Below are positions 1 to 46,720 of a stretch of DNA of 46,720 nt, piece after piece. The position numbers and the translations under genes were made by a program. The stretch's first letter is position 1; every line of letters starts with the position of its first letter. The notes beneath the pieces were generated by a model, which was given only the letters and a program-made list of their open reading frames with translations, was not told the DNA's origin and did no database searches. This DNA comes from a virus (lineage: Duplodnaviria > Caudoviricetes): positions 1-46,720 of IMG/VR virus record IMGVR_UViG_3300020120_000066, one strand, 5' to 3'.

Positions 1-127
1 GTCTCCCCGTGCTTCGTTAGCGTCGCAGGCGTCGCAATCGTCACCGATAACCGCGTCGACATCGCTCAATCCTCCTATTGTGTCCAACCGGACGCCGGTC
101 ACGGTCCTGGCCGTTACGGGCATCCAA
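1..127. repeat. 127-bp end overlap, identical to 46594-46720 (circular assembly)
   Basis: gtctccccgtgcttcg...gggcatccaa occurs exactly at both ends; 127 equals a standard assembler k-mer. Confidence 0.95.
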
Positions 128-389
128 GCTCATCGGTGAGCCGCCGCGCAGCCTTTTGTTACCGCAGGCCAATCCGTCCATGTAGGTGCGGACCCACAAA
201 CACCGGCGGCTCGCCGATGAACCAATCAGTCCTCCGTTGCCCAAACCCCCAAATGTTCCAACCGCCCCAATTTTTTCACCCCACACAATTCGTAGGCAAA
301 ATGTGGAGGGGGAATGTAGGAACGAACCGCAAACGACTGGTTTTTCCCCGGGGGGCGGGCGGGGGTGGTCAGCTCGCGGGTCCTTCGCT

Positions 390-866
390 TTACTGCGCTG
401 GTATGTCTAAGCACTTGATCCCGCTCTCGTTCGGCGGCGATTGCACCAGATTGACAATGCGAACCGTCACGCCAGGGGCCGCTGAACCGGCGCTCGCCCG
501 CGCAGCTGCGTCGTCCGGCAACTGTTCAAGGACCTTGATGGCGTTCACGGCTGGCATGTTGTTGGCCGCGTCGCGGATTTCACACAGCCGATGAATGTTG
601 CGCGGCCCCTGAGCCGTCCTGAGTACCTGCACTTGCGCTCTGAGATACGCGGCAACGTGCGGCTTCCCGAGAGCTAAGCGGAGAGCGTGAGTGGTCAATC
701 CTGCTTTGGCTGCGGCGTTTTGATAGTCGTCCGCGTCGTTCACCATATGCTCGATCGCTTGGCGGACGCGCGGCGTGATCGGCTGTGTTCGGCCAGCGTT
801 GCGTGTCCGCGAGAGCGAGCTGTTGTCGCGCGGCCGCGGTTCGGACGTGCTTGGCGTGAGTTCCAT
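390..866 (-). CDS. putative terminase small subunit / HTH DNA-binding protein
   Basis: 158 aa with an HTH-like segment (YQNAAAKAGLTTHALRLALGKPHVAAYL) then helices; on the circle it lies upstream of the minus-strand run leading to terL. Confidence 0.5.
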   Translation of the reverse strand: MELTPSTSEPRPRDNSSLSRTRNAGRTQPITPRVRQAIEHMVNDADDYQNAAAKAGLTTHALRLALGKPHVAAYLRAQVQVLRTAQGPRNIHRLCEIRDAANNMPAVNAIKVLEQLPDDAAARASAGSAAPGVTVRIVNLVQSPPNESGIKCLDIPAQ

Positions 867-881
867 GCGCCGCAGCGTGGA

Positions 882-995
882 TCAGCGCGGGCGCTTACGG
901 CAACGCACGCAAGTTCCGTAGATGGCTGTGTCGAGGATGCTGCCGGTGATGGCGGCCCAGATGGCGATGATGACGACGAACCAGAGGAGGGGCAT
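882..995 (-). CDS. small membrane peptide (37 aa)
   Basis: Read by hand: MPLLWFVVIIAIWAAITGSILDTAIYGTCVRCRKRPR; the start overlaps the upstream stop (TAATG). Confidence 0.45.
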   Translation of the reverse strand: MPLLWFVVIIAIWAAITGSILDTAIYGTCVRCRKRPR

Positions 996-1231
996 TAGCG
1001 TGCCCGTTGGCGGATGGCGGCTTCGCCGAGTTCGCGCAGTTGAGCCTTCGTCATGCGCTGTAGTTCGCCGGCGCGCATGAGGCGGCGCAGACGGCCGTTG
1101 CGTTTGCGGATTTTGGGGTTATCGCGGAACGGCAGCCAAGCTTTGTCGCTGGTGCTGAACGTTGAGCCAGTGCCGCGGAGGTGCTGCATCGCGGGAGGGT
1201 CGGCGAGGCTGGCAGATGTGGCAACGCACAA
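995..1231 (-). CDS. hypothetical basic protein
   Basis: ORF track; coupled to the downstream ORF; start uncertain. Confidence 0.4.
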   Translation of the reverse strand: MCVATSASLADPPAMQHLRGTGSTFSTSDKAWLPFRDNPKIRKRNGRLRRLMRAGELQRMTKAQLRELGEAAIRQRAR

Positions 1232-1412
1232 GGGGGGAGGCCGCGCGCGAGGCGGCAGCGTGTGGCTCGCGCCATTCCACTCAGCCGTGGCTTTTTGATG
1301 GCGTGCCGCACTTGTTCAATGAAAGCGCCATGTATAACGCGGAGCGCTATTCGTTTCGGATATAGCGGGAAACGTTATTTGGCGACGAACACAAGCAACA
1401 GGAGTTGTTCAA

Positions 1413-1610
1413 ATGATTGAGCCGACCAAAAACGACATCGGCCGCAAGGTACTCCGTATCGACAGAGGCCGCAAAACCATCGAAGAGGGCGTTCTTGTAG
1501 CGTTCATTTCTAGCTACGCCTTCATTCGCTACGGAAGCGAAGTCGGATCAAAAGCGTCGCACTTTTGCGATGTCGAATGGGCCACCGACAACGCCACCGA
1601 CAACGCCTGA
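1413..1610 (+). CDS. hypothetical protein (65 aa, small beta-barrel-like)
   Basis: ATG with AGGAG RBS upstream; oriented against the flanking genes. Confidence 0.65.
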   Translation: MIEPTKNDIGRKVLRIDRGRKTIEEGVLVAFISSYAFIRYGSEVGSKASHFCDVEWATDNATDNA

Positions 1611-1695
1611 AAATCAGTGGGGCAGGGATTGCCGTCCCTGCCCCTATCATTGCGGCCCCTAGCAAGCCCGCGAGGGCGCCGCTGGAGCACACACA

Positions 1696-1875
1696 ATGAC
1701 AACCGAAGCCTACCTCAGAGCACTAAAGCGACTCAAGCTGTTGCCGCAATCCCAAGCGACTGCCGCAGCCCTTGGCGTCTCGGTTCGGCAACTGACCCGC
1801 TATGCGGCCGGCGACAACATACCGAAAACCTTGGAAAAATTACTGCGGTGCTATTTGCGCTGCGGCTTGACATAA
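1696..1875 (+). CDS. small HTH DNA-binding protein (59 aa)
   Basis: Read by hand, below the ORF-track cutoff: MTTEAYLRALKRLKLLPQSQATAAALGVSVRQLTRYAAGDNIPKTLEKLLRCYLRCGLT; GGAG RBS at 1684; AAALGVSVRQLTRY is an HTH motif. Confidence 0.7.
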   Translation: MTTEAYLRALKRLKLLPQSQATAAALGVSVRQLTRYAAGDNIPKTLEKLLRCYLRCGLT

Positions 1876-1911
1876 ACGCGCGGACTGTTCAATTTTGAAC
1901 ACATGCCCGTT

Positions 1912-2565
1912 CTAAGCTTTCGGCCTTGGAGGGTGCTTCGATGCTGGCCGCCGACGACTACCGGAAGTTTGCGCAACAGTGTCTTGAGTGGTCCCTTGAA
2001 GCTGAGACTGCGGAAATGCAGGAGGCTTTTTTGAGCCTCGCGCGAGATTGGATTTTGGCTGCAAGCCTGTCACGCGACCGGGTGCCAAGTGAACCGGCGC
2101 AACAGCCGCCTTGACATCATTCCAGCGGATTAATGCAGCCTTGCGCGCTATCTTTTTTGCATATGCTTTGGTGACGAACTTTCTGCTATTTTCGCCGCCT
2201 TTGCGCTGATTTTGCCTCATCAGATTACGCGACAGGAGGATATGCACAGTGCCAGCGCGCACGACCTTATTGTCACGCTGATCGTAGCGTGTTTTCAGCC
2301 GTTCCAGCATTTCCAGATCGTCAACCAGGATTGCCTTGACGCCCAATCCTGCCATCGCCCAGCCCATCGACTGCATGGTGATCTTGCGCTCTGATTTCGG
2401 GGCAAAGACTTTGCTGAAATAGCCGGTTGGCGCGCCTACAATCTCGTCTAGTTTTTCAAACGAAATGTTGCGCATTTCGCGGATCGACCGCAGTGCCGCG
2501 AGCAAGCCGGAATAATCGGAAAACTCCGCAATCACGCGGTTTTCCGGGGTGTTATTCAATCGCAA
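1912..2565 (-). CDS. hypothetical protein with N-terminal XRE-like HTH, possible late regulator
   Basis: LRSIREMRNISFEKLDEIVGAPTGYFSKVF is HTH-like; lies at the end of the early/middle operon. Confidence 0.55.
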   Translation of the reverse strand: MRLNNTPENRVIAEFSDYSGLLAALRSIREMRNISFEKLDEIVGAPTGYFSKVFAPKSERKITMQSMGWAMAGLGVKAILVDDLEMLERLKTRYDQRDNKVVRAGTVHILLSRNLMRQNQRKGGENSRKFVTKAYAKKIARKAALIRWNDVKAAVAPVHLAPGRVTGLQPKSNLARGSKKPPAFPQSQLQGTTQDTVAQTSGSRRRPASKHPPRPKA

Positions 2566-2708
2566 CTCGTTCCGCGCTGCACATCGACAATCCAGTAATT
2601 TCCGGCCTTGTAGACGTTAACGATGGTATATGGGTATTCACGGAGGATGGCGCGGGCTTTGATTTGGGCATCCTGTTCCGTTGTAAACCGCAGGGAATAA
2701 CGGGTCAT
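2556..2708 (-). CDS. hypothetical protein (50 aa, MTRYSLRF...)
   Basis: ATGA overlap with the upstream gene at 2705-2708. Confidence 0.55.
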   Translation of the reverse strand: MTRYSLRFTTEQDAQIKARAILREYPYTIVNVYKAGNYWIVDVQRGTSCD

Positions 2709-3202
2709 GCGGCCTGCTCCTCGTCCTGCTGCTTGCGCAAAAGCCCGCGCATGAGATCCTGTAGCCGTTTGAGCATGCCTCGTTGGTGCTGCTCGGTGAA
2801 TTGCCGCGCCTCCGCTTTGGTGGCCATGTCCATCGTGCCCCATTTCACCATGCCGCGGTGGAAGGCAACCCGCTTGTCACACCAGGCCGTGATATCGGCA
2901 CCGGACGGGGCAAAGCGATTTGAGCCCGCCAAGCCGCACGCTGGATCGACACACTCCTCGACCACACCAAGAGGATATTTTGCGAGGATAATCGCCAGCG
3001 TTTTGATCCACTCCTGCGGATCAGCCGGGCTTGCGGACGGCCACTGTCCGGCCAGTTGCCGCGCCGCCCTCAGCGCGATCTGGGGTGATGTCGACCATGC
3101 TATCGCTTTCGCCGAAGCCGCCGCCTGCATCGAGATCGAAAGCTCGGTCGAGGGCTTCCAAGGTGTCAGCGAGTTTTTGCTTTGGGTGTCGATTTGCGGC
3201 AT
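2705..3202 (-). CDS. hypothetical protein, possible helicase loader/replication accessory
   Basis: Directly follows the replication initiator (lambda P position); start uncertain. Confidence 0.55.
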   Translation of the reverse strand: MPQIDTQSKNSLTPWKPSTELSISMQAAASAKAIAWSTSPQIALRAARQLAGQWPSASPADPQEWIKTLAIILAKYPLGVVEECVDPACGLAGSNRFAPSGADITAWCDKRVAFHRGMVKWGTMDMATKAEARQFTEQHQRGMLKRLQDLMRGLLRKQQDEEQAA

Positions 3203-3779
3203 TCGCGGCTCCGTTTAGCTGGTAAGGCGATGTCACCCAGTTGCACCATGCGCGGTGCCAATCAGCGCATTTGCGGTTGTTGGCGAGTGCGTGATTTTTG
3301 AACCGCTCAAACTCGCTGGCGATCTTGGCGTCGTCAAAACCCTTCGAGCGGGCATAGTCGCGATCAGCGTCACTAGTGACGGTTTCGATCGAAATCGACC
3401 TATATATCTTTCTTTCTTTCTTAATCTTCTTACTCTGAGAAGAAGAAGAAGAAGAAGAAAGATTATATTCCGGCGAATTGTGGCCGTCACGCGTGACGTA
3501 ACGCGGGTCAAATACAAGCGTTTGAGATGGCTTTGTTTTTTGCTTTGTTGCGTCACCCGTTACGTCACGCATGGCGTCACGGGTGACGGGCGTAACGCGT
3601 GACGTAACGGGTGACGCTTCGCGTGACGTAACGCGTGACGCTTTTTGGCGCTCTCTGTATCTGCGTTGACGGATCGCGCCGGCCGTCCGAGCGGACTCAT
3701 AGCGTTCGACAGCGGCAATCAAAGCGTCACCCGTGACGCCTGCTGCTATGAGTTCGCGGAGGACTGGGATGATGCTCAT
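3021..3779 (-). CDS. phage replication initiator (O-like; C-terminal DnaT-like domain)
   Basis: N-terminal helix (RTAGAIRQRRYRERQK), repeat-rich linker, C-terminal FERFKNHALA...DWHRAWCNW motif. Confidence 0.7.
   Translation of the reverse strand: MSIIPVLRELIAAGVTGDALIAAVERYESARTAGAIRQRRYRERQKASRVTSREASPVTSRVTPVTRDAMRDVTGDATKQKTKPSQTLVFDPRYVTRDGHNSPEYNLSSSSSSSQSKKIKKERKIYRSISIETVTSDADRDYARSKGFDDAKIASEFERFKNHALANNRKCADWHRAWCNWVTSPYQLNGAANAANRHPKQKLADTLEALDRAFDLDAGGGFGESDSMVDITPDRAEGGAATGRTVAVRKPG
3400..3640. repeat. putative replication origin: GTGACG/CGTCAC/GTAACG iterons plus AT-rich (GAA)7 tract inside the initiator gene
   Basis: Dense CGTGACG/CGTAACG/CGTCACG motifs at 3484-3640 next to an AT-rich stretch (3400-3470) with GAA x7 at 3439-3459; lambda-like ori position. 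Confidence 0.65.
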
Positions 3780-4288
3780 GCGGATTGCCCCGCAATCGGG
3801 CTAGGGAGCCCGCTGGTGAGTTTTTCTTGTGGGCCGCGGTAATGTGCCATCCTCTCGTGGTAGGCGCAGTACGGGCGTCTCCGCACCGGCTGTGAGCCAC
3901 AGAAAACCGTGTCGGCCCCCGTACCGCGAACCGGCCAGCGGCACGTCCTGGCAGTCAGCTCCAGCAGGCTGCAATTGCGCGTCGCCGGCGGCTCCTCAAG
4001 GCACACGGGCGGCATAGCGGCCGGGATTTCCACTAGCACCTGCCCGCGGCCCCATCGCCGCACGGCAATCTTAAGCTCGTCGACCGGGCGATCGGCCCGC
4101 GGCTTGGGCTTCGCTCGGACACTCGCCCGCCGCCCTTCAAGGCCTAGGCGGTGCACCTTGCCGATAATCGAATTGCGCGTGAAGTTGCCGAGCAGGGCCG
4201 CGATTACGCCGCCGGAATGGCCTTCAGCCCATAGGGTTTTCAGCCGCTCGGTCTTTTCCTCGGACCATCTCAGGCGCCTATCATCCAT
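3776..4288 (-). CDS. gcrA: GcrA-family cell-cycle transcription regulator
   Basis: N-terminal WSEEKTERLKTLWAEGHSGGVIAALLGNFTRNSIIGKVHRLGL; C-terminal LLELTARTCRWPV...FCG...PYCAYH. Confidence 0.9.
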   Translation of the reverse strand: MDDRRLRWSEEKTERLKTLWAEGHSGGVIAALLGNFTRNSIIGKVHRLGLEGRRASVRAKPKPRADRPVDELKIAVRRWGRGQVLVEIPAAMPPVCLEEPPATRNCSLLELTARTCRWPVRGTGADTVFCGSQPVRRRPYCAYHERMAHYRGPQEKLTSGLPSPIAGQSA

Positions 4289-4306
4289 CGTGCAGGCTCC
4301 TCAGTA

Positions 4307-5158
4307 TCATTCGGCGGCCTCTGCCGCTGCTTCATTGCCCCAAGCATCCCAACCGCTCCGAGCTGGGCCGCGTCGATTGAGTTCGATTTTTGGAAGCGTG
4401 GGGAAGTAGTTCTCAATCAGTTCGAGAAACTGCGCTGGCTTGGCCGAATGTTCTTTGCGAGCAATGGTCATCACTGATGCAAACTGGTCACCCATCGCGG
4501 GTGCCGGAATGTCGCCCTTAGTGCCGACCAATAGCAGCTCATGCCGATTGCGGAACCAATAGCCGGTTCCGATGTGAATTTTGTCCCAAACCGCATGTGA
4601 TTTGTATTTGAAACCCCACGCTTTCAGGACAGCCATGGCGTCGTCAAGCATCGGCACCGTTGCCCAAAGAAACAAGACGCAATCGTCTGCGGCAATGCTC
4701 GCTACATCGCGAGATGCGATCGCATTCGTGATGCTGGTCGGATAGTGATTATCGGCTGAGCGATCCATGCCGCTCTCGCGGCTGTAGGGCTCAAACCGCC
4801 ATTCCGGGTCAGCGAGAATGACGCCATACCGCTTGTTCGGGAGCGCAGTTTGCTTAGCTGCGAGTTCGTTCTCGCGCGCAGCGCGGCGCTCGGCTTTGGT
4901 GGCCCGCTTTGGGTCACTTCCTGGCCCATTGTGGGCCACGTCGCGTTGAAGTGTCGTGCGTTTTACCCCCAAGATTTTCGCCGCTTGGCGTTGGCTGACG
5001 CCCGCCTCAATCAATTTGGCGGCCTGATCGCGCCGCGCCGCCACAGTCAATCGCAATTGATCGGCGCTCGTGTGTCCGCCCTCGATTCCCCAATCAACGA
5101 GGTCTCGAATGTTGACAAGTAGTCCCCCGGCGATCTTCGTGAATTTCTGGTCGCTCAT
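4307..5158 (-). CDS. MT-A70-family N6-adenine methyltransferase with N-terminal HTH
   Basis: YGVILADPEW, CVLFLWAT, WGFKYKS, GTGYWFRNRHELLLVG, HSAKP, IELNRR...GWDAWGNE. Confidence 0.88.
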   Translation of the reverse strand: MSDQKFTKIAGGLLVNIRDLVDWGIEGGHTSADQLRLTVAARRDQAAKLIEAGVSQRQAAKILGVKRTTLQRDVAHNGPGSDPKRATKAERRAARENELAAKQTALPNKRYGVILADPEWRFEPYSRESGMDRSADNHYPTSITNAIASRDVASIAADDCVLFLWATVPMLDDAMAVLKAWGFKYKSHAVWDKIHIGTGYWFRNRHELLLVGTKGDIPAPAMGDQFASVMTIARKEHSAKPAQFLELIENYFPTLPKIELNRRGPARSGWDAWGNEAAAEAAE

Positions 5159-5553
5159 TTCAAAATTTCCCTCAGTGGAATGAGCACGTTGCAGAACCGC
5201 CCGCCGTCGCCGCCGCCCTCGTGGTAGCGGCCCTGCGCGTAGGCTTGCCGTGCAAGCTCTTTTAGGCGCTCAATGGGGAACATGAGGTAACAGAGTGTAT
5301 GGCCATCGCGGCGCAGCTCATGCACCCAATAGTCCGCCTCGGTCGTCGCGATGCCGGAGGGTTTGCCATTCTGGCGATATTCGATGCAAATATTGCCGGT
5401 CTGCTCCCACTGCCAAGTCTCACTTTTCAACTCAATCTTCTCGATCTTTGCCGCCGTAAAAATATCAGCGAGGCGGCGCTCGTTGGTTAGTGCTTCGGCG
5501 AGTTGCAGATCAAATTTTTGATCACGGTTGAAACGAATACCATTGTTGCTCAC
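5155..5553 (-). CDS. putative PD-(D/E)XK-type nuclease-fold phage protein
   Basis: IELKSE...TGNICIEY...KPSGIATTEADYWVH; likely GTG start at 5553 (GTGA overlap with the rusA stop). Confidence 0.6.
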   Translation of the reverse strand: MSNNGIRFNRDQKFDLQLAEALTNERRLADIFTAAKIEKIELKSETWQWEQTGNICIEYRQNGKPSGIATTEADYWVHELRRDGHTLCYLMFPIERLKELARQAYAQGRYHEGGGDGGRFCNVLIPLREILK

Positions 5554-5963
5554 TGCGCTACTCCATCGTGCAGGCTCCGCAGTGTTACCCGGCACTCCAT
5601 TTCCTGTTCCCGCCACTCCGCGGTCAGCCGCCGGCAATGCTTGTCGTCGGCGACAATCGAGCGGCTTTGCAGATAGTCCAAAACGGCCTTCAACCGATTG
5701 TCCAAATCCATGCCCGCGCGGCCGGGCTTGAAGGCAAAATGCACTTCAAACGGCCCGTTGATTTTGCGCTTTGGATATTGTTTCGAGGCCATGATCTGCA
5801 TGTCGGCCGCCTCGCACCACTCGATGTATTCTTTCGAGCGGTAGACGCGGTGGCCACGCACGCGCCAGATGCGGTTGGTCGACGGCGGGAACGGAAGATC
5901 GACGACGATCTCCACCGAATCCGCAGGCAGAGCGAACGGCCGATCGGCCGTGCTTGTCGGCAT
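5550..5963 (-). CDS. rusA: RusA-family Holliday junction resolvase
   Basis: LPFPPSTNRIWR and DLDNRLKAVLDYL...IVADDK catalytic Asp motifs. Confidence 0.9.
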   Translation of the reverse strand: MPTSTADRPFALPADSVEIVVDLPFPPSTNRIWRVRGHRVYRSKEYIEWCEAADMQIMASKQYPKRKINGPFEVHFAFKPGRAGMDLDNRLKAVLDYLQSRSIVADDKHCRRLTAEWREQEMECRVTLRSLHDGVAQ

Positions 5964-5995
5964 TTTCTTGGTCCCTCACGAACGGGAAGCGGACG

Positions 5996-6265
5996 CTACG
6001 CGAACATTTCCTGGATCACGGCCAGGACGACTTTGACCGGCGGCTCAAACTCGCCGCTTAACCAGCGCTTAGCTGTTCGCTCATCGCGGCCAGCGATCGC
6101 GGCCAGATGCGCCGCAGTTTTGTGCGGCCACAAAAGCCTACAGACGCTTGCGAATTTTGGTGGAGGGACAATTTTGTCCCTGCCCGGCACAAACTGTCCC
6201 TGCAATTCGGTGGCAACCGCGACCGGGTTGCCGAACACTGCACGCATGACGCAACCCCCACACAC
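5996..6265 (-). CDS. hypothetical CII-like regulator
   Basis: Downstream of cro; HTH-like LAAIAGRDERTAKRWLSGE. Confidence 0.55.
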   Translation of the reverse strand: MCGGCVMRAVFGNPVAVATELQGQFVPGRDKIVPPPKFASVCRLLWPHKTAAHLAAIAGRDERTAKRWLSGEFEPPVKVVLAVIQEMFA

Positions 6266-6362
6266 GCACCGAACTCTCGTGGCCGCGAGACGCGGGCCGG
6301 TGCTGACCCATCCCCCGACACCCCACAGTGCCGGCCCGCACCACTACTGGACTTGAAGGAGA

Positions 6363-6602
6363 TCATTTTGCCGCTACCGCAGACTGGTTAGGCGGCGCTT
6401 CAAAGAACCAGCGGTCATCCCATTCGATGCCGCGCCCCTGAATTGCGTTACGAATACGGGCGAGCTGATACCGATCAGGCTCAAGCTCACCCGCTTCCCA
6501 CTTGGAAACAGTGCCCTGAGATACTTTGGCAATCCGCGCCAGCTTGGCCTGCGATAGGCCAAGGAAGTTCTTTCGGACTCGAAGCATAGGTGTCATGAGC
6601 AC
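6363..6602 (-). CDS. Cro-like XRE HTH regulator (likely start ATG 6596)
   Basis: LSQAKLARIAKVSQGTVSKWEAG; divergent from the CI-like gene. Confidence 0.85.
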   Translation of the reverse strand: MLMTPMLRVRKNFLGLSQAKLARIAKVSQGTVSKWEAGELEPDRYQLARIRNAIQGRGIEWDDRWFFEAPPNQSAVAAK

Positions 6603-6603
6603 C

Positions 6604-6655
6604 TTAATATTCGAAAACGAATTTATTCGTCAAGGCATTTTATTCGGCAACGAAA
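6604..6655. promoter_or_regulatory. OR-like operators and PR-like promoter
   Basis: Palindrome ATTCG-AAAA-CGAAT at 6609-6622, variants at 6625-6638 and 6642-6655; TTGACG on the minus strand (6633-6628) points into cro. Confidence 0.7.
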
Positions 6656-6690
6656 TCGCACCCGGAATAAGCTTTGGCCAGGGCTGGGCC

Positions 6691-7293
6691 ATGGACGTTC
6701 CAAAAATCTTAGCCGAATACCTTCGCGTGGGTGGCTACACGCAGACGGTTGCCGCCCGGCAGGTAGGCACTACCCAGGGCACGTTTTCGAAGTGGCTGGC
6801 AGGCACACAATCGCCAAACAAGCGGCAGTGGGACAGAGTGGTCCGGGCTATTGAAAAAGACCCGAAATCCGTGGGTATCTTGCCGGAGATTATGGCGCCG
6901 GGTGTTCAACAGATTCCGCTCATTTCGTGGGTAAGCGCCGGCGGCTTGATAGACGCAAACAGTCAAGTGCCCGAGGTCGACTCCCCGAAGATGATCTTTT
7001 CTGGGCTTGGCGACGGAGAGTTCTTTGCCCTCGAAGTAAAGGGCGATTCTATGGATCGCTTTTCTCCTGACGGCTCCGTAATTGTGGTGGATCGACGCGA
7101 GCGGGACTTAAACGAAGGGAAGCCATACATTTTCTGGCACCGTGTAGAAGGCACGACTTTCAAGCTTTGGCAGTCTGATCCCGATCGCCTTGTGCCCCAT
7201 TCGTGGAACGCGGCAAATAAGCCAATCTTCATAAAGAGGAAGCGGGACTTTGCTGTAATCGGACGGGTTCGACGGACGGTGTTGGACCTATGA
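6691..7293 (+). CDS. CI-like repressor (XRE HTH plus S24 autopeptidase)
   Basis: HTH TQTVAARQVGTTQGTFSKWLAG; VSAG cleavage site, VKGDSM (Ser) and TFK (Lys); start at MDVPK. Confidence 0.9.
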   Translation: MDVPKILAEYLRVGGYTQTVAARQVGTTQGTFSKWLAGTQSPNKRQWDRVVRAIEKDPKSVGILPEIMAPGVQQIPLISWVSAGGLIDANSQVPEVDSPKMIFSGLGDGEFFALEVKGDSMDRFSPDGSVIVVDRRERDLNEGKPYIFWHRVEGTTFKLWQSDPDRLVPHSWNAANKPIFIKRKRDFAVIGRVRRTVLDL

Positions 7294-7673
7294 ACATCAT
7301 TCAGATTGCTCTCGACTACCACGGATTTTTGGGCGGTACTGTGCTTATCCTCTGTCTCACCATACTGCCCGTTTTGGCTATATTCAAAAGGACTAGGCTT
7401 GCGGCCGTGATAGGCTATTATATTTCGTCGGTTATATTTGGTCTCGGAGTGTGGTTAATTTCCGTTTCGGTCGTTTATAGTTATTGGGGTGGCTGGGCAG
7501 TAATAGTCGGCGTGTTCATATTGGGAATTGGAGTTTTTCCAATGGCCCTTGTGATAATATTTTGGTACGGCCTGTGGGATTTTTTGCTGCCCTTGGCGAG
7601 CTGGGGAGTGCTTGTCTTCGCTTGCCAGATTGTAGTTGGTTGGCTCCTAAGCGCCGGGCAAAAATATTCGTGA
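7290..7673 (+). CDS. AT-rich multi-TM membrane protein coupled to cI (possible exclusion/defence)
   Basis: About 4 hydrophobic segments; ATGA overlap with cI; visibly lower GC. Confidence 0.7.
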   Translation: MNIIQIALDYHGFLGGTVLILCLTILPVLAIFKRTRLAAVIGYYISSVIFGLGVWLISVSVVYSYWGGWAVIVGVFILGIGVFPMALVIIFWYGLWDFLLPLASWGVLVFACQIVVGWLLSAGQKYS

Positions 7674-7716
7674 ACGAATTTTCCGCTTGACCGCCGTATT
7701 CGTTTTGGAATATAGA
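7661..7716 (+). promoter_or_regulatory. OL-like operators and PL-like promoter
   Basis: ATTCG-TGAA-CGAAT (7666-7679) and ATTCG-TTTT-GGAAT (7698-7711) match the OR palindrome; TTGACC (7687) and TATAGA (7711) precede ATG 7725. Confidence 0.75.
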
Positions 7717-7724
7717 GCCATCCC

Positions 7725-8177
7725 ATGTCGGATGGCATTCACAGACACACGGAAAGCGTCGCCGCCTACTTCGCGAAGTTTGACGCGAAGCTAGAGGCGC
7801 TGGACACCGACAGCCAAGTCGAATTGCTAAAGGCCGAAATCGAGCGCTGGCACGAGCGGTATGCTACATACAGAAACGACCACGAATTAGAGAACAAGAC
7901 CTGGTTTTATATCGAAGTCGTTTTCCAGCTTGAGGAGCGGCTAAACAGCCTGCTCGAACCCGATCTCGAACGGGAAGTCATGGCCGGGCTCTCGGTAGTC
8001 TGGCGCACGCCGCAGCAAATCCAGTTTCACGTTCAGCGCGCGGACTACCAAGTCCGCAAGATGCTTCGGCGCTTGGTCAACCGCGGCACGGTCGAGCGCG
8101 AGGCCGAAGATGGCCGCAGCTATCGCTATCGTCTTGCGCGGAGGAGGGACCAATGGCTCGCCGGCCAAGCGTCGTGA
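7725..8177 (+). CDS. hypothetical protein with C-terminal winged-helix-like region
   Basis: First gene after PL; TPQQIQFHVQRADYQVRKMLRRLVNRGTVER. Confidence 0.65.
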   Translation: MSDGIHRHTESVAAYFAKFDAKLEALDTDSQVELLKAEIERWHERYATYRNDHELENKTWFYIEVVFQLEERLNSLLEPDLEREVMAGLSVVWRTPQQIQFHVQRADYQVRKMLRRLVNRGTVEREAEDGRSYRYRLARRRDQWLAGQAS

Positions 8178-8341
8178 TTATTCTTGAGCCCGCTCAATTC
8201 GAAGCGCTGACAAGGCAAGTCAGCGACAACATCCGATTTTATACGAAAAGCAGCGACATAGACCAGGTCGTGAAATGGGTGCGGGTGCTCGCACGTTTCC
8301 AAACAGTATGGAAGGCATATCACGAGGTACAGCAACAATGA
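8174..8341 (+). CDS. hypothetical protein (55 aa)
   Basis: GTGA and ATGA overlaps at its two ends. Confidence 0.55.
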   Translation: MIILEPAQFEALTRQVSDNIRFYTKSSDIDQVVKWVRVLARFQTVWKAYHEVQQQ

Positions 8342-8412
8342 TTGGAGACATCGCTATTTCGCTCGCGATCCTGCTCGCCCTTTCCGTTCTTTGGGAGATC
8401 ATGCACCGATGA
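8338..8412 (+). CDS. small hydrophobic peptide (24 aa)
   Basis: MIGDIAISLAILLALSVLWEIMHR; exactly fills the gap with ATGA overlaps on both sides. Confidence 0.5.
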   Translation: MIGDIAISLAILLALSVLWEIMHR

Positions 8413-9311
8413 ACACAATAACTGAACCGGGAGTGTACCATGATTTCGATGTTGCCGCGTACTTTAGCGATCCATGCCCAGGCCCGTCTGTCACGCAATC
8501 GCTCTGTAAGGTCATACTCGATCATTCGCCTTTACATGCCTGGCACCAGCATCCGCGGCTCAATCCGAATTTTCAACCCGACGACCCTACCAAGTACGAC
8601 GTGGCGCACATCGCGCACACGCTGATGCTCAATCGAGGGCGCAATCTAGTCGTGCTCGATGAGTTCGACGACTGGCGGACAAAGGACGCGCAGCGCCGGC
8701 GCGAGGAAGCAAAGGCAGAAGGTAAGCTTGCCGTGCTCGATAAGCACTTCAAGATCGCATCGGCGATGGTCAGCCGCGGGCGCGAACAGCTCGCCAGCAT
8801 ATCGGAGCCTGTTCGATTCGGACTCCTCACCGGAAATTCCGAAGTCGTGGTTGCTTGGCGCGAGAAAAAAACCTGGCGCCGGCAAATGCTCGACTGGCTG
8901 TCAAACGATCTGAACATTTATGCTGACTACAAGACGACGCAGGCGAGCGCCGCGCCGATTGGCGTTGGCCGCTACATGGCCGAATATGGGCTCGACATTC
9001 AGGCGGCAATGGCCGAACGCGGACTGGACACGACTGTCGGGATCAGTCGGCGCCGGCGCTATATGTTTGTGCTGCAGGAGACCTATGAGCCGTATTGCTT
9101 GACGATCATGGAGCTGGGCGAGGACGCGCTGACAATAGGCCGCAAGAAGCTCGATGTTGCGCTTGGCATTTGGGATCGCTGCATGGAGCGCAACAACTGG
9201 CCCGGCTATCCAGCGCATGTCATCGTGCCGGATTATCCCATTTGGCAGCAAAGCCAGTGGCTCGACCGGGAAGAAATCGAGTTTGCAGACAACATTCTGA
9301 CGGCGGGGTGA
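8409..9311 (+). CDS. RecE/exonuclease VIII-like PD-(D/E)XK exonuclease
   Basis: PGVYHD...YFSDP, SPLHAW, SEV...RQMLDWL...YADYKTT, YGLDIQAA, WPGY. Confidence 0.8.
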   Translation: MNTITEPGVYHDFDVAAYFSDPCPGPSVTQSLCKVILDHSPLHAWHQHPRLNPNFQPDDPTKYDVAHIAHTLMLNRGRNLVVLDEFDDWRTKDAQRRREEAKAEGKLAVLDKHFKIASAMVSRGREQLASISEPVRFGLLTGNSEVVVAWREKKTWRRQMLDWLSNDLNIYADYKTTQASAAPIGVGRYMAEYGLDIQAAMAERGLDTTVGISRRRRYMFVLQETYEPYCLTIMELGEDALTIGRKKLDVALGIWDRCMERNNWPGYPAHVIVPDYPIWQQSQWLDREEIEFADNILTAG

Positions 9312-9316
9312 AAAAT

Positions 9317-9664
9317 ATGAACTTATTTGAACTGCACGAGCGCATGACAGCCCACCTGTTCCAGCCCTATTCCAGCGAGGATGAGCGCTTTTTGGCGCTC
9401 GCCCTGTGCGGCGAGGCCGGCGAATTGGCAAACATGGTCAAGAAACGCTGGCGCGATGGGGCCGATCTAGCAGACGAGATACGCGACGAGATCGCCGACA
9501 TTAGGGTCTACCTCGAACTCCTCGCAAAATGCTTCGGCATCGAAGGAGAAAAGCTAGACGCTCGCGTTGAGGACAAGCTTCGTCGAGTGGCGATTAAGCA
9601 TAGATTGTGGCGATTAAGCATAGATTGGCAAAATGATCAGTTTCCGACCAGCGAAGCGCAGTGA
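9317..9664 (+). CDS. MazG-like nucleotide pyrophosphohydrolase
   Basis: LCGEAGELANMVKK...IRDEIADIRVYL (EXXE..EXXD); start ATG 9317; C-terminus altered by a 20-bp duplication. Confidence 0.85.
   Translation: MNLFELHERMTAHLFQPYSSEDERFLALALCGEAGELANMVKKRWRDGADLADEIRDEIADIRVYLELLAKCFGIEGEKLDARVEDKLRRVAIKHRLWRLSIDWQNDQFPTSEAQ
9587..9626. repeat. perfect 20-bp tandem duplication
   Basis: gtggcgattaagcatagatt x2. Confidence 0.95.
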
Positions 9665-10562
9665 AGCGAAGCCGCTGATCGGCCTCTATGCCGAGTCGGG
9701 CTGCGGTAAGACGTACAGCGCATTGCTGCTCGCGCGCGGCTTTGTCGGGCCGCAGGGCCGTATCGGCATGATCGAGACGGAGTCCGGTCGCGGCGAGGCA
9801 TACGCGGACATCGTGCCGGGCGGCTTTGACGTGCTGCCAATGCGCGGCTCGTTCTCGCCGACTGAATACGGCCAGGCCATCACCGCGGCAGAGAACGCCA
9901 AGCTCGACGCTCTGATTATCGACTCGGCGTCGCACGAATGGGAGGGTGCCGGCGGCGTTCTCGGCATGGCGGCGGAAGCGCAGGCATCCGGCAAGAGTGG
10001 CCCGCTGGTCTGGCAAAAGCCGAAGATGGATCACCAGCGACATTTCATGCTGCGGCTTCTGTCGACGCCAATTCCGCTCGTCATCGTCTGCATGCGCGCC
10101 AAGTATCCGATGATCGAGCGCAAGAAGCCGGACGGAAAGAAAGAGTGGGTAAGGTCGGAAACGCTAGAGCCCAAGCAGAGCGAGGACATTCTGTTTGAAA
10201 TGTTTGTGCATGGCTGGATTGACCGTGAGCACCGGCTGCACGTCACCAAATACACGCGGCCCGATCTCGCGCAGATTGTCCGCGACGGCGAACCGATAAC
10301 AATCGAGACGGGCGAGCGACTAGCCGCCTGGTCACGCGGATCTCCGGTAGGTCCACCGGAGACGGCGGCCCCTGCACCAGCCCCCGTTCAGCCACCCGCA
10401 GGGGCCGCCACTCTTTCGCTTGAGGACATGGCGCGCGAGGCCGCCATACGCGGCAGAGGCGCGCTAAATGCCTTCTACAAGAGTCGGTCGCCGAAAGAGA
10501 AAGAGGCTCTTAACAAAATCGGCGATGAGCTGCGCGGACTGATGGAAAATGCACCAGCTTAA
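9633..10562 (+). CDS. Sak4/AAA_24-like recombination ATPase
   Basis: Walker A AESGCGKTYSAL, IETE, Walker B LIIDSASHEW; close to the RecE-like gene. Confidence 0.85.
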   Translation: MISFRPAKRSEAKPLIGLYAESGCGKTYSALLLARGFVGPQGRIGMIETESGRGEAYADIVPGGFDVLPMRGSFSPTEYGQAITAAENAKLDALIIDSASHEWEGAGGVLGMAAEAQASGKSGPLVWQKPKMDHQRHFMLRLLSTPIPLVIVCMRAKYPMIERKKPDGKKEWVRSETLEPKQSEDILFEMFVHGWIDREHRLHVTKYTRPDLAQIVRDGEPITIETGERLAAWSRGSPVGPPETAAPAPAPVQPPAGAATLSLEDMAREAAIRGRGALNAFYKSRSPKEKEALNKIGDELRGLMENAPA

Positions 10563-10577
10563 CCAGGAGGAACCAAA

Positions 10578-11387
10578 ATGGCTAAGCAGACTAAAGAGTC
10601 TCTAAAGATCGTCAGCACCAAAGAGCAGGTCGAAGTAAAAAAGTTTGATACTAAGCTCGGGAACATCATCGTAATTCCGGGCGTGGAAACAAAAACGCTG
10701 ATGACCTTACTCATTGGCGAGACGCCGCTGATCGTGCACAATTTCTCGCAGAAGCACCGCGACCAAATCCTCAAGAAACACATGGGGGAGGCCAGCGGTG
10801 GCCGTCAGAAGAAGGACCCGGTCGCCAACTTCGAGGCGGCGAAGTATGTCAGCGTCGATGGCTGGGAGGGCATCAAAGCGTCTGGATTAAAGGGCATGCT
10901 TGTCAAGGGCTTTAGCAAAGAGAGTGGCGTACCGAGGACGAAAGCCAAGGGCAGCGTCTATGTGCAAGCAGATTGCATCGAGACAAATCTGGTCCGGCTT
11001 ATCTATCCCAAAGAGCCCAAACATATCGCGAAGCGCCCGCATTTTCCGAATGAAATCGGTCGCGTGCCGCGGTGTCGTGAGGATGTGGTGCGCAACGAAA
11101 GCGGCGTCGTGGATATCCGGCACCGGCCGGAATACTGGCCCTGGGCGGTCTTGTTGCGCATCAAGTTCATCCCGACCGTTTGTTCCGAGAAGCAACTGCT
11201 GCAAGCACTAGCGGTCGCGGGCATGACAGACGGTCAATGCGAATGGCGCCCAGGTTCAAAGAACTCGGACACTGGTACGTTTGGTCAGTGCCGCATGGCT
11301 ACTGAGGAAGAGGTGCAGCTTTTCGAGCGCGATCAGCTTTTCTCTGATTACAAATGGGATCGCGTGATCCAGGAAGCAGCTGAGTAA
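10578..11387 (+). CDS. solitary RAMP/Cas7-like RNA-binding protein (Vipr-like), linked to the downstream pentamer array
   Basis: RAMP-like motifs in the expected order: TLLIGETPLIVH (beta1), GIKASGLKGML (cf. IPGSSLKG), C-terminal Gly-rich loop AGMTDGQCEWRP...GTFG; RBS AGGAGG. Confidence 0.7.
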   Translation: MAKQTKESLKIVSTKEQVEVKKFDTKLGNIIVIPGVETKTLMTLLIGETPLIVHNFSQKHRDQILKKHMGEASGGRQKKDPVANFEAAKYVSVDGWEGIKASGLKGMLVKGFSKESGVPRTKAKGSVYVQADCIETNLVRLIYPKEPKHIAKRPHFPNEIGRVPRCREDVVRNESGVVDIRHRPEYWPWAVLLRIKFIPTVCSEKQLLQALAVAGMTDGQCEWRPGSKNSDTGTFGQCRMATEEEVQLFERDQLFSDYKWDRVIQEAAE

Positions 11388-11389
11388 GA

Positions 11390-12627
11390 GCAAGGCAGTG
11401 CACTGCACAGTACAGCAAGGCAATGGCGGGACAGCATGGCAACGCATTGCATCGGCAGGAACGCATTGGCGGGCAGAGGAACGCAAGGCATAGGCGAGCA
11501 CTGCAATGGCAGGAGAGTGCCGGCGCGCAAGGCAGAGCAAAGCAGTGGTGAGCAGCGGACAGCAATGGCAGGAACGCACAGGATGGCAACGCATCGCATC
11601 GCATCGGCTTGCAAAGCATCACATGGCAATGGCAGGAGCGCATTGGCACGCACGGCATCGCACAGCATCGCATGGCATCGCATCGGCAGGAGCGCAGCGG
11701 CTTGCAGCGGTTTGCACGGCACGGCAGCGCATCGTACGGCATAGCAATGGCAGGAGAGAAGCGGCGAGCACTGCACTGCAGCGCAATGCATGGCAGAGCA
11801 GCGGATGGCAGTGGCAGGAGGGCATCGGCATGCAGCACAATGCATCGCATCGCATCGCACCGCATTGGCAGGCAATGGCAGGACCGCACAGGAGAGCACT
11901 GCACGGCACGGCAACGCATTGTAGCGCAAGGCAGGGCAATGGCAGGAACGCACGGCATCGCAATGCAGCGCATCGCAACGCACTGCAGCGCACAGCATCG
12001 CATGGCAATGGCAGGAAGGCACCGCAAAGGCATGCAGTGCACGGCACCGCATCGCACCGCAATGCACTGCAATGGCAGGAGTGCAGCGGCGTGCAGGGGC
12101 TCGCAGCGGCGCGCAATGCATTGCAAAGCAATGCATCGGCAGGAGCGGATCGCCAGGCAAGGCATCGCATTGGCTCGCAAAGCAAAGGACTGGATTGGCA
12201 GGAGGACATCGCAGTGGCAGGAGCGCAAAGGATGGTACCGGTAAGCAAAGCAGAGCACAGCATCGCAATGGCAGGACCGCACCGCAAAGTACCGCATCGC
12301 ACTGCAACGCATTGCACCGCATTGGCAGGCAATGGCAGGACGGCAGCGCATCGGCGTGGCGTGCACGGCAAAGCGCCGCATCGCAATGGCAGGACCGCAA
12401 TGCAGTGCATAGCATCGCAGCGCACGGCAGGGCATCGCGCCGCACGGCATAGCAATGGCAGGAGTGGCTTGCACCGCATCGCAGGGCACGGCAGTGGCGA
12501 GGATGGCATCGGCAGGACCGCATTGGAGGGCATAGCATCGCAGCGCAGTGGACCGCAGTAGCAGGACGGCAGCGGCATGCAACGCAATGCACCGCAGGGC
12601 AACGTAGCGCATCGGATAGGCAGGATT
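11390..12627 (+). ncRNA. putative guide-RNA array: about 22 units of GGCA-GGA-NN-(GCA-NN)n
   Basis: About 229 pentamers (constant triplet plus variable NN); GGCAGGA-type delimiters at 11425, 11454, 11508, 11567, 11631, 11685, 11749, 11813, 11877, 11941, 12010, 12074, 12138, 12197, 12216, 12270, 12334, 12388, 12457, 12511, 12560, 12619; all spacings are 4+5n. The repeat structure is directly visible; RNA function is inferred. Confidence 0.75.
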
Positions 12628-12631
12628 GAAA

Positions 12632-13147
12632 ATGAAATACACTTGGAGCCCCGGACCTAAACTAAAACTCGAAGCGCAAGTCTTTGGCGACACCATCGCG
12701 CGATTAGCCAAAGGACGGCCCGTCGAACTCGTGCCGCCAGCGGACATCGTGGAAGAAGCAAAAAAACCTCGCAGCCCCATTCACGGCGGATGGGATTGGG
12801 ATGTGCATCATGCTGCGGAATTACATTGGCGTGAAGTTGCGCGAGGGTACGTGCAACGCCTCTGTATTGTCAGGGTTTTGGTGAAGGGTGGAGAGCCGGT
12901 AAGTGGCCGCGCCCTCTACTCAATCGCGTCAGATGGCGAGCGGGGATATGCCACTCCTGAGTTTATCAGGAGTTCTAGTGATTTGACCCTGCAAGTCCTT
13001 GAAGCCGCACGCCGCGATCTTCAAATCTATTTGCACAAATACGGACAGATAACGCACACATTCGGTAAATATATTCCGCAACTTAACAAAATCGTTGATG
13101 AAATGTCAGAGGAAATCAACGCGCTGAGCAAAAAGGCCGCGGCGTGA
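12632..13147 (+). CDS. phage hypothetical protein, candidate accessory of the RAMP/array system
   Basis: PADIVEEAKKPRSPIHGGWDWDVHHAAELHWREVAR; the last array delimiter supplies an AGGA RBS. Confidence 0.75.
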   Translation: MKYTWSPGPKLKLEAQVFGDTIARLAKGRPVELVPPADIVEEAKKPRSPIHGGWDWDVHHAAELHWREVARGYVQRLCIVRVLVKGGEPVSGRALYSIASDGERGYATPEFIRSSSDLTLQVLEAARRDLQIYLHKYGQITHTFGKYIPQLNKIVDEMSEEINALSKKAAA

Positions 13148-13554
13148 TGGAACTCCGTCGCGATCATCCCCCTCCTTGGTGTGACGCGCACACCCTTGCG
13201 TGGCTCATTTGCGTGTCGACGCGAACGATCGACAATTGGGTTGCGCAAGGATTATTGCCGCCGCCGAGGAAAAGGGGCGGGAAGCGTTTCTGGCAGTGGA
13301 GTGAGGTTGACGCCGCGCTCAAGGGCGGCGAAGCTAACGCCGATCAGGCGGGGAGAATCCGCGATGCCACGAGGAAAGCGGCGGCCGAACTCAAACCATA
13401 TCGTGCAGAGCTTTGGCGACCTGACCCGCAAGGTGATGGACCCGAAACAAAATCCAAAATGGGCGAGATACAGTCGATCGACGCAGATCGGATGGGGAAG
13501 CGCCCTGATGTTCATGGCTCGCCCGGACACCCTCGGCTCGTTACCTCTCGATGA
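13144..13554 (+). CDS. excisionase-like (AlpA/MerR-type HTH) protein
   Basis: LAWLICVSTRTIDNWVAQGLLPPPRKRGGKRFWQWSEVDAAL; directly upstream of and overlapping the integrase. Confidence 0.75.
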   Translation: MMELRRDHPPPWCDAHTLAWLICVSTRTIDNWVAQGLLPPPRKRGGKRFWQWSEVDAALKGGEANADQAGRIRDATRKAAAELKPYRAELWRPDPQGDGPETKSKMGEIQSIDADRMGKRPDVHGSPGHPRLVTSR

Positions 13555-14302
13555 GATAAGACCGAGCCTCGTCCAAGGATTCTTCGACGGTATTGCCGAT
13601 CGCCCTGGAAAGTGCGGGCAGGCAATGGGTGCCCTAAAAGCACTAGAAAAATTTGCACTCGTTCGCGATTTGCTGCCGAGACAGATTACGCTAGGCGTCG
13701 AGATTGCGAAGTCGGACGGCGGTCACATTCCTTGGACGGACGAACAGGTGGCGATTGCCGAGGCCCATGCTCGGCCTGACTTGGCGCGAGCTGTGACGCT
13801 GGCGGCAAACACCGGGCAGCGCGGCTCCGATCTCGTCCGCATGTGCTGGACCGACATTGATGTATTCCGGGGAGTGCGTGGAATTTATGTAAAATCGACG
13901 GTAAAGGTCGGCATACAGGTATTTCTGCCCATCCCCGCCGAACTTGAAGCGGCCATGCAGACTTGGCAGCGGGAACCGGGACCGTTCCTTCGACGGCTCG
14001 ACGGACGGCCTTGGGCCCGCAAGGACTTGACTATGACGTGGATGTGGGAGCGCCGGCGCAATCCAGCCTTGGCCGAGCATCGCGCAATCCCGCTCGTCCT
14101 GCATGGACTTCGCGGCTATGCTTGCGTGCGCCTACGCCGCGCCGGGGCAACGGAATCTCAGATCGCCGACGCTGTCGGCATGAGTGTAAAAATGGTCGAC
14201 AAATACTGTCGGTTCAGCATACAAAAAGAGAACGCGGTTGCCGCTATTCACCATCTGTCCCGCGCGAATAAACTGAAAACCCAAGGTGGGACAGGCGCTT
14301 AG
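13364..14302 (+). CDS. int: tyrosine recombinase/integrase
   Basis: TGQRGSD (R), LHGLR (HxxR), GMS...VDKY (Y); ATG 13364 with GGGGAG RBS. Confidence 0.88.
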   Translation: MPRGKRRPNSNHIVQSFGDLTRKVMDPKQNPKWARYSRSTQIGWGSALMFMARPDTLGSLPLDEIRPSLVQGFFDGIADRPGKCGQAMGALKALEKFALVRDLLPRQITLGVEIAKSDGGHIPWTDEQVAIAEAHARPDLARAVTLAANTGQRGSDLVRMCWTDIDVFRGVRGIYVKSTVKVGIQVFLPIPAELEAAMQTWQREPGPFLRRLDGRPWARKDLTMTWMWERRRNPALAEHRAIPLVLHGLRGYACVRLRRAGATESQIADAVGMSVKMVDKYCRFSIQKENAVAAIHHLSRANKLKTQGGTGA

Positions 14303-14418
14303 TCTTACTGGATTGTTATGACAAAGCCGATAAAACTAGAACATAATCAATATGTTAGCCGAATGGCGCGCGTCGTAACGAACGCAGAATCCAGCAAACG
14401 AACGCAAGGAGATGGCAA
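14303..14418. other. putative attP region
   Basis: AT-richer gap after int; inverted repeat AACATA-N5-TATGTT (14340-14356); direct repeats AACGAACGCA at 14377 and 14397. Confidence 0.45.
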
Positions 14419-14577
14419 ATGAGTCCGCTCGGCATCGTCCTGATCGTCATCCTTATCGTGCTGCTGTTCGGCGGCGGGTACGGCTACTACGGCGGGCACA
14501 TCGGCACTGGCGGCATCGGCATCGTCGGCATCATCCTGATCGTCCTGCTCGTGCTACTGCTGCTCGGCAGGGTTTGA
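14419..14577 (+). CDS. DUF3309-like small two-TM Gly-rich membrane protein (52 aa)
   Basis: Read by hand: MSPLGIVLIVILIVLLFGGGYGYYGGHIGTGGIGIVGIILIVLLVLLLLGRV; AAGGAG RBS. Confidence 0.8.
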   Translation: MSPLGIVLIVILIVLLFGGGYGYYGGHIGTGGIGIVGIILIVLLVLLLLGRV

Positions 14578-14611
14578 TGCACTTATGAGCGGCTGCGTAT
14601 AGGAGCGGTTG

Positions 14612-14773
14612 ATGCCAACAACTCTTGATCTGCTTATCGCGTTTCGCGGGGGCTACCCAGACAACTGTGATTGGTGCGGTAAGCCCATAGGTGACTGCCC
14701 CGTTCCCGAAGAAGCTGATCAGTGGATTTGTTTAGAGTGTGAAAAAGCTACTCGCAAATCCGAAACGAAATAG
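14612..14773 (+). CDS. small zinc-finger protein (53 aa)
   Basis: Read by hand: ...NCDWCGKP...WICLECEK; AGGAG RBS at 14601. Confidence 0.65.
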   Translation: MPTTLDLLIAFRGGYPDNCDWCGKPIGDCPVPEEADQWICLECEKATRKSETK

Positions 14774-14778
14774 GAGCA

Positions 14779-14994
14779 TTGCCCATAATGGAATATCAAG
14801 TTGTGTACGACATTAAGAGCAGCCTCCCACAATTACAGCACTGGTTGAATCACATGGCCAGGGACGGTTGGACGTTGGCTTATATTAACGCGAATACCAG
14901 ATACCTGGTGTTTCAGCGGGTCACTTCGGAACCGCATGACCACGAGGTAATCTATGTCAATGTGCCCAACCAGCTGGACTATCCGCCTAGTTAG
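14779..14994 (+). CDS. DUF4177-like small protein
   Basis: MEYQVV...LNHMARDGWTLA...LVFQR pattern. Confidence 0.6.
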   Translation: MPIMEYQVVYDIKSSLPQLQHWLNHMARDGWTLAYINANTRYLVFQRVTSEPHDHEVIYVNVPNQLDYPPS

Positions 14995-15244
14995 ATAAGA
15001 AGCGCCCATGCCGCTTTGGAAAAAATGGATTTGGGCGCTGATGGGCTTTGTAATCTTGTCGCCTTTGGTAATGTTCTGTATGGGTTATATTCTGGATGTG
15101 TTCACAAAATAGACGCTCACAGAAATAGGAGCGGCCATGATCGGCTTTTGCGATGACTGCAATGCGTGGACACGGACGACAAGCGGGCTGCATTACAAGG
15201 GGCACGGATGGGGTTGGGTTTGTGATCCGCATTTTGCTCGTCAT
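14987..15244 (-). CDS. hypothetical Cys/His-containing protein
   Basis: ORF track; end of the late operon. Confidence 0.4.
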   Translation of the reverse strand: MTSKMRITNPTPSVPLVMQPACRPCPRIAVIAKADHGRSYFCERLFCEHIQNITHTEHYQRRQDYKAHQRPNPFFPKRHGRFLSN

Positions 15245-15297
15245 GTCGGCGCCGCTCTTTGGTTTTGGCTATAGTCACGCGAGAGCTACCCAGACGG

Positions 15298-15747
15298 CTA
15301 ATGGCGTCCAAGTAAATAGATGGCGATTGTTACAGCCGGGGCGACAAGCGCGATGGCAATTCCGATGATCCATAGCGTGGTGCGGGATTGCGCGGCGCTT
15401 GCGGAGACGAGGGATACAAAACGCTGCTCTAGTTCGACGACGCGGTTGGTGAGTGTTTCTTGTCTGGTTATGAGCGCGGCGTGCTGGACGGCATAGATCT
15501 CTTTTTCTAAGTATCTCGCGGTCTGGTCCTCAAGGGCGGCGCGGAACTCGTTGATCTGAGCGAAGTGCTTCTGATTGGCCGCGTCCGCCTTGTCGATGGC
15601 TTTCTCGGCAGAAGCAAATGCAGCGGAGACCGCCTTCTCCATCGACGCGAAGCGGTCCTTAGTTCTTTCCTCACGCTCGTCGAGGAGATGATGCAACGCA
15701 ATGATGCGCGCGCTCAAAGCGTCGCACTTGTCCCCCAAATCCGTCAT
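15298..15747 (-). CDS. coiled-coil protein with C-terminal TM (lysis module)
   Basis: Heptad-like helices and a C-terminal hydrophobic helix. Confidence 0.7.
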   Translation of the reverse strand: MTDLGDKCDALSARIIALHHLLDEREERTKDRFASMEKAVSAAFASAEKAIDKADAANQKHFAQINEFRAALEDQTARYLEKEIYAVQHAALITRQETLTNRVVELEQRFVSLVSASAAQSRTTLWIIGIAIALVAPAVTIAIYLLGRH

Positions 15748-16058
15748 TTCATTGCAGCTCGGCGCAGGCTGTTGACAGCCGCGAGGACGGCGGCGGAAGC
15801 GTCGCGGTACTGCTGGTCGGTCAGCTCGCCCTCGTGCCCGACTGACCGTAGCGCGGCGTGCAAGCCTGCCACGGCCGATTTCTCGCGACCGGCAAGCTCT
15901 TGGTCCGCGCTGCCATCCGCGGCGCGGATGATGTCGATGGAGCCCTGGCGCCAGATGGTCGGCGACTGTAGCGCGGCCATCTTGGCCTTGAACCAGCTTT
16001 GGCCCTTGGCATAAGCCTCAAGGGCAACCGCGCCTGCGTCGATTTCGTTGTTGGTCAT
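15744..16058 (-). CDS. hypothetical protein
   Basis: GGAG RBS; ATGA overlap downstream. Confidence 0.65.
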   Translation of the reverse strand: MTNNEIDAGAVALEAYAKGQSWFKAKMAALQSPTIWRQGSIDIIRAADGSADQELAGREKSAVAGLHAALRSVGHEGELTDQQYRDASAAVLAAVNSLRRAAMK

Positions 16059-16070
16059 GTCAAAGTCTCC

Positions 16071-16511
16071 TCAAGGTTTTGTCGGTGGCATAATCAGCTT
16101 ATTGATCGCTGTGTACTCGGCTTCGGCTATAGCACCTGTCACCGGCAGGCCCAGCTTTGCCTGCAAGACCACGACGGCGGCGAAAGTTTTTGAACCAAAC
16201 ATCCCGTCGACCACAAGCGGCGTGCCAAAGGTGATGAAACCTGTTGTTTGGATAATGTTAAGCGATGTCTGCGCCCACTTGGTCGACTCCGGGTAGCCGA
16301 GGTGGACAGCAGCGAGAACAGCTTGGATTTTCTTGTCCGCAGAGGGGAACAGCGAAGCACCAAACTCCTCCAGCGACTTGAGCGCCGGGCTTTTCATGAT
16401 CGCGTTGGCAATTGCGCCGAAACCGGCGCTCGATTGCCAGAGTTGTCCGATCTGCGTGGCGATCGGGATTAGGCCAGAAACTAGCGAAACGATAGACATT
16501 ATGCTCATCAT
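16071..16511 (-). CDS. peptidoglycan-binding domain (PG_binding_1-like) protein
   Basis: LVVDGMFGSKTFAAVVVLQAKLGLPVTG. Confidence 0.75.
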   Translation of the reverse strand: MMSIMSIVSLVSGLIPIATQIGQLWQSSAGFGAIANAIMKSPALKSLEEFGASLFPSADKKIQAVLAAVHLGYPESTKWAQTSLNIIQTTGFITFGTPLVVDGMFGSKTFAAVVVLQAKLGLPVTGAIAEAEYTAINKLIMPPTKP

Positions 16512-16912
16512 GGTGATTTTCCTTCTTCACGTTCCGCGAGCGCATGCTCGACGGCAATTTCAGCGGCAGGAGGAGCAGCTATTTCGGCGGCAGGTGGAGC
16601 TGCTGCTGCTGCTGCAGGAGGCGCCGCCTCCGCGGCGGCAACCTTCGCGGCGGTTGTGACAGCTGCGGGAGTGCCGGACCCCGTGCCAGATGTCGCCATC
16701 GTGTTTATCGTGTCGTCCTTGGCCTTGGAGCTAGCTGACGATCCAAAATAAAATCCCACGATGTTTGTAAAACCCACGGAGACCAGGGCACCGACTAGCA
16801 CCTTGAAAACGTCGCTGTCGGCATGCCCCATAAATGCCAGCAAAAACACCAGGGCGATGATCGCCCCTATCAGCGCCACCGCAATTATCGACGGGGTGTT
16901 GTTCGTGTTCAT
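16508..16912 (-). CDS. holin-like two-TM protein with Ala/Pro-rich tail
   Basis: Two TM helices then IVGFYFGSSASSKAKD; start MNTNN at 16912. Confidence 0.7.
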   Translation of the reverse strand: MNTNNTPSIIAVALIGAIIALVFLLAFMGHADSDVFKVLVGALVSVGFTNIVGFYFGSSASSKAKDDTINTMATSGTGSGTPAAVTTAAKVAAAEAAPPAAAAAAPPAAEIAAPPAAEIAVEHALAEREEGKSP

Positions 16913-17103
16913 TTTGGCGGGACCGGCGGCGCAGGCACGGCAACCATCTGGCACTCGCCGTGGACGCCGAGCGGGCTGATCTGTGCGTAGCCAAGCTTGA
17001 CCCTCGCGCGTTCGCAGGTCTGCTGGTCGGGGTACTGCCGCTCCAGCGTCGCCTGCTGGACGTGGAAGAAGTTGAAGAGGACGATGACGTAGACGTAAAA
17101 CAT
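16909..17103 (-). CDS. small exported/membrane protein
   Basis: Hydrophobic N-terminus and two Cys. Confidence 0.55.
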   Translation of the reverse strand: MFYVYVIVLFNFFHVQQATLERQYPDQQTCERARVKLGYAQISPLGVHGECQMVAVPAPPVPPK

Positions 17104-17111
17104 GGCGGCTC

Positions 17112-17654
17112 CTATACCTCGTCGCCGGGTACGGCAACGATACGTTTGATTTCAGCTAAAAATGCACCCCTGGCCTTCGGTGTTTCTCCTGGGTGTATTG
17201 CGTATTCCTTCGACAGGACCAGCGTCGTCCGGTTATTGCCGGCCGCCTTGTGCCATGCGAGCGTTCCTAAACCTGCCGTGATGAACGTGCCGAACCAGCC
17301 GGGCGCATAAAATTCGTGAGCAAAGAGAACGTTTGACAAAATCCCCCAGTCAGCACCATTGCGCGATGCCTGAAAACCGAACATCCCGTGGATTTTGACC
17401 TCTCGGGCGTATGTCGCAGCCACAGGACAGTTGCAAGCGCCAAGCGACGTGCCGACGAGCAATCGGATCGCATCTTTCGGAGCGCGTATCAGATTGTCTG
17501 CTACCTCTTGCACTTGAAAGTCCCGGTAGGGCGACTGGCCGAGATCGGCGCCAGGGACGGCCCTTCTGATTTCTTCCGTGAATGAATACGATCCGCGGTC
17601 AGTGACCGGACCCCACATTCCCGACATAACGCGCGCGACGATTGGCCTGTTCAT
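17112..17654 (-). CDS. alpha/beta-hydrolase-like protein
   Basis: LLVGTSLGA (GxSxG nucleophile elbow) and a C-terminal His. Confidence 0.55.
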   Translation of the reverse strand: MNRPIVARVMSGMWGPVTDRGSYSFTEEIRRAVPGADLGQSPYRDFQVQEVADNLIRAPKDAIRLLVGTSLGACNCPVAATYAREVKIHGMFGFQASRNGADWGILSNVLFAHEFYAPGWFGTFITAGLGTLAWHKAAGNNRTTLVLSKEYAIHPGETPKARGAFLAEIKRIVAVPGDEV

Positions 17655-17791
17655 ATGCAATACCCAGTTGCAACGTAATGCCTACAACGCTGACACGTCT
17701 CATAGGACGGTACTGTTCCGTCGGCATACCAATCCTTAAAGCGATGCCCAAGTAGCCAGCAAATGATGCGTGCGATAACCGGCCGGCTCAT
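17651..17791 (-). CDS. small Cys/His prophage protein (DUF1660-like, 46 aa)
   Basis: Read by hand: MSRPVIARIICWLLGHRFKDWYADGTVPSYETCQRCRHYVATGYCI; ATGA overlaps at both ends. Confidence 0.65.
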   Translation of the reverse strand: MSRPVIARIICWLLGHRFKDWYADGTVPSYETCQRCRHYVATGYCI

Positions 17792-17907
17792 TTTTTCTTC
17801 TCCAGCTCAGCGTGGCGCATGCGCTGTAGCGCCTCGATCTCGGCGCGGAGCAGTTGGCAGTCGCGCTCCAGCTCCATGACGCGAGCGCGCAGCCACTGTT
17901 CGGTCAT
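17788..17907 (-). CDS. small coiled-coil peptide (39 aa)
   Basis: MTEQWLRARVMELERDCQLLRAEIEALQ...; ATGA overlaps. Confidence 0.55.
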   Translation of the reverse strand: MTEQWLRARVMELERDCQLLRAEIEALQRMRHAELEKKK

Positions 17908-18482
17908 GTTTCTCTTACCCAGCGGATGGAGTGGTCGAGCACAGCGAGGCGCGCGAGGGTCGGCGCGCAACCGGGCTGCGTGTCCCACACGCCCGCATTA
18001 AAGACGTGATCGGCGGTGTATTTACCCGCGCGCTGTATGTTTGTTCCGCCCCACAGGTAAGGGGATGGCAGGCCTCTGCCGTCGTACCCCGTCCCGTTGA
18101 CGATTTCGAGCTCGTAAAGCTCTTTCTCTAGTCTCCAATCCCTAACGCTCGACAGCCCGTCGATCTTGAGCGCGTCAATCGCGCCATCGACGAACGCATT
18201 GGGGCCGAGGAACGGGCCGCGCCGCTTTGGCACTATCGTGGTCTTGCGCTTAAGCGACTGACCGTTCCCGAGGTAGGTGCCAAAGTCGTTGTTGCTTTCG
18301 CGAAGATGCGTCAAAGCAATTAGCGTCCACGGCACCCCCGTCTTTTTTTCGATTAACTGATAGATGTCTTTGTGAGCTAGGAGGCGTGCCGCGGTGTGAT
18401 CAAATTCCGCTACGCGGTTCGCCTTGATGACCATGGCGTCCCACCATTTCGCGTATTGCGGCCACTTCGCTCCATATCTCAT
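17904..18482 (-). CDS. lysozyme-family endolysin
   Basis: TGVPWTLIALTHLRES...YLGNGQ...VPKRRGPF...GAIDAL...NGTGY...PSPYLWGGT...GKYTADH...DTQPGC. Confidence 0.85.
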   Translation of the reverse strand: MRYGAKWPQYAKWWDAMVIKANRVAEFDHTAARLLAHKDIYQLIEKKTGVPWTLIALTHLRESNNDFGTYLGNGQSLKRKTTIVPKRRGPFLGPNAFVDGAIDALKIDGLSSVRDWRLEKELYELEIVNGTGYDGRGLPSPYLWGGTNIQRAGKYTADHVFNAGVWDTQPGCAPTLARLAVLDHSIRWVRET

Positions 18483-18857
18483 CTAGCCACCCGCGCCAGG
18501 CATGAAGCAGCGCACCGATGGTTTGCCGTCGCTGCGATAGACCCAAGCCATCGCCGGGCCATAGCGGTTCGGCGCGGTCACAACTTCTTCGTCGGTCACG
18601 ACGATCCACTGGCCTTCGATGTGAACGCGATAATGAGCCTTGCCATTGATCACGGTTACATCCCAGTCCACGTCCGCGACGGTCGAGCCATCAACGTGGG
18701 CACAGCAGGGAAAACCGCCCTTGCTCTGCAGGCCGTTAAACCACGCATCGAGGTCGGGGCGCTCCTTCATGTGCGCGTGCGCAGGCCGCGAATGGGCAGC
18801 GAGGAAAATCAGGAAAATTGCCGCGGCGATAAGCACCAGCACGCCCAGCCAAGCCAT
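18483..18857 (-). CDS. exported Cys-rich hypothetical protein
   Basis: Signal/TM N-terminus; GFPCC...CFMPG. Confidence 0.7.
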   Translation of the reverse strand: MAWLGVLVLIAAAIFLIFLAAHSRPAHAHMKERPDLDAWFNGLQSKGGFPCCAHVDGSTVADVDWDVTVINGKAHYRVHIEGQWIVVTDEEVVTAPNRYGPAMAWVYRSDGKPSVRCFMPGAGG

Positions 18858-18976
18858 AGCCCGACCCTCTCGGCGGGGGCTAGGAAGCCCGCCAGGAGGG
18901 CCAGGGCGACGGAGGGCTACGCGTACCATCATGGCGCGGAGCCTTCGCCTACGGGCTCCCTACGCGCAACGCACGC

Positions 18977-21900
18977 CTATTGCGGCGGCGGCTGGTTTTC
19001 TAGTGCCCTTTCGAGGCGTTGGCGCTGCTCTGGCGTCGAATACCTGTAGAAGTCGCGCAGGGTCCGCCCCTTGAGCCGCGTGGCAGGATACTGCGTCGTG
19101 CGGATATAGAACCGCTGCAAGCCGGCCGGCACGTCTAGCTCGGTCATGCGCGCCCGAGCTCCCTCAATGTCGCCGCTTTGGATTTGGCGTCGGATTTCGG
19201 GCAATTCGGCATCGACCGCGTATTTATGCTGGCTCTCCGCTTGGTATAGCTCGCCGACCGCCGGCCCACCCGGGGCGCCCTTGGAAAACATGAAGCCAAA
19301 GAATGGTCCGGCGGTTTGCAGCGTGGCGAGCTTTTCATCCGGCGCCTTGCCCCTCACGAGGTCCATGAAGGCGCCCGCTTGTGTGACGGGGAATTGCTCT
19401 GCGGCAATCGTCTCGGCAATCTTGGCGACGTTGCTCAGGTACTTCGCGGGCGTGTCTGCGTCCGGGTCATACACCTTGCGGCCAAAGCCCTTATCGTTGG
19501 CGAGGATTTGCCAGGCTGGCCGGGCCACGGTCCCGAGTTTCCGCCGGATCATGTCGAGTGGCCCGGTCAAGTAGCCCTCAAATTCTTCACCGATGCGGCC
19601 CACCGGATTGCGCGCGTAGATAGCCGTTCCGTCGTGCGTGTAGCCGACTCTGACGCGGTCCTGACGGCTCGGCTCATTCTCATTTGTCGCGCTTAGTCCC
19701 TGCATCAGATTGAACGGCTGGAGAAGCGAAAGCGGGTGCTCTTTGGCCTTTGTCAGAGTGTCCGCAAACCGCTGCGTATATCCGTGCATTTCCTTGTCGA
19801 GCGTCGAGTCGCCGAGCATGACGTTGAGTGCGTTTTGCATGATCGAGTTGCCGACGTAGAATAGACCGATGTCCATAGCCACGATCGACATTGCCTTGCG
19901 GCGCGCGAGCGACTGCATATAGCCCTTGGCTTCGGGGTTTATCTGCCCTGCGTCGCGCTCGATTTGAGCCAGCACGTCCTTTGGCAACCCGGTCAGCATG
20001 TCCTTCATGGCGCCGAGATTGCCTAGCGTGAATGAGCGGGAGAACATCAGAAGGTTTGCCACCTTCTTTGCCCCGTTGCCCATTGCTTCCTGTGGCAATG
20101 CCCCAGCGTAGCGGTTTGCCCAATGAGCCGCAGCTCGGGCCGCTGAAATGCGGTCGACCCCCTTCGCCATGAGGTCGTCGCGGAAGTTGACGTAAAGCCC
20201 CATCTGCAGATCGGCGACGCGATCCCAAAGCAGCGTGTTGTGCCAAAAATCGCCGGCCTTATCGACCGCGCGCTTTACCGCTGTGCCAGCTGCCGGATCG
20301 AATAGCCCCGGCACCGCTCCCAAAACCTGCGCGGTAAATGATCGGCCCGGCGTCAAATTCGCGCCATTGGCGATCTCGTCGATATTCTGATTGTAGAAGC
20401 GATGGCCGATCGGGACGAGTCCGTTGCCGATCGCCTCGTGCATAGTAGCAACATCGTTTTTGGCGCGGTTGCCTTCAAAGTAGACCTTGAACGACGCAAC
20501 CTTGCCCGGCATTGCTGGCAGAGCGCGACCCCACTCCACCGCGTTGTGAATGATCGGCGAGTTCATTATCAGCGACATCGTCTTGCCTTTGAGCGACATC
20601 GCGGCGTTATAGAGGGCGCCATTCGGCTGTGTTAGCACCGCGCGCGAAGGTCCCTCAAAATCCCCGCGAACATAGTACGGCACTTGCTGGAAGATCGTCT
20701 CGCCGTTGGCATCAGTGGCGGCCTGCACTTTACCGTCAACCGTCTCGAACTTTGGCCGCCATATCTTGAGCGCGGGGTGGTCAAGAGTAAACCACTTATA
20801 GGGACTTCCCGTCGGCGGCGCACCTTCTACTACGGTTTCGGCTCCAGTTCGCCGGCCGTACTCCTTGATCCAGTCAACAAACGTACGGCCCGCGATAGCG
20901 TCCTCAAGCTTGGCTGTTGCTAGGACTAGGGTGCGAATGTCGCGGACAATCTCAACCTGCTCGCCAAGGCTCGCTTTCGCGGCGGCCTCGGTTTCTTCTG
21001 CCGTCATGTATTTGCGGTGTTTTAGCTGCGCCGTCGTTGTGCGCAGATTGAGCCCCATTGCATTGAGAGAAATTGGCTTTTGATCGGCCGCAGCATTTGC
21101 GACATTGATAACCATCCGAGGCGTATAGGCTGGCAAGCCTTCGCCCTGAACCATGCTGATATCACGCGCATGCAACCACGCCATTTGTGCCCGCGACTGC
21201 AATTCCTCGACGGTAAATTTCTCCTGCGGCGTCAACGTCACCAAGCCTTGATGTTCAGTCGACTCGCCGAGCTGACGGGCCACGCTTTCCTCGTCGCCCG
21301 CAATCCACATACGCTTGCGCTGTTCCGGTGTGAACGATTTCTCGACTATCTTGTCGATACGCTGCCAGTCCCATCGGTTCCGCCGCATGGAATTGGCGAA
21401 GTCCTTTGCGACCGCCATCGAATCAGTTGTGCCGGTCGCCATAGGCGCCAGCATCATTTGCGCGTCTCGGCCGATGTCGCTCAGCTTGTCTGCGGCCGAG
21501 CGGATAGACGCGAGCAAGGAGCCCGGCGGATGTGGGGGCTGAATTGACGCAAGGTCCGGCAGGTCGTTGACAGCCGCGCTTAACGGCACCGGCTTGCGGA
21601 AAGCATCGGCGAGCCCTTGTTCTTCGTCGGAGGACAGCTTGATCTCTTCTGGAATGTTCGTCAGATCATGACGCAAAAAGGCGTCAGTCTGTGCATCGTG
21701 TGCCGCTTCTGCCGGGTGAATGCCTTTCTCGTTCCAGAGATCGCGCAAATTCTGTGCGGCCCTCGGATTGCCAAGAACCGTCGCCGCAGCATCAAAGTCC
21801 TCGGTGGTCGGTAGGCCGCCAATCATTTGCGCTTTCCCGTCGCGCATACGAAAGAACTTTGCCGCTTGTAGCCCCTCGCTAAGAGCTTTTGAGCCGCCGA

Positions 21901-22333
21901 GAAGGCCCAAACCTAGCTCGGTCATTTCCTTGGGAATGCCGGCCTCTTTCTCAATCGTCGGGCTAACAAGCCCGGCTGGCGATGTCAGCACCCCTCCAAA
22001 TCCGCCGAGCACATTGGCGGCACCCTTCACGATTTGCCACGAGCGTTCGTTGCTATCCTTTAGTTCCGGGCGAGCCTCTACCAGATCGCTAACCCAGCCA
22101 GGCAACGGCTCGCGCGGAGTTTGGCCCGCGATCTGCGCGGCACCCTTCCCCATAGTCTGCACGCCCTCGACCGCCAGCTCGCCCATGCGGGATAGGCCGG
22201 CCGACAAACCGATCGACACACGATGCAGAAATGACTCCGGCACCTGCGGCACAAACGGATCGTGCTCAACCGGCGCTAGCTTCGGCTCGAATGGATTGCC
22301 TTCAACTGGCGTGAGCGCAGGTTCATTTGCCAT
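18977..22333 (-). CDS. large internal virion (ejection) protein
   Basis: About 1120 aa, helical; follows the SLT-containing protein as in T7/BPP-1-like podoviruses. Confidence 0.75.
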   Translation of the reverse strand: MANEPALTPVEGNPFEPKLAPVEHDPFVPQVPESFLHRVSIGLSAGLSRMGELAVEGVQTMGKGAAQIAGQTPREPLPGWVSDLVEARPELKDSNERSWQIVKGAANVLGGFGGVLTSPAGLVSPTIEKEAGIPKEMTELGLGLLGGSKALSEGLQAAKFFRMRDGKAQMIGGLPTTEDFDAAATVLGNPRAAQNLRDLWNEKGIHPAEAAHDAQTDAFLRHDLTNIPEEIKLSSDEEQGLADAFRKPVPLSAAVNDLPDLASIQPPHPPGSLLASIRSAADKLSDIGRDAQMMLAPMATGTTDSMAVAKDFANSMRRNRWDWQRIDKIVEKSFTPEQRKRMWIAGDEESVARQLGESTEHQGLVTLTPQEKFTVEELQSRAQMAWLHARDISMVQGEGLPAYTPRMVINVANAAADQKPISLNAMGLNLRTTTAQLKHRKYMTAEETEAAAKASLGEQVEIVRDIRTLVLATAKLEDAIAGRTFVDWIKEYGRRTGAETVVEGAPPTGSPYKWFTLDHPALKIWRPKFETVDGKVQAATDANGETIFQQVPYYVRGDFEGPSRAVLTQPNGALYNAAMSLKGKTMSLIMNSPIIHNAVEWGRALPAMPGKVASFKVYFEGNRAKNDVATMHEAIGNGLVPIGHRFYNQNIDEIANGANLTPGRSFTAQVLGAVPGLFDPAAGTAVKRAVDKAGDFWHNTLLWDRVADLQMGLYVNFRDDLMAKGVDRISAARAAAHWANRYAGALPQEAMGNGAKKVANLLMFSRSFTLGNLGAMKDMLTGLPKDVLAQIERDAGQINPEAKGYMQSLARRKAMSIVAMDIGLFYVGNSIMQNALNVMLGDSTLDKEMHGYTQRFADTLTKAKEHPLSLLQPFNLMQGLSATNENEPSRQDRVRVGYTHDGTAIYARNPVGRIGEEFEGYLTGPLDMIRRKLGTVARPAWQILANDKGFGRKVYDPDADTPAKYLSNVAKIAETIAAEQFPVTQAGAFMDLVRGKAPDEKLATLQTAGPFFGFMFSKGAPGGPAVGELYQAESQHKYAVDAELPEIRRQIQSGDIEGARARMTELDVPAGLQRFYIRTTQYPATRLKGRTLRDFYRYSTPEQRQRLERALENQPPPQ

Positions 22334-24521
22334 AGTCGACACGGAAGAATTTGCCGCCGCGCTCGACATAGTAATTTCCGTCAGGCGCTAGCTTTGCTGT
22401 TTCCGGTCCGATCGCAATGGTGCCCGGCTTTGCCGGCGGCAGGTTGCCAAATCGCTCGGTAAAGGTGGCGCCGGGAGGAACGGCCCTTAGATGCGCTTGA
22501 TACTTTTGGATGTCCTGCAAGCTGGCATGGTATTGCTCAATGTTTTCAGGACGCCCAAAATAATTCTCGTTCCCTGGCCGATAAACAAGCATTGGATCCT
22601 TGCCCTGCTTCTTCAGCACTTCCTCCATGTGCTGCGCATCCGATTCGGCGCGGTATCTATTCTGTGAGCCGAGTTCCGAGTGCTCTCCCAACTCGGTAAT
22701 CCCGGCGTCAATCGTCGAAGCGAACCGCTCAAAGAACGCCTTGCGTGCCCCGGCCAGCGCAGAGCCCTCCGGCGTCTTTGTATCCACAAACATTTTTTCA
22801 ACGCGCTGCCAATCCTCATATAACAGCTTTGATTTGCTCTCGTCCGGTGGAGCGTACACGTCCCTGATTTGCTCTGCCGAAGTTATCTTGCGAGGATCGC
22901 CGTCAGGAAGGCGAATGCGCCGGATAAGGTCAACGGCAATCTGCGCGGACACTTCCTTTGCTGGCTCTTCCTTCCCGTCGCGCTTGCGCCAGGCCAGCGC
23001 CCGCTCCTTGGCTGCGGCCGATATTCCTTGTGCGGTTTTAATGTCGTAGTCTGTTATCCCAGACTTTTCCTGCGCGCTATCAACGACGACCTTATTCATA
23101 AAGTCTTCGTCGCGCGCCTTCTGCGCCTGTTCGGCAAGCCGGTGCTGCCGGTCCTGATCCAGGGTGAACTGCTTGATTACGTTCGTGCCGCGCTCAAAAT
23201 TAAGTTGCCGCTGCACCGGATCAATCGACTGGTCGTTGCGCATGGCCTCGACCATCGCGAGCGCGTTTTGTATGCCGTTGTGAGCCTCATATTGCTGCGG
23301 CAGACTTTGGACCGAAAGCGAGCTGGGCCTCTCTCCGCGCAACCATCCCTCAATGGATTGGCCGGTGATGCCCTCGATATACTTACGAGTTGCGTCCGGC
23401 ATAGCACTTGGATTGGCGCCGGATGCCATCCACGCGGCAACGTGGCCTTCGCCCCAATTATAGGCCGCGAGCGCAAGGCCGGTATTGCCGTGATACTTCG
23501 TCTGTAGATCGGACATCATATGTGCCGCGCCATTAATTGATGACTGCGCATTGAACACGTCAACCCCATATTGTCGCGCGGTAGCATCCATGAACTGCGC
23601 AATACCCTTTGCGCCTTTCGGGCTCACGGCTCTCTCGTCAAACGCGCTTTCCTTGTAAAGTTGGCGCGTGAGGAATGTCCGGTCATAGCCCCACTTGTTC
23701 GCCGCCGCCTCGATGTCTGCGTCATATGCGGCGCCCGGCCGCGTCAGCGTTTTTGTAAGTTCACGGTCAAATTTCGCGGAGTCGATGTCCCGCCGCAGAT
23801 CGGTGTGAATTCTGTCGGACTCGCTTTCCGGCATACCCAAAATCGGATTTCTGCGCTCTTGGATAGCGTGGTCGACTTCCTTGAGTTTATCCTCAACCTT
23901 CTTTCGACCTTCTGGCGTTTCAAGCGCCCCGTCTGCAATCAAACCGAGCGCATCTGCTCGGTTTGTCTCAATGGCATATTTTGTATTCTCTGCAAGGTTG
24001 CGCCGGATGATCGCCGCCTGTTCGCCTGTAATTCTCCGGTAGTTGAAGGTCGTAGTTTCATCGACAGCTCTGCCAAGCGCTTCCCCAACGTCTGGCCCGG
24101 CTTGCGCGGTGACTTTCTGCACGAGGCTGCTTCTGAACTGCGTGGCTGCGTGCAAGTAGGCTTCTGGATCGTTCGCATATTCTCTGCTCATTTCGATGTC
24201 TTTGCGCCTGGCGGCGCCGATCGACTCCGTCAATGCAGAGAACTTGAACGCGCGGCTGTATGCGACACCGGCCTCGCCGAAGATCGGCAGGCGCGAGCGC
24301 GTCATCGTTATGTTGCCCTGGTCGTCGGTCGAGACTGCTTCGTGTCCGGCTTGCTCGCCAAATGGGACCGAAAGCTTCTCTAGCCCCTCGCCGAGCTTAT
24401 CGAGCGACCGCGCGAGCATCGCATAGGGTTGCCCAACATCGCCCGCGCTAAGGCTCGACCGCGGCGTCGTGCTCTCGACGACGGCAGACGGCTGCAGCGT
24501 CGTGTTGATAGCGTCAGCCAT
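22323..24521 (-). CDS. internal virion protein with lytic transglycosylase (SLT) domain
   Basis: YKESAFDERAVSPKGAKGIAQFMDATA...ALAAYNWGEG. Confidence 0.85.
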   Translation of the reverse strand: MADAINTTLQPSAVVESTTPRSSLSAGDVGQPYAMLARSLDKLGEGLEKLSVPFGEQAGHEAVSTDDQGNITMTRSRLPIFGEAGVAYSRAFKFSALTESIGAARRKDIEMSREYANDPEAYLHAATQFRSSLVQKVTAQAGPDVGEALGRAVDETTTFNYRRITGEQAAIIRRNLAENTKYAIETNRADALGLIADGALETPEGRKKVEDKLKEVDHAIQERRNPILGMPESESDRIHTDLRRDIDSAKFDRELTKTLTRPGAAYDADIEAAANKWGYDRTFLTRQLYKESAFDERAVSPKGAKGIAQFMDATARQYGVDVFNAQSSINGAAHMMSDLQTKYHGNTGLALAAYNWGEGHVAAWMASGANPSAMPDATRKYIEGITGQSIEGWLRGERPSSLSVQSLPQQYEAHNGIQNALAMVEAMRNDQSIDPVQRQLNFERGTNVIKQFTLDQDRQHRLAEQAQKARDEDFMNKVVVDSAQEKSGITDYDIKTAQGISAAAKERALAWRKRDGKEEPAKEVSAQIAVDLIRRIRLPDGDPRKITSAEQIRDVYAPPDESKSKLLYEDWQRVEKMFVDTKTPEGSALAGARKAFFERFASTIDAGITELGEHSELGSQNRYRAESDAQHMEEVLKKQGKDPMLVYRPGNENYFGRPENIEQYHASLQDIQKYQAHLRAVPPGATFTERFGNLPPAKPGTIAIGPETAKLAPDGNYYVERGGKFFRVDYGK

Positions 24522-24969
24522 TTAGCGCCTTTACTGCGCCGCTCAGTCCGCCGAAAAAGTCGCCGAGCATCGAGACTTTGCCGGAGAGTAACGCCTGGTT
24601 GCCGGCGTAGCGCATGTAGGCCGCATCGGCTTCGTCCTGCAGAGCTTGCTCCTTAATGCTCGCGACCTTCATGGTTTTATCCTCGGTCGCAATATCGCTC
24701 GTCGCTTGGCGCACCGCCTCGCCGGTCGGCGAGAATGGGTCGACGTGACCAGCCGCCCGCGTGGCATCCAGCTTGCCAAGCGTAATCGCCAGGTTGCGCG
24801 TCATCTGCGCGTTGACCTGGGTGGCTTTCAGCTCGCCGTATTCAGCCGAGCGCTGTAATTCCTCGGCGCGGAATTTGTCACCGACGCTTGTCGCTTGGGC
24901 CGACTCGTAGTCGCCAAACATTTTAACGCCAGTGCCGGCAAGGCTCAGTCCGCTTGCTGCTATATCCAT
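24514..24969 (-). CDS. small internal virion protein
   Basis: Gly/Ala-rich termini; position after the nozzle gene. Confidence 0.65.
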   Translation of the reverse strand: MDIAASGLSLAGTGVKMFGDYESAQATSVGDKFRAEELQRSAEYGELKATQVNAQMTRNLAITLGKLDATRAAGHVDPFSPTGEAVRQATSDIATEDKTMKVASIKEQALQDEADAAYMRYAGNQALLSGKVSMLGDFFGGLSGAVKALNG

Positions 24970-24972
24970 GTC

Positions 24973-27525
24973 TTACACCGTAACCTCGAAGCTGACCTCG
25001 TGGACAAGCAAAGGACCCGGCTGGTCTTTGATGACCGCCCGGCGCGGATCGTAATCGCGTCCCAGCGGTCGGAAGAAATAGGCTTGCTCGCGAAGCGGCG
25101 GCGGCAGCGCCGGATCGTCGCCAGGGTTCCACGGCGGAATACGATGGGAGTTCGCAATCGTGCCGAGCGGCACCGAAGTCGGGGTGATCGGGCCAGAGAA
25201 CAGCCGCGCGAACACAAATCCGCTTGAGTTAGATACGTACGTTATGACGCGCGACGTTCGCCGTTTGCGCATGCGCTGTTCGACGCTCGTTCCCGGATTG
25301 GCGTCCGGCGCGAACGGCTCAAGCGTTGCCGTCCAGCCCAAACCCGCAATAAGCGACGGCGCCGATAGGTTTTCGCCGTAGCGAAATGTCGGGATGATGA
25401 AACCATTCCCGTCAACAAGATAAACGCCCTCAAACCGCGTGGTCTGGTCGACAAGGAACACGGTCGAGCCAGGGCCGGGAAATTTGTAGAGCGGCCCCTT
25501 ACCGCCAGGCGGGGTAAAGGCCGCCGGCAGATTGTTTACGAGCAGGGAGGCGTCAAGGTATTGCGTAGCGCTAAGCAGCTCGACGACGTTAACGCCGAAG
25601 TAGCTCGCGCAAAAAATAACGTCGGTTTGCCCCGACGCAACATAGGTGACGACGCCAATGCCGTTCCACGGCACCCACCCGACTGCAGGCTTGCCTTCCG
25701 GCCCCGCCTCGATTAGCCCTTGCTTCATCGCGTAGTGACCAACAACGAGCGAGCCGTTTGCAAGGCAAATGTAGATATACAATTCCTCAAATTGCAGCGA
25801 GCCGCCTGGGATTGCGATCGCGACGGCAGGTGATGCGGTGAATAGATGGCTGTGCATTTCCGACAAACTATCGACCACATAGGGACGATAATATGCACCG
25901 GGCGCTTGTATAGCGGCTACCGCTGCGCCGCCCGGCTTCATAAAAACAATCGTTTGCTCCGCTCGTCGCGGCTGTACACTAGGAAGAATGCCAAAGTCAC
26001 TAATCTTGTGGAAGGACACGCTGCCGGGCTGTAGTGGGTCCGCCGCCGTAATTGGAATGTAGTGTATCGAGTCGTTACAAAAAACGAACTCCGAGCTTTC
26101 CATGCCGGGGACAACATAAAGAACCTGAGTATTACTTGGCGCGGTTTCAAAGATTGCATTGTCGGCGAGCGCGCCGACGTAGAAGTCATTGCGGAGGCCA
26201 ATCGCCGACCAAGCAATGCCGGACGGCCGAGAGGGGAAATTGCAAAAGCCGAGCCTGAATTGGTCGGAAAACACGGAGCTCGGAAAACCCCAATAGAAAT
26301 TCATGACCTCCTGGTCCCAAATCGTCACGGCCTGCGGGACGGTCACCGCGGTTCCCGTTAATGCAAATTGCCCAGAGGGGCCGACAACCAGTTCGGTGCC
26401 CGCAAACTGTATGATCGTATTGTTGGCGGTCGGTATGACTTGGACGACGACGCCAGATGCCGCCACGGTATTCACGCTAAATACAAAGAACGCCCCGTCA
26501 GGGCCAGTGACCGTCTCGGCAGCAACAAATCCAGGGCCTGCCGTGATAACTACGGTCAGGTATCTCCGAAAGTTTGTACCATCAAAACTGTAGGTGGAGC
26601 TTACCAAAGTGGCAGTCGTGAGCGATGTTCCTCCGGTGACAACTTGACCCGGAATGTGCGCGGGCGCGACATACCCTACATTGGTCTGAAATAACAACAC
26701 TTGCGTTCTTGCGTTTGCGACGACTATTCCAGCCGCGCCCGTTACTGAGCCGACGACTTCATCGCCAATGTTGATTGCTCCCTGAAGCGACGCATAAGAC
26801 AACGTCATGCCAGGCGGCAGGGGCTCTGCGATAACTGCCTGTGCGGCAATCGGACTAAAAACGGCGGTGATTGTCATTTGCCGGCCACAATAACGCAGTC
26901 GCGTGCCAACCATGCCGGCGGCAAAAAGCGCTTCCGAAGCTGCGACGTTGACGGTCCCGGTCGTGGCGCCCGGAGTTAAGGTTATGCCCTGCGGAGCTAT
27001 GCGGTCAAAAATGGCCCGCTTCTGCCCCCCTGGCGTCGTTGCCTCACTGAACGGCTGCAGGGTCCATGTGCCCTGCGCAAAATATAGGAGTTGCGGCACA
27101 TTGTTCGGGGCGCCGTCCGCATAGGCAATGTAGACCGTGCCGTTCTCGGCCTGGGTCCAGGTAATTGCCGCAATCGTGTTCGCCGTCCACGGAATAGCGA
27201 CGGGTCCGCTGTTAGGCGTTAGCAGCATAGTGCTGGTTGTGTACTGGATTGCACCGACAAAGTTATACACCGTCAGTTGGCCGGGCGAAAAGTTCAGGAA
27301 ATAAATGCCGCCATTTAGGACAAATTCCTCGGTGCGTCCTACGGCGACAAATTGAGCCAGCCGGCCCGGCCGATTAGTAACGGCCTTGGATTTGAGGATG
27401 CGCCAGTTTGCCATCTGGCGAGCGCCGGCCCTCATGGCGGGGAGCTCGTCGCCGCGCTTTAGCGCCTCGTCAACCTCACCGCTGGAAAAGTCGCGCTGCG
27501 CTCCTACGATCTTCGGGATAGTCAT
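24973..27525 (-). CDS. tail tubular protein B / nozzle (T7 gp12-like)
   Basis: AQRDFSSGEVD N-terminus, NRPG, GFPSSVFSDQFRLGF...IAWS; 850 aa. Confidence 0.8.
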   Translation of the reverse strand: MTIPKIVGAQRDFSSGEVDEALKRGDELPAMRAGARQMANWRILKSKAVTNRPGRLAQFVAVGRTEEFVLNGGIYFLNFSPGQLTVYNFVGAIQYTTSTMLLTPNSGPVAIPWTANTIAAITWTQAENGTVYIAYADGAPNNVPQLLYFAQGTWTLQPFSEATTPGGQKRAIFDRIAPQGITLTPGATTGTVNVAASEALFAAGMVGTRLRYCGRQMTITAVFSPIAAQAVIAEPLPPGMTLSYASLQGAINIGDEVVGSVTGAAGIVVANARTQVLLFQTNVGYVAPAHIPGQVVTGGTSLTTATLVSSTYSFDGTNFRRYLTVVITAGPGFVAAETVTGPDGAFFVFSVNTVAASGVVVQVIPTANNTIIQFAGTELVVGPSGQFALTGTAVTVPQAVTIWDQEVMNFYWGFPSSVFSDQFRLGFCNFPSRPSGIAWSAIGLRNDFYVGALADNAIFETAPSNTQVLYVVPGMESSEFVFCNDSIHYIPITAADPLQPGSVSFHKISDFGILPSVQPRRAEQTIVFMKPGGAAVAAIQAPGAYYRPYVVDSLSEMHSHLFTASPAVAIAIPGGSLQFEELYIYICLANGSLVVGHYAMKQGLIEAGPEGKPAVGWVPWNGIGVVTYVASGQTDVIFCASYFGVNVVELLSATQYLDASLLVNNLPAAFTPPGGKGPLYKFPGPGSTVFLVDQTTRFEGVYLVDGNGFIIPTFRYGENLSAPSLIAGLGWTATLEPFAPDANPGTSVEQRMRKRRTSRVITYVSNSSGFVFARLFSGPITPTSVPLGTIANSHRIPPWNPGDDPALPPPLREQAYFFRPLGRDYDPRRAVIKDQPGPLLVHEVSFEVTV

Positions 27526-27537
27526 GCACTATCCCCT

Positions 27538-29775
27538 TTAGCCGGGAGTACCGCTGCCGCTGCCGGAGCCCCAATTATTGATGCCGAGGGCAGGCCAGGG
27601 ACGACGAATACGGCGCGTGGCAGTGATACGCGAATTGAAAAATTGACGCTTGGGCTTTTGTTGGTCGTAGCGCGACCTCGCGCGCTGCAGCATCTCCTCG
27701 CCAAGCTTCCAGGTTTTCTCGGCGCGGTCGTGATCTTCGTGCAGGCCGCTGAAGATGCCCGATCGCACAAACTCGATCAGAGCCAGAATAAATGTCGGCG
27801 TGCCGTTCACCGCGTTACTCAACGCGCCAGCCTTGGATATGTAGTAAAGAGTGACTTGTGCCGGCGCGCGTGGCGGGCTCGGCGGCGGCGGCCCGCCTTG
27901 GGCATTGATGACGATGGCCGGCCCGTTTGCAGTGCCGGCTATCTTGTAGAGAGTTAACCGCGGGACATTTGAAGTCGTGGGATTGTTGTCATTGATCTTG
28001 ACCCACAAGATATGCACGCAGTCGGACGGGATGAGATAGGCCGTGTCAAAATCGGTATCTTGCGGAATGGCTGCGGACGGAGTCAAAACGACCGTCTGCG
28101 TCGCATAGCCCCAATCGTGGTTCTCCATGATGTAGGCCAGCCCGCGCTCGTAGGCTGGCGATGTGACGGTATATTCGTCTGAGCCATCATTCAAAAATGA
28201 CACTGCGTTGTCGCCGGTCAAATGCAGAGCGTCGTTGATGACACCTAATTTTGTGACGGTGTCAGGAATCTGGACCGTGGTGTCAATGAAAAGGCCAAAT
28301 ATGGAGGCGACGGAGTTGCGCGGGAGGCCATTAGCGTCATAAATGCCGAACTCGGCCTGCACGGCGCCTGAGAACAAATCCTTGTAGGTGAAAAAATAAG
28401 CTTTAGGAATTTGCCAGGCATTATTGAGGATAGCCTTGCGTTTGGCGAGATCAGCCGCCCAGGCTACCTGATCGTTGTCATAGTCCGTAATGCCGTTGCT
28501 GCTATTCCATTCCGCAATGTAGGCGCCGGTCGGGAAGGCGGCCGTAACCAGGGCTAGGCCGCCGGCGAAATCCGCCGCATAAACGCCGTTGTAAAGATTC
28601 CAGCCGATAAAGTCGAGGCTGCCTAATCCGAGCCCCTGCCATTGGGAAATGGTCGTTGATTGTGCGGCGGCCCAATAGCTGACCTTTTTGGCAAACAGCC
28701 CCTTAACCGTGGTCGCCAAGGCTTGCAGATTGGCCTGCACGCCGGCGACGGTCAATGTAATGCCGTCAACGTGAAGCTCCTCCTCGTTGCCGATCGACAA
28801 TTCGTCAATCTTGTTGGCAGTAGCCCAGGGCACAAGCGTGCCTGTTACAAAGGTGGAATAGGTCGGCCAATTCGCAGCCGTCGCGACAACGCTACCGAAC
28901 GTGCTGCCGAACGCGACTGTCATCCCCTGCGTTTTTGCGAATACCGCCACCGCTTGGAGCTCGGCCATGAGCGTCGTCGCAGTGAAGCCCGTGCCCATCC
29001 GAATTTTGGTAATGCCCGCCGCTTTCATGTTATTGAAATCGGTTTGCACCACGCCGCCGATCGTCAAATCAAATGGGCCACCCTGGTGGCCGTAATTCAT
29101 GGCTGTTTCACAGGGCGCAAAATCGGTCGTAAAGGTCGCCATGCAGGCGGTAAAGAACACCGACCCGGGCCAGCTCGGCGCCCAGGTCACGCCGTTAGCA
29201 TCCGCCGAGCCAGCGAGCCGATACGAAACCTCGCCAGTGTTCCCCGCGAAGCTCGTTTGCAACTCCGTGAAAGTCGAGTCCTCGACGTAGCCTACAGCGC
29301 CGGCCCCGGTGGCCGGGCTACTAGCAGCAGCGAATGGATTGAAAACGCCGACAACAAACTCTGTCGGCGCATTGAGCTTCCCCGTTGAAAGAGAGAAGCT
29401 TGTGGTCGGATTAGGAGACTGATAGGCGGCAGTCTTGTCGAGCGATAAAATGCCATCGACTGCAATCGCCAAAACTAGCCATTGGCTCCCGAGGGAGGTC
29501 GTGGCGGTGAATGTGCTTCCAATCGGTAATGTGGCGCGTATGCAATACCAAATCTCGCAGTTGGCTATGTTGAAACTGTTGGAACCGGATTGAACAGCCC
29601 GCGTCCAGACATTGCCGACACTGTCCGTGAGAGTTAAAATCGTCCCGCCTCCGGCCCAATTCCGAAGGAAAACAATAATAGTCGTGAGCGGGGTCGCGTC
29701 CACAGCCGTGCCCGGCGACGCCGCGCCGGAGGCAATAAAGGCGTTAAAGCGGTTCAGTAGAACGGTGATCGCCAT
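27538..29775 (-). CDS. tail tubular protein A (adaptor) fused to a glycoside-hydrolase-like domain and an N-terminal beta domain
   Basis: C-terminus TKLGVINDALHLTG...HDWGYA...AYLIPSDC (gp11-like); central DFNNMKAAGITKIR, SIGNEEE, IGWNLY, YIAEWN (clan GH-A-like). Confidence 0.7.
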   Translation of the reverse strand: MAITVLLNRFNAFIASGAASPGTAVDATPLTTIIVFLRNWAGGGTILTLTDSVGNVWTRAVQSGSNSFNIANCEIWYCIRATLPIGSTFTATTSLGSQWLVLAIAVDGILSLDKTAAYQSPNPTTSFSLSTGKLNAPTEFVVGVFNPFAAASSPATGAGAVGYVEDSTFTELQTSFAGNTGEVSYRLAGSADANGVTWAPSWPGSVFFTACMATFTTDFAPCETAMNYGHQGGPFDLTIGGVVQTDFNNMKAAGITKIRMGTGFTATTLMAELQAVAVFAKTQGMTVAFGSTFGSVVATAANWPTYSTFVTGTLVPWATANKIDELSIGNEEELHVDGITLTVAGVQANLQALATTVKGLFAKKVSYWAAAQSTTISQWQGLGLGSLDFIGWNLYNGVYAADFAGGLALVTAAFPTGAYIAEWNSSNGITDYDNDQVAWAADLAKRKAILNNAWQIPKAYFFTYKDLFSGAVQAEFGIYDANGLPRNSVASIFGLFIDTTVQIPDTVTKLGVINDALHLTGDNAVSFLNDGSDEYTVTSPAYERGLAYIMENHDWGYATQTVVLTPSAAIPQDTDFDTAYLIPSDCVHILWVKINDNNPTTSNVPRLTLYKIAGTANGPAIVINAQGGPPPPSPPRAPAQVTLYYISKAGALSNAVNGTPTFILALIEFVRSGIFSGLHEDHDRAEKTWKLGEEMLQRARSRYDQQKPKRQFFNSRITATRRIRRPWPALGINNWGSGSGSGTPG

Positions 29776-29820
29776 AGGGCGACATTGCCGCCCGCCCCCC
29801 CAAGCGGCAACGCACGGTCA

Positions 29821-30171
29821 TTAGGGTGTCCTGGTAACGACCGGCTCCAAAGGCGCGACCGCAGAGGGCGTTGCCAGTTTGCTTTGTTCGGAAGCCGTGA
29901 GCCCCACCGCAGAATACGGCCCGCTTGGCATGATCGCCATGGCATAAGAGCCGGAGAACACTGCGGTCGGACCAACCATCCCGGCGCTCAGTGGCCCGGT
30001 CGAGCAGTCCCACCAGTAGATCGTATGCACCCCATCACAGCCCATAGCCTGACATTGCTGCTGCGAGCGAGCGAGGCAAAGCGCCCGGCTGGAAAGGATC
30101 AAATAATTTGCAGTCTGTGCCTGCGCCGTGGCGGCAAACAGGACAAAAACCAAGGCCAGTAGCTTTTTCAT
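29821..30171 (-). CDS. signal-peptide Cys-rich protein
   Basis: MKKLLALVFVLFAATAQAQ; four Cys. Confidence 0.65.
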   Translation of the reverse strand: MKKLLALVFVLFAATAQAQTANYLILSSRALCLARSQQQCQAMGCDGVHTIYWWDCSTGPLSAGMVGPTAVFSGSYAMAIMPSGPYSAVGLTASEQSKLATPSAVAPLEPVVTRTP

Positions 30172-31511
30172 GGCGTAACCCAGTTGGTGCCATTGCACAA
30201 CACAAACGCAAATACCGCGCCGCCGCTGGTGTAAGTAGCGAGATAAGTCGGCGCCGTGGCATCACTAACTAGGGCCGTTATGCCCTTATTCGGGGCGTTG
30301 CACGTTGGTAGGGCCGTTCCCGCCGCGCTGTAGATCGTGGCATATTGCTCGTTGAGGCCGAGGAACCACTGCACCGGCATTGACGAGAACGGCGGCGAGC
30401 CGCCACTGACAGTAACCCAGGCGGCAGGATTGGAGCTGCCCGCTCCCTGAACCTGCTGCTGCCCCATTGAGACACCGCTGCAGTTGTTGAGAGAGACTGC
30501 CGCATTGCCCCCGGCCTGTAGCTGAATGGTGTTCTCGCCAATCTGCGTGCTGGCGCAATTCGTCAGCTTGATTGCGTAACTGCCGCTCGTGTGCGTTATC
30601 AGCGAGTTGCCTGAGATTATGATGTTTTTCCAAGTAGACTTAATGTCAATGATGGCGTTGCTGCTGGCGCCGGAAACGGAGTCAATAGAATTGCCCTCAA
30701 TGACCAACTGCGACGACGTGCTGCTCGCGGTCGTGTCCACACAGATGCCCTTGCCTGAAGTGTTGGAGGTCCATGGGCTGATTTTGTTCCCGATAATGCG
30801 GCCACCGCCGCCGCTCTCCACGCGAACGACGCAAGTGCCGGTGGCGTTGGTGTAAAGCAGGTTGTGGTGAATATCCCAATCGCCGTGATCATTATTGATG
30901 ACATCAGACACAAATATGTTGTAGCGCTTCGAGTTGGCGATCATGGAATCCTTGATCCACCATGATTGCCCGGTCACTACATTCACACCGTCCTGAAAGC
31001 CGATAATCGAGGAATTTTCGACGGTAAAACCGCTGAAATTCGACGACGCGCTGTTAATGAGAACGCCGGCACCCGTTGTTCTGGATACCGCCGCATCCAA
31101 AATTTCCATGTCCTGCAGCTTGAACCATGTCGCTGTTACGTTGAACGCCGGCTGGGTCCCGCCGTCACACGCCAACACCGAGCCGGCCTGCACCTGGGGT
31201 ATGTTTGTATCCCCCATGCCTGCGCCCACAATTATCATGGGCTGCTGGATTTGGAAATTGCAATTTGTGCTGTAGTAGTAGCCGGCCGGGAAATAGAGAG
31301 TGCAGCCGCGCCCGCAGGCCGCTACGGCATCATTGATCGCTCCGGTCACGTCGGTAGTATTGCCATAGGTCACGCTGGCGGCCTGCTGCGCCGGCGTCAG
31401 GAAATCGTAAACATTGATCTGCCCCGGCCTGCTAAGCCCAGGCGATTGCGCCTGCGCCAGCATGATGAGGCCGGCGATCAGCACCCCAACTGGCGCCAAC
31501 CACTTCAGCAT
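30168..31511 (-). CDS. pectate-lyase-like right-handed beta-helix protein (tailspike/depolymerase-like)
   Basis: INVYDF...DVTGAINDAV...TLYFPAGYY followed by IxGN repeats; signal-like N-terminus. Confidence 0.8.
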   Translation of the reverse strand: MLKWLAPVGVLIAGLIMLAQAQSPGLSRPGQINVYDFLTPAQQAASVTYGNTTDVTGAINDAVAACGRGCTLYFPAGYYYSTNCNFQIQQPMIIVGAGMGDTNIPQVQAGSVLACDGGTQPAFNVTATWFKLQDMEILDAAVSRTTGAGVLINSASSNFSGFTVENSSIIGFQDGVNVVTGQSWWIKDSMIANSKRYNIFVSDVINNDHGDWDIHHNLLYTNATGTCVVRVESGGGGRIIGNKISPWTSNTSGKGICVDTTASSTSSQLVIEGNSIDSVSGASSNAIIDIKSTWKNIIISGNSLITHTSGSYAIKLTNCASTQIGENTIQLQAGGNAAVSLNNCSGVSMGQQQVQGAGSSNPAAWVTVSGGSPPFSSMPVQWFLGLNEQYATIYSAAGTALPTCNAPNKGITALVSDATAPTYLATYTSGGAVFAFVLCNGTNWVTP

Positions 31512-32476
31512 GTTGCCCCGCTGATCGTCCAATAGGCTTTTTGGTTGTGGCACATATTGGTGCGCTGACCGGCGCTAAAGGCAGCGGGCCAAATTCCGGT
31601 CTCGCCAATGCTGCCGATCATCGCCTCGGCAAACGTGTCATTGCCGAGGTTAAGGGTGTTAGCTAGGGGGTGGGTTTGCAGAGTAAAGGTCGCGCTATCC
31701 GTGCCGTTTTGGTTGGTGATCGAGGACGCACCATTCGATACATACTGATTGGCATAGAGCGTGCTTTGACTGGCCAGCCGACAGGAGGCGCTTAAGCCGC
31801 AAGAACTGTTATTATAAACCACATATTTCAGCGTGCCCCCAGAGGTCAGATAGCTTGTGCCGATATACTGCGCAGCACTATCCGAAACCAGGATCGTGCA
31901 TTGACCGGCGCAAGCGTTGGTGATCAGCGAAACATCCGAAAAGCTGACGGGCGTTGCGTTGGTGGGGCTCGATGCTTTTGCCAAGCCGACCGATCCGCCG
32001 GCAAAGGTCACACACGGCAGGCTACCGAAACAACTGAAAGTCAGTGCCGGCTGATTGGCTGCGGTCGATTGGGTAACGTCACAGGCCGCTGCCGAACAGG
32101 CGTTGGCGCCGCTTTGATCATACCACGTCACAACCGCGCAATTTGCTCCGCAAAAGGTCGCCGCCGCCTGGGCATTGTCGCCGCCGGTCGAGCAGTTTGC
32201 GGTATTGCCTAGATTGCCTCCCGTGGTCGAGAGAATGTCGCAAGTGTGGCTGTTGGTAGTCAGCCGAACGTTGACAATCTTCCCGTTGCCAGTCGCGTAG
32301 GCCAAGCTATAGGCGCGCAGGCCGTACCAGGCGACAGCGCCGGAGATCACATCGCCTGGGCCGCTATAGCTAGCCACCGCCGTCCCTTTGCCGCTGACAT
32401 CCACGCCAGTCAGCGTCACGTCGGCGTGGGCCGCGAGCGGCAACAGCAGACAAAGTGCGGTTATCAGTCTGCGCAT
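31505..32476 (-). CDS. arabinofuranosidase-B catalytic-like / ConA-lectin-fold protein
   Basis: AWYGLRAYSLAY...VRL...CAVVTWYDQSG...Q..AANQP; signal peptide. Confidence 0.7.
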   Translation of the reverse strand: MRRLITALCLLLPLAAHADVTLTGVDVSGKGTAVASYSGPGDVISGAVAWYGLRAYSLAYATGNGKIVNVRLTTNSHTCDILSTTGGNLGNTANCSTGGDNAQAAATFCGANCAVVTWYDQSGANACSAAACDVTQSTAANQPALTFSCFGSLPCVTFAGGSVGLAKASSPTNATPVSFSDVSLITNACAGQCTILVSDSAAQYIGTSYLTSGGTLKYVVYNNSSCGLSASCRLASQSTLYANQYVSNGASSITNQNGTDSATFTLQTHPLANTLNLGNDTFAEAMIGSIGETGIWPAAFSAGQRTNMCHNQKAYWTISGATC

Positions 32477-33003
32477 CAGTTGAAATCAAACGAGCAGTTG
32501 AGAGCGCTGGTGGCGGGGGCCGACGCGCCGGTTGGCGTGGTCGTGGCCGCGACCGAGATTGCGGTCGAGAACTGCTCGCCGATGGCGTTAGCGACAAAGC
32601 CGTTGGAAAGATTGGGGGCCAAGGGCAAGATCACGGCCGGGGCGGTGGTGCCAACGGATACGCTGCCGGAAGCGGTATTGTAGATTTGCAAGTAGGTCCA
32701 GGCGTTATTGTTATTGTCGCACTGCACCTTGCCGAGCCAGCCGGCCGAGGCCTTGATCGCTTGGGCGCCGTTAGTGATCGCCGTGCAGGTGAGCGCCCCA
32801 GCGCAGGTCAATGTCGTCCAACCGTTCGAGGTCTGTGGAATCAACGTCTGCGCCGGGCAGATTTTGGTGCTCTGGCAGGTAAAGGCAAAAATAGTCTGCA
32901 GGGTGCCGTTGCCGTCGCGATAGATGTAGTCAGCAAAGCCCTTGCCAACCCACGACAGCAGCATCACCGCAGCGACGAGAAAAACCACATTGCGCTTTTT
33001 CAT
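32476..33003 (-). CDS. signal-peptide hypothetical virion-associated protein
   Basis: IKASAGWLG...YLQIYNTAS...FSTAISVAAT. Confidence 0.7.
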   Translation of the reverse strand: MKKRNVVFLVAAVMLLSWVGKGFADYIYRDGNGTLQTIFAFTCQSTKICPAQTLIPQTSNGWTTLTCAGALTCTAITNGAQAIKASAGWLGKVQCDNNNNAWTYLQIYNTASGSVSVGTTAPAVILPLAPNLSNGFVANAIGEQFSTAISVAATTTPTGASAPATSALNCSFDFN

Positions 33004-33278
33004 GGCATCCCAGCCGGTTGAGCATCAGATTGCGAAGTTGTTGGCGACACGCCTATCACGACCCAAAACGGGTTTGCATACCAGATAAGAACGGTCCACA
33101 CCCCGCCGCCTCCGTTCACTACCGCGCCCCAACTGCTGACCGTCGCATCGGTGACGACGGCGAGCTGATTTGCGGACGGCGACGCCGGCAGCGTGGCAAA
33201 GGTATAGGTGGTGACCGTCGCTGTTCCAGTGCCGCCAGCGCCTCCGTTTGGCACCATCGTGTCGACATTGGGGATCAT
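33000..33278 (-). CDS. small hypothetical structural protein
   Basis: TFATLP...AVVTDAT...GGG...W module resembles the C-terminus of the beta-helix protein. Confidence 0.65.
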   Translation of the reverse strand: MIPNVDTMVPNGGAGGTGTATVTTYTFATLPASPSANQLAVVTDATVSSWGAVVNGGGGVWTVLIWYANPFWVVIGVSPTTSQSDAQPAGMP

Positions 33279-33565
33279 TTGTAAAAGCTGACGTTGAGGA
33301 TCGCGCCGGCGGCTTGCTGGATAAATTGAATTTTCGTGAGGTCAGGCGACGTGTATTGAAACTCTTGACCAGCCGCCATTGGCATGCCGATGCTTGCAGT
33401 GGGCGATGTGCCATCATCGCGCCACCGCACGCCGGAAGTCTCGGCGGCAATCAGGCACATCACCGTGTCGACTGGGATCGAGCCGAGGCCGACGGCACTC
33501 GACAGGTTCGTGATCTGGACGTAGCCGAGCGGGGTCCATTTGAAATTCGTATGGGTGGCGGCCAT
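33275..33565 (-). CDS. conserved small phage protein
   Basis: LGYVQIT...VRWRDDGTSPTASIGMP...ILNVSFY. Confidence 0.7.
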   Translation of the reverse strand: MAATHTNFKWTPLGYVQITNLSSAVGLGSIPVDTVMCLIAAETSGVRWRDDGTSPTASIGMPMAAGQEFQYTSPDLTKIQFIQQAAGAILNVSFYK

Positions 33566-33568
33566 TCA

Positions 33569-34054
33569 TTAGCCCGCCAATTTCAGCGCTGCTTTGTGCT
33601 TGGCCTCGTCGTAATTCGCCATCAGCGCCTTCGCATCCGCAAGCACCTTTTCAGCCATGTGCTCGCGCTCGGCAAGGGCGTCCAGTCGCGCTTTGTGTTC
33701 GTCATCGAGGCGACCGGCCGCCTGCGCCAACTCATATTCGCGCTTTTCAACGGCGTCCTCCCGCGCCTTCAATTCCTTATCGCGGTCGGCGTTGGCTGCG
33801 GCTTGCTGTGCTGACTCGCGCTTGGCGTGATCGGCCTGCCCGCGCTCGTAGCTGGCAGACTCCATCATGGCGTCCGCGGTCGCTTTGAGGTCCTTCGTTT
33901 CGGCATTTAGCTTGCGCACCTCGGCGATGTTGTCGTGCGACTCCCGCCATTTCCGTTCAATCTCATCGGCGCGCTTGCTCCAAGCGTCGGGGTCTTTCAC
34001 GAGTCGCGCCATTGCGCTGAGAACGTGTATCAATCCCAGGTCAATTTCCGTCAT
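33569..34054 (-). CDS. coiled-coil protein
   Basis: Start MTEID with ATGA overlap; charged heptads. Confidence 0.65.
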   Translation of the reverse strand: MTEIDLGLIHVLSAMARLVKDPDAWSKRADEIERKWRESHDNIAEVRKLNAETKDLKATADAMMESASYERGQADHAKRESAQQAAANADRDKELKAREDAVEKREYELAQAAGRLDDEHKARLDALAEREHMAEKVLADAKALMANYDEAKHKAALKLAG

Positions 34055-34833
34055 CGCACTCTCCTGCAGCGCATCGTTCCATAGGTCTTGTTCGTGCTGA
34101 CGGTGAACGTGTCGTCGCCGACAAGGAAGTAGTTGGTGGTCGACGCGATCGAGACCCGCACCGGGCCGACGATCTGCGTGGTATCGTTTGCCATGACGTT
34201 CGCGGCAGTGCCGAACTGTGCCATCGTTCCGGTGTTCAGCGCGCCATCTGCGATCGACGTATTGATCGACGTTTTGAGCAAGGTCACGGACGTGGTAGCG
34301 CCCAGCCCGCGGGTGAGTTCGCCGTAGCAGTCCCAATCGCCAGCGGTGAGAGCCAGCCCGGTCATGCCGAGCGCAACCGTAGTGGCCTCTGCGGCGCCGG
34401 CTGTGCCGGTTGTCGTCGGCGTCGACGCGGTCGCGGTGTTGATGCCCGTGCCGGCCAGCGCATTTGCGATGGTCGTTGCAACCGAAAAGGTACTAGCCGT
34501 GATGGTCGACGGCACTACGTAATAAACCGTACCCGATACGATCGCCGCCGGCAGCGAGCCACTGGTCGTAAACACCACGGGGCAGGCTGTGGTAAAGCCG
34601 TGCGTCGTCCAACTGACCACACCGGGCGATGCTTGGCTGATTGTGACCGTTGCTGTCGTGGCCGCCGAGGGGCAGGTTGACGATATGATCTCGCCGACGT
34701 TACCCGCATTAGCGCTATCGGCCGCCGACGAGCCCGGCAGTTGCGCGCCGTTGATCGGGCTTTGCACAAGCTGCGCGCTCGCCGGCCCGGCGACGACGAG
34801 AAAAGCAAGGGCTGCAGCGAATAGCCTTCTCAT
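34051..34833 (-). CDS. signal-peptide virion/fibre-like protein
   Basis: ANAGNVGEIISS...LTAGDWD...RVR interrupted by a TISQASPGVVSWTTHG...GTVYYV module. Confidence 0.7.
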   Translation of the reverse strand: MRRLFAAALAFLVVAGPASAQLVQSPINGAQLPGSSAADSANAGNVGEIISSTCPSAATTATVTISQASPGVVSWTTHGFTTACPVVFTTSGSLPAAIVSGTVYYVVPSTITASTFSVATTIANALAGTGINTATASTPTTTGTAGAAEATTVALGMTGLALTAGDWDCYGELTRGLGATTSVTLLKTSINTSIADGALNTGTMAQFGTAANVMANDTTQIVGPVRVSIASTTNYFLVGDDTFTVSTNKTYGTMRCRRVR

Positions 34834-35387
34834 TGAAAATCCGCCGAGATAAAGGCCGTGTCGACGCCGGTCGTGTAGGTGAACGGCGTCGCCGCCGAGG
34901 TCACGAGGATCACAATGCCGGCTGAGTATGTGGCGCTATTCGGTATGCGCGAGAGCGAGCAGCCCGCAGGCCCGGCGGCGAAGAAGCAGATATCAAGCAC
35001 ATTCGCGCCGGTTAGTGCGCCGGTGCCCGGAACCGCAGAGGAGTTATAGGCCACACAGTAGCCGGCGGCGCCGCCGGTGATGGCTGCGCAATAGAAGCCG
35101 AACAACTGGCCGGCGGACGGTTTAGCAAGCAGAGAGGTTCCCAGCGCCGTAACGGAGGAGTGGGACTGTGCGCCGCCGGTTGGGTTGGTGACGGTGACGC
35201 GGCGCGTGATTGCGCCCGGCGTATCACAAGGAAGAAATTGGTTGGTAACGCCGGCGGCACCCTGCACCGGGCACATATCAACAACCGCCGCCGCTGTTTG
35301 TCCGGTCGGCGTCGGGTAGGCGGCCTGCGCAAGCGCCGCTTCCGGCGCCGCCAGCGCGAGAAGCAGCGCAAGAAAGCGGCTGAGCAT
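34830..35387 (-). CDS. signal-peptide hypothetical protein (paralog-like to 32476-33003)
   Basis: MLSRFLALLLALAAPEAALAQ; LLAKPSAGQLFGFY...YSAGIVI. Confidence 0.7.
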   Translation of the reverse strand: MLSRFLALLLALAAPEAALAQAAYPTPTGQTAAAVVDMCPVQGAAGVTNQFLPCDTPGAITRRVTVTNPTGGAQSHSSVTALGTSLLAKPSAGQLFGFYCAAITGGAAGYCVAYNSSAVPGTGALTGANVLDICFFAAGPAGCSLSRIPNSATYSAGIVILVTSAATPFTYTTGVDTAFISADFQ

Positions 35388-35396
35388 GACGGTCCT

Positions 35397-35864
35397 TTAT
35401 GGCGCGTTATAGTAGTAGGCGCGGATATTGAACGAATTGTTCGTCTTGGCTGTTGGCGAGACGATCGTTGCGTTCGCTCCCGGCGTCAGCGTGCGCAGCG
35501 GCACCGCAAAAATCTCATTCCATCGCTGGCAGATTGACGCCGTAGCCGCGACAGAAAACTCGAAAGACGGAGTGTTCGAAATCCCGGTCGATGTGAATAC
35601 GTCCTGATTTTCCGCCGTGCCGGTGCCGTTGGTGCAGACCTCGAAGGTAATCCCGGTGATATACGCATATTGGCCCGCGGGCGCCGTGATCGTGCATGTC
35701 GTTTGCGTGTTGACCGCCAGCGCCGTGCCGCTCGATGTGATGGCGCAGACCGACGTGGCGGCGTCAAGGTGAGTGCCGGACTGCTGCACCTGTGGCGCAG
35801 ACTGCGCAAACGCGGCGCCGGCCAGGCCGAGAAGGAAGCCGAAGGCAAGAGCAAGTCTGCGCAT
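35397..35864 (-). CDS. signal-peptide beta-rich hypothetical protein
   Basis: MRRLALAFGFLLGLAGAAFAQ; APAGQYAYITG. Confidence 0.7.
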   Translation of the reverse strand: MRRLALAFGFLLGLAGAAFAQSAPQVQQSGTHLDAATSVCAITSSGTALAVNTQTTCTITAPAGQYAYITGITFEVCTNGTGTAENQDVFTSTGISNTPSFEFSVAATASICQRWNEIFAVPLRTLTPGANATIVSPTAKTNNSFNIRAYYYNAP

Positions 35865-35884
35865 CTATCTATCTCCAAAAGGTA

Positions 35885-35930
35885 CGCCGCATTTGCGCGG
35901 CGTCAGTCGGGCTCCTACGAGAGCCCCAGG
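35885..35930 (-). terminator. intergenic hairpins (possible attenuator/terminator)
   Basis: gggctc-ctacga-gagccc and cgccgc-atttgc-gcggcg between two genes; no clear U-tract. Confidence 0.35.
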
Positions 35931-35938
35931 GGAGGAAC

Positions 35939-36565
35939 TTAGTAGTAGCTGTAGATCATATTGATGTTCAGCACCGCCGAGTTCATGGACGTATGGGCAA
36001 TGCAAAGAACTTGGTCGCTCGCCGGCACGCCCGAGTTTGAAAACACCTGTCCGGCCACCAGCGTTGCCACGCCGGTAGAGTTTGCGGCAACCGCAAACCC
36101 TGACACAAACCGCGTTGCCGAGCCCGCGTCGCCGCAGTCGACACCGCCAGTCACCGCATTGCCTGCGGTTTCCTCAATGATTATCGCCACGATGTAGGCA
36201 TAGGCGGGGAGGAACAGCGTCGAAGTCGCCGCGGTCAGATTGGCGGTGATGCCCGTCTGCAATGTCGAGAACAGGTTGGGGCCGTAGAAGAAACCCTGGC
36301 TCAGAAAGAACCCGACATCGGCGGCAGCCATGACGGCACAGCCGGCGCCATTGAGCTGGTAGGACGGTTGCGGCGATGCGGTTGAAGATGTGTTGACGAC
36401 GCGGCGCGGACCGGCCGCACCGACAACCGGCTCCGGCGCACACAGATAGGCATGCAGCGTTTGCGTAGTCGCGGCGGCGTGCGCAACATCCTTGACTGGA
36501 AGCGGCAGCGCAGCAAGAGCAAGAGCCGCCGAGGCAGCGACGATTGATTTCAGAAAGCGGGTCAT
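35939..36565 (-). CDS. signal-peptide structural protein (decoration-like)
   Basis: Signal-like N-terminus; beta-rich C-terminus LPAYAYIVAI. Confidence 0.7.
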   Translation of the reverse strand: MTRFLKSIVAASAALALAALPLPVKDVAHAAATTQTLHAYLCAPEPVVGAAGPRRVVNTSSTASPQPSYQLNGAGCAVMAAADVGFFLSQGFFYGPNLFSTLQTGITANLTAATSTLFLPAYAYIVAIIIEETAGNAVTGGVDCGDAGSATRFVSGFAVAANSTGVATLVAGQVFSNSGVPASDQVLCIAHTSMNSAVLNINMIYSYY

Positions 36566-37101
36566 GCCCTTATCTCCTGTCCGAACTGCGGATCGGCTTT
36601 AAGCGCCGCAATGAACTCCTTGTCGCCGGCAATCTGCCGGTCGACTTCGGCTTGATGGGCGTGCCCTGGCTTGACGCCAACCGGCAGGCCGCGGTTGCGC
36701 AGCTTCTCGTGACCGCGAGTGCGGGACGAGATAAACCAGCGCGGTTTTGACTGGCGGCCCTCTTCAACGGCACGAGCGTCGTTTGCCAGTGCATCGCGAG
36801 CGTTCGTCGACCAAAAGATGCGCTCGATCGCGCCGCCCATGCGCTTCTCCCAATCCTCAAATTCGCGCATCGCCACCTTGTACGCCTTGAGATCGGCTTC
36901 GTATTTTTCCAGCTCCTCGCGCCACTCGATCACTGCAAGATCGTAGTCGGGATCGCCGGCCAGGCCGACCGGCTTGGCGGGCGATGTCGGCTTTTTCGCC
37001 TTCTCCGGCCCGCAATCCCACAGCCAAACCTTCGAGTCCGCGTGAGCGTCGATCAGATTTGAGCGATAACGCGAGTATTCGCCAGTGACGATTTCGGCCA
37101 T
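36562..37101 (-). CDS. hypothetical protein
   Basis: 179-aa ORF in the head operon. Confidence 0.7.
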   Translation of the reverse strand: MAEIVTGEYSRYRSNLIDAHADSKVWLWDCGPEKAKKPTSPAKPVGLAGDPDYDLAVIEWREELEKYEADLKAYKVAMREFEDWEKRMGGAIERIFWSTNARDALANDARAVEEGRQSKPRWFISSRTRGHEKLRNRGLPVGVKPGHAHQAEVDRQIAGDKEFIAALKADPQFGQEIRA

Positions 37102-37629
37102 TTATTCCCTCGGCAGCACGGCGGCAAAGGCCGAGAAGGTGATCGAGCCGAAGGTGCCGGACACGTACAAACTAAGAAACTCAAGCGGCGTGCCTTCGTA
37201 CTCGTTGGTGAACAATAGCTCGTACTGGTACGCCTGTGGAAAACTGGTCGAGCCGGGGACCGCGGTTTCATCCGAGCTATTCGGCGGGTCCATCGCGGAG
37301 CCCTTGCCAAACTGCAACTGGCCGAGAACGTGGTTGCCCGATGCCATGCTGGCATTATTCGAACCGACCAGCGTGACCCGATACAAGTTGGAGCCGCTGA
37401 TCGTAGCCGCAGTGACGTAGATCACGACAACCGCGTCGATACGAGCTTGCTGCGGCGTGATGGTCGCGACGTTGTCGATCGAGGGCAACGTGATGGTGAT
37501 GCCCTGGTTACCACCGAGATCAACGATGGCTTGTGCGCCGCCAACCTGCGCCCAGCCGGCGGCGGCAATGGCACTGCCGCCATCGCTAAGCTGGAGATTG
37601 GCGTCGAAAGTATAATTTCTGCGAGCCAT
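37102..37629 (-). CDS. capsid cement/decoration protein (Bbp16-like)
   Basis: Directly after the major capsid gene; FDANLQLSD N-terminus; beta-rich. Confidence 0.6.
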   Translation of the reverse strand: MARRNYTFDANLQLSDGGSAIAAAGWAQVGGAQAIVDLGGNQGITITLPSIDNVATITPQQARIDAVVVIYVTAATISGSNLYRVTLVGSNNASMASGNHVLGQLQFGKGSAMDPPNSSDETAVPGSTSFPQAYQYELLFTNEYEGTPLEFLSLYVSGTFGSITFSAFAAVLPRE

Positions 37630-37647
37630 AGTCCTGTCCTCTTTGGC

Positions 37648-38601
37648 TTAGGCCACGATGGCCGCGTTCGTCCAAGACGTGAGGCGATTGAAGCAATACT
37701 TGTGCTCATCGACGATCGACACGTCCCAGGAAATGTGCGTGCGGAAGGTCTTGCGATCCTGCAGCAAGCCGACATCTTCGGGAGTGAGGTTGCGCACGTA
37801 GATGCCGCGCAGCATGCCCTCGCCGAGCGTCAACACGTAGAGCGATGCGGTGACCGCCGAGCCGCCGCCGTTGCCGACCTCGTTGAATTGCAGGATGGGC
37901 TGCTGATCGTCCTTCGGGTAGCCCCACAACAGCCTGTGCCCACCGTATGAAATCTTCGGCATGCCGACCTCATCCCAGGTCTGCATCACAAAGCCCGTCA
38001 AAGTCGTAGTGCGGGCCGCCTGAATCCACAGCGGCAGCGAGAGGAAGGGCACGAGAATGTAGGTGGTGCCTGACTTTTTGCTTACATTGTTGATCGTCTG
38101 ATCGAGGTTGAGCAAGCTCAGTGCGGCACCACCAGAGGCAGTCGAGTTGTTGAGCAACCGACCAAAATCGACCGCGCGAACATTCAAGCCATTGAACACG
38201 CGCGGATTGACGGATCGGTCGCCCTTTATGAACGTGTCGATCCAGAGGCGGGCAAAGGCGGTGATGCCCATGCGCTCCTCGTAATTTCTGCGCTCCGGGC
38301 CGTGACGGTCGACGATGGCGCGGTCGATGTCGATGTCGTGGTCGATGATCGCGGTTGCCTCGTCAAATGGCGAGATCACGCCATGCCCGGTTGAGGATGC
38401 TTCGTTGATGCCGCGGAACTGCGGAGAGGGCAGCGCGGCCTCGCGGAAGCCAACGTACTTCGACCCACGCAACCCCTCGAACGGCATGACCTCGAACACG
38501 TCCGAGTATTGCGTGAACATTTCGATGATCGTGCGACGAATATCCTCGTTCGAGAACCCTTTGGCGTACTCGGTCAGCGTCATCAGATTAGAAACGGCCA
38601 T
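37648..38601 (-). CDS. major capsid protein
   Basis: LMTLTEYAK...IIEMFTQYSDVFEVMPF...ALPSPQFRGINE...FIKGD...FNGLNVR (BPP-1-like HK97 fold). Confidence 0.85.
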   Translation of the reverse strand: MAVSNLMTLTEYAKGFSNEDIRRTIIEMFTQYSDVFEVMPFEGLRGSKYVGFREAALPSPQFRGINEASSTGHGVISPFDEATAIIDHDIDIDRAIVDRHGPERRNYEERMGITAFARLWIDTFIKGDRSVNPRVFNGLNVRAVDFGRLLNNSTASGGAALSLLNLDQTINNVSKKSGTTYILVPFLSLPLWIQAARTTTLTGFVMQTWDEVGMPKISYGGHRLLWGYPKDDQQPILQFNEVGNGGGSAVTASLYVLTLGEGMLRGIYVRNLTPEDVGLLQDRKTFRTHISWDVSIVDEHKYCFNRLTSWTNAAIVA

Positions 38602-38618
38602 TTCTCAGGTTCCCTCTA

Positions 38619-39476
38619 TCAAGCCGCAGCACCGTTGCTGCTGCGCGGGTCTTGCCACGCAGGCATCGTCGTCTGGTTGAATTGGCGCGAGTAATCGAGA
38701 CGCTGCGCTGGTGTGAGTCTTGCAATTTGCTCGGGGCTCAGTCGGCCTTGCGGCTCGGCTGGAATGCGGCCAGTGCCGGTGAACGCGGCCCCGCCCTGCG
38801 TCGTGATCTTGCCGACAAGCTTCTCCAGGATTTGCACGTCGCTTGCCGTAAACACGCGGCTCATGACCTGCTTGCCTTCGGCGGCGCCGAGATAGGCCGA
38901 GAAGAAGGTTTGCAGCGCGTTAAAACGTGCCGGGCCGGTCTCGCCGAGTTTTGCGATCTCCGCGTTGCGCGCAGCCTGGATCTGCTGCTGTGAGGCGACC
39001 TGCGAACCGGCGTAAAGGCCGAGAAACTTGGAGAATTGCTCTTGCGAGAGCCCAGCTTCGTGGGCGAGCGCGCGGGCTTGTGCAAGCAGCGGATCGGCCG
39101 AGTTCAACGCAAACGTCACGCCGTCCGGCGCCTTGAAGTCGCCCGGCAGGTCGGTCTTGTAGCCGTCGGCGTTTTGCGGCAGCGCGAGGCGCTTGGATTC
39201 GGCGGCAGCGAGCGCAGCGGCTTGTTCGTTAAACTTGCCGGACCATTCGGCAAATTTCACTTCGTTCTTTGACGAATCCCAATAGGCGTCAGGAATGCCA
39301 TCAGGACGCTTCGCCGCCGCTGTCGCCGCCGGGGGGCTCGAATTTGTACTCGGCGATGAGGGCGTCGACGGGGCTAACGTCGGAGTCGTCGAGGGCAACG
39401 CGGCGGCGGGCGCCGCGGCCGGTGCCGCCGGTGCCGCTGGATTTGCGGACGGTGAAGGTGACGCAAGCTCGGTCAT
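38619..39476 (-). CDS. capsid scaffolding protein
   Basis: Pro/Ala-rich N-terminus, RPDGIPDAYWD, AHEAGLSQEQF; upstream of the capsid gene. Confidence 0.75.
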   Translation of the reverse strand: MTELASPSPSANPAAPAAPAAAPAAALPSTTPTLAPSTPSSPSTNSSPPAATAAAKRPDGIPDAYWDSSKNEVKFAEWSGKFNEQAAALAAAESKRLALPQNADGYKTDLPGDFKAPDGVTFALNSADPLLAQARALAHEAGLSQEQFSKFLGLYAGSQVASQQQIQAARNAEIAKLGETGPARFNALQTFFSAYLGAAEGKQVMSRVFTASDVQILEKLVGKITTQGGAAFTGTGRIPAEPQGRLSPEQIARLTPAQRLDYSRQFNQTTMPAWQDPRSSNGAAA

Positions 39477-39687
39477 TCTCGCCAATACCCTCGGCCATGA
39501 GGCCCATCAGTTCGGCGGCGAGACTGCGGCGACCCTCATTAACGGGCAACGCACGTTCCGGGGCTGACGGCGTGACAACGCTCATCATGACCTTTTGCAA
39601 ATAGCGATAAAGCAACAATCCATCGAGCGTTCGCGCGACACGGTCGAGCGCGTCGGAAAGCATCGTGTCGTCGATTTCGTCGCTCAC
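39301..39687 (-). CDS. Bbp19-like conserved protein
   Basis: TLDGLLLYRYL...NEGRRSL; sits between portal and scaffold. Confidence 0.65.
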   Translation of the reverse strand: MSDEIDDTMLSDALDRVARTLDGLLLYRYLQKVMMSVVTPSAPERALPVNEGRRSLAAELMGLMAEGIGENDRACVTFTVRKSSGTGGTGRGARRRVALDDSDVSPVDALIAEYKFEPPGGDSGGEAS

Positions 39688-41273
39688 GCTGCCGGGCCTG
39701 GCGTAACATTTGGCGGCTGTCCGACATGCCGCGCGCCGGCGAGCTGTGCAATCTGACCGACCACAGCCTGCACCTGATCCTTGTTGCGGAAACTAATACC
39801 GGTGACGCGCATTTTTTCGACGATCCATTTCATCGTCTTTTCACCGTCGACAAACATTTTGAATTCTTCGGGCCAAGTACCGGCGATGATCTGCAATGCC
39901 TTGACCGCCATGCCGACCTCTTGCTGTTCGGCCGCGGCCTGCGCCGGATTGCGCGGCATTAACGCAATCGCGCGCCCGTCAACCTTGATCGGCGGCAACG
40001 TGCCGGCAATCTCAAGCAAGTGCTGGAAACGCTGGAAAATCGGCGCGCATATCTCGCGCCAGAACGGCAGGCCGGGAGTGCCGATGCGCCGCTGGGCGCG
40101 GGCCATTTCGTCGAGCCACTGACCGAGCGTCGGCGGGGTATCGCCGCGCTGTTCGGGGAAGTCGACGAAGAACAGCTTGCGCAGACTGTGCAGCTTTTCC
40201 TCGTAGGTATAATTGCCGACGTTGACGGGCGGCGGCTGGTAGATCGGCTTTACCGCGCCCTCGGTGCCGGGGCGGATCGGGTAGGCCATGCCTTCCTCGA
40301 TGCCCTGGTCGACGTTCACGAACGAGTCGTCGGGGTAGGTGATCGGCGGCTTGAATGAGAGCGCAGAGTGCTCCGTCCGCATGATTTCCAGTTCGTCGAT
40401 CTGCCGCAGCGTCGGGAGGCCCTGATAGAGTGGCCCATGACCATGCGGCCAGTCTGCGGTCGGATTGAAGCGCCCGACAATCATCGGGCACGAGCCCTCG
40501 CCCTTCAAAACCGCGTCGTGGATGAGCTTGTTTCGCAGCATCACAGTATGCTGCCAGCAAACATCGCTGCGGTCTTTCCAGATGCGCCAGAAGCCGAATA
40601 TGACCTGCGTGCGCTGGCCCGGCTTGTCGTCAAGCGATTGCTTGCTGTCCGCCGGCATCTTGTCCCATATTTCTTCGCCGATGATCTCACGCACGTAATG
40701 ATTACGGGTGTAGCGAACAGCAAACCGCGTGTCGGGTTCGCCATAGGGGCCGAGATCAAATTCAAGTTCGCGCAGCGGAATCGCCTGCACAGTGACCGGC
40801 GCGCTGATGTGCGGCCGGTCAATCCACAGCCCGCAGGTGCCGGTCGCGATGTCGGGATAAAACGCCTTGGTGACTTCGGGATAGAGATTCGAGGCTTTCA
40901 TAGCCGCAAAAATCTGCCGGTCTTGAATGGCGATTTTGTCTTTGATCTGGTCCCAAACTTCGGGCTTAAGGAACATGCCGGGTCCGCGCTCGCACCACGG
41001 ATTTGCTTCCGGCATGTAGGCGTTGACCAGCTCGGTGATGAAATCCTGCACCAGGATGAATGCCTGGTCGGTATTCAAATCGGGCGCATCGAGCATCCGC
41101 GATTGCGACGGCTGCACCATCGAACTGATTTGCCGCTGCCGGTTCGGCGCCGCAAAGTAATACATCTCCTTGAGGTCGAGCTCGATGTAGCTTTTCCATA
41201 CCCGGCAAGCTGCGAGCCGGCTGACCGCCTGTTGCTCGATTGTCTTGGTCTCGCCGGTGTCGGATTCGGCCAT
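39684..41273 (-). CDS. portal (head-tail connector) protein
   Basis: 529 aa; PMIVGRF...HGHGP...LPTLRQI (T7 gp8-like). Confidence 0.85.
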   Translation of the reverse strand: MAESDTGETKTIEQQAVSRLAACRVWKSYIELDLKEMYYFAAPNRQRQISSMVQPSQSRMLDAPDLNTDQAFILVQDFITELVNAYMPEANPWCERGPGMFLKPEVWDQIKDKIAIQDRQIFAAMKASNLYPEVTKAFYPDIATGTCGLWIDRPHISAPVTVQAIPLRELEFDLGPYGEPDTRFAVRYTRNHYVREIIGEEIWDKMPADSKQSLDDKPGQRTQVIFGFWRIWKDRSDVCWQHTVMLRNKLIHDAVLKGEGSCPMIVGRFNPTADWPHGHGPLYQGLPTLRQIDELEIMRTEHSALSFKPPITYPDDSFVNVDQGIEEGMAYPIRPGTEGAVKPIYQPPPVNVGNYTYEEKLHSLRKLFFVDFPEQRGDTPPTLGQWLDEMARAQRRIGTPGLPFWREICAPIFQRFQHLLEIAGTLPPIKVDGRAIALMPRNPAQAAAEQQEVGMAVKALQIIAGTWPEEFKMFVDGEKTMKWIVEKMRVTGISFRNKDQVQAVVGQIAQLAGARHVGQPPNVTPGPAA

Positions 41274-41509
41274 TAGGGCTTAATCCCGCCGGTCGTGACC
41301 GATACCGGCGACAGTGGCCCGTAGTTAGCGCCGGCCGCCGCGAGTTGCGCGCCGTAGCGCGCCATCAACGACGCCATGTCGCCCTGCGTCTTTTGCTGCA
41401 GCGACGACACGAGATCGTTCTGCGCCTGCGCTTCCTCAGTCTTGAGGTACGGATCGGGCGGCAACTGCGGCGGTTGCGGCGGGGTGAAAATCTGGCTGGG
41501 AAAGTCCAA
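41273..41509 (-). CDS. small hypothetical protein
   Basis: Pro-rich N-terminus; typical pre-portal small gene; TAATG overlap with portal. Confidence 0.55.
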   Translation of the reverse strand: MDFPSQIFTPPQPPQLPPDPYLKTEEAQAQNDLVSSLQQKTQGDMASLMARYGAQLAAAGANYGPLSPVSVTTGGIKP

Positions 41510-41903
41510 TCAAAATCCCTCCATTACGGAGGATTTGCCGATAAAGGCCGTCCGGTGTCAGCGCAACGCACGGCAACCCGATCACGTAGCGGATGACCGG
41601 AACGCAATAGAGCCCGGTGCGGCCAAAAAATTTGACGCCGGAGCCATGCCCGACTTTGACCAATACGCCGTGTCGAGCGGCTGCTTCCATCGCGGATTGC
41701 GACAGCAGCGCAAGCCGCAGCCGACCGAACTGCGGGTCGATATGCAGCCAGGCTTTGAATCCGGCGCAATAGCCAAAGGCGGTGACGTGCTTGAACCGAC
41801 CGATCGGGAGAGCGTTGATGATCTTGCTTTGTGTCGTTTCGTGAAATGCAACAAACCATTGCGAGGGCTCGATCGCGCTCGGTGGGAAGCGAACCTCGCC
41901 CAT
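41436..41903 (-). CDS. hypothetical protein, possible permuted papain-like fold
   Basis: FKHV...LYCV...LTPDGLY (His before Cys, TPxxL). Confidence 0.55.
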   Translation of the reverse strand: MGEVRFPPSAIEPSQWFVAFHETTQSKIINALPIGRFKHVTAFGYCAGFKAWLHIDPQFGRLRLALLSQSAMEAAARHGVLVKVGHGSGVKFFGRTGLYCVPVIRYVIGLPCVALTPDGLYRQILRNGGILIGLSQPDFHPAATAAVAARSVPQD

Positions 41904-41904
41904 G

Positions 41905-43413
41905 TCAGGCCATGACCCTCCGCATGCTGCGGCGCCCGTGGTAAATTTTCATCGGTTTCAATTCGGCCAGCGGCACTTTGCCGACCATGCGCCGGCCCTC
42001 GCCGAGCCCGATGCACAGGTATTGCAGCGCGTCGCACAGGTGCGAGTACTTGTCCTTCTTCGGACGCATTTCGCCGTCGTCCTCTTTCACCAAGTGATAC
42101 CGCCCGGCCATGCCGACGATCAGCGCCCGGCAGGCCGGCGAGATCAACAGCCGCGGCTGCCCTCGTGGATTGTCGTTGAGCACATAGGCCACGGCCTCCG
42201 TGCGCTCCTCGATCGCACCATCGCTGTTGTTCATTTTCAGAGGTGCCGGCGCAATCGGCATGCCGAACGAGCGGAATACGCTCTGGAAACTCTCATCGTT
42301 GACCTGCGATTTGTGGGTAATTGCCGGGTCGCCGACAAAGCGCGCCGTGTAGCCGGGGTAATGCGCGGCCAGAAACTTCTTGATCCGCGGCGCAAAGCGA
42401 TGCGCTGGCTCGTTGAATCCCAAAATCTCGTATTGGATGCAAATCCGCTGGTTGACCTCTTGCGCAAAGAGAGCGGCCGGATAGACGCGGCCAGCGTCGA
42501 ATGCGACCTGGACATCGACGCCCTCGACCGGCTTTAGCATTTCTCTCGCAACGTGGAGCTCGCGCATGAATTGCGGCCAAACCGGCGCGCCGTCGACGAC
42601 GAGCGCGACGCGGTTCATCAATCGCGAGTCAATCCAGGCTTTCGACGCGGCGCCGACGATCTGTTCGTCGTAGTAGTGCGGCGGCAAGTATTTGAGATTT
42701 TCGGCCTTCGGATTAACCTCATAGCCGATGATATTGCCGCGCTCGTCACGCTGCTCAATGAGCGCCGGCGGCTGCATGTAGAAGCCCCACGACTCGGGCC
42801 AGCGATAGCTTGCGATCTCGTCTTGCGTCAAACCGATCGGCAACTCGACCTGTCCGGTCATCATTGCCAGCCAATGATCCTCGTCCGGCGCGTTGGTGTC
42901 GGCAATAACGCCGCCCCACGGATTAGGGCCGCCGTGCTCTGCCGATGGATAGCGAATGCGCGTGCGGGCCTCGTCAAACAATTCGCGCAGCGCAATAAAG
43001 CCAAGCTCGTTAAACGCAATGCCGGTGTATTCCGTCGAACGCAGCTTGCGAACGTCCTCCTCCTTGTCGAGCGATAGAAAATCGACCTCCATATCGACAT
43101 CGGCAAATTTAATCCGGTGCTGCATAACCGCGCCCCAAGTAAAGCGCCCATAAACACTCTCGGGGAACGTCTCAAGCCAAGTGCGGATCGTCGAGCGGCG
43201 CAGGTCGGGATAGGTGTTGCGCACGACGGCAAACCGGCTGTGCCGCATCCCGTCGATCGGAGATTTCACCTGCTCCTGCGCATGCCGCATGATGCGGATG
43301 CAAAGCGCCTTGGTCTTGCCGGAACCGAGCGGCCCCTGAATGACATCAACGCGCTTGTTCGACGTGACGAAATCGGCGACCTTGGTCCCGGCAATGAAGT
43401 CAAACTCGCTCAC
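41905..43413 (-). CDS. terL: terminase large subunit
   Basis: Walker A IQGPLGSGKT, VVRNTYPDL, DTNAP, nuclease AFDAG and HLCDALQY. Confidence 0.92.
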   Translation of the reverse strand: MSEFDFIAGTKVADFVTSNKRVDVIQGPLGSGKTKALCIRIMRHAQEQVKSPIDGMRHSRFAVVRNTYPDLRRSTIRTWLETFPESVYGRFTWGAVMQHRIKFADVDMEVDFLSLDKEEDVRKLRSTEYTGIAFNELGFIALRELFDEARTRIRYPSAEHGGPNPWGGVIADTNAPDEDHWLAMMTGQVELPIGLTQDEIASYRWPESWGFYMQPPALIEQRDERGNIIGYEVNPKAENLKYLPPHYYDEQIVGAASKAWIDSRLMNRVALVVDGAPVWPQFMRELHVAREMLKPVEGVDVQVAFDAGRVYPAALFAQEVNQRICIQYEILGFNEPAHRFAPRIKKFLAAHYPGYTARFVGDPAITHKSQVNDESFQSVFRSFGMPIAPAPLKMNNSDGAIEERTEAVAYVLNDNPRGQPRLLISPACRALIVGMAGRYHLVKEDDGEMRPKKDKYSHLCDALQYLCIGLGEGRRMVGKVPLAELKPMKIYHGRRSMRRVMA

Positions 43414-43997
43414 CCAATAAGCCTCGCCTCCCTGGTGGCGACCATGCGCGCCCGCGCCGCCAGGAGGATTTGCAAAATCTTGGCGTCAGCCTTGTCCTCG
43501 GCCTTGTCCGTATCCGAGGCCGCCTCGTAGGCGCCGGTGTAGAGATCGGGCGGGACAGTCTCAGGGCTCAACCGCTGCGCTTCGTCCTCGGCAACGTAGG
43601 TCCCCCACTCCCTTTCGTATTCGTCAATCTCGTCGTCCGTCCAGCCGTCGAGCATCATCTGATAGTGCTCGTAGCCTTCCGCCCACCAATGCGCCGAGTT
43701 CCGGTTCGGCCCGACCCAATAGGCCGTGCCGAGGCGCGTCATCAGCCACCATTCCATACCCTCGTGCGCGGACACGTACTTGTCGACGCACACCCCCATC
43801 TTGAACCGCTCCGGCACCCCTTCGTCGACGTAGGTCATGGCGCCGTCCATTGAGCGGCCGGCCCCATAAGGCACCAGAAACTTGCGCGACACGATCCCGG
43901 TCCCTTGGCCAAGGAAATGCTGCAGTCCAGGATAGCGCTGGATCAGCCGGACAAGCGGCCCGACCGGCGCCGCTTCGGTGGTGTGGCCGCTACTCAT
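43410..43997 (-). CDS. hypothetical protein with HExxE-like motif
   Basis: AHEGMEW...AHWWA..YEH; GTGA overlap with terL. Confidence 0.65.
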   Translation of the reverse strand: MSSGHTTEAAPVGPLVRLIQRYPGLQHFLGQGTGIVSRKFLVPYGAGRSMDGAMTYVDEGVPERFKMGVCVDKYVSAHEGMEWWLMTRLGTAYWVGPNRNSAHWWAEGYEHYQMMLDGWTDDEIDEYEREWGTYVAEDEAQRLSPETVPPDLYTGAYEAASDTDKAEDKADAKILQILLAARARMVATREARLIG

Positions 43998-44047
43998 CGG
44001 TTTTACTCCTGCTATGGCCCCTCCTGCTCATTTCCAGCTCGGCATGG

Positions 44048-44215
44048 CTAGGCGTGGATAATAAAGCCGAAGGCGTGCCAGCCGAGGAGAAACAAGAGAA
44101 CAAAAAACAAAAATTCGCTGGCATAGACGTAAGTCGTGTAAGGCCCCCACCTCGTCCCGAGCCAGGAAACTATCCATAGAACCATCAACACCCAAAACAA
44201 AAGACCTATCGACAT
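44048..44215 (-). CDS. small two-TM membrane protein (55 aa)
   Basis: Read by hand: MSIGLLFWVLMVLWIVSWLGTRWGPYTTYVYASEFLFFVLLFLLGWHAFGFIIHA; GGAGG RBS. Confidence 0.7.
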   Translation of the reverse strand: MSIGLLFWVLMVLWIVSWLGTRWGPYTTYVYASEFLFFVLLFLLGWHAFGFIIHA

Positions 44216-44224
44216 GACAGCCTC

Positions 44225-44566
44225 CTACTTCCAGCGCCCGCCGGCGGCCTTGCTGGCATGCCGTATCGGGTGCATCACCTTGCCGCCAAATCCTTCCGTG
44301 TCCCAACGTGGCCGTTCCTCGCGCAGCTCGCGCAGCGGCCCGCCGTGCTCGCGCCGCTCAGCCGCCGCACTTTCCCGAACCTTGCCGCCGTAGCCACCGT
44401 GGTGGAACCCGCCGGCATTGTCGTGCGACCTAATCTTGCCGCCGCGCTCAGCGCCCTTGATCTTCCCCTTGTTGATCGAGGCGTAAAACACGCTGTCGCC
44501 CTTTTTCCCGCCGTATTCCGACCGCATCGCGGTCCTGATCTTTTGGCCTTTTTTCGTCAGCGGCAT
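44225..44566 (-). CDS. basic conserved phage protein
   Basis: MPLTKKGQKIRTAMRSEYGGKKGDSVFYASINKG; AGGAG RBS. Confidence 0.75.
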   Translation of the reverse strand: MPLTKKGQKIRTAMRSEYGGKKGDSVFYASINKGKIKGAERGGKIRSHDNAGGFHHGGYGGKVRESAAAERREHGGPLRELREERPRWDTEGFGGKVMHPIRHASKAAGGRWK

Positions 44567-44569
44567 TGG

Positions 44570-44611
44570 CTTCGCTCCTTCTCAAGATCACTTCGTTCCT
44601 TCTCAAGATCG
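44570..44611. repeat. 21-bp tandem duplication containing an RBS
   Basis: cttcgctccttctcaagatca / cttcgttccttctcaagatcg. Confidence 0.8.
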
Positions 44612-44629
44612 CGAGATAGCGGCGTCGCA

Positions 44630-44824
44630 TCAGCGACACACGGACCCTTTGCGGCGGCGGAACAGCCGGCACCAGCAATCCTCGCCGATGTCGCCAGCCA
44701 CCAGATCGCATCTGCCGAGTTCGTTTATGCCCTCGACAAAATGCACGCACGCGCCACAATGATCGCCGCCTAGCGAGTAATCGACCGATGCCTTGGCCCG
44801 CTTGCCGGGCTCAACTTCATCCAT
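44630..44824 (-). CDS. HiPIP-like iron-sulfur protein (64 aa)
   Basis: KASVDY...CGACVHF...C.LVAGDI...WC.LF, a four-Cys HiPIP-type pattern. Confidence 0.65.
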   Translation of the reverse strand: MDEVEPGKRAKASVDYSLGGDHCGACVHFVEGINELGRCDLVAGDIGEDCWCRLFRRRKGSVCR

Positions 44825-45049
44825 CGACCTTGCCGATCCAGAGAGCAGCGGAACGGAACTCGCCATTCGGCGTTTCGCGAGTTGAGGAACATTGGAGTAT
44901 CCGATGCTGCCGATCGACGCCGAAACGGCCCGCATGGTCAGAACAACGTCCAAGCTCACCGCCATGCTGCTCAAAGCATTCCGCGACCGGGACCTGGCTC
45001 GCTCCCGCAAGCCGCTTCGCCGAAACCTGCGATTCCGAAGATACCGCCA

Positions 45050-45424
45050 TTAGGCACCGCCCAAACTCGGCAACATCGGGATGCCGGGCCGCGGCGGCTC
45101 GATCAGCCGCGCACGCGCCGGAACACCGCGCAACTGCATCCGCGCGCAATGAACGCGGATCCGCTCCTCATCGCGCTTCGTAAATGGCTCAATCTCAACC
45201 GCCTTGCGCGAAATCCGGCAGAACAGCCACGCCCCCAGCAACTCCTTGCCCTGCTCCGGGTCGGGTGAATCGGCCGCAAATCCACCCTCCCGAAACACAA
45301 ATAACCGCCGCGACTGAAACGTCCCGCGCTTGATCTCGTCCGCCCACGCCGCAAACTCACGATCGTAGCGTTCGAGAAAATAGTCCGGGATGCGACGAAA
45401 CTTGACGCGGCCGACCGTAATCAT
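45050..45424 (-). CDS. hypothetical protein
   Basis: MITVGR...; ATGA overlap with the upstream gene. Confidence 0.6.
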   Translation of the reverse strand: MITVGRVKFRRIPDYFLERYDREFAAWADEIKRGTFQSRRLFVFREGGFAADSPDPEQGKELLGAWLFCRISRKAVEIEPFTKRDEERIRVHCARMQLRGVPARARLIEPPRPGIPMLPSLGGA

Positions 45425-45726
45425 TTGTGCAACGCGCGCAGCCGCCCAACAAGCTTCGAGCGAATTGCTACATCGGCCGGCTGCGGACTGCTGTCGGTGC
45501 GGTCCAGAACCTCGTGCACATGCGCCATCCACTCCTCAAGCACCGCAGGTAGGCTGTCCGGCTTCTTGGCCTTCTCAGCCCCCTCATCCGAGGGAACGCG
45601 CTTCACTTCATCCGCTGTAGGGAGGTCGTCACGCTTGGCCGCCGACTGGGCAGCATGCGCGATCGGATGCTCGTCCTTCGCGGCCACCTTCTCCTTGTGG
45701 ACATCAGCTTTCGTCATCGCTTCCAC
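45421..45726 (-). CDS. hypothetical protein
   Basis: ORF track; RBS-like GGAG. Confidence 0.6.
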   Translation of the reverse strand: MEAMTKADVHKEKVAAKDEHPIAHAAQSAAKRDDLPTADEVKRVPSDEGAEKAKKPDSLPAVLEEWMAHVHEVLDRTDSSPQPADVAIRSKLVGRLRALHK

Positions 45727-45744
45727 TCCGTAGGCCCCTCAGCC

Positions 45745-45945
45745 CTATAACGCCGCTCGCGGTCGGATCACCGTCTGACCAGGCGACGCAAATACCGTCT
45801 CAACCCCGCAGGCCTTCAAAATCGCCTCGGCCATCTTCACAGCAACCGCCGGCTCCACAAGCACATAAGGCGGCTGCATGATCGCAATCCGCCCGTCCAA
45901 CTCCCGCTTCACCCGGAACGTCCCCTGCGTCGACAAATACACCAT
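45745..45945 (-). CDS. hypothetical protein
   Basis: ORF track; likely start MVYLST. Confidence 0.55.
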   Translation of the reverse strand: MVYLSTQGTFRVKRELDGRIAIMQPPYVLVEPAVAVKMAEAILKACGVETVFASPGQTVIRPRAAL

Positions 45946-45952
45946 TGCTCGC

Positions 45953-46168
45953 TCAGCTTCGAGGTGTCCCATCTGGAAGTCTTGTTAGAGCAACATTAAC
46001 CCACATGGCGTTAGCTCGATGAGCACGGATGATAAATGTCTTGTCTGGTCCCTCGGGCAGGACTTTCTCGATCACGTCGCAATAAACCTTTGCTGCGAGG
46101 CGCGCTTCCGTCATTTTCTCAATTTGCTCGTCGGTCGGTTTCAGATATTCAAAAGTTGAGGCATGCAT
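45953..46168 (-). CDS. Acb2/Tad1-like helical-hairpin protein (putative cyclic-nucleotide sponge)
   Basis: FEYLKPTDEQIEKM...R.AAK....I...LPEGPDK...AMWVNVALTR. Confidence 0.65.
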   Translation of the reverse strand: MHASTFEYLKPTDEQIEKMTEARLAAKVYCDVIEKVLPEGPDKTFIIRAHRANAMWVNVALTRLPDGTPRS

Positions 46169-46184
46169 TTTAGTGTCCTGCCAT

Positions 46185-46427
46185 CTAAGTCTTCGTCTCC
46201 GTGCCATCCTTTAGAAAACAGCCAGCCATCCGGCCCACACCCTCCACTTCGCGACCGTCCGGCAGCTTCTTGTGCGTCATGTCGTACGGCAGCTTGGCGT
46301 GCAGGAAAAGCGCCGCATCCTCCCAGCACTCCGCAAGCACAGGCATGGACAGCCGATACTGATTATCCGGCACCTGTCCCGGCATGATCACCGTCATAAT
46401 CAGCGTAATCGCAGCCAGCTCGTGCAC
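46185..46427 (-). CDS. small exported hypothetical protein
   Basis: Hydrophobic N-terminus and two Cys. Confidence 0.5.
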   Translation of the reverse strand: MHELAAITLIMTVIMPGQVPDNQYRLSMPVLAECWEDAALFLHAKLPYDMTHKKLPDGREVEGVGRMAGCFLKDGTETKT

Positions 46428-46439
46428 TCGCCCACACTC

Positions 46440-46655
46440 CTACGCCGAAGCCGACGGCGTATACGTCGCCGTCAATAGCCCCTCGTTGTTGCGGTCAGTA
46501 ATCGTAAAACTCGTCGTCGCCTGCGGCGCGTTCTCAAACGCTATCTGAAACCGGTCCAGCAGGTCGATCAGCATGTTCTTCTCAGCCCGCCGCGTCTCCC
46601 CGTGCTTCGTTAGCGTCGCAGGCGTCGCAATCGTCACCGATAACCGCGTCGACAT
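46440..46655 (-). CDS. hypothetical protein
   Basis: AGGAGG RBS upstream. Confidence 0.6.
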   Translation of the reverse strand: MSTRLSVTIATPATLTKHGETRRAEKNMLIDLLDRFQIAFENAPQATTSFTITDRNNEGLLTATYTPSASA

Positions 46656-46720
46656 CGCTCAATCCTCCTATTGTGTCCAACCGGACGCCGGTCACGGTCC
46701 TGGCCGTTACGGGCATCCAA
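46594..46720. repeat. 127-bp end overlap, identical to 1-127
   Basis: Exact match. Confidence 0.95.

Follow-up and report, generated by a model that had tools for sequence, protein, structure and literature searches.

A natural staggered array of GCA-dominated pentamers between vipr and vap-like genes of a phage: a putative VIPR guide locus

The window analysed in this work is the whole 46,720-nucleotide stretch of the IMG/VR record IMGVR_UViG_3300020120_000066 (Duplodnaviria; Caudoviricetes). Its ends share a 127-base overlap (positions 1-127 are the same as 46594-46720), and the contig is probably a complete phage genome, either circular or terminally redundant. The genes found in it are those of a temperate soil phage, including a repressor, an exonuclease, an integrase, a terminase, a portal protein, a capsid protein, and tail genes. 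As the integrase matches come mostly from phages of Alphaproteobacteria, and one close vipr relative sits in a Xanthobacteraceae genome, the host is likely to be an Alphaproteobacteria/Xanthobacteraceae-type bacterium. Within this genome, an array of pentamers fills the interval between a gene for a 269-aa protein and one for a 171-aa protein. The features that are referred to in this work are as follows.

10578-11387 (+): vipr gene, P0001, 269 aa, RAMP fold (AlphaFold2 model, fold searches, and profile match to SUSP1 agp039)
11390-12625 (+): putative staggered vrRNA array; a lead-in of 7 pentamers, then 21 units set off by junctions, 19 of the 21 having 9-13 pentamers
11425-11453 (+): short 29-nt unit of 5 pentamers with the variant junction GGCG, as read from the sequence
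12010-12073 (+): unit whose antisense decoding with a 1-nt skip leads to a C-terminal motif of the terminase large subunit (terL), a candidate target in related phages
12197-12215 (+): 19-nt unit of 3 pentamers, from the spacing count
12619-12625 (+): final GGCAGGA junction, 6 nt upstream of the ATG of the next gene
12632-13147 (+): vap-like accessory gene, P0002, 171 aa (phrog_15946), which recurs in vipr loci
13144-13554 (+): excisionase-like gene, directly after the VIPR locus
13181-14302 (+): tyrosine integrase ORF, also directly after the VIPR locus and overlapping the excisionase-like ORF call
41977-42012 (-): terL site of the phage itself, the homolog of the candidate target, where 17 of the 24 read bases match

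The protein P0001 is a Vipr, a RAMP-fold homolog of the Vipr protein of SUSP1. Its AlphaFold2 model, based upon 108 homologs, has a pLDDT of 90.7 (a single-sequence fold gave an unusable pLDDT of 31), and the best fold matches of this model are the Csm3/Cmr/Cas7 RAMPs (Foldseek E 8e-5). A second fold search (VIA) also led to a RAMP match (Z 9.8, rmsd 4.3, 155 residues aligned). When the profile of the P0001 family was compared with SUSP1 agp039, the relationship was supported by both hhalign (probability 87%, E 3.8e-6) and hmmsearch (E 3.3e-7). The RNA-contact residues described in the structural account of SUSP1 Vipr, viz. H17, R138, D177, W178, and R179 (10.64898/2026.04.26.720927), align to H54, R183, E222, W223, and R224 of P0001. 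The numbering of agp039 used here fits that account at H17, R39, E71, M72, K82, R138, C173, D177, W178, and R179, although position 175 is V in agp039 and is given there as T (10.64898/2026.04.26.720927). No match was obtained for P0001 or P0002 in Pfam, and a PDB sequence search gave no match.

The gene for P0002 is regarded as an accessory gene because 50 other ORFs in the fetched vipr loci match it at E<=0.01, 33 of them at <1e-5. In the ESM Atlas P0002 matched unnamed viral clusters only, a word-index search found no further relative, and no local alignment was obtained with SUSP1 agp038. The locus is a minimal vipr plus vap locus: no cas family was detected among the 48 window proteins scanned, and neither a CRISPR repeat-spacer array nor a cas operon, the marks of Class 1 CRISPR-Cas systems, was found in the window. 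The Class 1 CRISPR RAMPs (Csm3/Cmr/Cas7) have the protein fold in common with this locus, whereas its guides have the form of a gapped pentamer code.

Each unit of the array consists of a 4-nt junction, followed by GGA-NN and then by further pentamers. The spacings between the GCAGGA junctions from 11454 to 12619 (n = 20) are 54, 59, 64, 54, 64, 64, 64, 64, 69, 64, 64, 59, 19, 54, 64, 54, 69, 54, 49, and 59 nt, and all 20 of them equal 4 mod 5, as does the first spacing (29 nt) from the variant junction at 11425, which brings the count to 21 of 21. The second variant junction, AGCA, is at 12560. A preliminary description, made from the letters of the window, had given these spacings together with a 4+5n rule, and both were reproduced exactly; the unit grammar that it proposed was likewise borne out, with GGA-NN opening every unit and a modal length of 64 nt or 12 pentamers (8 of the 21 units). 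Among the 217 pentamers of 20 units, the triplets are GCA (148), GGA (33), GGC (20), GTA (5), GGT (3), ACA (3), and GCG (2), with GTG, GAA, and GCC occurring once each; the minority triplets listed earlier (GGC, GGA, GTA, GGT, ACA, and GCG) are therefore all present, but the three singletons were missing from that list. The first position of the pentamer is G in 214 of 217 cases and the third is a purine in 193. The entropy per position in the 5-nt frame is 0.11, 1.03, 0.66, 1.99, and 1.90 bits, that of the NN pair is 3.82 of 4 bits, and the autocorrelation of the array reaches 0.52 at lag 5 compared with 0.18-0.30 at those lags from 1 to 20 that five does not divide; both measures had been proposed in the preliminary description. 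Its statement that NN varies freely holds as far as the entropy is concerned, but the pairs are not uniformly used (TC 33, GC 24, and AT 23, vs. TA 6 and CA 6) and they are biased at the unit ends, where the final NN is AT in 12 of the 20 units. The closing pentamers are GCA-AT (12), GCA-TC (3), GCA-GT (3), GGA-TT (1), and GGA-TA (1).

The 19-nt unit is likely a deletion remnant in which the register has been retained, and the last GGCAGGA junction is likely to serve also as the ribosome-binding site of the downstream gene, a role suggested by its sequence. The choice of triplet depends upon the base that precedes it (p 0.044 in the window and 1e-17 in the relatives). The predicted folding of the real units is weaker, by about 15 kcal/mol, than that of their all-GGC versions, a difference that their lower G+C content alone would predict. 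No stable hairpin was predicted at the junctions (7 folded stretches, z from -0.73 to +2.29). The idea that minority triplets are positioned against hairpins found no support among the window units (11 of 19, p 0.4); such hairpin-avoiding placement does appear in the relatives (115 of 178, p 8e-6). Rfam and tRNA searches gave no match, and a promoter and terminator scan gave results at chance level only.

The array is not an assembly artefact. Among the contig pieces listed, those from four soil runs tile positions 11194-12826 without a gap and with identical letters, although one soil run used in this check may be the window's own source. Among the matches listed from four further runs, a single substitution was observed in the array, at 11823, and there were no indels or joints in it. 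The substitution, a C>A carried by a single contig from run X9, changes GCA to GAA, a minority triplet that is already present in the array. The contigs from other soil runs are thus in agreement with the array, with no indel, and an assembly artefact, which the preliminary description had named as grounds for refutation, is not seen.

Tracts with a 5-nt period are present in 44 of the 59 viral loci that contain a P0001 homolog, and many of these are canonical GGC/GGT tracts. The window falls in a clade of 14 rows with a support of 100/100. When the window array is taken together with 11 related ones, 12 arrays in all, a single kind of 4-nt slip accounts for 211 of the 222 phase changes, and the remainder are of 3, 6, or 7 nt. 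The clade arrays are long, with about 20-40 junctions in several of the relatives; the share of GGY (GGC plus GGT) in them, as obtained from counts made apart from the generic array parser, which is noisy, ranges from 0.04 to 0.73, and that of purines at position 3 from 0.49 to 0.91 in 13 of the 14 rows. One relative (L002) has a whole unit twice, at 11095 and 12249. In another (L004:1966-4560), about 40 staggered units extend over 2.5 kb and are broken by a non-array stretch near 2137-2360. A sister lineage (L005:5375-6044) has a scaffold that is mostly GCG and a longer junction motif (GGCCAGTG...). The more distant Vipr homologs of L015, L016, L018, L043, L053, L054, and L055 are found with GTC/GTT scaffolds and, because several of these loci also have 4-mod-5 junctions, staggering extends beyond the GCA clade.

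The scaffold of the window differs from that of SUSP1. GGY makes up 23 of the 217 window pentamers, so the SUSP1-like GGY scaffold is not found here. The scaffold changes that were tested in SUSP1 include GGY>GGA, and perturbation of GGY abolished silencing (10.64898/2026.04.26.720920), and the structural account describes a Y3 pocket in Vipr that shuts out purines at position 3 (10.64898/2026.04.26.720927). SUSP1 residues E71/M72 align to S102/G103 in P0001. Small residues at these positions were considered as a sufficient cause of purine tolerance and rejected, as the GGT-type loci also have A-G there. In comparison with the type II VIPR of SUSP1, the window has a homologous Vipr in which the G1/G2 contact residues are kept, and two guides of a related phage decode under a wobble-aligned skip code. 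However, its Vipr is longer (269 aa vs. 195 in SUSP1), its vap does not align to agp038, and the four GGY guides of SUSP1, which the published descriptions report as separate and as ending in structured 3' tails (10.64898/2026.04.26.720927; 10.64898/2026.10.15.759431), contrast with 21 units that abut through a 4-nt junction and have no invariant structured tail of that kind. The locus is accordingly filed here as VIPR, but not as type II.

The closest likeness is to the staggered VIPR arrays, whose guides arise from positions that share a 1-nt overlap (10.64898/2026.04.26.720920, text and fig. S18 legend) and which are presented in that paper without confirmation by RNA sequencing. Like them, the locus combines a vipr RAMP gene with one accessory gene, is phage-borne, and has pentamers whose NN varies and which recur 9-16 times per guide, with a 1-nt guide offset (10.64898/2026.04.26.720920). 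Tandem runs of 9-16 pentamers with a G-anchored consensus are found in 19 of the 21 units, and the G that opens 214 of the 217 pentamers fits NNNNG; the 1-nt offset is seen, at the sequence level, in the junction spacings and phase changes given above. The alternative repeats named in the same paper are NNNGG, YNNNG, and NNNNG (10.64898/2026.04.26.720920), whereas the scaffold in the window is dominated by GCA and GGA. Fixed triplets other than GGY are reported beside Vipr-like folds in 21 clusters, e.g., GAC, CAC, WGT, and TGH, in a study whose text does not contain GCA, GGA, or "staggered" as words and whose motifs are all listed in its Fig. S10 (10.64898/2026.10.21.760802). The term GCA was not found in the main texts of the VIPR papers, and their motif-listing figures may show this clade, which may thus already have been drawn in print. 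In any case, published descriptions already exist for staggered arrays, for related consensus repeats, and for non-canonical triplets.

For 18 window genes, the dinucleotides in each of six codon frames were set against the NN frequencies. The best fit of the six was with antisense codon positions 1-2, where r is 0.81 both in the window (176 NN) and in the clade (2093 NN); this is what a 1-nt skip over the wobble base predicts. The fit was poorer for sense 1-2 (r 0.09 in the window and 0.42 in the clade) and for sense 2-3 (0.57 and 0.55, respectively). When 197 unique guides were decoded against the Vipr profile, two gave clear matches. The first, L006:11158, decodes to the Vipr motif YLPSMISANQLLQGI at 12 of 15 residues (0 of 200,000 shuffles), and its bases match best to the vipr gene of L002 (24/30), with a score only slightly lower (22/30) for its own vipr gene. 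The second, L072:7713, decodes to a different Vipr motif (10 of 200,000 shuffles). Since L006 and L072 are apparently the same phage, both of these guides count as one array. A third guide, L002:11325, has a marginal match to vipr (181 of 200,000 shuffles), and a weak match of L064:2991 to vipr is on the sense strand. Guides that target vipr are also reported in the description given in 10.64898/2026.10.15.759431. Another guide, L061:1539, matches its own locus (L061:3019, minus strand) at 25/30 under a 1-nt skip, which is possibly self-targeting or else a chance match.

At the bulk level, a 1-nt-skip test of the 197 guides on 1.59 Mb gave 38 real vs. 39 shuffled guides at >=80%, and in 1.84 Mb of DNA from related phages the scores for skips of 0-3 were similar. 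From the codon fit and the vipr decodings, NN appears to carry target or sequence information. In its claim that information is stored in NN, the preliminary description is supported by the codon fit and by the two guides of relatives that decode to vipr motifs, but not by the bulk skip tests, which were flat.

Target tests covered 19 window guides, the units other than those of 19 and 29 nt. When unit 12010 was compared with 57 gene profiles, it matched terL at residues 468-479 with 9-11 of 20,000 shuffles scoring as well, which becomes about 0.02 once 19 guides and both orientations are corrected for. When the NN pairs at its two ends were left out, the match weakened to 126 of 20,000. Among control decodings, 2 of 788 (p 0.0003 and 0.001) equalled the terL match (0.0007). 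An IMG/VR scan with 15 bases of this unit, a segment picked after the terL idea had arisen, gave 44 matches, and the terL site of a related phage was among the four best (21/24), a score that three unrelated IMG/VR sites also reached. We consider terL of related phages to be a candidate target of unit 12010, with the balance of these matches somewhat in its favor. For the other 18 of the 19 guides no target was found. Against 18 related arrays and the window itself, none of the window guides scored above shuffles, and all self matches were <=78%. In IMG/VR scans of further units, 12388 gave 5 matches (best 20/26) and no target; 12270 gave 26, the best of which (22/24, in AT-rich DNA) was judged to be due to chance; and 11813 gave 16 (best 22/24), the rest being in unrelated, mostly AT-rich phages. 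Unit 11941 had 31 matches in 401 genomes of the G001 family vs. 3 for a reversed control; this excess was attributed to codon-likeness and not to targeting, the one match of the 31 that was inspected being off the decoded frame in an apparent host signalling gene. Overall, the scans of these four units are regarded as no better than chance.

Based upon these observations, the array is almost certainly a VIPR guide (vrRNA) array, and the mechanism by which such a guide locus would work, as described next, is in our view very likely to apply. Each 4+5n unit would likely give rise to one guide RNA. In SUSP1, one pentamer is bound per Vipr subunit according to the structural account (10.64898/2026.04.26.720927); by extension from the SUSP1 work, one Vipr subunit would hold each pentamer here with the triplet kept off pairing, and the NN pairs would contact DNA with one base skipped, mostly the codon wobble base, so that they would read two of every three bases of competing phage DNA. 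Binding to the target would, again as in SUSP1, silence its transcription. The genes targeted are probably those of related phages, with terL as the target of unit 12010 and vipr as that of the guides of relatives. With one subunit per pentamer, selection would act on the register, and indels within a unit that are not multiples of five would be purged because all later subunits would lose register. The 4-nt GGCA step amounts to a one-base register shift that likely marks the end of one guide and the start of the next, and an overlap of one base between guides gives junction spacings of 5m-1, i.e., 4+5n. The preliminary description had favored selection on register together with information in NN over slippage; this view is supported by our results, the register being conserved in that 192 of the 203 phase changes in the 11 related arrays are the identical 4-nt slip.

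The antisense fit of NN also bears upon a variant of this interpretation, according to which the array is a VIPR array whose clade mainly targets the mRNA of rival phages, or writes its guides from one strand, with an antisense bias as the result. The three best-supported decodings are all antisense, and in the cryo-EM work on SUSP1 a vrRNA-RNA duplex can form; however, the same account describes complexes on RNA as mostly stalling incomplete (10.64898/2026.04.26.720927). Composition is in itself weak evidence, as sense 2-3 correlates too; the L064 match lies on the sense strand; and the targeting of coding-strand DNA would yield an equal bias. We therefore regard this variant as improbable in relation to a VIPR guide array that reads DNA. 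The rarity of GGY, the two short units, and the large number of guides without a target could alternatively indicate a decayed or decoy VIPR array, in which the GCA scaffold no longer guides and the register alone is kept, but the vipr and vap ORFs are intact, the RNA-contact residues are retained, the high share of purines at position 3 extends through 13 of the 14 clade rows, and real coding motifs are obtained on decoding a relative whose scaffold is a mixture of GCA, GGC, and GGA, which makes a nonfunctional array more improbable still. A satellite formed by slippage, or a protein-coding region of low complexity, to which ORFs of 327-493 aa across the array on both strands and tandem repeats of period 5/10/64 detected by TRF might point, is the least probable of all, being disfavored since the scaffold can hardly make stop codons (the minus strand has 1 stop triplet and the plus strand 11) and long ORFs are thus expected, most units have a length that is not divisible by 3, any window unit has at most 5 inner NN in register in common with any other, and similar arrays adjoin vipr homologs.

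Within the VIPR guide array interpretation, it is a tentative suggestion, which may well not hold, that this clade forms a distinct VIPR branch. In such a branch the scaffold would be relaxed to G-S-A/G-G-C, with a purine accepted where SUSP1 excludes it; 20-40 tail-less guides would lie on each long precursor, punctuated purely by the one-base slip without a hairpin or ribozyme; and the guides would be almost only antisense to the coding strands of rivals. If the last point holds, it would point to strand-biased guide addition. The long arrays of the clade provide good material for work on VIPR guide acquisition. The 21-unit array described here, in a probably complete phage, provides a natural example of the staggered architecture already described in print. 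As its GCA scaffold breaks the GGY rule that is explained by the SUSP1 structures, it offers a test of both a change in scaffold specificity and the cutting of staggered guides. If functional, a multiplex array that is short, lacks tails, and has a scaffold prone to fold weakly would also be useful for multiplexed silencing.

In 78 loci of phages whose capsid or upstream AAA gene shows them to be relatives, no match to vipr was found in the flanks examined, the capsid flanks stopping short of the matching position, and this absence suggests, weakly, that the vipr locus is an accessory module. Homologs of P0001 that are annotated as hypothetical are present in cultured actinophages, viz. the Gordonia phage UmaThurman (L112), which also carries a nearby homolog of P0002, and 27 mycobacteriophage records, and these phages are VIPR candidates ready for work at the bench. 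The major capsid protein of the window (37648-38601) has many IMG/VR relatives at 80-94% identity, compared with 65% for the best relative of vipr. Two other repeats were also observed in the window: short tandem repeats with a 12/24-nt period at 3573-3643, near the replication genes, and a perfect 20-nt duplication at 9587-9627, immediately before the AAA gene.
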